DNA from: Ignisphaera sp.
GTDB lineage: Archaea; Thermoproteota; Thermoprotei_A; Sulfolobales; Ignisphaeraceae
Direction: 5' to 3'
DNA length: 53,995 bases
NCBI GenBank assembly: GCA_038821645.1
Contig: JAWBDT010000014.1
Location: 1 to 53,995, forward strand
Notes under the pieces: model-generated
What the model was told of the DNA's origin: nothing
Databases searched by the model: none
What the model saw: only the letters and a program-made list of their open reading frames with translations
Part shown: positions 1 through 53,995 of the stretch, piece after piece
Numbering within the stretch: the stretch's first letter is position 1
Layout of the letters: each line of letters opens with the position of its first letter
Translations under genes and position numbers: made by a program

Positions 1-445
1 ATCTCTTATCGGGATCCACTAAACCATGCCATTTCTCTGGATACTCTCTCCAAGCTATAGAAAGAATCCTCATCTCTTCAACTAGTAATGAAAATTCTCC
101 TCTAAGTGTTCTCATAGGTTTTCCTTTTACACCAATAACATCACCAACATTAATTAATTCAACAACTTTCCAAAGATCTTCTCCTAGCACATCGTAACGA
201 AAAACAAGCTGAATAGTATCAGTCGAATCATCTAATACACCGAAAACTATCTTGCCATGTCTTCTTATACCCATGAGTCTGCCAGCAATACTATATCTAT
301 CTGAAGCTATATCACCGTTATTAAGATTGCTGTAAACCTTCTTTAGCGTTCTAACATCTGTATCAACATCGTATCTGTATTCACTTACATATGGATCAAT
401 ACCTAGATCTATAAATTTCCAAAATCTATGCTTCTCGATAGTCAT
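1..445 (-). CDS. lysS: Lysyl-tRNA synthetase, class II (N-terminal part; runs off window start)
   Basis: Not in ORF track. Manual translation from ATG at 445: MTIEKHRFWKFIDLGIDPY...SIAGRLMGIRRHGKIVFGVLDD...VGDVIGVKGKPMRTLRGEFSL...YPEKWHGLVDPDKR. This is the OB-fold anticodon domain plus the PxKxHGLxD motif of class II LysRS. Confidence 0.9.
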   Translation of the reverse strand, partial: MTIEKHRFWKFIDLGIDPYVSEYRYDVDTDVRTLKKVYSNLNNGDIASDRYSIAGRLMGIRRHGKIVFGVLDDSTDTIQLVFRYDVLGEDLWKVVELINVGDVIGVKGKPMRTLRGEFSLLVEEMRILSIAWREYPEKWHGLVDPDKR

Positions 446-503
446 ACTATTCACACATCATTTTGCTGTTTATACTCTAAAGAAAATAAGTATTGCTGTA
501 ACC

Positions 504-950
504 TTATAGACAGAAGCATGGTATAATCCCACTATAGGTAACAACAATATCAATACTATCTCCAGATTCTTTACCTAATTTTTTTCTAAGAAATACATCT
601 GATATTACCTCAAGAATTTGTCTACTATGCAATGTTATTTCAGGTCTTACAATATACACTTGCAAACAATCTATATATGCTTTCCATACATAAACTTTAC
701 CAAAACCTTCCATAGGTGGAGGAAGTATATATATAGGTCTATCAATACTAAAAACTGATTCAATAATGTCCACATATTCTCTATCTATGAGAATATTCAA
801 TGTTCCTGGATAGGGATTTATTCCCAAAATTCTTGATATACTGTTATTGTATAGCTGAACATATTTAGCACCTTCACCTAGTCCATCAACAACCTTACCC
901 TTAATAATGATGTAATCATCCTCACAGCGTTTCTCAACCATTACTAACAC
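504..950 (-). CDS. ribK: CTP-dependent riboflavin kinase (stand-alone, no HTH)
   Basis: Motifs GKVVDGLGEGAKY, PYPGTLN, LEVISDVFLRKKL. Confidence 0.85.
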   Translation of the reverse strand: MLVMVEKRCEDDYIIIKGKVVDGLGEGAKYVQLYNNSISRILGINPYPGTLNILIDREYVDIIESVFSIDRPIYILPPPMEGFGKVYVWKAYIDCLQVYIVRPEITLHSRQILEVISDVFLRKKLGKESGDSIDIVVTYSGIIPCFCL

Positions 951-1062
951 CTACTAAACCACACAACTAAATTTTCATGATATCACAACAAAAGTATTTT
1001 TCATATCTCTACCAATTAACTCCAATACACCATTTTCATCTAGTACATAGCTGAGTAATGTT

Positions 1063-1075
1063 GAAAAGTTATAAG
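1063..1075 (+). promoter_or_regulatory. BRE/TATA promoter for the C/D sRNA
   Basis: GAAAAG-TTATAAG about 25 nt upstream of the C box at 1100. Confidence 0.6.
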
Positions 1076-1094
1076 TTATGAAAATCTTTAGAAA

Positions 1095-1167
1095 TCTAGA
1101 TGATGATGTGGGCAGCAACAGATTACGGTCTAAAGGATGAAGAGCCCAAAAGCTCACTCTGAAAGAT
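1095..1167 (+). ncRNA. C/D box 2'-O-methylation guide sRNA
   Basis: C box ATGATGA 1100-1106, 12-nt guide, D' CAGA 1119-1122, C' ATGAAGA 1137-1143, 15-nt guide, D CTGA 1159-1162, with an upstream TATA box. Confidence 0.75.
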
Positions 1168-1721
1168 CTCTATGTATAGGATACTGTTGTATTTCTATAG
1201 ATGACTTCACATTTATTACAGATACCATATCAATGATCTTAATTCAGAAGGAACTATCTAAATGCTCTCTTAACCCGAAACTAATCAATAGACTTGAGAC
1301 ACTCAAGAATCTTTCGGTCAATTCTACAGAAAGATTTTCAGCATTAATCAACTATATGAAGAGTAATAAAAATAATGCTAATATTGAATCATATGTAAAT
1401 ACATTCTGCAACCTAGCCAACAATATTGTTGAGTTGAGAAATATTGTAAGAGAGCTACTTGAAGAATCATCAATAAGATTCTGTGACAATATCTCGAATA
1501 AATTAGAAGAACTTAGCAATAAAATTAACACAATAAGTGTAACATTTAGTACTTTAGCCTTAGCTGCTTTAGCTAAAATTAGTAATATGTACATGAACTT
1601 AAGCGGTAAGATAGCTTCATCATTAGCTTCACTAATTTTTTCATTTCTATTAGATATCCATACAGATAATGTTAGAAAAACTCTAACAATGTGCTATTCT
1701 ACAGATATTCAGGTTAAATAG
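1137..1721 (+). CDS. Hypothetical helical protein (true start may be ATG 1233)
   Basis: 194-aa ORF with no recognised motif; the annotated ATG coincides with the sRNA C' box. Confidence 0.55.
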   Translation: MKSPKAHSERSLCIGYCCISIDDFTFITDTISMILIQKELSKCSLNPKLINRLETLKNLSVNSTERFSALINYMKSNKNNANIESYVNTFCNLANNIVELRNIVRELLEESSIRFCDNISNKLEELSNKINTISVTFSTLALAALAKISNMYMNLSGKIASSLASLIFSFLLDIHTDNVRKTLTMCYSTDIQVK

Positions 1722-1803
1722 ATAATAACTTCTTCCTACAATAACTCAGACTTAAGCTCTACAAGCTATAGCTATGACCTAGATAACTGGAAATGTACAC
1801 ATA

Positions 1804-2241
1804 CTACTTTTTACCCTTGGCTACAGACACTGATACTGACTTACTACGTTCTACAGCTGATTTGTATCCTATATAATACCCTATTACAATAGCCATTATT
1901 GCTACAAAAACTACTACACTTGTAACTAGTTGAGGATTTATTGCCAAATCTACGGTCACAACACTTGTTACTGTGCGTGTATGAAATATTACAAGCTCTT
2001 TAGTTATAGTAATAGTTACTGTAGTGACATTTTGAGCTTCATTGATCTGTGTATCCATAGCTGTTGTATTTGTATTAGATACCTGTATCTCGACTTCATA
2101 AGTAGTTGTGTTAGTATTAGTATCAATCTTTACCTCAGTTAACAATAAATCATGTCCATATGCTATGATGCAATACATTAAGTTAACACTAATTATAGTA
2201 AAAATAAATATCAACATTATGCCAAATCTCATCATGTTCAT
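1804..2241 (-). CDS. Thr-rich surface/membrane protein
   Basis: N-terminal hydrophobic signal, Thr-rich linker, C-terminal TM helix and basic tail. Confidence 0.65.
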   Translation of the reverse strand: MNMMRFGIMLIFIFTIISVNLMYCIIAYGHDLLLTEVKIDTNTNTTTYEVEIQVSNTNTTAMDTQINEAQNVTTVTITITKELVIFHTRTVTSVVTVDLAINPQLVTSVVVFVAIMAIVIGYYIGYKSAVERSKSVSVSVAKGKK

Positions 2242-2453
2242 TAATGCTTCACCTCACTCAAAGAATTTAGGAAACAAATAAAAATATTGATGATAAATAC
2301 AGATCGTCTCTACATAAAACGAGCAACATAGTTAAATATTATATACATCATTAAACAAATCTATCAATGTTAATATCAATAATAGAATAGTGTATTAATG
2401 TAGAGTTATGATTTACAAAATTTATAAAAGATTCACAAATTAAGATACTGAAA

Positions 2454-3368
2454 TTGAACGGAATGAGTATAATGCGTCTAAACGTCATTAAACCTTTTGA
2501 TCCCTGGAAATCTGAGCTCTGTACATGTCCATACAAATGGGTACTACATCCATATACTGGATGTAGCCATAACTGTTTGTATTGTTATGCAACAAGCTAT
2601 ATCCCTAGACATAGTAGTGTAAGAGCTAAAGAAAGATTCCTTGATAGATTAGTAAAGGATGTTATGAAGCTTCCCAAGAATTCGTTAATAGAAATGTCTT
2701 CTAGTAGTGATCCTTATCCAGCGATAGAGATTAGTTATCGATTAACTAGAAGTGCTTTAGAGATACTGCTTAGTCATGGATTTAAGGTTCTCATCGTAAC
2801 CAAAAGCTCTATGGTTACACGAGATCTAGACATATTGAAAAAGTATAGAGATAATGTAGTTGTATCAATAACTATTACAACACTAGATAGTTCTGTATCT
2901 AGTAAATTGGAGCCTAATGCTCCTTTACCTAATGAGAGAATAAAAGCTATAGAAATTCTCACAAAAAATGGTTTAAATGTTGTTGCAAGAATAGATCCAA
3001 TAATACCATACATAAATGATGAATATAATGATTTAAGGAAACTAATTAAATTGTTGAGTATCGTTGGAGTTAAGCAGATAACTACATCAACATATAAAGC
3101 GAGAAGTGATAGTTTGACAAGAATTATTAAAGCTTTTCCTAATATTAAAGATAGATTGATTGAAATGTATAACAAAGATTCTTCAGAATACATCCATGGC
3201 TACCGTTATCTGAAATCCAGCATAAGGTTTCACTATATGACCATGATTAGAGAAATTGTAACAGAAGAAGGATTAGTTTTTGGAACATGTAGAGAGGGTT
3301 TCAAAAATCTTAATACACCTGGATTTGAATGTGATGGTTCAACATTTATGTATATATCTCAGAATTAG
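2454..3368 (+). CDS. Radical SAM protein, spore-photoproduct-lyase-like family (COG1533)
   Basis: PYTGCSHNCLYCYA (CxxxCxxC), SSSDPY, LEPNAP. Confidence 0.85.
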   Translation: MNGMSIMRLNVIKPFDPWKSELCTCPYKWVLHPYTGCSHNCLYCYATSYIPRHSSVRAKERFLDRLVKDVMKLPKNSLIEMSSSSDPYPAIEISYRLTRSALEILLSHGFKVLIVTKSSMVTRDLDILKKYRDNVVVSITITTLDSSVSSKLEPNAPLPNERIKAIEILTKNGLNVVARIDPIIPYINDEYNDLRKLIKLLSIVGVKQITTSTYKARSDSLTRIIKAFPNIKDRLIEMYNKDSSEYIHGYRYLKSSIRFHYMTMIREIVTEEGLVFGTCREGFKNLNTPGFECDGSTFMYISQN

Positions 3369-3384
3369 ATATCCTCATATCTAG

Positions 3385-4347
3385 TTAATACTTCCTTGGG
3401 TATTGTTTTTCAAATTTCTTGACCTTTCTATACCTTTTCTTTGGGTAAAACACTACATCAACATGATATATGAGTTCAGACACCTCTCTACATATTATAT
3501 TTACTGTTTCCCTAAGCTTATGAGCTTCACCTATTGTTATTCTAGGATCTAGGTATATCTCCACCTTAGCTATGTAAATTGATCCAATCTTCTTAAGCTC
3601 AACATTACCTAAGACTACTTTATCACTGACAATCCTATTGAGTCTTGATACAAGTTCTATTTTTAAATGGAGATGAGATTCAAAACCCAGAAGAGGCTTT
3701 AGTATGTCCTTAACCAGATTCAGAAGTGTCTGTAGAGCTACAAAAAACACAAATAATACTACAGCAAGCTCTATAATTAAGTTCTTCGTTAATGCTGTTA
3801 ATACTATCCCTATAGAGGCTATTATCGATACTATAATATCTATCACAGCATGTGTTGAATCTATCTTCAATATTTCTATCTTTAATCTCTTGTAAGCTTT
3901 CTTCTCTATATAGAATGTGGCAATTGTTATGATACCTCCAATAGCTGTAACTATTGCCAAGTAAGCATTAGTTGTTGAAGGTTCCATTATTGAAGTAGAA
4001 TATACCGATAAATACTCCATCAACGACAATAGATAGAAACTAAAAACAACAAGAATCACGAAAATAGATATTATGTACTCCAATATGAATATACTCCAAT
4101 CAAACTTTCTATAAATTTTGGATATAATGAAAAACATTATTAGTGAAATAATCTCTAGAGCTGTGTCTACAATCCAGTGAACAACATCTGTATAAAGTAT
4201 CATTGAAGAATACATGTATGCAAAAATAAACTCTATAACCAGACCTGTGATAGAGAGAATAACAACTACCATGAGTATCTTATACGTTTCTCTAAGTCTA
4301 TATCTAATTTCTTTCATGTTTGCATTCATCGATACCCCCACATCCAA
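3385..4347 (-). CDS. Cation diffusion facilitator (CDF) transporter
   Basis: About 6 TM helices, DVVH and HAVID metal sites, C-terminal dimerisation domain (EAHKLRE...HVDV). Confidence 0.8.
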   Translation of the reverse strand: MDVGVSMNANMKEIRYRLRETYKILMVVVILSITGLVIEFIFAYMYSSMILYTDVVHWIVDTALEIISLIMFFIISKIYRKFDWSIFILEYIISIFVILVVFSFYLLSLMEYLSVYSTSIMEPSTTNAYLAIVTAIGGIITIATFYIEKKAYKRLKIEILKIDSTHAVIDIIVSIIASIGIVLTALTKNLIIELAVVLFVFFVALQTLLNLVKDILKPLLGFESHLHLKIELVSRLNRIVSDKVVLGNVELKKIGSIYIAKVEIYLDPRITIGEAHKLRETVNIICREVSELIYHVDVVFYPKKRYRKVKKFEKQYPRKY

Positions 4348-4488
4348 TCATGTCTACTTAAATTATACTGAATTGTATGGACGTAATTCATACAAACATT
4401 ATTTCTGTTGCTTGTACAGAAATCTATGTGCTTCTGAACCTAGATATTGGTACATAATCTTATTCAATTTATACAACTAACAATTATT

Positions 4489-4576
4489 TGGTGCGGGGGG
4501 TGGGATTTGAACCCACGCAGGCCTACGCCATCGGGTCCTAAGCCCGACCCCTTTGACCTGGCTCGGGCACCCCCGC
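4489..4576 (-). tRNA. tRNA-Leu(UAG), intronless, CCA encoded
   Basis: Reverse complement GCGGGGGTGCCCGAGCCAGGTCAAAGGGGTCGGGCT-TAG-GACCCGATGGCGTAGGCCTGCGTGGGTTCAAATCCCACCCCCCGCACCA: cloverleaf with long variable arm. Confidence 0.97.
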
Positions 4577-4640
4577 ACCAATATGGAATACCGTAAATTC
4601 TTATTTAAGCTGGAGTTTATATCTCTTATCTTAAATATCT

Positions 4641-4952
4641 CTAATATAACTGAAATTCAATTATATACACTTCTGAATCTATATTTATTCTTCTGCTACC
4701 ATATATTTTAGCTAATGATTTTATTAAGTCCTCTATACTTTTAAACCCATCGCTTCTTATTTCTTCATCACTAAGATCCTTCAATTTTTTTCTATAAATT
4801 CTCTTTATCAATGCTTTACCTATTCTAACGTGACCCACGTATACCTCTACTATATCTCCCTCTCTTAGATTTGTAGAAAGTCTTATTGTGGTGGTTTTCT
4901 CACCAGATAGTATTTTTCCAGCATAATCAAGCTTGAATACCAGTTTTTTCAT
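4641..4952 (-). CDS. ASCH domain protein
   Basis: ILSGEKTTTIR (GxKxxTxR) and DGF motifs. Confidence 0.85.
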   Translation of the reverse strand: MKKLVFKLDYAGKILSGEKTTTIRLSTNLREGDIVEVYVGHVRIGKALIKRIYRKKLKDLSDEEIRSDGFKSIEDLIKSLAKIYGSRRINIDSEVYIIEFQLY

Positions 4953-4955
4953 CTT

Positions 4956-5576
4956 TTATTCCTTTTCTTCATATTCTTCTTCATCGAATGGTGACTTTAC
5001 TATCAGATAACCACTCTTTATTATGCCCAGAACATCTCTATACGCTACTTCTCGAGCTATCTCTGCAAACGCTTCTAAAGGTATTTCAGATCTTACTTTT
5101 ATTTCAAGTTTTCGAGCCAGATTCTTGACAGCTTTAAGACATCTTTCAGCAATACTACATACATCGCATCTACATGATTCACCTTTGACAAGAACAAACC
5201 CTACATCCTCATCAGCAAAACCACCTTTATCAGCATATATCTTTAGTTTTATACCTTCTTCACTATCTAGCTCTACATCATATACCAAGAAGAATCTAGC
5301 TGCTATATAGAATCTACCATTCCTATAAGTTACTAGACCGTTTTTACGAAGACTATGAAGATGTCTATATATTGCTGTTCTAGAAAAACCTAGGGCTGTA
5401 GCTATATCTAGTGCTGAGGTATAGCCTTTTGCCATTAATGACATTATTGAGCATCTAACATCATTTAAGATGCATCCTAGAAACGTTCTATAGTTAATTA
5501 ATCTAATTAAGTCTATATCTTCTGGATATCCTTTAGGTAGAGATAGGGCCTTCATCCTCTTCAGCGACTCTAACAC
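4956..5576 (-). CDS. ArsR-like wHTH transcriptional regulator with C-terminal Cys cluster
   Basis: ALDIATALGFSRTAIYRHLHSLRKNGLV HTH; CRCDVCSIAERC. Confidence 0.8.
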   Translation of the reverse strand: MLESLKRMKALSLPKGYPEDIDLIRLINYRTFLGCILNDVRCSIMSLMAKGYTSALDIATALGFSRTAIYRHLHSLRKNGLVTYRNGRFYIAARFFLVYDVELDSEEGIKLKIYADKGGFADEDVGFVLVKGESCRCDVCSIAERCLKAVKNLARKLEIKVRSEIPLEAFAEIAREVAYRDVLGIIKSGYLIVKSPFDEEEYEEKE

Positions 5577-5738
5577 GACTCACCACCAGGTTGGATATAT
5601 TTGATTTTGAATATTTAATATCTTTCTGGAAAACCTAACGAATAGTTAACTCTTATAGTTAGTTAACCTTACAGTGCTTCGAGCACCTTTACAGAGAGCT
5701 TATAGATCAACGTCGAGTATCGCTTGTATCTAGATACC

Positions 5739-6195
5739 ATGAGGAGATTCGATAAATCTATGGGAGGCAATGTAGCGAGTAGAGACATGAACATCAACAG
5801 ACTCGACCTAGTGGCGATAAGCAACGATTATGAAGTCTTGTAGATATATGTAGCTAGATTTTCACAAGTTCTAGTCAGAGGCTTCCCCAAGAGAAGAGCT
5901 TGAAGAATCATTGAGGAAAGATACATGGTGTTCTTAAGCATGTCTACCACCACAGTACTTGGTTATTGTCTTCAAGGACCTAAGCATAGTTGGTTACCTA
6001 AAATACTACTGTAGAAATGGTGAAAGAAGAATCAATAACTACGAAGTATCTATATTCATGTCGAGTCGAGAGAAACAATCAATTCACGAGAATACAGAAG
6101 CTATGAAGAAACTGAGATTGGATACGCACAATGCTAATGTGTATCTAATTGCATCAAGAGCTCTAAGCATTCTAAATAACTCTATAAAGACCTAA
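5739..6195 (+). pseudogene. Degenerate IS200/IS605-family TnpB (OrfB) remnant
   Basis: Stop- and frameshift-interrupted fragments in colinear order: DMNINRLDLVAI (RuvC-I-like), FSQVLVRGFPKRRA, LKHVYHH, VIVFKDL, MKKLRLDTHNANVYLIASRAL. The last resembles the LDRHxASAYxIAxRxL C-terminus of crenarchaeal OrfB. Confidence 0.7.
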
Positions 6196-6226
6196 AGAAA
6201 AGGATCATCTACAATACTTGATTATC

Positions 6227-6967
6227 CTATATGTGTTTCAACAGATTGTGAGTATTTCTTGAAACAGCTTCGTACACTTCTTCTTCGCTAATTTTCTTGA
6301 TCATAGCTATGTACTTAATAACATTAGGTATCTGCTTTGGATGTAACTCTAAGCCTTTATATTCATAGGGGGCATCGCTTTCAACCAATATCATGTCTAT
6401 AGGGGCTTGTACTACTACATCTTTTTGTTTTTGTTGAATAGTTATCGCAGGATTTACAGTTATTAGATAGCCTCTATCGTTTATCTCTTTAATAAGTTCT
6501 AAAGGACCTGTATACCAATGAATTATAGCCATTGATATATCATTCTTGGTAAGCATATTGAGCATCTCTCTCCAAGCACCAGCTGCATGAATGTTTAAAA
6601 TCATATTCATTTCTTTGGCTAGTTCGATAAATATCTCAAAAACTTTTAATTGATGATGATACGTATCCTGCTTGAATCTCTTATCTAAACCCACCTCACC
6701 CAGAATCCTAATTTCGTTACCTTTTTCTCTAACTAGATCTGATATTTTTTTCGCTTCATCAATAGAGTTTGCATCTACAGACCAGGGATGTAGACCTACA
6801 GACGGTATGATCCATCTATATCTTTTCGCAAGATCTAATGTTCTTATAGATGATCGATAATCATCACTTACAGCTATAAGATGTGTGACTAACTTCTCTA
6901 TATCTTTAATTTCTTCATCAGGAAACTCATGAATATGACAATGAGCATCAATAATAATATTACCCAC
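6227..6967 (-). CDS. tatD: TatD-family metal-dependent DNase
   Basis: IDAHCH, GLHPW, GEVGLD, IHA, IHWY, LVESDAPY. Confidence 0.92.
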   Translation of the reverse strand: MGNIIIDAHCHIHEFPDEEIKDIEKLVTHLIAVSDDYRSSIRTLDLAKRYRWIIPSVGLHPWSVDANSIDEAKKISDLVREKGNEIRILGEVGLDKRFKQDTYHHQLKVFEIFIELAKEMNMILNIHAAGAWREMLNMLTKNDISMAIIHWYTGPLELIKEINDRGYLITVNPAITIQQKQKDVVVQAPIDMILVESDAPYEYKGLELHPKQIPNVIKYIAMIKKISEEEVYEAVSRNTHNLLKHI

Positions 6968-6969
6968 TT

Positions 6970-8103
6970 CTATTGTTTCTCACCTAATACAAAACTCTTT
7001 ATTTTATTGAACGGTACATGTATGAACTCTGTATATGTGTCTAAAGGTAGGTAAACAAATCTATTCATTTTATACATAGGATTTACACTACCAATTATAT
7101 TAAGTTTATACCCACAGAACCCACATCTTGAATCATTTCGTATATTTGATTCAACTATATCGAATCCTATTCTCTTTATTACTGGTCTTCCACAATTTGG
7201 ACAGTATGTGTGTTCATAATTATGACCAGGTACGTTTCCTATATACACGTGTTTTAAGCCCTCATTTCTAGCTATTTCTATATGTTTTTCAAGAACCTTT
7301 ACCGATGTTGCTGGAACATCAATCATTTTGTAATCTGGATGAAACCTTAAGAAATGTACTGGTGTCTCTGGACCTAGGTTTTCTGTTATCCATATAGCTA
7401 GTTTACGTACCTTATCTAGATCTTCACTATATCTAGGTATTACTAGATCTGTTATTTCAATAAATATTCCTCTCTTTTTCAATTCAATTAAAGCATTAAA
7501 CACTTGTTCTACATTAGGTACATAACAAATCTTTTTAGCAAGTTCTGGATCGCCATGACCTTTGAGATCTACTGTAACAGCATCTATAAATTTAGAAACA
7601 AGATCTATAGTTTCATCAGTCATATAACCATTTGTAACCATGGTATTAAATAGATTATGTTTTTTTGCCAGTATACCCACATCGTATGCATATTCTATGA
7701 ATACCACAGGCTCGTTGTAAGTATAAGTAATGCCTTGTGCACCATAGGCTAAAGCTAGCTCGACTGCAAGTTCTGGTGAAACTTTCCAGCCAGCTATTAC
7801 TTTCCTTTGTGATATATCCCAATTTTGACAAAACTGACATGCCCAACTACATCCTGTTGTAGACATTGAGAAAACCATCGAGCCTGGATAAAAATGATAG
7901 AGAGGCTTCTTCTCTATAGGGTCTATAGCAACAGCTATAGCAATTCCGTGTGAAACTAGATAAAGCTTTCCATCAAAATTCCATCTTATTCCACAGAAAC
8001 CATACAAAGAATCACCTATCTTACATCTTCTTGGACAAGCCATACATTCGACAAGTTTTTTGTCAGGATCTATGATCCTGTAAAGTAATGCTTCTTTAGG
8101 CAT
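6970..8103 (-). CDS. amrS: AmmeMemoRadiSam system radical SAM enzyme
   Basis: CMACPRRC, DPIEKKPLYHFYPG, GCSWACQFCQNWDISQ, YTYNEP, RFHPDY, YIGNV, TYCPNC. Confidence 0.88.
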   Translation of the reverse strand: MPKEALLYRIIDPDKKLVECMACPRRCKIGDSLYGFCGIRWNFDGKLYLVSHGIAIAVAIDPIEKKPLYHFYPGSMVFSMSTTGCSWACQFCQNWDISQRKVIAGWKVSPELAVELALAYGAQGITYTYNEPVVFIEYAYDVGILAKKHNLFNTMVTNGYMTDETIDLVSKFIDAVTVDLKGHGDPELAKKICYVPNVEQVFNALIELKKRGIFIEITDLVIPRYSEDLDKVRKLAIWITENLGPETPVHFLRFHPDYKMIDVPATSVKVLEKHIEIARNEGLKHVYIGNVPGHNYEHTYCPNCGRPVIKRIGFDIVESNIRNDSRCGFCGYKLNIIGSVNPMYKMNRFVYLPLDTYTEFIHVPFNKIKSFVLGEKQ

Positions 8104-8177
8104 ACATATTTCCCTTCACTATCAATGTTACTATCTGTAGATATACAATAACCCTAAAATAATGTTGCGTACAATAC

Positions 8178-9086
8178 TTATATCTTTATATAGTTGCTAC
8201 ATAAATGTATGAGAGGTACTATGTCCCTCTCTCCCCTCCTAATTGTTCCATCATCATTAAGTTTATCTGTAGGTTGAGAACATATCCATGATTTTCTCTT
8301 AAGTCTATTCCTATACTGAATAACATCCTTGTATAATGCAGAACAAAAATGTACAGAGATGTTTAGATTTTCTTGGAAAGCTTTCTCTATTACCTTTTTT
8401 GCTACTTCAGCACTACCACGAACACTTCTACCATCATCACTAAGTTTAAATCCTCGAATAAGTATGTCTTCTACATTTGTTTCACTAACCTCGAGTTCAT
8501 TTATGTTGACAAATTTTGCACCACTTTTTTCAGCATCTATGACTATCCTCCATAACCAATCAAAATCTAGTAAAGCAGGAACCTCGATACCTACATCCAT
8601 GTTCGTTTCTCTAACAGTAAATTCAACAAGTCTCATTATACTCCTATCAACTATATGAAACCTTATTTCATCTAGTCCTAGAGATGCTAGATATTTTATG
8701 GCTTCCTTAGTTGTTCCGAAGCCTGAGGAATATAGATGTATATGAAACTTTTCCCCAAATACATCCTTAAGAGTCTTAATAATATTTGCAACAATGTAGT
8801 AGACCTGGAAGGGTTCACCACCTGTTATAGACGCTCCTTCTGCTTTTATAAAAACAATTTCATCTACGATATCCACCATCGTTGCAAATCTCTCTTCATC
8901 AACATAGAATGCATTAGGTTTTCTACGCTCAAAACTTATAGGACAATAAAAACAATCAACACCACAAGTACCAGAAACAAATATAACTGATTTAGATCCC
9001 TTGATACAGTACCTACATCCATTAGGAATTTCACCATACCATGTACCTAAAACTCCATAACTATGTACCTTATGTGCAAAGCCCAT
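8178..9086 (-). CDS. Radical SAM protein (COG2108-like)
   Basis: GCRYC, GTCGVDCFYCP, ITGGEP, LDEIRFH, NINELE. Confidence 0.85.
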   Translation of the reverse strand: MGFAHKVHSYGVLGTWYGEIPNGCRYCIKGSKSVIFVSGTCGVDCFYCPISFERRKPNAFYVDEERFATMVDIVDEIVFIKAEGASITGGEPFQVYYIVANIIKTLKDVFGEKFHIHLYSSGFGTTKEAIKYLASLGLDEIRFHIVDRSIMRLVEFTVRETNMDVGIEVPALLDFDWLWRIVIDAEKSGAKFVNINELEVSETNVEDILIRGFKLSDDGRSVRGSAEVAKKVIEKAFQENLNISVHFCSALYKDVIQYRNRLKRKSWICSQPTDKLNDDGTIRRGERDIVPLIHLCSNYIKI

Positions 9087-9801
9087 ATTTTGCCACGGCT
9101 CTCCTGAAGATCATATTACTTATGCAGAGTTTTTCTATAAATTGTTCTACTTCTTCAAAATACGGTACATCTATATCAATAAATAAACCTGTATGACCTT
9201 CACGAGATCTTCTAATTAATGCTTCAGTACGATCTTTAACAATATCTATGGATACTCCTAATACCTTACAGACATAACCTTCGTTACCTAGAACAGGCAT
9301 CTCTATATGACCTCTATCAGTTGGTATTATGAGTAACAGATTCTTATTAACTCCACTAACCCTTCTCTCTGCTATAATATCATCTCTAACAATATATCCA
9401 CTAAATCTGTAGTACTCAATCTCGAGATTCTCAAGAGGTGCTAAAGGTATTGATATGGATTTTTCTTCATATGGATCTAAATACATATATACTTTAGGTG
9501 TATGTCTAGGTGTAGGCTGAACAATTCTAATGTTATGTACATTAATATCGTTCTCTTCTAAACATATTTTAATCATACCAATGGGATAGGGATAAAGTAA
9601 AGCTACATCAATATCACTATTCTTAGAAACATCTCCACGTGCTATACTGCCATGGATAATAGATGATTTATAACCACAATCCATGAGTATCTCAAGTAGC
9701 TTTAAACCCTTGACTCGCTTATCTCTAAGAGTTCGCCAATGATCATCTGAATATATAACCTCTTTTGCATAGCTAATCATAACATGATCATCGAACAACA
9801 T
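9070..9801 (-). CDS. Nucleotidyltransferase, Pol-beta superfamily (COG2413-like)
   Basis: HGSIARGDVSKNSDID, Q.TP..TPK, RVSGVNK, GHTGLF. Confidence 0.85.
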   Translation of the reverse strand: MLFDDHVMISYAKEVIYSDDHWRTLRDKRVKGLKLLEILMDCGYKSSIIHGSIARGDVSKNSDIDVALLYPYPIGMIKICLEENDINVHNIRIVQPTPRHTPKVYMYLDPYEEKSISIPLAPLENLEIEYYRFSGYIVRDDIIAERRVSGVNKNLLLIIPTDRGHIEMPVLGNEGYVCKVLGVSIDIVKDRTEALIRRSREGHTGLFIDIDVPYFEEVEQFIEKLCISNMIFRRAVAKYGLCT

Positions 9802-9812
9802 GGTGTATAATA

Positions 9813-11033
9813 TTGAATACCGCGTTAAATATATTGATATTTTTTGCAGTATTTACTATTGTTACAACATTATTAAGCATTTATACACGAAATAAACATG
9901 TAGTGCTACATAGACTAAGACTACAGTTTACTGTAGGTGGTATCCTCCTGTTTATAGGTAAGGAGAAGGTTCCTCATTTCTCTAAACCAGTAGGTAAGAA
10001 ACTCCATATGTTATTTGTAATTGTGACATTTCTCGGTATAATTCTATTCTATTTTGTATTTGTTCCAGAAATAGTGAAATTTGTAAAATCGTTTTTAGAA
10101 TATACTACTGGAACTTCTTCTACAGCACCTCCACCGGTAATGGTACCAGTACCACTACTCTTTCAGTTTCAAGATATAGTTCCATACATATTGATAGCTA
10201 TAGGTATAGCAGTAATAGTGCATGAATTTATGCATGCATTTATAGCAATTAGAGAAGGGGTGACAATTAGAAGCTGGGGTATTGGACTAATGTTTCTTAT
10301 ACCACTAGCTTTTGTTGAGCTAGATGAGAATAGCTTCAACAATTCTTCAAGAAAATCGAAAATAAATATAGTTTCTGCAGGCATTTTTGGTAATGCTATA
10401 ACCACACTAATTATCTTCTTAATTTTATTAACGATAAATACACTTACACCTATGATCATTGGCATACCATCTACAGCCGTAGCGATAACCTCTATTGATT
10501 GCTCTATCTGTAACACATCACTATGTCCAGCTAGAGTAGCAAATCTGAAACCGAATACCATAATAGTGGCAATCAATAATATCTCCATAGATAGTATTAA
10601 CAAATTTGTATCAGTAGTACAAGAGCTTTCCGTAGGTTCGAATATATCAATAGATATCTGTGACTATAATGGGTTCTGTGAAACTTTAAACATATACTTG
10701 AATGCTCATAAGAAAGATAGTGAAACAATACCATGTATAGGAGCTGTTTTTAATTCTGTTACTGTATTTGTAAGAAATGATAAGCTATACAGATTGCCAT
10801 GGTTTGAGAATTTAGTATTTTTGCTAACAACTATATTGGTAATAAACTTCAGTCTCTTCGTGGTAAATGCTATACCGTTATTCATAACTGATGGTGCTTT
10901 ATTCCTAAAATATTCAATTGATCAATCTTCAAAATTTAGCAAGATCGTATCCATGAAAATTATCGATATATTGAATGCATTGATAATTATTGTAGCCACT
11001 AGTCTTTCATCATATATATTGCTTTCAGGGTAG
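9813..11033 (+). CDS. Site-2 protease (M50) with PDZ-like insert
   Basis: HEFMH, AFVE, AGIFGN, NAIPLFITDG; multiple TM segments. Confidence 0.9.
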   Translation: MNTALNILIFFAVFTIVTTLLSIYTRNKHVVLHRLRLQFTVGGILLFIGKEKVPHFSKPVGKKLHMLFVIVTFLGIILFYFVFVPEIVKFVKSFLEYTTGTSSTAPPPVMVPVPLLFQFQDIVPYILIAIGIAVIVHEFMHAFIAIREGVTIRSWGIGLMFLIPLAFVELDENSFNNSSRKSKINIVSAGIFGNAITTLIIFLILLTINTLTPMIIGIPSTAVAITSIDCSICNTSLCPARVANLKPNTIIVAINNISIDSINKFVSVVQELSVGSNISIDICDYNGFCETLNIYLNAHKKDSETIPCIGAVFNSVTVFVRNDKLYRLPWFENLVFLLTTILVINFSLFVVNAIPLFITDGALFLKYSIDQSSKFSKIVSMKIIDILNALIIIVATSLSSYILLSG

Positions 11034-11040
11034 ATGTGAA

Positions 11041-11493
11041 TTGCATATTAGGCAAGCTAGAATAGAAGACCTAGATAACATTTATCGTCTTGAAACATTA
11101 TGTTTTAAGGATCCTTATCCTAAAGAACTTCTGTATATGTTGTTAACACTTTATCCAGAACTATTTTTAGTGATAGAACTAGAATCAAATATCATAGGAT
11201 ATGTGGCTGGAATTGTGAGAAAAGATAATTTTGGACATATAATCTCTCTGTGTATCCATCCAACATACAGAAGAAAGGGATTAGGTAAACAACTTGTAGC
11301 GTACATAGAGAAAGTATTTAAAGAGAGTTTTAATGTTTGTCAATATCGTTTAGAGGTTAGAACCTCCAATATCGAGGCCATATCTCTTTACAAAAAATTA
11401 GGTTATAGTATTATCAACAGGATCTCAAACTATTATCCAGATGGAGAAGATGCATATATAATGATTAAATATGTTTGTCATCATAATTGTTAA
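11041..11493 (+). CDS. rimI: RimI/Ard1-type N-acetyltransferase
   Basis: GHIISLCIHPTYRRKGLG, LEVRTSN..AI.LY.KLGY, YYPDGEDA. Confidence 0.88.
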   Translation: MHIRQARIEDLDNIYRLETLCFKDPYPKELLYMLLTLYPELFLVIELESNIIGYVAGIVRKDNFGHIISLCIHPTYRRKGLGKQLVAYIEKVFKESFNVCQYRLEVRTSNIEAISLYKKLGYSIINRISNYYPDGEDAYIMIKYVCHHNC

Positions 11494-11599
11494 CAATTCA
11501 TTTATAGGTATATAAGATTTGGCATAGTGGTTATGTCATGATTTGTCCGTAAATCCATATAAGTTTCTTAAAACATTCAATATCTAGGTAGGAGTCGTA

Positions 11600-14023
11600 A
11601 TGGTCAATAAAGAAGATGTTATTGATGTATTTATACTTGATGTGTCTTACGAGATTTTGGGCAACGAACCCCATGTAGTTATATGGGGGGTAACTGAAGA
11701 TAATAAACGTGTACTACTTAGAGATAGAAGATTCAGACCTTATTTCTATGCTATTGTTGAAGATAGTTACTCGAATAAAGAAAAGCTTGAGGCCATAATA
11801 ACCCAGATTAAGAAACTCTCTATACCTAAGTCACCTATACTATCTATAGAAGTTATGAAAAAACGCCTCAATGGTGAATATGTTACAGCATTAAAAATAA
11901 CAACATTGCTTCCGGAGTATGTACGTGAGTATCGAAATCATGTCTCTAGATTGTTAGGAATTAGGGCTGTAGTTGAAGCTGATATAAGATTCTCGATGAG
12001 GTATTTGATAGACAATGATATTTATCCATGTACATGGAATAGATTTAAGGTTTTAAGACAAGGTGTATCTCCAGGCTATAGAGTTGATGAAGAATTTGAA
12101 GTCGTTGATGTGCTTGGCCGCATAGACAGAATATCTTTGCCTAACCTCAGAATCCTAGCTATAGATATAGAGGTCTATAATCCTCGTGGAACTCCAAGAC
12201 CTGATAGAGATCCTATAATCATAATATCACTTATGAATTCTGAAAAAGAAGTAGTAAAGATTACGGCAAGAGATAAAGATGATAGAAATTTAATAAAAGA
12301 GTTCATAGAATATGTTCGCAAATATGATCCAGATATAATTGTTGGCTATAATTCTAACCAATTTGACTGGCCTTATCTTATCGATCGATGTAGACATTTA
12401 GGTATAAAGCTTGATGTATCTAGAAAAATAGGTTCAGAACCTTCCAGAAGTGTCTATGGTCATATATCTATTCCTGGACGTGTAAACGTAGACTTGTTCG
12501 ATTTTGCTGAAGAGATAGCTGAAATAAAAGTTAAGAGCCTAGATGAAGTAGCGGATTACCTTGGGGTTATGAAGAAAAGTGAGAGAACTACTGTACCTTG
12601 GTATGAAATACACAGATATTGGGATGACGAAAAACTACGTGAGATATTACTCAAGTACTCTGAAGATGATGTTGTTTCTACGTATGGTATAGCTGAAAAG
12701 TTCTTGCCATTCGCAATACAACTCTCTAGCGTAACCGGCATACCATTAGATCAAGTAGGTACCGCAAGTGTAGGTTTTAGACTTGAATGGTATTTGATGC
12801 GGGTAGCGTATCGTTATGGAGAATTAATTCCAAATAGAGTTGAAAGACCATATGAACCTTATAGAGGAGCCATAGTTCTAGAACCAAGAAAAGGTATCCA
12901 TGAAAATATTGCTGTTCTTGACTTTTCTTCAATGTATCCAAATATAATGATAAAATACAACATAGGTCCAGATACTTATGTACGTGATCCGTATTTATGT
13001 AAAAACAATGATTGTTATGAAGTTCCAGAAATTGGATATAGATTCCTGAATCGGCCAACCTCCTTCCTTAAGTCTGCACTTGAATCATTGATAACAGCTA
13101 GAAAAAGCGTTAGAGAACAGATGAAATTATATAAAAACAATGAATATGAATATAGACTTCTTGATGCTAGACAAAAAGCATTAAAAATTCTAGCAAATGC
13201 TTGCTATGGTTATATGGGTTGGACTGGTGCTAGATGGTATTGTAAAGAATGTGCAGAAGCTGTTGCAGCTTATGGTAGACAGATAATCAAGATGGTGTTT
13301 AATTTTGCCAAGAAGTATTGTTTAGAAATAATATATGGAGATACAGATTCTATCTTTGTTAAATATGAGCCCGAAAAAATAAATATGTTTATAAATGAGA
13401 TAGAACGTGAATTAGGGCTTGAGATAAAGATCGATAAAGTGTATAAAAGAGTGTTTTTCACAGAAGCTAAGAAGAGATATGTAGGCCTTACTTCAGAAGG
13501 ATTCATAGATATAGTTGGATTTGAGGCTGTTAGAGGTGATTGGGCAGATATAGCTAAGAATATTCAAGAGAAGGTTGCTGAAATAGTTCTGAAGACTGGA
13601 GATTATAAAAAAGCCGTAGATTATGTTAGAAAAGAACTTGAAGATCTAAAGAGAGGTATAGCTGAAGGAAAGGTATTGATAGACTCATTCATTATTTGGA
13701 AAACAATCACAAAACCTTTATCAGAATATGAAGCAATGCAACCTCATATCGCTGTAGCTAAACAGCTCATTAAGATGGGCTATAAAGTTGATGTAGGGGA
13801 TAAGATAGGATATGTGATATGTAGAGGTAGTGGAAAGATTTCCGATAGAGCTAGACCATATATCTCTATTGATGTAAAAGATATCGACATAGATTACTAC
13901 ATCGAACATCAGATAATACCTGCAGTTATAAGAATACTTGGATACTTCGGAATCACCGAAAGCCACCTAAAAGGAGTTGCAAGAAGTAGTAAATCACTTC
14001 TTGAGTATAGTAGGAAGGAGTAA
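11600..14023 (+). CDS. polB: Family B DNA polymerase (PolB3 type)
   Basis: Exo DIE and YNSNQFD; Pol DFSSMYP, KILANACYGY, YGDTDS, KKRY; uracil-pocket motifs FRPYFY, PEYVREYR, EADIRF; no intein. Confidence 0.97.
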   Translation: MVNKEDVIDVFILDVSYEILGNEPHVVIWGVTEDNKRVLLRDRRFRPYFYAIVEDSYSNKEKLEAIITQIKKLSIPKSPILSIEVMKKRLNGEYVTALKITTLLPEYVREYRNHVSRLLGIRAVVEADIRFSMRYLIDNDIYPCTWNRFKVLRQGVSPGYRVDEEFEVVDVLGRIDRISLPNLRILAIDIEVYNPRGTPRPDRDPIIIISLMNSEKEVVKITARDKDDRNLIKEFIEYVRKYDPDIIVGYNSNQFDWPYLIDRCRHLGIKLDVSRKIGSEPSRSVYGHISIPGRVNVDLFDFAEEIAEIKVKSLDEVADYLGVMKKSERTTVPWYEIHRYWDDEKLREILLKYSEDDVVSTYGIAEKFLPFAIQLSSVTGIPLDQVGTASVGFRLEWYLMRVAYRYGELIPNRVERPYEPYRGAIVLEPRKGIHENIAVLDFSSMYPNIMIKYNIGPDTYVRDPYLCKNNDCYEVPEIGYRFLNRPTSFLKSALESLITARKSVREQMKLYKNNEYEYRLLDARQKALKILANACYGYMGWTGARWYCKECAEAVAAYGRQIIKMVFNFAKKYCLEIIYGDTDSIFVKYEPEKINMFINEIERELGLEIKIDKVYKRVFFTEAKKRYVGLTSEGFIDIVGFEAVRGDWADIAKNIQEKVAEIVLKTGDYKKAVDYVRKELEDLKRGIAEGKVLIDSFIIWKTITKPLSEYEAMQPHIAVAKQLIKMGYKVDVGDKIGYVICRGSGKISDRARPYISIDVKDIDIDYYIEHQIIPAVIRILGYFGITESHLKGVARSSKSLLEYSRKE

Positions 14024-14033
14024 AATATCATGC

Positions 14034-15266
14034 TTATGAAAATGTTCCAAATATATCATTAAAAGTCATAGCCATTACGTTCTCAGGTTTTCTTGATATA
14101 TTACCCAATCTAACACCTATAATGAGTTTGATGCCCTTGCTTGAGGCAACATCAAGCAGTCTTTGTGTTATTATACCATCAAATACTATTGTATGTACTT
14201 TTCCATAATCTATTTGTCCAAGCCTTTCAACCAAATCTTTTACAGGTAAACGTTCTATCACATTCCATTTAGAGTCAAAAAGTATAGCCTCTAATGTTCC
14301 AACAAGCTTCTTACCTTCCTCTACTACTGATATAGGTATTTCCATAGATATCTCTTCGGCTTTCTCAACTACTTGTTGCTGAACAGCCACTTCTTCAACT
14401 GACTTAACTTCTTCAACAATATCTTCTGCAGACCTCTTCTCTATCTGTTCTAGAAATTGTTTAGCTGGTATAACATTCTTTAAAGCTTTAGCAATCTCTT
14501 TACCAGTAAGTTCCTCAACTTCTTTTCCTGAAGGTGCTCTAGCTACAAAATCTATGTCAGCAACCTTAAGAACGTCTCTAGCTATAAGCTCACCCCCTCT
14601 GTCACCATCAACAAACAGTATGGCATTCTTTTTAGATGCTAATTTAATTATTGATTCCGGTATCTTTGATCCATGAGCACCCTCTAGTGCTATAACGTTT
14701 CTATAGCCATACTTAAGAAGATTTAACACATCAGCTCTCCCTTCAACTATGATAATAGTATCACTTCTATCGATATCTGGTCCTGCTGGAAGTTTCTCAG
14801 GTCCATAGAGAACAACTTCTGCTGTTCTTACGTTTTCAGAGATTTTGTTCAATACCTCTTTAATGTCTGGTGCTTTTTCTAGAAAGAATTTTTTTGCTAT
14901 TTCTGAAGCTCTATCCATTATCTTTTTAAGTCTTTCTGCACGAATATCGACTATATCTATTATCTGTATCTTTGCTTGATATGGACCTACGCGTTCAACG
15001 CTTTCAAGTAGTGCTGCTAATAACGCTGTTTCTATTCTATCTAGATTTGACGGTACAAGTATTTCTCCAACAGTTTTACCATCTTGTGACTTTACTTCAA
15101 CACTTATTCTTCCCAATCTTCCTTTATCTTGTAGGTCTCTAAGATCGAATTCTTCACCAAAAATACCTTCAGTATAACCAAATATAGCTCCTATGATATC
15201 AGATTTATCTACAGTACCATCAACTTCTATTTTCGCTCTTATAACATACTTTACCATCTTTATCAA
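14034..15266 (-). CDS. dnaG: Archaeal DnaG (TOPRIM; exosome-associated)
   Basis: DIIGAIFG.TEG, GRLGRI, IVEGRADV, DGDRGG, FDGIITQRL. Confidence 0.95.
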   Translation of the reverse strand: MIKMVKYVIRAKIEVDGTVDKSDIIGAIFGYTEGIFGEEFDLRDLQDKGRLGRISVEVKSQDGKTVGEILVPSNLDRIETALLAALLESVERVGPYQAKIQIIDIVDIRAERLKKIMDRASEIAKKFFLEKAPDIKEVLNKISENVRTAEVVLYGPEKLPAGPDIDRSDTIIIVEGRADVLNLLKYGYRNVIALEGAHGSKIPESIIKLASKKNAILFVDGDRGGELIARDVLKVADIDFVARAPSGKEVEELTGKEIAKALKNVIPAKQFLEQIEKRSAEDIVEEVKSVEEVAVQQQVVEKAEEISMEIPISVVEEGKKLVGTLEAILFDSKWNVIERLPVKDLVERLGQIDYGKVHTIVFDGIITQRLLDVASSKGIKLIIGVRLGNISRKPENVMAMTFNDIFGTFS

Positions 15267-15270
15267 TCCC

Positions 15271-16356
15271 TTACCTAGTTATTGATCTTTCTATTTCAGT
15301 CAAGTTTTTCCAAAGCTCAAGTTCTTTTTGTAACGATTCTCTTATAGGCTTAATAATCTTTATAAGTTCTTCTGCCACAGCATTCTTTAGGTCTAAAGGA
15401 TGAAGCTTGCCACCAGAATAGAGTTCTTCTAACTCTCTATATGTATATACTTCTATTGTTCCACCATATTTAGCTTGACGCTCTATAACGAATTTCTTAG
15501 GCTCTTCAGCAAATATTATATACTTAGCTATAGCTATTACAGGATTATCCGAAACATCGCGAGGAGGACAGTGAGCTGATCTGATTTTGTTTAGAATATT
15601 TTCATCACTATCTGTAACAAGTATTGCTTCCTCAGGTTTAGATTTACTCATCTTCACTTGAGATAATACATCATCTACTTCACCCTCAACACTAACCATT
15701 TTCGTTGTACCTCTTAGCGACGGAAGTAGTGGTGTATGTATAGCTATAGTCTTCTTCCATCCCATTTTTTCAGCAATATCTCTCGCTAACATATGTGCTT
15801 TTCTTTGATCAATTCCACCTAAAGCTATATCTAAATCCATTTCAAATATATCTGCCACTTGCATAAATGGGTACAGTAGTTTCGAAAAATCTAGTTCTGC
15901 TTCTTCGGCTCTTCTACCCATTATAGTTAAAGCTCTCTTAGCCCTACTCAAACTCACTCTCTTAGACATCCTCAATATCTTTTCCCAATAGCTGGATCTC
16001 TCAACAAGCTCATCAGCATAGATAACGTTAAATCTTGAAGCATCAATTCCTAATATTTCTAAAACCTTTATAACATGATTAGCTGAAGCTCTAATTAATT
16101 CCATATTACCGCCTAATTTATCATTAATCCATGCGTGCCATGTAGCAACGAAAAGTGTCATTTCTATACCAGCATTTACGAGATCCTTAAATTTGTACAT
16201 CCATATGAGCCACCCAATATGTGTTATACCGCTAGGTTCAAAACCTATATAACCTCTAAGTTTTTTGCCTGCGATTAATGCTTCACGTAACTCTTCTTCT
16301 GTTACAATTTCAACAGTGTTTCTCTTGATCATTTCTATCCTTTTATCTACATCCAT
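15271..16356 (-). CDS. tyrS: Tyrosyl-tRNA synthetase
   Basis: YIGFEPSG.THIG, YPFMQVAD, GGIDQRKAH, KMSKS, LHPLDLK. Confidence 0.96.
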   Translation of the reverse strand: MDVDKRIEMIKRNTVEIVTEEELREALIAGKKLRGYIGFEPSGITHIGWLIWMYKFKDLVNAGIEMTLFVATWHAWINDKLGGNMELIRASANHVIKVLEILGIDASRFNVIYADELVERSSYWEKILRMSKRVSLSRAKRALTIMGRRAEEAELDFSKLLYPFMQVADIFEMDLDIALGGIDQRKAHMLARDIAEKMGWKKTIAIHTPLLPSLRGTTKMVSVEGEVDDVLSQVKMSKSKPEEAILVTDSDENILNKIRSAHCPPRDVSDNPVIAIAKYIIFAEEPKKFVIERQAKYGGTIEVYTYRELEELYSGGKLHPLDLKNAVAEELIKIIKPIRESLQKELELWKNLTEIERSITR

Positions 16357-16401
16357 AGCATATACACCTGCTTGATCTTCTACATAATTAATTGATACTA
16401 A

Positions 16402-18078
16402 TCATTTTAAACTTCTGATAACCTTAGCTAAAACATCTAGTTTTAATTCTGCCATAGCTATCGGATACTCTATATCCATAGACTTAAGTATCTCAGGACG
16501 AACTTCCCCTATAACCCCTACCTCTTTATCTTCATATAATATACATCCACATCTACCATCGATAAAGGCCTTCTTATTACAGGCTCTTATAGTCAAACTA
16601 TTCTCTAAACCGAGTTCTCTCAAAACTGCATATAGATCTGCATGTATATCTTCAAACCTAATCTCGCTATTCATTACAGCTAACAATACATTAAGAGAGT
16701 TACGCCAACCAGTATAACATGTATCACACTTTTCTACTACTTCACCTATCTCGAATACTTTTACCGGTTGAGCTACATATTGCGAATCTCGTAAAACTGT
16801 AAGCATAGATGGTATTAATGAATTTCTTAATGCATCAAGCTCCTTAGATAGTGCATTTACAATCTTTATATAAGGTTCATCAGATACTAGCTCGATAATC
16901 TTAGACGATGATAGGGAAAGAACATTAATTTCTGTGTAACCTAAACCCACAAGTACCTCACGTAATACCTCTACCAAGTACTTTACATCAATTTCCTTCA
17001 CTACTCTTAACTTTACCGACTTTACTGATTCTACAAATTCTATACCCAAGTTATGGTATCCAAATCCTATGGCTATATCCTCCACTACGTCTACAGGATG
17101 CATTATGTCGCATCTATATGGTGGAACTAGAACCAACATCTTCTCGTTACTTATTTCCTTGACTATATAGCCCATTCTTTGTAGAGCTTTACCACCTTCT
17201 TCTACTACTTTCCTATTCTCTAGACCTAGCCACCTTGTAGCAAAGTTTATATCAATCTCAACCTCTCTCCACCTAAGGTCTGGTGTAACTATAGTTCTAT
17301 CGGGATAGTAAATCTCGGCACCTAAAACCTCACCACCATAGAATGACAATGCATGAACTATAACATTTAATACATTGATAACAGAGTTAAAATCTGTTCC
17401 AGTTACATCAATAAGTATATCTCTAGATGAGGATTCAAGTCTAGTTATATCACTATTTATTACTGGTGGCAGTGCTATAACTTCATCACTAACCATAATG
17501 GCTGGATGCTTGTTTCCATGTATCGCTATACTACCATATAAACTTCCCTGCTCTGTTGAATTCAGTACTTCTCTTATACTCATCCTCTTATTCGAGAAAA
17601 GCGGTATCATTTCTACTCTATCTATATCAACATCCTTATACACTATGATTCTAGACGAGAGTTTAGATAAATCATGTAAGCCTATTGCAACCTTCTTTCT
17701 ATGTCTACCGTATGTTGTATGCAATCTCTCCTGAAATTCTATTAAATCTTTGAGAGCTTCTTCATCTAATTCAACATTTTTTACAGCTGCTATTCCTATA
17801 TATGGTCTCTTTAGTGGTGGTTCTACAAAGACTTTGAAAAATGTTTCAGAATTTATAGATTTAGGTATTACCAGACCTAGATAGAGTCTTACTGCATAAG
17901 CTATACCCTCAACTGAAAACATATCTATTCTATCGCTCTGAACCTCTATCGCTATTGTATCACCTTTATCTATTTCTGTTTCACATTTTAGATTAAATAA
18001 TGTATTCATCAATTCTTCTATATCATTTATTCCAGTCAACCTTAGTATCCTGTGTAGTGATGTTCTTACAACAGGCAT
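16402..18078 (-). CDS. pheT: Phenylalanyl-tRNA synthetase beta subunit
   Basis: DRIDMFSVEG, QERLH..YGR.R.KVAIGLHD, PPYRCDIMHPVDVVEDIAI. Confidence 0.95.
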   Translation of the reverse strand: MPVVRTSLHRILRLTGINDIEELMNTLFNLKCETEIDKGDTIAIEVQSDRIDMFSVEGIAYAVRLYLGLVIPKSINSETFFKVFVEPPLKRPYIGIAAVKNVELDEEALKDLIEFQERLHTTYGRHRKKVAIGLHDLSKLSSRIIVYKDVDIDRVEMIPLFSNKRMSIREVLNSTEQGSLYGSIAIHGNKHPAIMVSDEVIALPPVINSDITRLESSSRDILIDVTGTDFNSVINVLNVIVHALSFYGGEVLGAEIYYPDRTIVTPDLRWREVEIDINFATRWLGLENRKVVEEGGKALQRMGYIVKEISNEKMLVLVPPYRCDIMHPVDVVEDIAIGFGYHNLGIEFVESVKSVKLRVVKEIDVKYLVEVLREVLVGLGYTEINVLSLSSSKIIELVSDEPYIKIVNALSKELDALRNSLIPSMLTVLRDSQYVAQPVKVFEIGEVVEKCDTCYTGWRNSLNVLLAVMNSEIRFEDIHADLYAVLRELGLENSLTIRACNKKAFIDGRCGCILYEDKEVGVIGEVRPEILKSMDIEYPIAMAELKLDVLAKVIRSLK

Positions 18079-18079
18079 A

Positions 18080-19603
18080 CTACAACCCTTTAATAATTCT
18101 TATTGTAGGAAACTTACGTATAAACTCTATGTCCTTAGAGAAAAGAAGACGTATATCGTCTATACCGTAGACAACCATAGCTAGTCTTTCGACACCCATA
18201 CCCCATGCACCTACAGGATGATCTACACCCAGCATTTCAAGTACCTCTGGTCTAAACATACCTGCACCAAAGATCTCAATCCATCCATATCCTGGAACAT
18301 AGCCGTATCCTTCAACACTAGGCTCTGTAAAGGGGAAGTATGCTGGTTTAAATTTAATCTTTTCTATACCTAGAGACATTAGTATCTGTGTCAACAAACC
18401 CAAAAGCTTTCTAAAGTTGAAGTCTTTCTCCATTATAACACCATCAAAATTTGTAAACTCTGGCGAATGTCTTGCATCCGGATTATCTCTTCTAAAGACT
18501 CTGGCTATAGAGTAAAGCCTAACTGGAGGCTCTCTATATACTGTTAATGCTCTAGCAGTTACAGCTGTAGTATGGGACCTTAATATCAGTTTAGCCGCTT
18601 TTTGATAAGACCATACATAACCCCAACCTATACTACCAGAATAACCACCTTTTTCATGAACTCTCTTCACTCTATCAATAATATCATTGAACATCGACAA
18701 ATCAGCTGAACCATCAACTATAAGGATATCATGTATATCTCTAGAAGGATGATCTTGTGCTTGAAACAGTATGTCGAAATTCCATAGCTCAGGAATAACA
18801 TAGTCATCTCTTACTTCAATAAAACCTAAAGCCTCCATAATTTCGCTAATAAATTTTATGAATTCTCTGAAGAAATGCTTCTTACCCAAATACTTTATAG
18901 GAGGTAAAGCTGCTAAATTGTAGGGTTTGATAATATAATTTCTCCAAAGTTCTTTGACTATAACTTCGTGAGTAAGCCTAGAAATCCCTTCACCATAACT
19001 TAGAATCTCTTTCGCCTTCTCTAAAGGTATAGCTAGTTTAACGATCTTGATTTTCTTCTTATATACATTTATCAATCTCCTTTTTACAAGCTCTATAAAG
19101 ATACTATCACTCTCCATATTGCTAGGTAATTCTCTATTCTCTAGGAATTGTTTCAAAAGAGCTCGATGCTTCACTAAGGGTTCATAATGTACAAATCTTA
19201 TTGTACTCCTCTCCTTTACTATCTCTATCCATCCTCTTCTTCGGGCCCAGCCCATAGCTATCGCTGCTAGATCCTTACCCATGACCTCTTCTATAGAATG
19301 TATATCGATTTCTCCACCATGTTCTCTAATAATGTTTATCAGCATTTCTTCAGGTAATCCTTCTAGATATTTTTTACCCTCATCAGTAGTTTTGGCATAC
19401 GTAACTTCATTTTCTAGAATATCAACTAAACCTTTTTCTCTCAATAACTCTGATACCGAGAATACAGTTGATATAGGTATCCCAGCGTTACTCGCTATTT
19501 CTTCTACTGATAGTTGTTGGGATACTTTAACAAGTATTGAAAGTATTACTAATTCTCCTCTACTCAGCGGTTCTATATTCAAAACAATTATACATCCCCA
19601 CAA
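18080..19603 (-). CDS. pheS: Phenylalanyl-tRNA synthetase alpha subunit
   Basis: NFDILFQAQDHPSRD, LRSHTT, VFRRD, YFPFTEPS, GAGMFRPE, AWGMGVERL. Confidence 0.96.
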   Translation of the reverse strand: MWGCIIVLNIEPLSRGELVILSILVKVSQQLSVEEIASNAGIPISTVFSVSELLREKGLVDILENEVTYAKTTDEGKKYLEGLPEEMLINIIREHGGEIDIHSIEEVMGKDLAAIAMGWARRRGWIEIVKERSTIRFVHYEPLVKHRALLKQFLENRELPSNMESDSIFIELVKRRLINVYKKKIKIVKLAIPLEKAKEILSYGEGISRLTHEVIVKELWRNYIIKPYNLAALPPIKYLGKKHFFREFIKFISEIMEALGFIEVRDDYVIPELWNFDILFQAQDHPSRDIHDILIVDGSADLSMFNDIIDRVKRVHEKGGYSGSIGWGYVWSYQKAAKLILRSHTTAVTARALTVYREPPVRLYSIARVFRRDNPDARHSPEFTNFDGVIMEKDFNFRKLLGLLTQILMSLGIEKIKFKPAYFPFTEPSVEGYGYVPGYGWIEIFGAGMFRPEVLEMLGVDHPVGAWGMGVERLAMVVYGIDDIRLLFSKDIEFIRKFPTIRIIKGL

Positions 19604-19719
19604 ACATAGTGTAGGTATCTATTAAAATGAAGATCTGTTAACCTAGGATTATATTTTTATTACCAAATGATCGATATAACACCATATCTTGCTACATCTT
19701 TGATCTCGATTCATTTGTA

Positions 19720-20424
19720 TTAAAAACTCCATACCTCATTTGGCTTTAATACTATCGGAATTGTTGATGGTACTCTATCTCTTACTAATTTTGCAAATTC
19801 TTCAGCGTTTGCTCTTATTAATTCAAAGGTGTTGTAGTGCATAGGTATGACGTATCTGGGTTTTATTAGTTCTACAGCTTTAACTGCCTCCTTTATACCC
19901 ATAGTGAAATGACCACCAATAGGGAGCAAAGCTATTGTTGGTTTATAGAGTTCACCTATAAGCGCCATGTCCATAAATAAACCTGTATCTCCAGCATGAT
20001 ATATAACACCTTCATTTGACATAATTACTACCCCACTAGGATGAGATCTTGTTGAGCTATGGGTGGCTTCTGTGAAAACTAAAACTATATCGTCTATCTT
20101 TACAGGACCACCTATGTTAGTAGCTATAGCTCTATCAATAGCTCTTGCCTCTCTTGCTATATATTCAGCTAATTCATACAATGCTACAATCCTAGATTCT
20201 CTATACCTACTAAGTAGCTCAATAGCTTCACCTATATGGTCTCCATGATCATGTGTAACGATAATTAGATCTACCTTGTTATAGTCCTTTAAGAAACCTT
20301 CAATACTTCTGTAGTGAGATAACGGATTTGTTATCCAAGGATCTATCAGTATTGTTAATCCTGATAACTCTATAACAAAAGATGCATGACCTAACCATCT
20401 AAGTCTACCCATATAGTGTCCCAA
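19720..20424 (-). CDS. Metallo-beta-lactamase-fold hydrolase (UPF0173)
   Basis: WLGHASF, IDPW, THDHGDH, HAGDT, LPIGGHFTM, IPMHYNTF. Confidence 0.9.
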   Translation of the reverse strand: MGHYMGRLRWLGHASFVIELSGLTILIDPWITNPLSHYRSIEGFLKDYNKVDLIIVTHDHGDHIGEAIELLSRYRESRIVALYELAEYIAREARAIDRAIATNIGGPVKIDDIVLVFTEATHSSTRSHPSGVVIMSNEGVIYHAGDTGLFMDMALIGELYKPTIALLPIGGHFTMGIKEAVKAVELIKPRYVIPMHYNTFELIRANAEEFAKLVRDRVPSTIPIVLKPNEVWSF

Positions 20425-20469
20425 AGAGACCTATATAGATCTAGTTTTAATCTGTTTCTGTGATAGCTG

Positions 20470-21393
20470 GTGAAAGGTTTGGAAAATATTGAGCTAGAAC
20501 TATATATACGTGCAGGAAAAATAGCTTGTATTGTTAGAAAAGATGCTGAAAAGTATGTGAGACCCGGCTTAAAGCTTATTGATGTAGCTAATTTTATTGA
20601 GCAGAAGATAGTGGAACTAGGAGGACAACCAGCATTTCCTGTAAACATTTCAATAGACAGTATAGCTGCTCATTATACACCAGTACCTAATGATAATACT
20701 ACAATCAGCTATGGATCTATCATAAAAATAGACATAGGAGTCCATATAGATGGCTATATAGCTGATACAGCTACAACAATATCTTTATCGGATATGCATA
20801 GACCTCTCGTTGAAGCTACTCAACAAGCTCTCGAAAAAGCTTTAGCTGCAATATCCATTGGAAAAAGGTTTAGTGATATTGGTGCCATTATAGAGAAAAC
20901 CATAAAAAGTTATGGATTTAAGCCTATATACAACCTTAGTGGCCATAGAATTGATAGATACGTAATTCACGCAGGTGAAACAATCCCTAACTTCAATGAT
21001 AGATTAAACCTAGGAAAATTTCGTCCAGGGAATACATATGCTATAGAGCCATTTGCTACAAATGGTGCTGGTTTTGTTGAAGACAAAAAAAGCGTAACCA
21101 TATATGCTTTAGTATACAATCCCAAAAAAATAAGTAAGCTTAGCAATGAATCACACAAATTCTATTCATACATATATTCACTTAGAAGAACACTTCCTTT
21201 CGCAATAAGATGGTATACAAATATTTTCTCAGAAACCTTAATCGAGAAAATACTTCAAGAACTTACCTTTAAAGGACTTTTGACTAAATATCCTGTTCTA
21301 GTTGAAAAGAATCATGGAATAGTAACTCAATTCGAACACACATTAGTTATCGATAAACAAGGCAACATAATAGTCACAACAGATCATTGCTGA
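20470..21393 (+). CDS. map: Methionine aminopeptidase type II
   Basis: AFPVNIS, AAHYTP, KIDIGVHIDGYIADTA, NLSGH, AIEPF, QFEHT. Confidence 0.96.
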   Translation: MKGLENIELELYIRAGKIACIVRKDAEKYVRPGLKLIDVANFIEQKIVELGGQPAFPVNISIDSIAAHYTPVPNDNTTISYGSIIKIDIGVHIDGYIADTATTISLSDMHRPLVEATQQALEKALAAISIGKRFSDIGAIIEKTIKSYGFKPIYNLSGHRIDRYVIHAGETIPNFNDRLNLGKFRPGNTYAIEPFATNGAGFVEDKKSVTIYALVYNPKKISKLSNESHKFYSYIYSLRRTLPFAIRWYTNIFSETLIEKILQELTFKGLLTKYPVLVEKNHGIVTQFEHTLVIDKQGNIIVTTDHC

Positions 21394-21486
21394 TTCTCTA
21401 TGACGCTTTATATATCATAAATGAATTAAATTTTGATAACAAACTATAGATATTTAATAACTCAGAGATAACAGAACTAGGATGTA

Positions 21487-22617
21487 TTGGGGCTATACAA
21501 TATGGATACAGTTGTGCTACAACAGTTAGGAAATGATAACTGGGGTATGATACTTTCAGTACTATTTTATATAATGTTCTTTCTATATTTGTTCACAGAT
21601 TTGCCACAGAAGGCACAATTCGTTAGATATGAACGAGGTGTAGCATCTAGATTATCACTAATAGAGGGACTTATTGTTGAGAGTATTAATAAAGTTAAAT
21701 CATATCTCTCTAAACTAGGTATAAAGGATAACGGTAAGTTTGTTGATGCTACTCTAGAGAATTATTTTGTTATAGAGCCTGTCTCCATAGAGCCTACTGA
21801 TATCATAAAGAGACTAGATCATGTCATTACAGTAAACGAGCAGAAGTTTAAAAATGATCTAGAAAAACTTGCTCCAGAACTCAGTATACATACACGAAAC
21901 AATATTGCTGTATCATTATCTATAGCATCAGCTCTATATACAGTATATAAAATATTGAGACACTACTATTTACTAGGTAGAAAGTACGAAAACTGGGTTC
22001 TATTAATGCAACTATATTTAATGTTACCCCAATTACTTAGAGAACTTATACCTTATGCTAAGGCTATTGATGGTATAGTCAAAGGCATCCCCATAGGTGA
22101 TAGTGTAGGTCCTTTAGTTGCATACAAACTAATTGGAAACGCATCTAGAATAGATATAGAGGAGGATACCGTATATAGCGTCGTTAATATCGAGAACAGA
22201 AATGTATATGTAATTAAAGCAAAAGGGCCTGGCGCTACAGTAGGACGACCAGGAAAAGCTGTTGCCAAAATAGCTGAAATGCTTTCTTATAAAGTAGCAC
22301 GAATTATAACAATAGATGCAGCCCTTAAACTTGAAGGTGAAAAAACAGGTTTAGTAGCCGAAGGTGTTGGAGCAGCCATAGGAGATCCTGGACCTGAAAA
22401 AATAGAAATAGAGAGAATAGCAGTAAAATGTAATGCGCCACTTGATGCTGTTATAGTAAAGATGAGTAATGATGAAGCTATTAAGCCCATAAAGCGAGAA
22501 ATTATTGATGGAGTTGAAAAAGCTTACGAAACAGTTTTAGATATTATCAGGAATCGAACGAAACCCGGAGACAATGTTATAGTCGTGGGAATAGGAAACA
22601 CTATTGGTGTATATTGA
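21487..22617 (+). CDS. DUF1512 family membrane protein
   Basis: N-terminal TM; IEPTDII, PIGDSVGPLVA, TIDAALKLEGE, GVGAAIGDPGPEK, VVGIGNT. Confidence 0.8.
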   Translation: MGLYNMDTVVLQQLGNDNWGMILSVLFYIMFFLYLFTDLPQKAQFVRYERGVASRLSLIEGLIVESINKVKSYLSKLGIKDNGKFVDATLENYFVIEPVSIEPTDIIKRLDHVITVNEQKFKNDLEKLAPELSIHTRNNIAVSLSIASALYTVYKILRHYYLLGRKYENWVLLMQLYLMLPQLLRELIPYAKAIDGIVKGIPIGDSVGPLVAYKLIGNASRIDIEEDTVYSVVNIENRNVYVIKAKGPGATVGRPGKAVAKIAEMLSYKVARIITIDAALKLEGEKTGLVAEGVGAAIGDPGPEKIEIERIAVKCNAPLDAVIVKMSNDEAIKPIKREIIDGVEKAYETVLDIIRNRTKPGDNVIVVGIGNTIGVY

Positions 22618-22929
22618 ATGACGATGATATATTTACAAATAGATATATCGTTAACCCTTATACTCATAATAGCTATCTTAGGCATGATTATTTATATGAT
22701 TTATGCTGGTTTCAGCTATATGAAGAAAAGACAACACATATATCAAGAAGAAATTCCATATAAATTTACAACAGTAATTAAGTGCCTAAACAAAGACTAC
22801 AGTACTGAAAGAGAATTTCGAGAAGGAGATTTCATTGGAAAAATTGAGGGTTTATGTCCTAAATGTGGAAATAACATGGTAATAGACTACATATACGCAC
22901 TATATACACAGAAAAAACAACAATCATAA
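22618..22929 (+). CDS. Small membrane-anchored protein with Zn-ribbon-like C-terminus
   Basis: TM helix; KC...REFREGDFI...CPKCG; abuts the DUF1512 stop codon. Confidence 0.7.
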   Translation: MTMIYLQIDISLTLILIIAILGMIIYMIYAGFSYMKKRQHIYQEEIPYKFTTVIKCLNKDYSTEREFREGDFIGKIEGLCPKCGNNMVIDYIYALYTQKKQQS

Positions 22930-22981
22930 CATCATATACTTATTAAAGCTTATAAGTCAGAACATACAGAGACGACTATAG

Positions 22982-23105
22982 CCCGGCCCGGCCATAGCGG
23001 CTGGGTAACACCCGGACTCGTTCGATCCCGGAAGTTAAGCCAGCCGCGTTAGGTGTGGCTGTGGCTTCCGAAAGGGGCCGCAGCCCACCTAAGCCGGGAC
23101 CGGGT
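22982..23105 (+). rRNA. rrf: 5S rRNA (unlinked from 16S/23S)
   Basis: GC-rich island GGCCATAGCGG...AACACCCGGACTCG...CCCGGAAGTTAAGCC...AAGCCGGG with complementary ends; exact ends uncertain by a few nt. Confidence 0.95.
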
Positions 23106-23336
23106 TACTAATTAACATAACACTTATATCAAATCATATTAGTACAATTATGATTATGAAAATTTCTATACGATATAATTTACTGAAATTGATTCTGAAG
23201 ATACTATCATTGTCGATATTTCTCTGGGTTAAGCCATGATATGTTTTAGCATATTCGTTATGTCCATATAGTTACACTTATATAGCTTCTGAAACATCTA
23301 CTACAGCCAGATTGTAGTAACAATACAGAGGTATAG

Positions 23337-23918
23337 TTGATGAGCAACAGTAGTTTAATGCTCAAAATTATTAATGAAACGTCACAGAATGGTATATACA
23401 TTTATGATTCCAAGAATAATGTATGGGTATTTCTAAGATCTGATGGAGATTTCTATAAACCTGATAAAAAAGGTATATATGTACTGTACTTCGATAATGC
23501 TAAGTGTTCTGCTTGTAGAAAATATGATAATATATGGTTTCCATTTGTTCAAAATAATGCTAACACGAAAAACAATTTGTATTTTGTTGTAATATTATGT
23601 AACTGGTTCGCTAGAGATTGTACGTCTAAAGCTGCATCAGAAAGCTTTAAACACTATGATGTACATGCATCACCAACAACAATCGTACTCTATGTCGATG
23701 AAAATGGTGAAATAAAATATCAAGAGAAGTACGAGGGAGTTCTATATGAATTCGAACTTAAGTTGATACTAGAGAATTTTGAAGAAAGAGCTATGAAAGC
23801 TATAAAGGGAGAGAAAGTGTCTCCACCTATAGAAAAGAAAAGCAGTAGCAATGTGATAGAAGACATTGTCCTCCAGATCCTAAAATCTATATTTGAGAAA
23901 GGAGGTAAAGATCAGTAA
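23337..23918 (+). CDS. Thioredoxin-fold protein
   Basis: YFDNAKCSACRKYD (CxxC), second Cys pair CNWFARDC, cis-Pro motif ASPT. Confidence 0.75.
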   Translation: MMSNSSLMLKIINETSQNGIYIYDSKNNVWVFLRSDGDFYKPDKKGIYVLYFDNAKCSACRKYDNIWFPFVQNNANTKNNLYFVVILCNWFARDCTSKAASESFKHYDVHASPTTIVLYVDENGEIKYQEKYEGVLYEFELKLILENFEERAMKAIKGEKVSPPIEKKSSSNVIEDIVLQILKSIFEKGGKDQ

Positions 23919-23982
23919 ACGAATTAAAAACCACACTAAAATAAGCACCATAGAGTTCGTTGAATTATGTGTAATCTGATCA

Positions 23983-24435
23983 TTAGTCTAATTTGAATAA
24001 CATATCTACATCCTTTATAGTTCTGAGAATTATTGCTGGACAAACCCTCTTAACTCCTTCGATACTCGAAATTTCTTTGTGAATATATGAGATCTCGTTT
24101 TCATCTTGAGCCCATATAACAGCTATTAACGCATGATCTCCTGTTGCAAGCCATAAACCTCTGACATAGTCTTTCACCTTTAGGTAATCTACTATAGAAA
24201 ACAGCTTATCTGGATCTACATCAATACCTGTAATAGATACAACTTTATATGCAAGTGTTCGAGGATCAACTTCTATTGTATATCTTTTTATGACTTTATT
24301 CTCTAGTTTCTTAATCCTCTTTATTACAGCTACATCACTAAGATTGACATGCTTAGCCAACTCGGTGAAAGGTGTTCTAGCATTTCGAGACAACATATTT
24401 ATTATAGATAGATCTTTTTCATCTATATCTTGCAT
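23983..24435 (-). CDS. Lrp/AsnC family transcriptional regulator
   Basis: NARTPFTELAK...RIKKLE HTH; TGDH and VCPAII RAM domain. Confidence 0.92.
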   Translation of the reverse strand: MQDIDEKDLSIINMLSRNARTPFTELAKHVNLSDVAVIKRIKKLENKVIKRYTIEVDPRTLAYKVVSITGIDVDPDKLFSIVDYLKVKDYVRGLWLATGDHALIAVIWAQDENEISYIHKEISSIEGVKRVCPAIILRTIKDVDMLFKLD

Positions 24436-24720
24436 ATCTTGATACCTAATTTATCTATAACTAATCTAAATCTGGTGAGTTAACTAGTTAATACGCTATA
24501 TTTAGGTTCTGATTTAATGAATTTTGCTATATTAAGTATTCGAGTACAAAACTTACTGGAGAATTTATAAAATTTATCATATATCATGTATGGAGTTTAA
24601 TAATATACCACATCTAATCATAATATCTGAAGCACGATATATCAAATACATAAGATGTCCATATCTCGAACATAGTATAGTTAAGCCTTTATTATACTAG
24701 AGGTTTCTAGAAATCTAGAA

Positions 24721-25992
24721 GTGATGTTGATGGGTATAAATGTTGACAATATTGTAGCTGTTATCTCAAATACCATATATTTGATAGATAAACGGAATCT
24801 AAATATAGATAGAGCTTTCACATATACATGCAGAAAATATAGATGCCATTCGCCTCAGCTCACACGCGAAGACTTGTTCAATATCGTTCACGATTTTGTT
24901 TCTCGATACATATTTCTCAAAAGTGTAGCTGAAAAGAGTGGTAAAAGAAATGTAAGTTTCAGAGCTCTTGCTAAGCTTTATCTCTACATAAAATTAAAGG
25001 AGCTTGGCTTAACTATACCATCAAAATTAAGCAAAGTCGTGACTAGAGATTTTGGTGAATTAGAGGATAATATAACTAGTCTAGAGCCTTGGCAACGTCT
25101 TTCGTACCCTAAGTGGATTTATGATAGACTTTTGGAAATCATGGATAAAAATGATGTAGAAGAAATGCTGGAGCACATGAATAGGAGAATAATATGGTTA
25201 AGGATAAATACACTTAAAATCGATATAGATAAAGCTCTACATCTTATAGATAGCGATGGAATAGAATTCAATGTAGACAAATCCATACCATTTATAGTAC
25301 GAGTATTACGTTCACCAATACCTGTGAGAAGTTTAAAGATCGTTAAAGAAGGTGCCGCTATTATTCAAGATAAAGCTAGTGTGCTGACAGTTATAGCTAT
25401 GGATCCTAAGCCTGACGACTTAATATATGATTTTGCTGCTGCGCCTGGAATAAAAACCTCCTTAATAATGCAACTGACTGAAAATAAAGCTAGAGTTGTT
25501 GCATTAGATAGATCTCCAAGAAGATTGAGGTCTATGAAGGTGTTACTTAAAAAATACGGTGTTAATGTAGATAGAGTTGACTTAGCCTTAACTGATAGTA
25601 GGATCGTGACTCTCTCTAGACGTGCCGATTTAGCATTAGTTGATGCACCATGTAGTAGTAGTGGGGCTATACCAAAAGATCCTTCTATAAAGATTATGCT
25701 TATGAATCAAGACATACCTAAGAAAATGCAGTATATTCAGTTTGCTATACTCAAAAATGCCATAAAACATAGCGAAAGAATAGTATATGCTACATGCTCA
25801 ATACTTCCAGAAGAAGGAGAAGAAATAATTCAAAAAATCCTCCATTCACATGATATAGAGCTAGAGAATATAACTATACCAGCATCAAGAGGATACAAAG
25901 TCTATAGCATATGGAATAAAGTTTATAGAACATACCCACATATTGACGAATGTGAAGGCTTTTTTATATCACGCATAAAATCCATAGAATAG
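24721..25992 (+). CDS. RsmB/NOP2 family RNA m5C methyltransferase
   Basis: LRINTLK, IQDKAS, DFAAAPGIKT, DAPCSSSG, YATCS, PH...EGFF. Confidence 0.92.
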   Translation: MMLMGINVDNIVAVISNTIYLIDKRNLNIDRAFTYTCRKYRCHSPQLTREDLFNIVHDFVSRYIFLKSVAEKSGKRNVSFRALAKLYLYIKLKELGLTIPSKLSKVVTRDFGELEDNITSLEPWQRLSYPKWIYDRLLEIMDKNDVEEMLEHMNRRIIWLRINTLKIDIDKALHLIDSDGIEFNVDKSIPFIVRVLRSPIPVRSLKIVKEGAAIIQDKASVLTVIAMDPKPDDLIYDFAAAPGIKTSLIMQLTENKARVVALDRSPRRLRSMKVLLKKYGVNVDRVDLALTDSRIVTLSRRADLALVDAPCSSSGAIPKDPSIKIMLMNQDIPKKMQYIQFAILKNAIKHSERIVYATCSILPEEGEEIIQKILHSHDIELENITIPASRGYKVYSIWNKVYRTYPHIDECEGFFISRIKSIE

Positions 25993-26013
25993 ATAAATAA
26001 ATATAGTGAAAGC

Positions 26014-26730
26014 TTACCCAGAAATAGATAAACAGTTCGAACCTTTCTTCCCAAGCCAGTATCTATGTATTTCAATGATATGTTCGAATTCTGATAAAGA
26101 ATTTCTTGAACCTTCAATACATATATCGTTAACATAATGAGGAGCTGTAACAACTAGTGTTTCAGCTTCACCTCCTTCAAATGATGGATTAAATCCATAT
26201 TTCTGAGCCAATACTATAATTTTTTCAACTATAGATTTATCTACAGGTACACCTAAGAAAGCTCTAGGTAACCCCATAGTCGATATCTTAGATATAATGA
26301 ATACAAAGCCCTCTTCTACCAACTTTCTCATATACTCTACTTGATCTATACCCCATAGAGGTGCATAAAGCTCTAACCCAAGAGCTTCTGAAACTTTCTT
26401 AAACCTAGACAATTGGTATTGACTTGCAATAGCTCCACAAAGAAGTCCGTCAAAATTTACAGTACTTTTCAGCTTACTTAAAGCTTCTTTAAACTCTATG
26501 AATTCTTTATCTTTTTCTCCACTAACTTCAACTATATACACCCTATCTCTTAACCCCATAGCTTCTGCCTGAAGAACAGCTAGCTCAGGATATACTGTAT
26601 GAAACAACCAGCTATCATTTCTAGCAGACTTCACTACAATAATACATTCTATATCTAGACCCTCTTGTAGAGCTCTATAAAGTGCATAGTTGCTGTCCTT
26701 ACCACCCGACAATAATGCACATATCCTCAT
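26014..26730 (-). CDS. dph6: Diphthine--ammonia ligase (PP-loop ATPase)
   Basis: SGGKDS, GAIASQYQ, APLWG, EGGEAET. Confidence 0.88.
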   Translation of the reverse strand: MRICALLSGGKDSNYALYRALQEGLDIECIIVVKSARNDSWLFHTVYPELAVLQAEAMGLRDRVYIVEVSGEKDKEFIEFKEALSKLKSTVNFDGLLCGAIASQYQLSRFKKVSEALGLELYAPLWGIDQVEYMRKLVEEGFVFIISKISTMGLPRAFLGVPVDKSIVEKIIVLAQKYGFNPSFEGGEAETLVVTAPHYVNDICIEGSRNSLSEFEHIIEIHRYWLGKKGSNCLSISG

Positions 26731-26753
26731 CTATTATACCAAATCAGGCTATA

Positions 26754-27752
26754 TTATTTACTAGATGATAAATTCTTGAATTTTTTAACACCCTCTACAA
26801 CTACTCGAAGCTTATTGAGAGCTATACTATATTCTTTCTCTTGATCGCCTAACATACCTTTAAATCCCCCAAAACCGCAATCACCTGAAACAAGATCAAT
26901 CCTATCTCCAACTCTAGTGTATATAGTTCTCATGATGTTAAAAACATCATCAACACTCTCTACATAAGGCTTCTGTGCACTTACAACACCAGGAGCAATA
27001 AATTTATCGTACTTCTCTAAGCTTTCTTTTGATACTAAATCAATATTCGATGGTGAATCATGGAGCTCTATATTTATGTATCTAATTCTCTGAGCTTGTA
27101 GAATTATGTCTATGATCTTTGTATTTATCTTGCCACATATATGTACCCCAAACTCAATGCCACTATGTACTTTAGCAACACTATCAATTACATCAATTAT
27201 TTCTTCATCTCTATAGTCAAACAATATCTTCTTTCTACCTATGATATAATTAAACACAGGTTCATCAATAAATACTACGTTGAATCCTAATTCAATCATA
27301 TACTTAACAATATTCTTAACAAATTCTTTAAATATCCCTAAAGTTAGCTCTTTATTAGATAAACATGTTGATGCAAGACTTTTACTATCACTATCAGTAA
27401 CATATATTCTAGAGGCTAGAGTGAAAACACCTGTAATAGGAGCTCTAATCCATTTAAACAGGAGGTTGTATTTCTTAATAGTATTTATTGTGTCCTCTGC
27501 TTCGTAGACAACTACATTTGTTTTAGGTATATTATCAACGCTATCTTTGATGAGATAGTAATACCCATTTCTATTATATAGATGTCCAGCAGTTTCTAAA
27601 GGTTTTAAGTATATATCTATGAAACTACGTAGTTGTGGATAAGGAGGAACATCTATACCTATGTTATATAGATCCAGTAGCACTCTTTCAATATTTTCAT
27701 GAGTATAATTTAAGGGGAAACTCCCCACATGTGAGGTTCTAATATCTATCAC
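26754..27752 (-). CDS. Core cobalamin-independent methionine synthase (catalytic domain only)
   Basis: HVGSFP, IDEP, VHICG, NIE, PGVV, DCG Zn ligands; single barrel of 332 aa. Confidence 0.75.
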   Translation of the reverse strand: MIDIRTSHVGSFPLNYTHENIERVLLDLYNIGIDVPPYPQLRSFIDIYLKPLETAGHLYNRNGYYYLIKDSVDNIPKTNVVVYEAEDTINTIKKYNLLFKWIRAPITGVFTLASRIYVTDSDSKSLASTCLSNKELTLGIFKEFVKNIVKYMIELGFNVVFIDEPVFNYIIGRKKILFDYRDEEIIDVIDSVAKVHSGIEFGVHICGKINTKIIDIILQAQRIRYINIELHDSPSNIDLVSKESLEKYDKFIAPGVVSAQKPYVESVDDVFNIMRTIYTRVGDRIDLVSGDCGFGGFKGMLGDQEKEYSIALNKLRVVVEGVKKFKNLSSSK

Positions 27753-27869
27753 CTCACTTTTTATTGAGTTTTGTAGACATTAACTAGAGAACTACAACAA
27801 ACTTAAAACTTATTACATCAATACTAATGATTTTTGAAACAATTAAATATAAACTATGACCACAAGATA

Positions 27870-28220
27870 TTAGACTATATTTAGATTCTCTAACAACTTC
27901 TTAAACTCTTTAGGATCATTAAGCAACATTTCTACTACTTTCTCCTCTAGATCGAGTTTCTTGATCTTAACCAGAAGAGGACGTATGAATAGATATTGAA
28001 GTGTGAATTTAGCTGTATAACTATCTCTATAATAGTTCATCAACAATTCAACAAGTTTTTCAGGAGAAGTGAAGAATAGATCTAGAATCTTAACACCATA
28101 ACGCTTCATAGAGAAACTATTAAGAATCTCGAAAAGGCCTGGTGTTTTTGAGGCTATATGTCTTCTGATGAAAGTTTTCAGCTCCTCAGCCGAAGTACTC
28201 ATAATCATCACGAAAACCAC
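27870..28220 (-). CDS. Hypothetical protein
   Basis: 116-aa helical ORF with typical codon usage; no motif recognised. Confidence 0.6.
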   Translation of the reverse strand: MVFVMIMSTSAEELKTFIRRHIASKTPGLFEILNSFSMKRYGVKILDLFFTSPEKLVELLMNYYRDSYTAKFTLQYLFIRPLLVKIKKLDLEEKVVEMLLNDPKEFKKLLENLNIV

Positions 28221-28315
28221 TCTAATGAATTAAGGACGTAGGTGATATTTAAGCTTTTCATATTATCTATTTCATAATATGTGTAACACTCGTTTAATTT
28301 ACTGATTAGTTCAAA

Positions 28316-29719
28316 TTAAGATTGCAATATATCTGACTTAGCGCTAGGTTGTGCTACAATCGAAATTCTTGATGCATGTTTTGTCTTGAGTATCGTATAA
28401 ATACATTCTAGTAGTATTAGTATAAGTATGATGTTCCTTATCATAGCCACAATCTGTACAGGTGAATCTGGAGTATGAGGAGCATATTCCAATCTCATAT
28501 TTATACCAAGGTATTTTGATAACCATTGTCGTGCCTCTAGATCTTTAAAGAATAGATACATTATACCGAAATTTGCTACATCAGCTATTACTAAGAATAC
28601 TAGCTGTCTCAATGGGAGAATAAGAACAGCTATAGAAGATACTAGAAGCATCATCTGAGGCGAGAATACATAGTTCAATGCTGTAGAAATTATTACTGAG
28701 ATAAGAGCTATAGTTAATACTTCTTTAGGATTCTTAAAGTCTATATCAATTGATGCTGTAATTAATAAGAAGACTGTGACTAAAACCATTGCATATACTC
28801 TGTTGTATGGACTCCACACATTTTGTGTAATAATTGAGTATATACAGTTTTCACAATACCAACGATAATGATGATCTATGAAATATGTAAACCCATTGTA
28901 TGATACAAACATAACTGCTAGATAGGGTAACGCCCCTGCTATAATCAATCCAATAGATATATTGACCAGATTTTGTTTAGAGAAGTTATTTGATCTATAT
29001 TTTTGAAGGATATCGTAAACCAATATTAATGCAAATAATAGGGGAAGAAGTTTTGTTGATATACTTAATCCTAATAGCAAACCCGAGAACAGATATTTCT
29101 CGTTAACTAGGTAATACAAAGCCATAACCATGAACGCTACTGCTATGATATCCCAGTTGTATATTGTGTACAGTATTGTTGATGGAAGTATAACAAATAG
29201 TATTATTCGTTTCAATGATGAGTTACATATAGAAGCTACTCTGTACATATATAGCATGGTAATAATGAAAAATGTTGCTATTATTATTGATTGTAGAATA
29301 TAATGTTTTTCAGCTATAGCTTCAGATAATCTATAGTATTCTGAACCTGTATATCTTTCAGGTAACGTTATATGTATAGAGGTACATGTTGTAATAAACC
29401 ATATTAAGCCTATAATAGGTGGATATTCAAATTTGTAGTCTTTATAAGGAATAGGACACAGTCTCTCTGATGCTATTAGTTTCATTGCTACCTCATTGTT
29501 AAACCATTTATTGTTTATTTTTTCTCCATTAGGTGTACCATCTGGGTTAACTATATCTCGAAATATTGGGTTGAAGAGTCCATACACAATGTCTGTATAC
29601 ATAAGCCCGACGTTATCAAGTGGAGGGGGATTATTTGGTATATGGAGATAATATGAAAGTGCTAAAACAATTATGGATATTGCAAATACTGTTACTATTC
29701 TCAAATGCTGTAAATACAT
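28316..29719 (-). CDS. Polytopic GT-C-fold glycosyltransferase (GT87/DUF2029-like)
   Basis: YTD, FEYPP, NWD, STKLLP, SPQ motifs; many TM segments. Confidence 0.7.
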   Translation of the reverse strand: MYLQHLRIVTVFAISIIVLALSYYLHIPNNPPPLDNVGLMYTDIVYGLFNPIFRDIVNPDGTPNGEKINNKWFNNEVAMKLIASERLCPIPYKDYKFEYPPIIGLIWFITTCTSIHITLPERYTGSEYYRLSEAIAEKHYILQSIIIATFFIITMLYMYRVASICNSSLKRIILFVILPSTILYTIYNWDIIAVAFMVMALYYLVNEKYLFSGLLLGLSISTKLLPLLFALILVYDILQKYRSNNFSKQNLVNISIGLIIAGALPYLAVMFVSYNGFTYFIDHHYRWYCENCIYSIITQNVWSPYNRVYAMVLVTVFLLITASIDIDFKNPKEVLTIALISVIISTALNYVFSPQMMLLVSSIAVLILPLRQLVFLVIADVANFGIMYLFFKDLEARQWLSKYLGINMRLEYAPHTPDSPVQIVAMIRNIILILILLECIYTILKTKHASRISIVAQPSAKSDILQS

Positions 29720-29761
29720 TATTCACACCCTATCTACATAGGCTCAGCATTCGGAACTATA

Positions 29762-29983
29762 TTAACTCTTTGATGACTTAACATATTTCTCTAACTCTAA
29801 TTGCTTTATTAACTGTTTTGCTTTTTCAACAGCATCTTCTACACTATTTGCAAGAACATTCACGTATATCTTAGTACCTTTAATCCTGAACCTAAACCTC
29901 TTACCAATAAATCCTTCATATCTGTAAACATCTACAAGTTCTAGTTCTAATGACATAATTTCACTGACTAGCTTCATTAGCAA
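29762..29983 (-). CDS. Small hypothetical protein
   Basis: RFRFRIKGTKIYVNV...A.EKA alpha/beta pattern; start probably at internal MSLELE. Confidence 0.65.
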   Translation of the reverse strand: MLMKLVSEIMSLELELVDVYRYEGFIGKRFRFRIKGTKIYVNVLANSVEDAVEKAKQLIKQLELEKYVKSSKS

Positions 29984-30174
29984 TTTTATCTAATACTTCT
30001 CTTATATAACTTTATCTAGACTTTGGATATTAGTAATACTGTATTTAATCATTGGATAACTGTATAGCTCAAAATTTTCTGTGAGCGTTATAAGCATTGG
30101 ATTAAATATTGCTAAGTAACAAAAACTTTAATTATTTGTTTAACATATTTCTACATATACTGGGTAGAGTCTAT

Positions 30175-30885
30175 ATGCCTAAGCTTAGTTCAGGTTTTGT
30201 TATAGCAGGTGCTTATGCTGATAAAATTAGGAGAACATTATTTGCACAATTAAGGGATTACCTCAGAAAAGATAAGGAATGGGGTCAAAGAATAGCTTTA
30301 GCTGTAGCTCAGTTGAATAGATTTCTGTATACGTTACTTGTTGAACGGATTAAGATAGATAAAGGAGATGTAGTAAGAATAAGAATAGATTATGATATCG
30401 ATGAAACTACTAAATCCATTAACTGGTTGTGGAATACATTAACCATAGAGGCCTTCAGAAGAATACCTCAGGATGAAGTAGATAAGATTACTAAGGAGTT
30501 AGTAACTAAAGCAGTAGAAATTTCAACAGCAGCTGTGGTATATGCTCTAGAGAAACTTGGTGAAACATTTGATGGCGACATTGTGTATACCATTAAGTTA
30601 GGTGATCGTGAAGTGGGTACCGCTATAGTTACATTAATTAACGAAAATATCGGTGTGTTAAAAAGAGGAGCTGTTATAGAGCCTACTCCTGCTGTATTTG
30701 ATAAGGTTAAACTTGTTGTAGAACCAGGTAAGACAATTGAAGATACATTACGAGATGTTCTATCAACAGTTATTCAATCTGCAAAACATGTAGATGCTGA
30801 TGAAGCAGTTAAAGTAATTAATGCTATAAGAGATAGAATTTCAGCAAAACCTATAGTCAAGTATGAAGAAGCTGAAGAAGAATAG
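30175..30885 (+). CDS. DUF2258 / ThermoDBP-related ssDNA-binding protein
   Basis: MPKLSSGFVIAGAYADKIRRTLFAQ, LN..LY..LV, DKGDVVRIRIDY; start moved to ATG 30175. Confidence 0.85.
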   Translation: MPKLSSGFVIAGAYADKIRRTLFAQLRDYLRKDKEWGQRIALAVAQLNRFLYTLLVERIKIDKGDVVRIRIDYDIDETTKSINWLWNTLTIEAFRRIPQDEVDKITKELVTKAVEISTAAVVYALEKLGETFDGDIVYTIKLGDREVGTAIVTLINENIGVLKRGAVIEPTPAVFDKVKLVVEPGKTIEDTLRDVLSTVIQSAKHVDADEAVKVINAIRDRISAKPIVKYEEAEEE

Positions 30886-30923
30886 TTAATCAAGTTCAAC
30901 ATCTTCATAAATAATTTAGATGC

Positions 30924-31187
30924 TTGAAAGTGAAGATTATGGATAAGAGATATGAGTGTATTGTTTGTGGAAGAATATTTCATGAAGGTCAAGGAGTGAA
31001 ACTTAGTCTTGCAGGAAAAGAAGTAAATTTTCATTCGAAGTCGTGTGCTATAAAGTTCTTAAAAAGCCTTATTCTATACCTAGATCAAAAAGATCTTGAA
31101 ACTGCAACAAAACTCACAATTAAAGAATATGAAGAAAAAGTAAAAGAAATTAGAGAAAAAACTAAAAAGAAATTAGAGAAGATCTGA
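30924..31187 (+). CDS. TRASH/L24e-like metal-binding small protein
   Basis: CIVCGR.F.EGQG...FHSKSC. Confidence 0.7.
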   Translation: MKVKIMDKRYECIVCGRIFHEGQGVKLSLAGKEVNFHSKSCAIKFLKSLILYLDQKDLETATKLTIKEYEEKVKEIREKTKKKLEKI

Positions 31188-31206
31188 TAAGGATAACAAT
31201 ATATAA

Positions 31207-31809
31207 TCATGGTTTATATTTTTCTATGAATTTTAACACCTTCTCTAAATCTTTTTCAGATAGTGTTGTAGTCCAATCTATACTTATTCCACGTGATGAT
31301 GTTTTTGATTTATGCAATATGTCTACAATTTCTTGTACAACCTCGTCCAAAGATTTTGATGATACATCTATCTCTACAACAATATCATCACCAAATTCAT
31401 CTATAACATTCAATGTACATATAGACAGAAGCTCAGCTTCAACATTTTCGGCAATCTTGTGAGGTGGCCATCCACGAGAGGTTAGTACATCAATAAGTTC
31501 AAGAGGGTTGCGTCTCAAAATGAAAACTATTTCGAATATGTCTCTAGGTATTATCTCTATGTAGTGACTTGATATAATCATAGGACCTTTTTCTCTATAC
31601 ATATTAATTACACTAGCCCTAACTTTATCTTCATCTATGACATAACTGTTTCTCTCTTCATCATAGTATGTATACAGCTTGTTATTAACTACATAACTGC
31701 TTAAATCAAGATAAGGTATATTTAGTACTTGTGAAAGAGTTCTCGCTATAGATGTTTTTCCTGTGCCAGGTGTACCAGATATACCTACGCACTTCAACTT
31801 TACGCCCAC
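31207..31809 (-). CDS. Adenylate kinase, AK6/Fap7 type
   Basis: ISGTPGTGKT, ISSHY, RGWPPHKIAENVEAE. Confidence 0.9.
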   Translation of the reverse strand: MGVKLKCVGISGTPGTGKTSIARTLSQVLNIPYLDLSSYVVNNKLYTYYDEERNSYVIDEDKVRASVINMYREKGPMIISSHYIEIIPRDIFEIVFILRRNPLELIDVLTSRGWPPHKIAENVEAELLSICTLNVIDEFGDDIVVEIDVSSKSLDEVVQEIVDILHKSKTSSRGISIDWTTTLSEKDLEKVLKFIEKYKP

Positions 31810-31963
31810 TTATCCATAACTATCTAGAAGTTTTTATAAATTGAGGAAAACGATAAAATAAATATGAATAGATCAACAATAATATGCACCATTAACAATA
31901 GAGGTATTGAGCTGTACTCCTTTTATAGTATCCATAGCGGCAAGACTATATGTGGGAAAACAT

Positions 31964-32620
31964 ATGGCTATATCGGATTTCGAGAAAAGATGGGCAGGTG
32001 GACCAACAGTAGGAGAAAAGGTTAAAGAAATTTTCAAGCGTAAAGAGCCAATAAAACAGAAATTGGTTATGGCTAACTACAAGATAAGATCTATTGTAAG
32101 CAGATTGGATGTATTCATAGACAGACTAAGAGATCGAGATAGAACTCTATTTGAGAGAGTTGTCGATGCACTTACTCAAGGAGATGAAACTAGAGCTGCA
32201 ATGTATGCGAATGAAATTGCTGAAATAAGAAAAATGGTTAGACAGCTAAGTATTACCCAAGTAGCTTTAGAACAAGTAGCTCTCAGAATAGAGACAGTAC
32301 TCGTAACAGGTGATGTATTGAGTGGACTACTACCTGTGGCAGGAGTTATAAAAGAGCTCAGGAATATTGTTAGAGGAATAATGCCGGAAATGTCGCTAGA
32401 ACTTCAAGAAATAGAGGAAGGTTTAAGAGATGTAGTTATATCAACAGGTGAAGCGCTAGGTATGCCAACAGGTGACGTATATACATCGCCAGAAGCAAAA
32501 AGAATACTTGAGGAAGCTAAGATAGTGGCAGAGCAGAGAATGAAAGAGAAGTTCCCAGAACTACCTATGGTGTCTTCTGTAAAAGAAAAAGCATCAGCAC
32601 CAGCCACAGGATCAGCATAA
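31964..32620 (+). CDS. cdvB: ESCRT-III / CdvB paralog (Snf7 family)
   Basis: RDRTLFERVV, RAAMYANEIAEIRK, ALEQVALRIET, SPEAKRILEEA, FPELP; start moved to ATG 31964. Confidence 0.9.
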   Translation: MAISDFEKRWAGGPTVGEKVKEIFKRKEPIKQKLVMANYKIRSIVSRLDVFIDRLRDRDRTLFERVVDALTQGDETRAAMYANEIAEIRKMVRQLSITQVALEQVALRIETVLVTGDVLSGLLPVAGVIKELRNIVRGIMPEMSLELQEIEEGLRDVVISTGEALGMPTGDVYTSPEAKRILEEAKIVAEQRMKEKFPELPMVSSVKEKASAPATGSA

Positions 32621-32743
32621 GTACAGCGACATATTATATCTCAAATACTCTATAATATATAACTCTTATAAAACATAAGTTTTTAAGTCCAAATTTCTTT
32701 AAAACTCTTCTCGATCTCGATAATCTTACTGAGGTGATATTGT

Positions 32744-33025
32744 TTGTCTTATGTCTCGAGTAGTACTAGGGGAATCATTATAGGATATAGAAAAAGTAGA
32801 GCTAGACAGTACTGTAACCAGGTCTTGGTAAAATTGTTTACAGATCCTAAGAATGTGGCAAGATTTATTGGAGCTAATGTTGTAGTAAAAGATTTTTATA
32901 ACAATATCTATAGGGGTAGAGTAGTTAGAGTACATAGCTATAGAAACTGTGTAGTGATTGCTAGATTCAAACCAAATATACCTGGACAAGCTATAGGACT
33001 TTATGTTGATCTCTTTAAGACTTAA
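32744..33025 (+). CDS. rpl35ae: 50S ribosomal protein L35Ae
   Basis: GIIIGYR...Q...QVLVK, GRVVRVH, ARFKPNIPGQAIG; SD GAGGTGA upstream. Confidence 0.85.
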   Translation: MSYVSSSTRGIIIGYRKSRARQYCNQVLVKLFTDPKNVARFIGANVVVKDFYNNIYRGRVVRVHSYRNCVVIARFKPNIPGQAIGLYVDLFKT

Positions 33026-33032
33026 AGTAATA

Positions 33033-33089
33033 CCTCAGCGTAACTCTGATAAGGCATATGAAACCTTTTTGCCGAGTTATCATCATCGG
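33033..33089 (-). ncRNA. Candidate C/D-motif (K-turn) small RNA
   Basis: CCG-ATGATGA-41 nt-CTGA-GG in intergenic DNA; internal C'/D' boxes not canonical. Confidence 0.4.
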
Positions 33090-33196
33090 ATCAAAAGCAG
33101 CTACAGTAGTACTTTGATCTAGAGATGTTTTATCTGTTTATCGCTACACTATATTTACTCTCTAAATGTTAGTATAATATTTAAGGGTAAGTAGCT

Positions 33197-35011
33197 GTGG
33201 AGTTCTCGATAGTAGCACAAGTACTAGATATAATTGAGAAGACTAGTAGCAAAATACAGCAGGCTACAGCTCTTGCTACATTGTTTAAGAAGACAGATCC
33301 TAACGTAATAGATAAAGTTGTATATCTCTTACAGGGTACACTGTGGCCCGATTGGAAAGGTATGCCTGAACTAGGTGTAGCAGAGAAAGGTATTCAGAAA
33401 GCTATTGCTTTAGCTACGGGTGTATCTGAGTCTGACGTAGAGAAGATGTATAAAGGTCTTGGTGATTATGGTCTAGTTGTTGAGAAACTAAAAAACTTAA
33501 AAGAAAAGAAAACGACTGGACTCACAGCATTCATAAAGAATACTAAAGTAGCTGAATCAAAACTTACAGTAGAAAATGTATATAACGTTTTAGTAAAAAT
33601 AGCTATGCTACAAGGTGAAGGAAGTAGAGATATGAAGCTTAGGCTTCTAACATCACTATTAACATCAGCTGATGCAAAAGAGGCCAAGTTTATTGTAAGA
33701 TTTGTTGAAGGAAGACTTAGATTAGGTGTAGGCGATGCTACTATAATGGATGGACTTGCAGGCGCTTTTGGAGCCTCTAGAGATATCATAGAGAGGGCTT
33801 ACAATATTTATCCAGACTTAGGTGCCATAGCTAAGATACTTGCTGAAAAAGGTTCTCAAGAACTTAAATCTCTACATCCTACACCAGGTATTCCATTAAG
33901 ACCCATGTTAGCCGAAAGAGCTAGCGATCCTGCAGATATCCTATCTAAATCTGGTGTTCCATGTATAGCCGAGTTTAAGTATGATGGTGAGAGAGCACAG
34001 ATACATAAGAAAGGTAACAAAGTATGGATATTTTCAAGAAGACTTGAAGAAATAACCCAAAGATATCCAGATGTCGTTGAAATGATTTTAAAGTACGTTA
34101 AAGTTGATGAAGCTATAATTGAAGGAGAAATTGTAGCTATAGATCCTGATACAGGAGACTATAGACCGTTTCAAGAACTTATGCATAGAAAGAGAAAGAA
34201 AGAAATATCTGAAGCTGTGAAGGAATATCCAGTAGTTGTGAGACTCTTCGATTGTCTATATGTAGATGGCTTGGATCTAACACTAAAACCTATTCTTGAG
34301 AGACGTGAATGGTTAAAGAAAATTGTTGAAGAATCTGATGAATTTAAGTTAGCTGAACATGTAATAGTCAAAGATGTAAAAGATCTTGAAGAATTCTTCT
34401 TGAAAGCTATCGAAAACGGTATGGAGGGAGTTATGGTTAAATCATTATCCACAGATTCTATTTATCAAGCTGGTGTAAGGGGGTGGCTATGGATAAAATA
34501 TAAAAGAGATTACAAAAGCGAAATGATAGATACCGTAGACCTTGTTGTTATTGGAGCATTCTATGGAAGAGGTAAGAGAGCTGGAAGTTATGGAGCTCTA
34601 CTGGTAGCAGCATACGATATTGAGACAGATACATTTAAAACAGTATGCAAAGTTGGTTCTGGATTTACAGATGAAGATCTAGCAACACTTCCAAAAATAT
34701 TTGAACCCTATAAAATTCCCCATAAGCATCATAAAGTGGATAGCGAAATAGATGCCGATGTATGGTTTGAACCACGAATAGTTATTGAGGTAATTGGTGC
34801 AGAACTTACTTTATCGCCTGTACATACATGTTGTAAAGGATGGATTAAACCTGGTGTAGGTATATCGATAAGATTTCCACGATTTATCAGATGGAGAGAA
34901 GACAAATCTCCTACTGAAGCAACAACAACTAAAGAAATCTATGAGATGTACATTAATCAGTTAAAGAAGGTTCAACAATCTCCAAAAACAGAGCCTGATA
35001 TAGAACATTAG
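33197..35011 (+). CDS. lig: ATP-dependent DNA ligase
   Basis: RPMLA, EFKYDGERAQ, EGEIV, FDCL, EGVMVK, WIKYKRDY, IRFPRF. Confidence 0.97.
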   Translation: MEFSIVAQVLDIIEKTSSKIQQATALATLFKKTDPNVIDKVVYLLQGTLWPDWKGMPELGVAEKGIQKAIALATGVSESDVEKMYKGLGDYGLVVEKLKNLKEKKTTGLTAFIKNTKVAESKLTVENVYNVLVKIAMLQGEGSRDMKLRLLTSLLTSADAKEAKFIVRFVEGRLRLGVGDATIMDGLAGAFGASRDIIERAYNIYPDLGAIAKILAEKGSQELKSLHPTPGIPLRPMLAERASDPADILSKSGVPCIAEFKYDGERAQIHKKGNKVWIFSRRLEEITQRYPDVVEMILKYVKVDEAIIEGEIVAIDPDTGDYRPFQELMHRKRKKEISEAVKEYPVVVRLFDCLYVDGLDLTLKPILERREWLKKIVEESDEFKLAEHVIVKDVKDLEEFFLKAIENGMEGVMVKSLSTDSIYQAGVRGWLWIKYKRDYKSEMIDTVDLVVIGAFYGRGKRAGSYGALLVAAYDIETDTFKTVCKVGSGFTDEDLATLPKIFEPYKIPHKHHKVDSEIDADVWFEPRIVIEVIGAELTLSPVHTCCKGWIKPGVGISIRFPRFIRWREDKSPTEATTTKEIYEMYINQLKKVQQSPKTEPDIEH

Positions 35012-35243
35012 ACATCTACATGCATTATACGATTAATGACTATAATTCTTTTACCGTATCTTAGAGATGAAATTCTGTATGCTCTTAATTTATAGTTATT
35101 ACTCAAGTTATTACTCACAACTCTTCATTGCTAATATAATTCACTATCACATACAGATAATCAGTTAGTGAGAACCGATATAAAGTTTAAATGTCGTTCA
35201 CTCAAATCCTCTAATAGACTGAATATGAAGTGGTGTTACTGTA

Positions 35244-36596
35244 TTGCAGCAAGACAGATTACCAGGATATAGAGGTAATATACGTGAACTTCTTGAAAAA
35301 ATAGACGCAAAAGTAGGATGCAGAATAAGAATAGCATTGAGAAACAATACATTTATAGATGGAATACTTATGCCTAAACATGAATTAAGTCATGTTGATA
35401 CTGTTATCGTTAAACTCGATAACGGGTATAATATAGGAATAGATGTTAACAAAATTATGAATATAGAAATTATTGAATGTAGAGAAAGAACAGAAAGTTC
35501 TTCCATAGATGTTTTAAATCAATACAATTTTCCAAGAGTTAAGATACTTGGTTGTGGTGGTACAATAGCAAGTAAAGTTGAGTACGAAACAGGTGCTGTT
35601 AGACCTGCTATGAGTCCCAGCGAACTCATAGAACTCATACCTGAGTTGAAGGAACTTGCAAATTATGATTTTGAGATTGTCTTTAACATACTTAGTGAGG
35701 ATATGACCACCAAACATTGGGAAACAATAGCTCATTACATCCATAAATCGCTAATTAATGGTGTTGAAGGAATTGTTGTTACACATGGAACAGACACTAT
35801 GGGATACACAGCTTCAGCTATAGCGTTTGCTTTAAGAAACTTACCCATGTCTATAGCTTTCGTAGGAGCACAAAGAAGTAGTGATAGACCTAGTACTGAT
35901 GCAGCTCTAAATCTTTTAGCGGCAGTAATAACAACTCTGAAAGCACCTTTTGCTGAATCTGTAGTAGTTATGCATTCTTCTTCTTCAGATCTGGAGGCAT
36001 ATGTACATAGAGGAGTTAAAGTTAGAAAAATGCATAGCAGTAGACGAGATGCTTTTCAATCGATAAATGATTTACCACTAGCAGCTATAGATCTACAGAA
36101 CCTTAAAATAACTATTCTAAATAATAGATATATCCACAGGAAAAGTATTGATGAATTAACTGTATCCATAGGTTTTGATGAAAAAGTTGCTTTAATCAAA
36201 GCTTATCCAGGATTCCAAACCGAAATAATAGATATTCTTGTCGATAAGAAGTTCCATGGAATAGTAATAGAAGGGACTGGACTAGGACATATAGGTAGTT
36301 ATGCCATAGATGCTTTAAAGCGTGCTATTGAGGAAGGAATACCTATTGTTATGACTACACAAACGTTATTTGGAAGAATCAATATGAATGTATATACAAC
36401 TGGTCGAAAACTTCTTGAAATAGGTGTTATACCTGGTGAAGATATGTTACCAGAAACAGCTTACGTTAAGTTATCATGGGTTCTATTTCAAACAAGAGAT
36501 CTAATTAGAGTAAGAGAAATGATGCTTACTAACTATGTTAACGAAATCAATCCTAGACATACATTAGATTTATTTAAATTCTATAAAAATAAATAG
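35244..36596 (+). CDS. gatD: Glu-tRNA(Gln) amidotransferase subunit D
   Basis: KLDNGYNIG, GGTIASKVEY.TG, HGTDT, QRSSDRPS, KMHSSRRDAF. Confidence 0.95.
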   Translation: MQQDRLPGYRGNIRELLEKIDAKVGCRIRIALRNNTFIDGILMPKHELSHVDTVIVKLDNGYNIGIDVNKIMNIEIIECRERTESSSIDVLNQYNFPRVKILGCGGTIASKVEYETGAVRPAMSPSELIELIPELKELANYDFEIVFNILSEDMTTKHWETIAHYIHKSLINGVEGIVVTHGTDTMGYTASAIAFALRNLPMSIAFVGAQRSSDRPSTDAALNLLAAVITTLKAPFAESVVVMHSSSSDLEAYVHRGVKVRKMHSSRRDAFQSINDLPLAAIDLQNLKITILNNRYIHRKSIDELTVSIGFDEKVALIKAYPGFQTEIIDILVDKKFHGIVIEGTGLGHIGSYAIDALKRAIEEGIPIVMTTQTLFGRINMNVYTTGRKLLEIGVIPGEDMLPETAYVKLSWVLFQTRDLIRVREMMLTNYVNEINPRHTLDLFKFYKNK

Positions 36597-36615
36597 ATAA
36601 ATTATATGTGTCTCA

Positions 36616-37665
36616 TTAACTAATGAGCTCAAGCGCCTTCAATACTGCTTCATATGACCTAAGTCCTACAATAACAATACCTACTTCTTCTTCATTATTC
36701 CATACAACTATACCTGGTGTACCAAATATGGTAAGGTTATATGCCTCAATTGTTTCGAAATTTATTATCTTCTCAGCACTTTCGCCATATCTATCTAGGT
36801 CTGGTAAACGACCTACTCTTCTAAATATTAAATCCTTGACCTCTTCTAAAGAAGGTATTGAATTTTGTGCTACCATATCATATATATCACTCATTATCTC
36901 GAATATTTGAAGTCCATCCTTATTTTCGAGATATAGCGATACTATGTTCTTATGAACATCTAAAGCTTCTTCATGTGTTATCATGTTCTTTAGAACTATA
37001 GCTATAGTATTATTTTCAATTAAATTCCATAGCTTAGGAATAGTCTCTCGATACATTTTTGCACAAAAGCTACAGTAGACATCTTCGTATATGAATAAAT
37101 AGTATTTTGCGTTAAGAGAGCCTATAATTGGTGTTTCATTATAATCTACTACTGGTTTTTTCGTTGTTACAACATTTGGATAAATATCTTTAGCATCTAG
37201 ATATGTATAACCATATCTCGATGAGAGATACAGATAGATGTATGTCAATACATCTTGTTTTGGAAAATATGTATATCCATCTCTATTGAATATTACGTCT
37301 AGTATTCTCGCCTTTTGTGGATCTAGTTTAGATGAATATACCACAAATACTGGATATATAGTATAATCATCTAATTGATTCTTTAAATTACTTGGAATTT
37401 GCTCAAAATCAACTACACATAAAGATAGTTCAAGTTTTAATGCATCTGAAGCATTTGACTGTATAATGTATGTTATAAATGACTGTATCTCTTTGAACAC
37501 CTGTTCATGAGGCCTTATATTCTTATAAATTACAACAAATACGTTATCCTTATAACCACATAACCATTCCTGACTCTTCACACTAATTGAAACCATGTAT
37601 ATAGCTATAGCTGCTACAATTGTAACACATAAGATTATCAACGCAACAAATAATTTTTTGTCCAT
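36616..37665 (-). CDS. Membrane-anchored DsbA/thioredoxin-fold protein
   Basis: N-terminal TM; YEDVYCSFC; FGTP cis-Pro. Confidence 0.75.
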   Translation of the reverse strand: MDKKLFVALIILCVTIVAAIAIYMVSISVKSQEWLCGYKDNVFVVIYKNIRPHEQVFKEIQSFITYIIQSNASDALKLELSLCVVDFEQIPSNLKNQLDDYTIYPVFVVYSSKLDPQKARILDVIFNRDGYTYFPKQDVLTYIYLYLSSRYGYTYLDAKDIYPNVVTTKKPVVDYNETPIIGSLNAKYYLFIYEDVYCSFCAKMYRETIPKLWNLIENNTIAIVLKNMITHEEALDVHKNIVSLYLENKDGLQIFEIMSDIYDMVAQNSIPSLEEVKDLIFRRVGRLPDLDRYGESAEKIINFETIEAYNLTIFGTPGIVVWNNEEEVGIVIVGLRSYEAVLKALELIS

Positions 37666-37715
37666 ATAATCACCACAGTTGATTACTCTCTAGAATTAAG
37701 AGGTATAAAAATTGA

Positions 37716-39815
37716 TTAAATTGTGTATTGATAATCTTTTCTACCGATGAATCTTATAGCTATAGCCACAAGTATTGCTAATGCGACTGTTACAACTATT
37801 ATAATGAGAGAAACAGCTACATCCGATAGATTAACTGTAGTAGTACTTACTGTTCCATGTTCTTTGCCGTAAACTGGTTTTTCCTGAGTTACTGTAATAG
37901 TATGGGTTATTGTAATCGTTTTTGTTATCGTTCGTATTGTTTCATCCATTGGAGTTTGAGTAGCAGTCTCAATACCTATTGTAGAGGTAATAGTTTTGTT
38001 TTCGGTTATCAAAATAATCGATCTGTATATAGTTAATATCATTGAAAGTTTTGTCAACATAGTTATTTGTGAATATGGATTTTCCTTAAGGTTTTCTATA
38101 ATTTCAATGTAGAGAGGAGCATCTATTGGTATATAATTACCCAACATGTTTAAATTCATATGTAAAGTTCTATTTAGTGTATATATTGTAGCTTCCATAG
38201 ATTGAATGAACATAGAAACTAGGGTTAAGTACATATAGCTTATGGAGCTTATGCCTAGAGTAAGTTTATCTAGATCATTATCTGTTTTCTGAAGAAGGTT
38301 ATATCTAGCTTCAACGTCATCAAGTACTGTAGGTAGATTTATCAAAGAGGTTGAGAATGCCATTATATATGCATATATGTTTTGAGCTAATATATGTATA
38401 TACATAGCCATGGTTCTGATATTATATAGATCTATTGCACCATTATATATATCTGTTACATTAGCTAATTCACTCCATAATTTAGCTGTATAGAGTCTCG
38501 CAGAAGCATATGCTAAGTAATTTACAGCACTTTCTATATCACTTGCTCTAAGACTTCTATTAACGTATATAGCTGCTTCATATGCTCTATCCAGAACATT
38601 TATAGCTACTGAAAGCTCTGCTTTACTGGAGATAGTTTTCTGACGTATGTTATCTATGAATTCGTATATAGAGTTATTTAGTGATGAACCAAAACTTTTT
38701 ACGAAATTTGGATCCTGTATTGTGTTTAGCAAGTAAAGCCTTGTATATGCATATGTGAGTACCTGGAAATACATAGATGCAGCTGAATAGAAACTATCTT
38801 TACTCACCATGTACTCAGCTTCTCTACTTAAATTATCTATATTGTTGTCTATGGAGTTCAGAAGCCCTAAAAGGTATCTATATGTATATAGTGTGTACAT
38901 GGACTTAGCTCTTGCAAGAGCCTCTTCCTCTACTTCTTTACTCTTATTCATTACATCCGCTATCTCATCCTTTAATTTCTTCACCCAGTTCTCTACTACA
39001 TACTTAATTGAAGAATATATTCTACTTGCCACATCAGTATCTGAATCCTTTATCCTGACGCTGTATCTACCATCAGTAAATATCTCGAGAGCTTCATATA
39101 CATTAGTTACAGGAACTACCTTTACACCAATTCTAGCTCCATATTCACTCAAGTTAATAGCTTCTCTTACTGTTCTAGTAATAATTAGAGGACCTATTCT
39201 TTCTGTAACCACTCTCTGTATATAGTCTACTGTTTGTCCATAAGGAACTATAAACAATTTTGCACCACGACTATAAGCTGCATCAAGTTTGTACTTAATT
39301 CCACCTACAGGACCTATACTTCCATCAGGCATGATCATACCGGTCATAACTACTGAGCCATTGAGAGGCAGTCTAAGTAATGCTGCTGCAAAAGCTACTG
39401 CTGTAACACCACTTGCACTAGGACCTCCAATTATTGTTGTATTAGCTTTTATAGATGCATAGAAATCGTAATGATTGAAGTTTACACCAGCTATATAACT
39501 AGCTACTAATGCAGCTATTCTTGTTGATGCTTGTAGATCAAGTTGACTTAATGGTAATGTCTCGACATACACATGACCATTACCAGGATATACTACACGT
39601 ACATAGAGATCTGCAGAAACACCTACATAACTACCATTCGCACTTGTTGAAACTGCTACTACTGTAACATGTCTAGACTCATCTAGTTTGTATTCATTAG
39701 CAACAACACTACCATAGCTAAGGATTACTATTAATGCAAGCATTAGAGATTGAAAAACTTTTGTATCAATAATCATAACTTCATAACACCTTCTACCCGT
39801 TATAGCATTTGCCAC
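37716..39815 (-). CDS. Secreted S16 (Lon-like) Ser-Lys protease (COG1750-like), membrane-tethered
   Basis: Signal peptide, GGPSASG, MTGMIMPDGSIGPVGGIKYK, Thr-rich stalk, C-terminal TM. Confidence 0.88.
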   Translation of the reverse strand: MANAITGRRCYEVMIIDTKVFQSLMLALIVILSYGSVVANEYKLDESRHVTVVAVSTSANGSYVGVSADLYVRVVYPGNGHVYVETLPLSQLDLQASTRIAALVASYIAGVNFNHYDFYASIKANTTIIGGPSASGVTAVAFAAALLRLPLNGSVVMTGMIMPDGSIGPVGGIKYKLDAAYSRGAKLFIVPYGQTVDYIQRVVTERIGPLIITRTVREAINLSEYGARIGVKVVPVTNVYEALEIFTDGRYSVRIKDSDTDVASRIYSSIKYVVENWVKKLKDEIADVMNKSKEVEEEALARAKSMYTLYTYRYLLGLLNSIDNNIDNLSREAEYMVSKDSFYSAASMYFQVLTYAYTRLYLLNTIQDPNFVKSFGSSLNNSIYEFIDNIRQKTISSKAELSVAINVLDRAYEAAIYVNRSLRASDIESAVNYLAYASARLYTAKLWSELANVTDIYNGAIDLYNIRTMAMYIHILAQNIYAYIMAFSTSLINLPTVLDDVEARYNLLQKTDNDLDKLTLGISSISYMYLTLVSMFIQSMEATIYTLNRTLHMNLNMLGNYIPIDAPLYIEIIENLKENPYSQITMLTKLSMILTIYRSIILITENKTITSTIGIETATQTPMDETIRTITKTITITHTITVTQEKPVYGKEHGTVSTTTVNLSDVAVSLIIIVVTVALAILVAIAIRFIGRKDYQYTI

Positions 39816-39961
39816 CCTTTTTACAAGACTTAATATATGTTACTCACAAAATGAGTATTTCTCTCATATTCTCAATAACATTATGGCTATTTCATACTTA
39901 ATTTCCAAAAAGGGTTTTAAGTAACACTCAAGATATAGGTAAGAAGAGCAGAGGTGTACAC

Positions 39962-40222
39962 ATGGCTCTTAATACACGAGACCGGGATAAAGTGGTTAAA
40001 TCTATTGCTCGATGGCTTGCCGGTCTGAAACCTTCTTTTGGTGATAAACATTATTTTGAAAAATATTCTTCTGCTAAAAAAGCTATAGAGAAACTTGTTC
40101 CATATAGAGGTCTCCGCATATGTCCATTTTGTAGAAAGAAGTTTTTAAGATCTTCAGCTCTGGTGTCACATCTAGTAAAGAACCATATGCATGAACTTGA
40201 AGAACTTATAGATGAAGAATAA
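39962..40222 (+). CDS. C2H2 zinc-finger protein
   Basis: CPFC-RKKFLRSSALVS-H-LVKN-H (C-x2-C-x12-H-x4-H); SD GAGGTG. Confidence 0.8.
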   Translation: MALNTRDRDKVVKSIARWLAGLKPSFGDKHYFEKYSSAKKAIEKLVPYRGLRICPFCRKKFLRSSALVSHLVKNHMHELEELIDEE

Positions 40223-40610
40223 GTTATAGAGATATCCATAGCATAAATCACAAATATTGATACCAACACTAATCCATAGTAGAGACACCAACTGCTTAAA
40301 CCAGATCTTGCTAAATGTATAGAAAAATATTACTAAAGGTGTTCACATTATCTAACCTAAGTTCAATCGCCTCATCCTCTTGATCATTTTGTTAATACAA
40401 AACGATTGTAATGTAATCACTAATCAATGTAGCATACACTATTCAATATATTAATATGTAGCTCATTTTGGAAGAAAACTTGATCTTCTTGATACTGTGT
40501 TAATTCTATTGGAAATATTAAAAGAAGAAACTCTCTATCATTTAGATATACATGAATTTATCTAGTTATTGATATTTTTATAAAGACTGTATTTAATTGT
40601 ATTTAAGGAT

Positions 40611-41045
40611 CTATGTCTTCTGTTTATCTACAACAACAATATTCTCTATTACTGTATAGGGATAAAGACCTCTTTCATCTTTTTCATATTTTTTAACCAT
40701 ATCCCATATATTTAGAAGTGCCAAAGCTACAGCTGTAAGAGCTTCCATTTCAACACCTGTTCTTTCTCTAGCTTTTACTGTGACTTCTACACATATTCTA
40801 TTGTTTTCCAATAATATACGTGGTTCGACATAATCTATTCTTATTTGGTGACAAAATGGTAATAGTAAAGAGGTCTTCTTAGCCCCCTCTATAGCTACTA
40901 CCTGTGTAACTGTAAGTACATCTCCTTTCTCTACTTCACCATTTATTATTTTCTTTAGAGTCTCAGGTTTAAGCCTTATACATCCTCTAGCTACTGCAAT
41001 CCTATAAACTTCCTCTTTATTACTAACATCAACCATTCTAGCCAT
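40611..41045 (-). CDS. moaC: Cyclic pyranopterin monophosphate synthase
   Basis: MVDVSNK, KGDVL, AKKTS.LLPFCH, TGVEMEALT, IWDMVK. Confidence 0.95.
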   Translation of the reverse strand: MARMVDVSNKEEVYRIAVARGCIRLKPETLKKIINGEVEKGDVLTVTQVVAIEGAKKTSLLLPFCHQIRIDYVEPRILLENNRICVEVTVKARERTGVEMEALTAVALALLNIWDMVKKYEKDERGLYPYTVIENIVVVDKQKT

Positions 41046-41080
41046 ATACTCTTCACTCAGTTCTATTCCATATACTTCAT

Positions 41081-42409
41081 TTATACATTTAATGTTGTAT
41101 TTTGATTAAATCTCTTTAGAAGATCTTGAATAGATGGTGTATTTCTATTCTTTGTATATTTTTCAAGAAGAATAAATACACAGAATTGACCACACATAGT
41201 ACAACCTTTAACATTTTCTCTAAACTGTGTACGTATACTTCTAGATTTCTCTGGATCTAGACTAAGCTCTATCTGTTTCTCCCAATCTAGATTTGCTCTA
41301 GCTAAGCTCATCTCTATATCGTGTAGAGCTGCTATAGAACCACGTTTAATTATGTCTCCAGCATGTGCAGCTATTTTTGTTGCTATAAGTCCTTCCTTGA
41401 CTTGTTCTACATTTGGTAAAGATAGATGTTCAGATGGTGTTAAATAACATATAAAGTCTGCACCTGCTGCTGCAGCTATAGCTGCACCTATTGCTGTAGC
41501 TATGTGGTCGTATCCTAAAGCTATATCTGTTACAAGAGGTCCTAAAACAAAGTATGGAACGCCGCCGCTTAAGCTCTTCATAAGCTTTATATCTGCAACA
41601 ATTTTATCTAATGTCATGTGACCAGGTCCTTCGATAATGACTTTAACACCTTTAGCGATAGCATCTCGTGCAAGTCTCGAGTTATTTAATAGTTCAGCTA
41701 TCTGAAAATAATCGTGTGCATCAACTATTGTTCCAGGTCTAAGCGCGTCTCCTAAACTTATTGTTGCTTCATATTCTTTGAATAGTTCGAGAAGATACTC
41801 CCAATGCTTTAGGTACGGATTCTCTTCAGAATTCTCAAGCATCCATACAGCAAGCATAGAGCCTCCTCTACTAACTATGGGCATCAGTCTATTACTTCTC
41901 ATAGATTTTTCAGCCAACTCTCTAGTTAGACCTGCATGTATAGTCATGAAGTCTACACCATCTTTTAGATGTTTCTCTACAATAGATATATACCAGTCAG
42001 AAGGAAATGCTGTAGACCCGAATTTTTTTACACCATCTATCCATGCTTGATACGTAGGCACTGTACCAAAAGGTATAGAGCTAGCTATAGATAGAAGTTT
42101 TCTTCTAATTTCATCAATATCTCCACCTGTACTAAGATCCATAACGCTATCTGCTCCATAGAGCATTGCTACCTTAACCTTTTCAACCTCTAGATCTAAA
42201 TCTACATAAGATCCGCTAGTCCCAACATTAACATTAACTTTTGTGCTCAGTCCTTCTCCAAGAGCTACTGGAGTTACATTTTTCCTCTTTATATTCCTTA
42301 GAACAACTATTCTACCAGTTTTCATACCTCTGATGATCTTATCTACATCAACTTTCTCTTTCAATGCTATAGATCTGATCTCCTCGTCCACGATATTCTG
42401 TGTAACCAC
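41081..42409 (-). CDS. thiC: Phosphomethylpyrimidine synthase
   Basis: [63 protein letters not shown]. Confidence 0.95.
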
Positions 42410-42429
42410 AATTACAGCCCTCTACAATG

Positions 42430-42446
42430 AAGATACTCAGTATCTT
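42430..42446. promoter_or_regulatory. Palindromic operator candidate at thiC promoter
   Basis: AAGATACT-C-AGTATCTT perfect inverted repeat abutting the minus-strand TTATTAAG box. Confidence 0.5.
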
Positions 42447-42510
42447 AATAACCCTATCTAATATAACTTATTGAAACACATTTTACTGTATGTAGAGCTC
42501 TATAGTTTAT

Positions 42511-43194
42511 GTGTTTCTCGATCTCTACATCTCCTTTGGTGACTCCTCTTTGAATCTATTGGTAAAAATGTACATAGATTTCTTATATAGTGAACTTGAA
42601 CCAGATGTTGTAGAAGAGATAATGAATATACCTCCAGGTCTCAAGATACTTAGGAACAACACAAAAAGTAACCTATTTGATCATCCACATATAGTTTTGT
42701 GGCACAAATTTCTACTAAGGTACTTTAATCCAGAATACAGCAGTAAGCCCTACGCCATACTTATGCCGTGTACCCCGATTAAACCCTATAGGTTATCTGC
42801 AACACACAGAATAGTAGATTCCACACTATATAGACTTAGACTAGATCATTATACCCAGATCTATGTGCTTTCTGAGCCCATGGTTATAGTACCTAGAGAA
42901 CTAGATATATACTATCCTTTTGCAAACTATGAGTATCCAATATATGAGCTTTCTGAAGAATATAGAGAAAGATTTGTATCACTTCTATCTATTATTCTAC
43001 CTAAGCTAGAGTACCATAAGAAGATAATAGCAGTACTTCCAAAACACCATAAAGCAATACTTCTCGAAAGCTTCAAGAAATCGAAAATGAATACCAACAT
43101 CGAGATCCTAGACTACGGAAAAAAGAGCTTTAGCTCAGTAAGAAAAGCTGTAGACATTGTTACAAAATACATAAAGGAATACAGTTACCGTTAA
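42511..43194 (+). CDS. DUF5591 (archaeosine synthase ArcS-related) domain protein
   Basis: ILMPCTPIKPYRLSATH, LSEPMVIVPREL, YPFANYEYP. Confidence 0.7.
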   Translation: MFLDLYISFGDSSLNLLVKMYIDFLYSELEPDVVEEIMNIPPGLKILRNNTKSNLFDHPHIVLWHKFLLRYFNPEYSSKPYAILMPCTPIKPYRLSATHRIVDSTLYRLRLDHYTQIYVLSEPMVIVPRELDIYYPFANYEYPIYELSEEYRERFVSLLSIILPKLEYHKKIIAVLPKHHKAILLESFKKSKMNTNIEILDYGKKSFSSVRKAVDIVTKYIKEYSYR

Positions 43195-43228
43195 CTCCAT
43201 TGATCTTGCGTTCTACTAGTGAATTTAA

Positions 43229-44587
43229 TTACCCTTTCTCTAGCCTAATTAAACTGTAGAGTGATGATAGAAGTAGAGGAAACGCTATAACTAGTGATAC
43301 ATAGTTTTTATGAACAAAAGACATAACTACTGTTGGTAGAGATAGAGATAAGGCTAGTACTTCAGAAATATCGAATCTAGATCTAGAAGAAAAGACCTTA
43401 GGAGTTATCCTATATCTATAGCTTAATCTAAATAGACCTCTTAATGCATATATCCCCAGCAAAGGTGATAAAAGTGTATATATTGCTCCAACTCTTCCAG
43501 AGAAATATATTCTCTTCCATCTATCTATCTTGAGCACCTTATTGCTATAGATATTAAATACCAGAGATTGGATAGATAGAGTTATAGCTATAGGTAATAC
43601 ATATGTTGGACTTACACTAACACCTCTCTCTATTATAGAGCATATTAAAGCTGTTGAAAAAGCAAGTAATGCAAATATGCTGGAGATGGGTTGAAAAACA
43701 TAGAGTAGAGCTTCTAGCTTCCTCCAAAGATCTATAGGAGCTTCAATAACCCTATCGAGAAATCTTGAAATAATATTCATGGCACCGTAACTCCATCTAC
43801 ATTGCTGAACTCTAGCTGCATTAAGTGTCTTGGGGACACCGACATCTATATAGCTGTTGATTAATCTAGGCCTTATACCTCTATACATAAGTTCGAAACC
43901 AAGCCAAATATCGTCTTGAATCACATCGATTCTCCAGAAACCTATAGATTTAAGCAAATCTTTATCTATAGCTGTTCCAGACCCCAGAGGATATATGAAG
44001 AGGTTAAGTCTTGATCTAAGCTCGTAGTAAATCCAGCTACCAAATCTAGTTATATATGCCATACCTTCTTCAACTTTTGTATAAGAATCTATGTAGGGAT
44101 TCCAAATACCTACACACACATCTCTGCATCTCTTAGCTTTACACAGAAGTTCTTTTGATGGAACTGTATCTACATCAGCTATAAACACTACATCGCCTTG
44201 AGATAATTTAGCACCATCAGATAAAGCACTATTTCTACCACCAAAACTATTGAATCTAGCAACTACAATACCTCTAGAGAAAAACATAGAATCCATAGAA
44301 GAAACAACACTAACAACATAATTAATACTATCATCAAAAACAACTACAATATCATCAACACACTCAATCCCAGATAAAATAACCAAATTCCTAACAACCA
44401 GATCTCTAGGCTCATTCCTAGAAGGTACAACAACAGAAAGACTTCTAGAATCATCTCGCTCGTTCTCTATAAAATCTGCAGTATCAAGTCTAGAGCATCG
44501 GAGCATTATTAAAGCAGGATAAATTGTTGAAAGAAATATTGATAAAAAGAAAAACAAGTAGCTAATAAAAGATATCAATACCAACAT
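43229..44587 (-). CDS. GT2 processive glycosyltransferase (cellulose-synthase-like)
   Basis: VVVPSRNEP, FDD, DVD, QDD, QQCRW; TM helices at both ends. Confidence 0.85.
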   Translation of the reverse strand: MLVLISFISYLFFFLSIFLSTIYPALIMLRCSRLDTADFIENERDDSRSLSVVVPSRNEPRDLVVRNLVILSGIECVDDIVVVFDDSINYVVSVVSSMDSMFFSRGIVVARFNSFGGRNSALSDGAKLSQGDVVFIADVDTVPSKELLCKAKRCRDVCVGIWNPYIDSYTKVEEGMAYITRFGSWIYYELRSRLNLFIYPLGSGTAIDKDLLKSIGFWRIDVIQDDIWLGFELMYRGIRPRLINSYIDVGVPKTLNAARVQQCRWSYGAMNIISRFLDRVIEAPIDLWRKLEALLYVFQPISSIFALLAFSTALICSIIERGVSVSPTYVLPIAITLSIQSLVFNIYSNKVLKIDRWKRIYFSGRVGAIYTLLSPLLGIYALRGLFRLSYRYRITPKVFSSRSRFDISEVLALSLSLPTVVMSFVHKNYVSLVIAFPLLLSSLYSLIRLEKG

Positions 44588-44813
44588 CCATCACCAATAT
44601 TGTAGACACAATAAATCTACATAAAAATTTAACCTAGCTTTAACAAATACATTGAGTAAATCAAAGAATAACATACTTATTGAAAACAAGATTAATTGAA
44701 TACAAAAACACTTCTAAATAACAACACCTATACAACTAAATTCCGATTATAAAGCTCTATAAATAAAAGATTGAAAAATATATGCTGAAAAGATCTAAAA
44801 ACAGATATTATGT

Positions 44814-45230
44814 TTATACAGTAAATGTATATCTAGCTTCAGTACCTCTTGCAGTAATTACAATAACCTCATAAACATTTCCAGAGGTTAAAGAACAGGA
44901 GATAGTTACTGAGCCACTACTTTTAGTATTTACAGTTGCTCCAGGGCTTGCTGAACATACTGTTTGACCGTTGTTATCTAATACTGCAGCATAAGCTATA
45001 TCTACATTTACAGAACCGAGATTAAGAACATAGACAGTAATAGCTTTGGTTGATGAATTATAATTTATCCCTGTTATTCTTATTCTTTCTTGTAGTGCTT
45101 GTTGTTCTGATGGTGGTGCTCTAGCTACTGCTCCTGATACCCATGTCCATAAGAGTACTCCTGCTGCTACTGCTATCATTACGAGTATTACTGTTGCTAC
45201 TATAGGTGAAATACCTTTCCTTGCCGACAT
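44814..45230 (-). CDS. Archaeal type IV pilin
   Basis: Class III signal peptide MSARKG/ISPIVATVILVMIAVAAG; QERIRI, VYVLNLG; start moved to ATG 45230 (SD GGTGA). Confidence 0.92.
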   Translation of the reverse strand: MSARKGISPIVATVILVMIAVAAGVLLWTWVSGAVARAPPSEQQALQERIRITGINYNSSTKAITVYVLNLGSVNVDIAYAAVLDNNGQTVCSASPGATVNTKSSGSVTISCSLTSGNVYEVIVITARGTEARYTFTV

Positions 45231-45434
45231 AGGTTTCACCAAATCCATGTCTATAGTTGCTGGATATTATTGTTGGGTTTTAGAAGCGACTAGTGAGCTA
45301 GATACTCAATGTTCTATATACGTGTGTATAGTTTCTACTAGAAGTCTTTTTGTGATTTGTTTTCGCTTTATGTTCTGTATTTATTAGGTTTCTTGAGTAT
45401 CTAGGTGCTTGGTGTAGAGAGTAGGTGATGGTGA

Positions 45435-46328
45435 TTGGTATTAGGTTCTGTTTCTAGTTTTTTGTATAGGTTGTATGGAGTTGTGTATAGCTTTTTGTAT
45501 AGTTTCTATAGGGGGTTGGGTGTTGATAGATTTGTTGTTGGTTCTGGTCTTTCACCTAGTCTAGAGAGATATGTGTCTATTGTTTTTAAGCTTATTATCT
45601 GTATATTGGTGTCTATGATTTTGATTGTATCAATTTTTCTATACAGTGCTTACGGTTTGAATCCCTATCTCTCTATAGCTATATCATTTGTGTTTAATTT
45701 GTTTGTTGTATTACCTATATCTATTGTATTCTCAATTGTTTTACCTAAGTCTATGTATTCTAATAGAGGATCTATTGTAGAATCTAAGATGCCTATACTG
45801 TTATCGGCTATGGCTTTTCTTTCTTCTGCCGGTCTATCTCTACATGAGATGGTTTCTAAAATAGGTATGTTTCTTGGTGATGACTATAGGTTCTTCTCTG
45901 TAGAACTAGATATAGTTAGATCATATATACGTATAGGTGTACCTCTTGAAGAAGCTTTAAGGTATGTAGCTCATCTAACTCCTTCGCAATCGTTTAGAGA
46001 ACTTCTTCTAGGTCTTTCATCGATTTCTGTTATTGGAGGTGATATAGGGTCTTTTATTAGATCTATGTTTGATAGATATGTATCCAGATACGAGCTTATG
46101 ATTGAGAAGGCTGTAAATAGTCTGAATGTGTATATGGAGGTATATGTAGCTGTATCGCTCCTGATTCCCGTTTTAGCTGGATCTACAGCTGTTTTATTCA
46201 TTCTATCACCTATAGCAGGAATATCTTTTGAAGCTTTCATGGCTCTAGTAACATTTATATTGATACCTATACCATCTGCTGTAATAATAGTTTTAGCTGA
46301 CACTATTGTATCTAGATTGAGGCCTTAG
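45435..46328 (+). CDS. Type IV pilus membrane platform protein (TadC/T2SSF family)
   Basis: TM pair, ESKMP.LL..M..LSSAG, G.PLEEAL...TPS..FRELL, C-terminal TMs. Confidence 0.85.
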   Translation: MVLGSVSSFLYRLYGVVYSFLYSFYRGLGVDRFVVGSGLSPSLERYVSIVFKLIICILVSMILIVSIFLYSAYGLNPYLSIAISFVFNLFVVLPISIVFSIVLPKSMYSNRGSIVESKMPILLSAMAFLSSAGLSLHEMVSKIGMFLGDDYRFFSVELDIVRSYIRIGVPLEEALRYVAHLTPSQSFRELLLGLSSISVIGGDIGSFIRSMFDRYVSRYELMIEKAVNSLNVYMEVYVAVSLLIPVLAGSTAVLFILSPIAGISFEAFMALVTFILIPIPSAVIIVLADTIVSRLRP

Positions 46329-46330
46329 CT

Positions 46331-47236
46331 ATGATAAAGAAGGCTTTAGTTATAGCTCTAGGTACCTCATTTATTCTAATCATCCCTATATATGTGGCTC
46401 CCACAATATCTAGATTACTGGGTTTAGATCTCTTTAACGGAATAGAAGGTATATACATAGATATCTCAAATGATGTTCTCCCCATACCTATCTATAGATC
46501 TAGTGATGTATATCTATTTGTTGGATTTGTTTATGGAGCTATAGCTTTTTGCCTCTATATGCTGTATAGAGATTCTGTGTATATGCGTATGAAACTTAGG
46601 GAACAAATCCAGTCAATGGTTCCGTTAGTAGTTTCGTATGTTAGAACTGGAACACCTATCTTAACAGCTATAGAGAATGCTGCTAATTTTGTTGGAGATC
46701 CAACTAAATCTTATTTAACTAGATTTGTAGAACTTGTTAAACTTGGGTATAGTCCTGAGGAATCAATGCGCAACATATTTAGGGGTATTCCAAGAGATGT
46801 CTTATCGGTGTATCTATCTATAGCTGTGGCTATGTCTAGTGGTGGACGTGTTCACGATGTACTATCAACTGCTGAGAGATATTTGAATCAGATGAGTAGA
46901 TTAGAGGAAATGAGGAAGAACCGTCTAGAGGGATACAAAGCTATACTGATTCTAGCATTAATGGCGTTTACTGTTAGTGCTATAGTTACAACTATACTTG
47001 TGTCTTATGTTGCTAGAATGAGTCCTATACCTATATCTACTACACCACAGAGTCGAGTAGATATAGCTAGAGTTCTATCCTATTACTACACACTTATACT
47101 TGTACTAACCCCTCTTACATCGATAGCTTTAAGCAGAATAGTGTACAACGAAACAGCTATAGCTTTAAAGTACACAGCATTATTCATAACAACTATATCT
47201 ACAGTCTTTGCTCTAGCCTATAAATTGTTTCTCTAG
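46331..47236 (+). CDS. Second type IV pilus membrane platform protein (TadB/T2SSF family)
   Basis: VRTGTPILTAIE, LG.SPEESM, SSGGRVHDVL, C-terminal TMs; 2-nt gap from previous gene. Confidence 0.8.
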   Translation: MIKKALVIALGTSFILIIPIYVAPTISRLLGLDLFNGIEGIYIDISNDVLPIPIYRSSDVYLFVGFVYGAIAFCLYMLYRDSVYMRMKLREQIQSMVPLVVSYVRTGTPILTAIENAANFVGDPTKSYLTRFVELVKLGYSPEESMRNIFRGIPRDVLSVYLSIAVAMSSGGRVHDVLSTAERYLNQMSRLEEMRKNRLEGYKAILILALMAFTVSAIVTTILVSYVARMSPIPISTTPQSRVDIARVLSYYYTLILVLTPLTSIALSRIVYNETAIALKYTALFITTISTVFALAYKLFL

Positions 47237-47338
47237 ACAATTCAAGAGAGAATCCATAACCTCAAAATGTTCACAGAATCATTCAAACCAACATATACTA
47301 AAAATCCCTCTCATCAACCTGTTTAACTTATTAATGCT

Positions 47339-47353
47339 GAAAAGTTTTTAGTA
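47339..47353 (+). promoter_or_regulatory. BRE/TATA-like promoter for a probably leaderless 47375 gene
   Basis: GAAAAG-TTTTTAGTA ending 22 nt before ATG 47375. Confidence 0.5.
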
Positions 47354-47374
47354 GATAGCAAGTGGGTTTCAGCA

Positions 47375-48433
47375 ATGCCTAAGAAAAAAGTGCGAACTTC
47401 AGAAGGCTTTATAGTTGATGAAGAGAGTGGTGAAGTTCTAGATGACACAGCTATAGATTTTGAGCATCCTGAGTATAGAGCCTATAGTTATGAAGAATAC
47501 CGAAGAAAGGCTCACTACGAACCTATTCAAAAGGTTTATGGAGATAGGCTCTGTGTAGATGATGAAGTTGCTGAGAGGATAGTTTCACAGATAATACCGG
47601 GGCTCGTCGAGATAATTAAGGTGTATCTGAGGAAGAGTTTGTGTAGTGCTGATAGAGATGAGGTGTATCGTTTCTTTTCTTCTCTCTGGGGCAACGTTGG
47701 TGCAGAGATTGTTAGAGGAGTTATAGAGAAAAGACTTAGCATGTCTTTACCAGAGTCACAGGCATATGATTTAGCGGGACTAGATGGTTTGACAGTATTT
47801 AGATGTCTGAAGAACGCTGGACTTGATGAAAGTTCTGTTGTTGAAGCGATAAAGAGTTTTATCGAGGGTTTCGAACCTAGAGATAGCTACACATATACCT
47901 TAGTGAGAGACTTATTCACATCAATTAGAAACGGAAAGCAGAGTGCCTTGATAAGGTGGATCTCTAAACCTATCGACAATGTTATAGATATGGATTACGC
48001 TGTACGTGTTTTTAGCGTAGAGCCTAAGAAGCTTAGAAATGTTGTGTATCTTGTGGTTAAGATTCGTGGACTAGGTGTACAGATAACATCAACTAAAATC
48101 GATATATCGTCGAGGTATGGTGAAGAGAGTATTGTGATAGAGACTATAGACCATTTATCGAGGAGGCTAGGTATAGAGCTTTCTAAGCCTATACCCATGA
48201 TAGCTACAGTCATAGTCAAGATGCCGTTCAAAATAAATCTTCAAACATTATCCAGATTCGAGAATGCTTCTCCCCAGGGCAACAGAGTAAAGATTATGGG
48301 GCAAGGATATACAGCACTTGTATATCCATCGACCATTAACATGTATATAAATCTAGCTGGAACACTTGACAGAATTGGTGTGGCTCTAGCTCAAGCACTT
48401 CCAACAGTATGTACATATGCAGAAAAAAAGTAA
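47375..48433 (+). CDS. TFB N-terminal (B-ribbon/B-reader)-like domain fused to a divergent TBP-like domain
   Basis: aa 9-47 EGFIVDEESGEVLDDTAIDFEHPEYRAYSYEE resembles crenarchaeal TFB GEYICxETGEVLEDxIIDxGPEWRAFTPEE. aa ~190-350 show a two-repeat TBP pattern. Confidence 0.7.
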   Translation: MPKKKVRTSEGFIVDEESGEVLDDTAIDFEHPEYRAYSYEEYRRKAHYEPIQKVYGDRLCVDDEVAERIVSQIIPGLVEIIKVYLRKSLCSADRDEVYRFFSSLWGNVGAEIVRGVIEKRLSMSLPESQAYDLAGLDGLTVFRCLKNAGLDESSVVEAIKSFIEGFEPRDSYTYTLVRDLFTSIRNGKQSALIRWISKPIDNVIDMDYAVRVFSVEPKKLRNVVYLVVKIRGLGVQITSTKIDISSRYGEESIVIETIDHLSRRLGIELSKPIPMIATVIVKMPFKINLQTLSRFENASPQGNRVKIMGQGYTALVYPSTINMYINLAGTLDRIGVALAQALPTVCTYAEKK

Positions 48434-48545
48434 TGATATTGTATTAACTTGGGCTTGCCACAAGATATCATTAATTAGATCCAATTAATTAGATCTAGCT
48501 GTCTACTCAACTAGATTAACAATCTGTAGCTTTAGGCATGTTTCA

Positions 48546-48833
48546 CTATTTCGATATTATCCTACTTAGATCCTCTATTACTTTCTCTGCTTCTGCTACA
48601 TCCTTGGCTTCGATAACATGTGAATGATCTGGTAACAGAACAACTGTGTACTTATCGTACTTGACTATATATACAGGTCCTTTGTCGAGATACTCACCAA
48701 GTTCAGCACCTAGTTGAGGATTCTTGAACACTCTAAGAAGTTTGGCAACAGTTGAGTATCTAAGAGCCTTAATCCCCTTGCTAAGGAAAGCAGTTTCGTC
48801 TTTCACAGATATAGACTTCGATACCTTAACCAT
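48546..48833 (-). CDS. Small protein, putative single TBP-like domain
   Basis: GPVYIVKYDKYTVVLLPDHSHVIEAKDVAEAEKVIEDL resembles TBP PGxIYRxxxPKxVxLxFSSGKxVxxGAKSxxDAxxAV; own TATA (48869-48877) and SD. Confidence 0.6.
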   Translation of the reverse strand: MVKVSKSISVKDETAFLSKGIKALRYSTVAKLLRVFKNPQLGAELGEYLDKGPVYIVKYDKYTVVLLPDHSHVIEAKDVAEAEKVIEDLSRIISK

Positions 48834-48971
48834 CTATCTACACCCACAGCCCATACATCCTCTGAGAGTTTATAAATATTGAATCAGTAAAACTAAAGAG
48901 GCTATTTCCTGTAGAGCATGTAGTGCTAGATTGATTGTGACTAATATGATGTAAATGTGTAGTGCATCTAT

Positions 48972-50396
48972 CTATGATGTTACTTCGATACCTTCTCTTG
49001 CTAGTATAGCTCTAGCTACAACTATACCTGTAGCTGCTGCTACATTCATACCTCTCGATAGTCCTACACCATCTCCAGCTACAAACAGGTTTCGAAGGTT
49101 TGTTTCGAGTTCTCTAGATGTTCTAGCTTTCACGCTATAGAACTTTATCTCGGGAGCATATAGTAGTGTTTGTTGAGATGCTACGCCAGGAACTATTGTA
49201 TCCAATCTTCTTAGTGCTTCTACTATATTTACTACTACTCGATATGGATAAGCCATAGCTATATCTCCAGGAGTTACACTCTTTAATGTTGGATCAACTA
49301 CGCTTCTCTCTATTCTTCCCCATGTGCTTCTTCTACCAGCTTCTAGATCCCCGAATCTCTGAATGATTGGTTTACCTCCACCAAGTTTTGTTGCTAATCT
49401 AGATATGCTTTTTCCGTAAGCTATAGTGTCTTCAAATGGATCTGTAAGTCTTAATGTTACAAGAAGAGCAAAATTCGTATTCTTTGTCTTTATGTTTGTA
49501 AAGCTTTCTCCATTCACACCAACAGATCCATCAGGATATCTCTCTTCAACTACAAGTCCATATGGATTTGTACAAAACGTTCTTACCTTATCATCATAAC
49601 TTTTGGTATACATAACTATCTTTGGATCTCTAACAAGTTTCGTTAAGGGTTCCATAACATATGATGGAACCTCTACCCTTACCCCTATGTCTAGGGGACC
49701 TGGCTCTATCTCTATACCCCTTCTTCTAGCTAATTCTGAAAACCATTCAGCTCCTACTCTTCCTGGTGCAAGAACCACATATCTACTTTCTATAACCCCT
49801 TTACATGTCTTAAGCCTGTAGCCCTTAGCCGAAGGCTCTAGATCCTCCACTTGACACATGTCTATCAGGTATACACCTTCTTCTTCTAAGAATCCTGCAA
49901 TGTTTGCTATGACCTTTGGCATATTGTCTGAGCCTATCAATCTCTGAGGCGTTGGTATAAATTTTGCACCAGCTTTTGCTGCTAAACGTTCTAGCTCTGA
50001 TGCTTGTTCACCATCTATCGAGTATATGTTGTTTGGTGCACCAAATTTAACTAGTACGCTATCTACGTAATGGATAATGTTTTCTGCTTCTTCCCAACTA
50101 CCTATAAGCTTATCTAGATCTCCACCAACATCTGGTCTAAGATTCATTGTACCGCTACTAAATGTTATTGCTCCACCTATACCCGTCATAACATGACATG
50201 GACTACAGCTTACACAATCTCTATCTCTTGCAAGTTTCTTTAGGTTTAACATAGGGCATGTTCTAAAAGGATTACCGCTACCCATCTCTATAACTGTTAT
50301 CTTAAGCTTCTTTTTGTTGTGTATAGCTAGTTCATATGCAGCAAACAGACCTGCAACTCCACCTCCAACAATAGCTACATCGAATTCCTTCTCCAT
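48972..50396 (-). CDS. FAD-dependent oxidoreductase (COG2509-like)
   Basis: IVGGGVAG, GIGGA.TFS.G, APGRVG, DIGVRVE, RTFCTNP, YAPEIKFYS, AGDGVG. Confidence 0.88.
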   Translation of the reverse strand: MEKEFDVAIVGGGVAGLFAAYELAIHNKKKLKITVIEMGSGNPFRTCPMLNLKKLARDRDCVSCSPCHVMTGIGGAITFSSGTMNLRPDVGGDLDKLIGSWEEAENIIHYVDSVLVKFGAPNNIYSIDGEQASELERLAAKAGAKFIPTPQRLIGSDNMPKVIANIAGFLEEEGVYLIDMCQVEDLEPSAKGYRLKTCKGVIESRYVVLAPGRVGAEWFSELARRRGIEIEPGPLDIGVRVEVPSYVMEPLTKLVRDPKIVMYTKSYDDKVRTFCTNPYGLVVEERYPDGSVGVNGESFTNIKTKNTNFALLVTLRLTDPFEDTIAYGKSISRLATKLGGGKPIIQRFGDLEAGRRSTWGRIERSVVDPTLKSVTPGDIAMAYPYRVVVNIVEALRRLDTIVPGVASQQTLLYAPEIKFYSVKARTSRELETNLRNLFVAGDGVGLSRGMNVAAATGIVVARAILAREGIEVTS

Positions 50397-50403
50397 ATAA
50401 TCC

Positions 50404-51423
50404 TCACCAAAGCATTCCTAACTCCTTTCTTCTATCTATTGTACATAGAACATCTTCACCTGTACCAACTATAGTAATAGGGGTCTTGAGTTTATTCTCT
50501 ATATCTTCTATCCATTTTCTAGCCTCTTGTGAAAGTTTATACCATTCTCTAACACATTTGTCTTGTTTAAATAGCGAATCTAATCTGGTTAAAGCTATCT
50601 GTGTAGCTGAATTAAGCATTACAGCTCTTCTAGCTAGATCTATATTGAATGGAGCTACACGTCTAATCCTACCGGTAACTGTTCCTGTTTCTAGAAGCCC
50701 GAGTTTCTGAGCTTCTTCAAAACTCATTTCATTCTCTAGAGGACCTCCACCAACTCTTGTTACATAAGATTTGAACACAACTATGACATGGTCAACTCTC
50801 TTAGGACCTACGCCAACTTCCGATAGAAAAGCCGAAGCTATTGTATCTCTACTTGTTACATATGGATAGGTACCGTGGTAAAGACTTAGGTATGTCCCTT
50901 GGACACCTTCTATATAGACTAGTTCTCCTCTATCTAAAGCTTCATTAACTTCTAGAGCTACATCAGTAACCATATCCTTCAAATACTCTACATCTTTAGC
51001 CACCTTAAGTCTTCTGAGAACTCTATCAACCATAGCTGCTCCAACACCTTGAAGCGTAGATCCAACAGTTTTAACTAGAAATTCATCGCTTCTCTCTATC
51101 TCTACATGTTTTTCCTCTATTACACCTGTATTTCTATCTACGTATATCCTGTTCTTGACATTAGTTTCCTCAATTTCTTTAAATAATACATCTAACCTTA
51201 TTAATGCTCCTGCTGCTATCATTAGCTTTACGTTCTTACCTAAGAAAAATGATGGTACTATCCTAAGCCTCCATATAGTTCCATTGAAAATCACTGTATG
51301 TCCGGCATTTATAGAACCGCATCTAACTGCTATAGCTGGTTTATCTATGTATCCTAGATATGCCGCTATCTTACCTTTACCTTCATCTCCAAAAAATCCA
51401 CCAACAATAACAGCTAGAGGCAT
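50404..51423 (-). CDS. purA: Adenylosuccinate synthetase (short archaeal type)
   Basis: GGFFGDEGKGK, NAGHT, EGVQG, GTYPYVTS, YVTRVG, GTVTGR.RR. Confidence 0.96.
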   Translation of the reverse strand: MPLAVIVGGFFGDEGKGKIAAYLGYIDKPAIAVRCGSINAGHTVIFNGTIWRLRIVPSFFLGKNVKLMIAAGALIRLDVLFKEIEETNVKNRIYVDRNTGVIEEKHVEIERSDEFLVKTVGSTLQGVGAAMVDRVLRRLKVAKDVEYLKDMVTDVALEVNEALDRGELVYIEGVQGTYLSLYHGTYPYVTSRDTIASAFLSEVGVGPKRVDHVIVVFKSYVTRVGGGPLENEMSFEEAQKLGLLETGTVTGRIRRVAPFNIDLARRAVMLNSATQIALTRLDSLFKQDKCVREWYKLSQEARKWIEDIENKLKTPITIVGTGEDVLCTIDRRKELGMLW

Positions 51424-51622
51424 TAACTATTCACCACAAGAATAATGCACATTGTGTTATATATGTATGTTTTGTAGCTTTCTATAAGTATTATCTCTTC
51501 TATATGATTCACGATATCCTTTGCTTAAAGCTTTTCTAGACTAGAGTTATAAGGTTTTCGTACATACTTGCTACACTAGAGTAGATTTATGTATGTATTT
51601 GACAACATAAAACAGGTTTCAA

Positions 51623-51638
51623 AACACATATATGTGTT
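51623..51638. promoter_or_regulatory. 16-bp perfect palindrome over the likely TATA region of the aminotransferase gene
   Basis: AACACATA-TATGTGTT ending 30 nt before ATG 51669. Confidence 0.4.
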
Positions 51639-51668
51639 GTATAGCAATTCTATAACTTGTGAAGAACC

Positions 51669-53027
51669 ATGATTTTATGTGATCTAGATGATATAGTGTC
51701 TAGACTATCTAGTAGGTATGTGGAGAAAACAAGAAGAAGTAGAGAGATGTTTGAGAGAGCTTTAAGGATTTTTCCTGGAGGTGTTACGTACCATATAAGA
51801 TATCTAGAGCCTTACCCAATATATGTGTCAAGAGCTAAAGGATCTATTGTTTGGGATGTAGATGGAAATGAATATGATGATTATTGGATGGGTCATGGAG
51901 CACATATCCTTGGTCATTCACCTGATTTTGTTGTAGAAGCTGTTAACAAGATCTCTAGAGAGGGTACCCATTTTGGTTTTGAAAATATTTATGCTATTGA
52001 ATATGCAGAGCTTTTAACTAAGGTGGTACCAAATATAGAGATGATTAGATTCTGTAATAGTGGTACAGAAGCTAATATGTATGCTGTTAGACTTGCTCGT
52101 GCATATACCAAGAAGAGATACATCGTGAAAATTGAGGGTGGTTGGCATGGATCTCTAGATCAACTTCATGTAGCTCTTACACCACCTTTCACGGAACCAG
52201 AATCTCTAGGAATACCAAATGATTTTGTTAAATATACTGTTGCTGTTCCCTACAACGATATCGAGAATCTAGAGAAAGTTGCTAAAAGATTTGATGTAGC
52301 GGCTATAGTTATAGAGCCTGTTCCTGGTGCAGGTGGATGTATTGAGCCAGAGAAAAACTATCTCAAGGAAGTTAGACGTATTGCTGATGCCTATGGAGCT
52401 CTACTCATATTCGATGAAGTTATAACAGGATTTAGATTATCACTAGGTGGTGCACAAGAATACTTTAACGTTAAAGCAGATATTGTTGTTTTTGGAAAGA
52501 TTATTGGAGGTGGATATCCTGGTGCAGGTGCTTTTGCAGGCAAAAGAGAGTACATGGAGCTTCTAAACCATATAAAGTATCCAAGCCCTCGGCAAAGGGT
52601 ATTCCATGGAGGTACTTTCGTAGGTAACCCTATAACAATGATTGCAGGTTATACAACAATAGATTATCTGGCTAGAAATAGATCACTATATGAAGTATTT
52701 AACAATAGATGGTGGTATGTAGCTAAAAAGATGGATAAAATTTGTGAAGAATACAATAGAATTTGCTGGATAACTTCTACAGGAAGTATGATAGGGATAC
52801 ACTTCACTTCGAAAAAACCAAGAAATATAGCTGAAGCATACATGAATAGATGGAGTGAAAAAGTATACAAAGCGCTTCACTTATTCATGGTTACAAACAA
52901 TATTGTGTACTTAAGTGAGAAAATGCCGCACTTATTACCGTCGATGGCTCATAGCGAAACCCAGATATCAAGATTCATAGAAATGCTAGAACAATTCTTA
53001 TCAATAATAGCCAGAAGATCAAGCTAG
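51669..53027 (+). CDS. Class III PLP aminotransferase, glutamate-1-semialdehyde aminomutase-like
   Basis: FPGGV, WDVDGNEY.D, NSGTEA, GGWHG, FDEVITGFR, FGKIIGGG, GTFVGNP. Confidence 0.85.
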   Translation: MILCDLDDIVSRLSSRYVEKTRRSREMFERALRIFPGGVTYHIRYLEPYPIYVSRAKGSIVWDVDGNEYDDYWMGHGAHILGHSPDFVVEAVNKISREGTHFGFENIYAIEYAELLTKVVPNIEMIRFCNSGTEANMYAVRLARAYTKKRYIVKIEGGWHGSLDQLHVALTPPFTEPESLGIPNDFVKYTVAVPYNDIENLEKVAKRFDVAAIVIEPVPGAGGCIEPEKNYLKEVRRIADAYGALLIFDEVITGFRLSLGGAQEYFNVKADIVVFGKIIGGGYPGAGAFAGKREYMELLNHIKYPSPRQRVFHGGTFVGNPITMIAGYTTIDYLARNRSLYEVFNNRWWYVAKKMDKICEEYNRICWITSTGSMIGIHFTSKKPRNIAEAYMNRWSEKVYKALHLFMVTNNIVYLSEKMPHLLPSMAHSETQISRFIEMLEQFLSIIARRSS

Positions 53028-53080
53028 ATAGATAGAGTATGTAAAAATATTATAAAAATATATTATATTTTATACTTTAT

Positions 53081-53995
53081 TTATTTTGCTAATGCTCTTG
53101 AGATAGATATTGTTGCATAGATTGCTGCAGCTGCAGCTACAACAGCAAATACTAGTGCTATTATGACTAGTGTTCTTATTGTGCCAACACTATCCTCAAG
53201 ACCCTTAACACTTGAATCAATAGCTGATATCCTTCCTGCATCAGATTTGATTGCACTTACATCAGTTTTAAGACCTGTGACATCTGTTCTCAAGCTACTG
53301 ATATCGTTTCTCATTTGCGTTATATCGTCTCTAGCTTTCTGAAGTGCTTCAGTAGCCGATTTCACATTTGCACTTATCTCACGTATCTGATCTACAGGTA
53401 TTACGTCTCTAAGTTCTTTAACTATTCTACTTACTTCATCTAGTTTCTTTACACCTTCATCTAGAGCTGAAGCAAGTGCATCAACCTTCCTAGATACATC
53501 AATTACATCACTCTTAGTAGCAACACTCTTACCAAGATCAGCTACAGCCTTATCTATTCTATCAATTACACTACTGACTTCACCAATCTTTGAAGCAAGT
53601 GCATCAACCTTCCTAGATACATCAATTACATCACTCTTAGTAGCAACACTCTTACCAAGATCAGCTATAGAGTTCTTTAGTTCATCTATATTAGTCTCTA
53701 GCCATTTACGTAGAGCAGCTACAGCTGATTCTGCTCTACTTGCTGCATCACGTGCTGCTCCTACAGCTGTTTCTATTTCTGCTAATCTATTCATCAGTAC
53801 TGTTCTTAGTCTATCTATATCGTGTTTTGTTGACACTATACTTATATTGTTTATAACGAATACATAACTCGGCATTGAGTATTCTCTCTTAGCTACAGGA
53901 CCTGCAAAATAGACTAGCTTTACTTCATATGCCCCAGGCTCTAGAGCTGGTACATATATACCTAGTACATCTGTATATGGACTTGATAAAACTCC
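53081..53995 (-). CDS. C-terminal part of a large surface/S-layer stalk protein (runs off window end)
   Basis: The frame stays open for 40 more codons upstream of the track start (GVLSSPY...VPALEPGAYEVKL). Long coiled coil, then C-terminal TM and a short basic tail. Confidence 0.85.
   Translation of the reverse strand, partial: GVLSSPYTDVLGIYVPALEPGAYEVKLVYFAGPVAKREYSMPSYVFVINNISIVSTKHDIDRLRTVLMNRLAEIETAVGAARDAASRAESAVAALRKWLETNIDELKNSIADLGKSVATKSDVIDVSRKVDALASKIGEVSSVIDRIDKAVADLGKSVATKSDVIDVSRKVDALASALDEGVKKLDEVSRIVKELRDVIPVDQIREISANVKSATEALQKARDDITQMRNDISSLRTDVTGLKTDVSAIKSDAGRISAIDSSVKGLEDSVGTIRTLVIIALVFAVVAAAAAIYATISISRALAK
53468..53667. repeat. Identical 77-bp direct repeat (53468-53544 and 53591-53667)
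   Basis: Encodes ADLGKSVATKSDVIDVSRKVDALAS twice, with a 123-bp (41-aa) period. Confidence 0.95.

Follow-up and report, generated by a model that had tools for sequence, protein, structure and literature searches.

A candidate regulator built from TFB and TBP parts and its association with type IV filament genes in Ignisphaera-type archaea

Introduction

Does the close packing of type IV pilus genes with genes resembling the basal transcription factors TFB and TBP reflect a dedicated regulatory programme, or is it a local accident of genome arrangement? The question is raised by a 53,995-nucleotide stretch of an Ignisphaera sp. genome (contig JAWBDT010000014.1, hereafter the window; its genome is denoted G000), in which six contiguous genes for a GT2 glycosyltransferase, a type IV pilin, two platform proteins, a 352-residue protein (P352) and a 95-residue protein (P95) lie side by side. 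The genes that border them encode ThiC (41081-42409) and a DUF5591 protein (42511-43194) at one end; at the far end an FAD-dependent oxidoreductase (48972-50396) is followed by PurA (50404-51423). The initial annotation took these six genes for a non-housekeeping block in which basal-factor paralogues control a pilus/EPS programme; all six are indeed open reading frames at the positions that it gave between the thiC/DUF5591 and purA sides.

Most of what is known of gene-specific regulation through alternative basal factors in archaea comes from the multiplied TBP and TFB genes of haloarchaea and from TFB2 and TFB3 of the Sulfolobales. TFB3 has retained the zinc ribbon and contains a coiled-coil. 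It is described as a truncated TFB paralogue that controls the ups and ced genes in Sulfolobales, activating ups pili, ced and further DNA-damage genes (PMC6101591, PMC6101594, PMC9905601). More broadly, a comparative survey gives TFIIB homologues as the commonest predicted regulators in archaeal type IV pilus (T4P) and archaellum loci (PMC4858521).

Composition of the 352-residue protein

P352 (47375-48433, + strand) is the core of the present finding. Searches of Pfam and NCBIfam with the protein return no match, and its make-up is drawn instead from profile comparisons and from an AF2 model of mean pLDDT 78. Residues 10-62 (47402-47560, + strand), comprising a TFB-like ribbon remnant and a B-reader-like PEYRAY...RKAHY motif, share homology with the N-terminal end of the TFB encoded in the same genome (hhalign, probability 93%, E 2.8e-7), that TFB being a protein with PF00382 and PF08271 domains. 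The P352 profile matches the N-termini of TFBs in many genomes with E values of 1e-9 to 1e-12, the second-best match in each genome being the N-terminus of a TFB gene of ~290 residues, and the NCBIfam TFIIB model conversely matches the N-termini of the P352 homologues of G279 (E 4.7e-5) and G341 (E 2.3e-9). Both hhalign and profile matching, therefore, point to a B-reader/B-linker segment homologous to that of TFB, the PEYRAY part of which is absent from about half of the close homologues. No zinc ribbon with four Cys/His ligands is found in P352, and PF08271 is not matched; its N-terminal part holds a single cysteine, the corresponding parts of all 26 aligned family members hold between zero and two, and the model shows this part of P352 as three short strands of low confidence (pLDDT 37-56).

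The homology with the genome's TFB stops, in the hhalign alignment, at residue 62, and PF00382 searches of P352 find no cyclin repeat at E<=0.1. What follows is a middle region of six helices in the AF2 model (residues 63-189; 47561-47941, + strand), the first part of which is missing in distant members of the family. TFIIB and cyclin chains are absent from the 50 best VIA-align matches, obtained with the whole P352 model as query rather than with the helical part folded alone.

The C-terminal half (residues 190-352; 47942-48430, + strand) is predicted to be a bipartite, TBP-like saddle of two tandem beta-alpha-beta4-alpha repeats, with secondary structure modelled at pLDDT 80-94 and the complete two-repeat saddle extending over residues ~180-352. 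TBP chains stand at the top of a Foldseek search with the model (E 5e-8, TM 0.62-0.70 on target), and VIA-align gives Z 9.7-11.8 for five TBP-containing representatives, as against Z 6.4 for the next fold, with 163-171 residues aligned at 8-14% identity. This likeness lies in the fold: PF00352, the TBP family, is not matched in the Pfam search, and hhalign detects no sequence similarity between P352 and the genome's TBP (E 0.08, probability 0.7%). All 26 of 26 members carry a net positive charge in this domain, from +2 to +16, and along its strands conserved polar residues recur with i/i+2 spacing (R.K, T.N.Y,.DISS.), both features being indirect signs that the concave sheet may bind and bend TATA-box DNA. 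P352 has the same bipartite saddle topology as TBP over ~165-170 aligned residues (VIA-align Z 10.6-11.8), here fused behind a TFB-like N-terminus. On sequence and model evidence P352 is a real chimera of basal-factor parts, a TFB N-terminus joined to a TBP fold, and the TFB-TBP-like identity first assigned to it is upheld in both halves. The genome retains, in addition, one canonical TBP and two TFBs.

Relation to known factors

The nearest architectural analogue is Brf1-TBP, in which a TFIIB-family factor and TBP share one polypeptide. The Brf1-TBP chains 8ffz_H and 6cnb_R of Pol III structures, which we take to be engineered fusions, are matched by both Foldseek and VIA-align, with good alignment only in the TBP part (VIA-align, model residues 180-352). 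In the literature searched, no paper was found that describes a TBP fold fused to the portion of TFB that touches RNA polymerase.

The likeness to TFB3 concerns make-up and gene neighbourhood. Both are TFB-derived factors tied, in the case of P352 by its neighbourhoods, to type IV pili and DNA-exchange genes, TFB3 having no canonical two-cyclin core and P352 none that is detectable; the homologues in G021 and G279, each in one cluster with the genes for a VirB4/CedB-like ATPase and a pilin of UpsA-like type, recall the ups/ced regulon in particular. As TFB3 is described, the two nevertheless differ, since P352 has no zinc cysteines, keeps a B-reader-like motif and carries a complete TBP fold. 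A second comparison is with arCOG01981 and arCOG05559, named in the comparative survey as TFIIB homologues of T4P/archaellum loci (Makarova, Koonin and Albers 2016, PMC4858521), where arCOG05559 is portrayed as a reduced form with one cyclin domain, operonic with ATPase and platform genes. These, too, are TFB-like genes associated with type IV filament loci by comparative genomics, but they are described there with zinc finger and cyclin domains and with no TBP fold, whereas P352 has no detectable cyclin repeats or zinc ligands. Searching the survey's supplementary table for the G003 homologue by its start coordinate gave no match. P352 is, in other words, a variation on an already known pattern of TFIIB homologues in T4P loci.

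Genomic neighbourhoods of P352

The P352 family is tiny, with 20 members among 1.84 billion representatives, 18 close homologues and a presence in 17 of 351 genomes of the class. Outside the window, 13 loci are informative as to its neighbours, and in 10 of these, drawn from related genomes that are not independent observations, a type IV filament gene or an ArnR-like regulator lies within 5.5 kb; by a rough estimate from seven loci, ~5-10% of G000 falls within that distance of such a gene. The commonest neighbour is the ArnR-like gene (NF041016, E 1e-23 to 1e-26, under the equivalog cut-off), which abuts P352 beside the archaellum operon in G004, G009 and G018 and lies 0.8 kb from it in G014. 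ArnR and ArnR1, the archaellum activators of Sulfolobales, have a wHTH fold unrelated to P352, such that the ArnR-like protein is a neighbour and not a relative; the archaellum operon of G000 itself, on contig C6, is headed by such a gene. In G016 and G007 P352 is divergent from an archaellin gene across gaps of 178 bp and 92 bp, respectively, and in G003 it lies 4.7 kb from the arlJ-type T2SSF gene that ends the archaellum cluster. The expectation that homologues would stay beside T4P genes is, taken in a broader sense, largely realised, the usual partner being the archaellum and not the pilus of the window. Within the window, a Lon_C-domain protein (PF05362; 37716-39815, - strand) has orthologues that flank P352 in G004, G009, G010 and G018 (46% identity over 680 residues by tblastn), which shows that less than 8 kb still separates P352 from a long-standing neighbour.

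Beyond the archaellum, G021 and G279, which belong to different families, share the order YdjM-CarboxypepD_reg-P352-VirB4-like-UpsA-like pilin, in which P352 is co-oriented, tightly packed and directly upstream of the ATPase and pilin genes; the ATPase has weak similarity to CedB (E 1.4e-5), and in G279 a T2SSE gene and an UpsF-like gene lie just upstream. From this packing, from the basic C-terminal domain and from the non-transcriptional roles that TBP-like folds also serve (PMC3597702), with RNase HIII and DNA glycosylases among the examples, it could be argued that P352 is not a transcription factor and instead helps a pilus/VirB4-type DNA-transfer apparatus to handle DNA, which its saddle would hold. 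Such a role is quite improbable: the N-terminus is specifically TFB-like, B-reader motif included, G000 has no VirB4-like gene of the G021/G279 kind, and in most genomes P352 stands beside the ArnR-like regulator and an archaellin gene that is promoter-proximal.

The domain assignments and gene neighbourhoods together support a regulator that derives from basal factors and is linked to type IV filaments. We give an even chance to the fuller reading that P352 is a lineage-restricted transcription factor, assembled from basal-factor parts and partnered in the genome by the type IV filament machinery. The loss of the zinc ligands, the low-confidence model of the N-terminus, the TBP-like domain's want of sequence similarity to TBP and the non-transcriptional uses of such folds weigh against it. 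In such a factor the TFB-type N-terminus, that is the ribbon remnant and B-reader, would supply the polymerase-contacting part of TFB, the helical linker would stand in for the cyclin core, and the basic saddle would be covalently attached. Its ancestral partner in the genus would be the archaellum operon with its ArnR-like regulator, and in two other lineages the pilus/VirB4-like cluster. The saddle may then bind DNA at filament-gene promoters and the N-terminus engage RNA polymerase, such that P352 would activate or gate filament promoters beside or instead of TBP and TFB, much as TFB3 does for ups/ced; both the target genes and the sign of regulation are presumptive. P352 is, in this sense, a candidate regulator of archaella and pili in Ignisphaera-type hyperthermophiles, for which the sole earlier lead was the ArnR-like gene. 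If it is active at promoters, the TBP-TFB bridge can be hard-wired in one chain, and the protein would offer a compact model for the cooperation of the two activities. A stronger form of this reading, and an unlikely one, is that P352 is a natural single-chain initiation factor in which saddle and polymerase-recruiting head together start transcription at filament promoters without TBP and TFB; if true, archaea would have in it a 'one-piece', sigma-like alternative to the basal factors, reserved for the appendages of motility, adhesion and DNA exchange.

The candidate transcription factor has to be weighed against a role as a general modulator of the basal machinery with no specific filament tie, its neighbourhoods being one inherited arrangement followed by shuffling. 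One example would be a decoy that sits on RNA polymerase where TFB binds, or on TFB or DNA where TBP binds. Consistent with a general role, rearrangement in the genus is heavy, three of the 13 loci (G010, G017 and G341) have no filament gene within 5.5 kb, and P352 is kept in G006, G014 and G021, where archaellin was not detected. The locus of G011, a genome that was not Pfam-scanned, resembles that of G010, with archaellum genes 18 kb off. Against it stand three distinct filament contexts across lineages, including the five-gene synteny common to two families, and the co-variation of P352 with archaellin, both being present in 11 genomes of the family and neither in 10, with P352 alone in three and archaellin alone in two; in G005, moreover, P352 is in pieces and archaellin is without a match. 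On balance a general role appears unlikely.

Upstream region and RNA-library coverage

Two further observations bear on the general role and, in themselves, favour it. The region upstream of P352 (47237-47374, + strand) contains a purine-rich and T-rich BRE/TATA-like element, gaaaagtttttag, at about 47340-47353, which from its sequence is a putative promoter, and the proximal ~75 nt are near-identical between G000 and a second genome, G013, while the distal part has diverged. In addition, P352 is covered in RNA-library contigs where the adjacent pilus genes are not: depth is 0 in the bin 47018-47304 and 59 in the bin 47305-47591, and 34-59 across P352. In run X1, the data of which are contigs and hence a poor measure of expression, P352 is well covered while depth is 0-4 over the T2SSF genes and 0 over the GT2 and pilin genes, so that expression of P352 alone would not appear to switch on the pilus and GT2 genes. 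Put as a ratio, P352 has in this metatranscriptome a contig depth ~10x that of the T2SSF genes, and depth falls to zero in the stretch that separates them.

The pilus genes of the window

The genes initially annotated as pilin, tadC and tadB are confirmed as such by family models. The pilin (44814-45248, - strand) has a class III signal peptide (motif KG/ISPIVATV; TIGR02537, 33.7 bits against a cut-off of 20) and is UpsA-like, its match to the UpsA model (E 2.4e-13) being under the equivalog cut-off. Across a divergent intergenic region (45249-45434) lie two single-domain platform proteins, T2SSF_a (45435-46328, + strand; PF00482, 53 bits) and the TadB/TadC-like T2SSF_b (46331-47236, + strand; PF00482, 44.5 bits), the second of which occurs in 21 of the family's 26 genomes.

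In G003, G014, G016 and G010 the corresponding genes form an operon in the order pilin-ATPase-T2SSF_a-T2SSF_b, with T2SSF_b last and with orthologues of the window's T2SSF_a in its usual place. The window pilin is 41-42% identical to the pilin of these operons and is inverted relative to their order, and no secretion ATPase (T2SSE) is found in the window. An ATPase orthologue, with 63-65% identity to its counterparts in the relatives, lies on another contig (C4:37275-38840) behind a second pilin, where an aldo-keto-reductase-like gene replaces the T2SSF_a/b of the relatives. Despite this separation the pilus system may be complete in trans. As part of the preferred explanation, and with the same even chance as the whole, the window pilin and two T2SSF genes would be the translocated platform half of a conserved pilus operon in G000 and G013. 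Nine genomes possess the T2SSF gene of this pilus but lack a full-length P352, from which it follows that a pilus of the window type does not need P352.

GT2, P95 and the block as a unit

There remains the reading put forward at the outset, in which the GT2, pilin, two T2SSF, P352 and P95 genes are one aggregation or biofilm programme under two dedicated basal-factor paralogues. In its favour, the six genes are contiguous in both G000 and G013, the pilin/T2SSF_a intergenic region is 96% identical between these genomes, and a TBP-like fold is modelled for P352 and possibly for P95. The P352 locus is syntenic with the window in G013 alone, however, and the juxtaposition is therefore confined to one shallow clade of two genomes; elsewhere the GT2 gene, the pilus operon and the P95 gene are apart from each other. 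Within the block itself, RNA-library depth varies more than tenfold, the secretion ATPase lies outside, and P352 and P95 have no profile similarity to one another.

The GT2 gene (43229-44587, - strand; PF13632, PF00535 and PF13641 over cut-off) encodes a membrane glycosyltransferase that 23 of the family's 26 genomes have as a single copy, either on a different contig from the pilus and P352 genes or at a distance of more than 235 kb from them, with no gene of the block within 1.5 kb at any of the eight loci examined. By this comparison GT2 is outside the P352/pilus unit. P95 (48546-48833, - strand) is likewise conserved, in 20 of 26 genomes of the family and as a single copy in 16 of 16 of the genus, and adjoins a class-III aminotransferase gene in four loci and DUF5591 in two (G010 and G011). 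It is near P352 only in G000 and G013, and since DUF5591 and P95 are direct neighbours in G010 and G011, it looks like a native flank lying outside the filament system. The label 'non-housekeeping' is accordingly doubtful for both genes; a pilus/EPS programme that includes them is not supported by comparison of the genomes and is highly improbable. Their adjacency to the pilus genes and P352 is, judged from gene order, a product of rearrangement in a much rearranged region. The tidy-looking block is then a recent mosaic, and genome annotation should not tie GT2 or EPS functions to a pilus by adjacency alone.

P95 has some interest of its own. It has no family match, Foldseek returns nothing at E<=0.001 and hhalign detects no TBP homology (E 0.13), yet the best three of 48,161 chains in VIA-align are the C-terminal TBP repeat (Z 6.3, 5.9 and 5.8 over 68-69 residues, the tool itself urging caution below Z 8). 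An ESM-Atlas lead (score 0.87) points to an archaeal cluster of 98-residue proteins with PF00352 in 13% of members. With Z ~6, an empty Foldseek search and the ESM-Atlas lead, the 'mono-TBP-like' description first given to this gene is thus a lead at the level of fold, suggested by the best structural matches and not by homology searches, and P95 is possibly a single TBP-type repeat. Monopartite TBP-domain proteins have been reported from some euryarchaea (Brindefalk et al. 2013, PMC3597702). P95, although it comes from an Ignisphaera-type genome, resembles them in its length of ~95 residues, its best structural match and its partly PF00352-containing cluster, and, on the modelled fold, is a possible counterpart of these proteins.

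Architecture of the 352-residue protein

The best-supported reading of the 352-residue protein (P352; 47375-48433, + strand) is that it is a regulator derived from basal transcription factors, whose conserved partner appears to be the type IV filament machinery. P352 has no family match in Pfam or NCBIfam, a sequence search of the PDB returned a chance match only (E 0.13) and a search of the ESM Atlas gave no usable match. A word-indexed search found 18 similar proteins, and 20 family members (E ≤ 0.001) emerged when the profile was run against 1.84 billion representatives. No match was obtained by tblastn against plasmids and phages, and there is thus no sign that P352 is carried by known mobile elements.

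In the AlphaFold2 model, built on the 18-sequence alignment (mean pLDDT 78, pTM 0.67), residues 1-62 are poorly modelled, with three short strands at pLDDT 37-56, residues 63-189 form six helices and residues from about 190 to 346 form two beta-alpha-beta4-alpha repeats at pLDDT 80-94. TBP chains head the Foldseek matches in the PDB (E 5e-8, about 170-190 alignment columns, TM 0.62-0.70 on the target) and, when the model was compared with 48,161 representatives by VIA-align, five TBP-containing chains reached Z 9.7-11.8, the next fold standing at Z 6.4. In sequence, hhalign detects no similarity to the TBP of the same genome (E 0.08).

The N-terminal part is, by profile comparison, homologous to TFB. 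In this regard, the N-terminus of a TFB gene of ~290 residues is the second match of the P352 profile in nearly every genome, and residues 10-62 of P352 align with residues 14-66 of a TFB encoded on contig C4 of the same genome (hhalign probability 93%, E 2.8e-7), an ORF that carries PF00382 and PF08271. The aligned part comprises the second half of the ribbon and a B-reader-like motif (PEYRAY...RRKAHY in P352 vs PEWRAF...RRRAH), of which the PEYRAY stretch is missing in about half of the close homologues. The zinc cysteines are absent from this part, with 0-2 Cys in all 26 members, and no cyclin repeat is found by Pfam, by hhalign or among the best VIA rows. The same rows offer no cyclin fold for residues 63-189, a helical part that was folded within the whole protein. 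All 26 aligned members combine an acidic N-terminus with a TBP-like domain of net positive charge (+2 to +16). With TFB homology at the N-terminus (hhalign) and a TBP fold behind it (Foldseek, VIA), the label 'TFB-TBP-like fusion' of the initial annotation is thus a fair description. By inference from fold to function, the basic saddle of the TBP-like domain would contact DNA and the TFB-like head would contact the polymerase.

The canonical basal factors of the genome are one TBP and two TFBs. The second TFB, on contig C4 (L022:949-1833(-); 294 residues, PF00382 and PF08271), has only two cysteines in the ribbon region and resembles the N-terminus of P352 more than any other TFB does; ORFs of ~290 residues resembling it occur in most genomes of the genus.

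Among predicted regulators at archaeal T4P and archaellum loci, TFIIB homologues are the most frequent, and they include a reduced, one-cyclin form that is operonic with ATPase and platform genes (PMC4858521; PMC13705601, section 15). Three other papers place ups and ced under the control of TFB3 in Sulfolobales (PMC6101591, PMC6101594, PMC9905601). TFB-derived regulators at filament loci are already known, and P352 is, to judge from its domain make-up, a new architectural variant; a literature search, in part of the opening lines of abstracts, found no description of a TFB-TBP fusion protein.

Genomic context of P352 homologues

Full-length P352 was found by a class-wide profile search in 17 of 351 genomes, namely the present one (G000), 14 others of its family, G279 and G341, all other matches being TFB N-termini or fragments in G005. 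A sample of 401 genomes of the phylum held no new member, and searches of metagenome and genome contigs gave no confirmed further relatives of the P352 loci. The sources of the protein matches name the close relatives Ignisphaera. Domains were assigned by Pfam to 120 of the 133 ORFs around ten homologues (the 13 ORFs of locus L038 fell outside that run, and nine of them were scanned later) and by NCBIfam to 40 ORFs chosen for their silence in Pfam.

Three different filament contexts emerge. In G016 and G007, P352 and the archaellin gene point away from each other with 178 and 92 bp between them, and the archaellum operon follows (Arch_flagellin, ArlX, KaiC-like, T2SSE, T2SSF). In G004, G009 and G018, it abuts a gene of ~305 residues beside the archaellum operon, and in G014 such a gene lies 0.8 kb away. 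This gene resembles the archaellum regulator ArnR of Sulfolobales (NF041016, E 1e-23 to 1e-26, below the equivalog cut-off); pairwise identity among its seven copies is 37-62%, and one heads the archaellum operon on contig C6 of the present genome. In G003, the archaellum cluster closes with a T2SSF gene, and P352 stands 4.7 kb further on. G021, from the second genus of the family, and G279, from another family, share five co-oriented genes, YdjM, CarboxypepD_reg, P352, a VirB4-like ATPase and an UpsA-like pilin (L042:6391-11066 and L122:6423-11080), a synteny that may represent a pilus-linked DNA-transfer module; directly upstream of the shared cluster, G279 also has genes for a T2SSE ATPase and an UpsF-like platform protein.

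Other loci lack such neighbours. No filament gene lies within 5.5 kb of P352 in G017 or G010, the archaellum genes of the latter being 18 kb off on the same contig, as they are in G011, whose locus was outside the domain scan. In G341, methyltransferases and unknowns surround the gene and the contig ends 1.1 kb downstream of it; the contigs of G006 and G005 are too short for the context to be judged. Altogether, a filament or ArnR-like gene lies within 5.5 kb of P352 at 10 of the 13 informative loci outside the window, related genomes being non-independent in this count, and a rough estimate from seven loci with T2SSE, T2SSF or archaellin genes puts about 5-10% of the G000 genome within the same distance of a gene of this kind. 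Homologues do for the most part stand near type IV pilus genes elsewhere, as the initial annotation had proposed to check, provided that archaellum and ArnR-like genes are included. The deep forks of the P352 tree are without resolution, and it therefore gives no order of events.

Within the family, the presence of P352 co-varies with that of archaellin: 11 genomes have both, 10 neither, three P352 only (G006, G014, G021) and two archaellin only (G008 and G023, 75% and 55% complete). No archaellin was found in the 99%-complete G014, although P352 and the ArnR-like gene are kept (L039). G005 has no archaellin match, and its P352 survives only as two broken frames of 151 and 94 residues (G005:C46). 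A pilus T2SSF gene is present in nine genomes without full-length P352.

Several further genes were observed at these loci. In five genomes (L033:9131-9469, L034:10203-10523, L036:10493-10792, L038:5183-5497, L032:8673-9056), an immediate neighbour of P352 is a conserved ORF of ~100-127 residues that contains Gly-Asn-Gly repeats and the motif SPWLL.WLAEANGYRD; it has no family match and no counterpart in G000. Two large proteins without family match, of about 507 and 760-795 residues, follow arlJ in G003 and G000 (L032:10682-14606 and L061:1133-4929), in G003 standing between arlJ and P352, and in G014 a 196-residue relative of the former is divergent from P352. In G016, the ORF of the archaellum ATPase (T2SSE; L040:2680-5718(-)) has 1012 residues and contains an intein splicing domain, PF14890.

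The pilus block and its history

The window is contig C14 of the 31 contigs of the 1.57-Mb genome. Its region 41081-51423 contains, in order, ThiC(-), DUF5591(+), a GT2 glycosyltransferase that is a membrane protein (43229-44587, -), a type IV pilin with class III signal peptide (44814-45248, -), two single-domain T2SSF platform proteins, a and b (45435-46328 and 46331-47236, both +), P352, the 95-residue ORF P95 (48546-48833, -), an FAD-dependent oxidoreductase(-) and PurA(-). By ORFs and by Pfam and NCBIfam matches, the gene content of the proposed block, from GT2 to P95, is borne out.

Comparison does not support the block as a unit. Regions reaching as far as 9.5 kb to either side of P352 were taken from 14 genomes and compared by tblastn with twelve proteins of the window; of these genomes G013 alone, whose P352 is 89% identical, shares the arrangement. 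In G003, G014, G016 and G010 the pilus genes are co-oriented in the order pilin, ATPase (~515 residues), T2SSF_a, T2SSF_b and a HAD-like gene. In G000, a second pilin, the orthologous secretion ATPase (63-65% identity) and the HAD-like gene lie outside the window at C4:36730-41557, where an aldo-keto-reductase-like gene and a 200-residue gene occupy the place of the relatives' T2SSF pair. What the window contains is therefore the platform half, translocated, with its pilin inverted and the ATPase missing. The pilus operon was split in the G000/G013 lineage. Around 43229-48433, only short repeats at chance level were found in the search for flanking repeats and att-like sites, and no insertion is marked.

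GT2 is single-copy in 23 of 26 genomes of the family, on other contigs or far off (>235 kb in G003), and in none of eight loci examined does a gene of the block lie within 1.5 kb of it. P352 is flanked by a Lon_C-domain gene in G004, G009, G010 and G018, the orthologue of which lies at 37716-39815 in the window, such that P352 is still near an old neighbour and other genes have been shuffled in. Its adjacency to the platform genes is recent and not necessarily functional. Of the programme first envisaged, in which dedicated basal-factor paralogs would control pilus and EPS genes, the nature of the protein and a link to filaments are in part upheld by domain make-up and neighbourhoods. The extent of the system, with GT2/EPS and P95 as members, is not supported by comparison.

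The 95-residue protein

P95 has 24 close homologues, of which 23 were aligned with a mean column identity of 65%, and is single-copy in all 16 genomes of the genus, ~65-90% identical, and in three of four of the second genus. Its model (pLDDT 80) found nothing in Foldseek at E ≤ 0.001. The best three VIA chains are the C-terminal TBP repeat (Z 6.3, 5.9 and 5.8; rmsd 2.4-2.9 over 68-69 residues), all short of the Z of 8 under which the tool advises caution. A lead from the ESM Atlas is a 98-residue archaeal cluster (score 0.87, 178 shared features) with PF00352 in 13% of its members, and hhalign gives no signal between the P95 family and either TBP or P352 (E 0.34 for the latter). The designation 'mono-TBP-like' is best treated as a lead. 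It would agree with the monopartite TBP-domain proteins that PMC3597702 reports from some euryarchaea; P95 may be a crenarchaeal protein of this kind.

P95 adjoins P352 only in G000 and G013. Within ±1.5 kb it has a class-III aminotransferase gene as neighbour in four genomes and DUF5591 in two. In the window, the five genes of 43229-48433 lie between DUF5591 and P95, and these two therefore look like native neighbours.

Expression and upstream region

RNA library X1 consists of metatranscriptome contigs 95-99% alike to the window, hence from a related strain. Word depth in X1 is 0 over GT2 and the pilin, 0-4 over the T2SSF genes, 0 at 47018-47304 and 34-59 over P352. The region's highest contig depth, about 110, falls in bin 48453-48739, which covers most of P95. 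Contigs reflect expression only poorly, and some DNA may have been carried over, yet these steps of more than tenfold between adjacent genes fit separate transcription of P352. Of the raw-read RNA runs, X4 yielded four reads, and X2 and X3 yielded none.

Upstream of P352, G000 and G013 are nearly identical over the proximal ~75 nt, and the distal part has diverged. Within this conserved stretch, about 25-35 nt before the ATG, a purine-rich and T-rich element is the putative BRE/TATA of a leaderless gene. No upstream motif common to the P352 genes of 13 genomes is evident by eye. Downstream, one contig of X1 skips 166 bases (48882-49047) that cover the intergenic region together with the 3' end of the FAD-oxidoreductase gene, and this is probably a strain difference.
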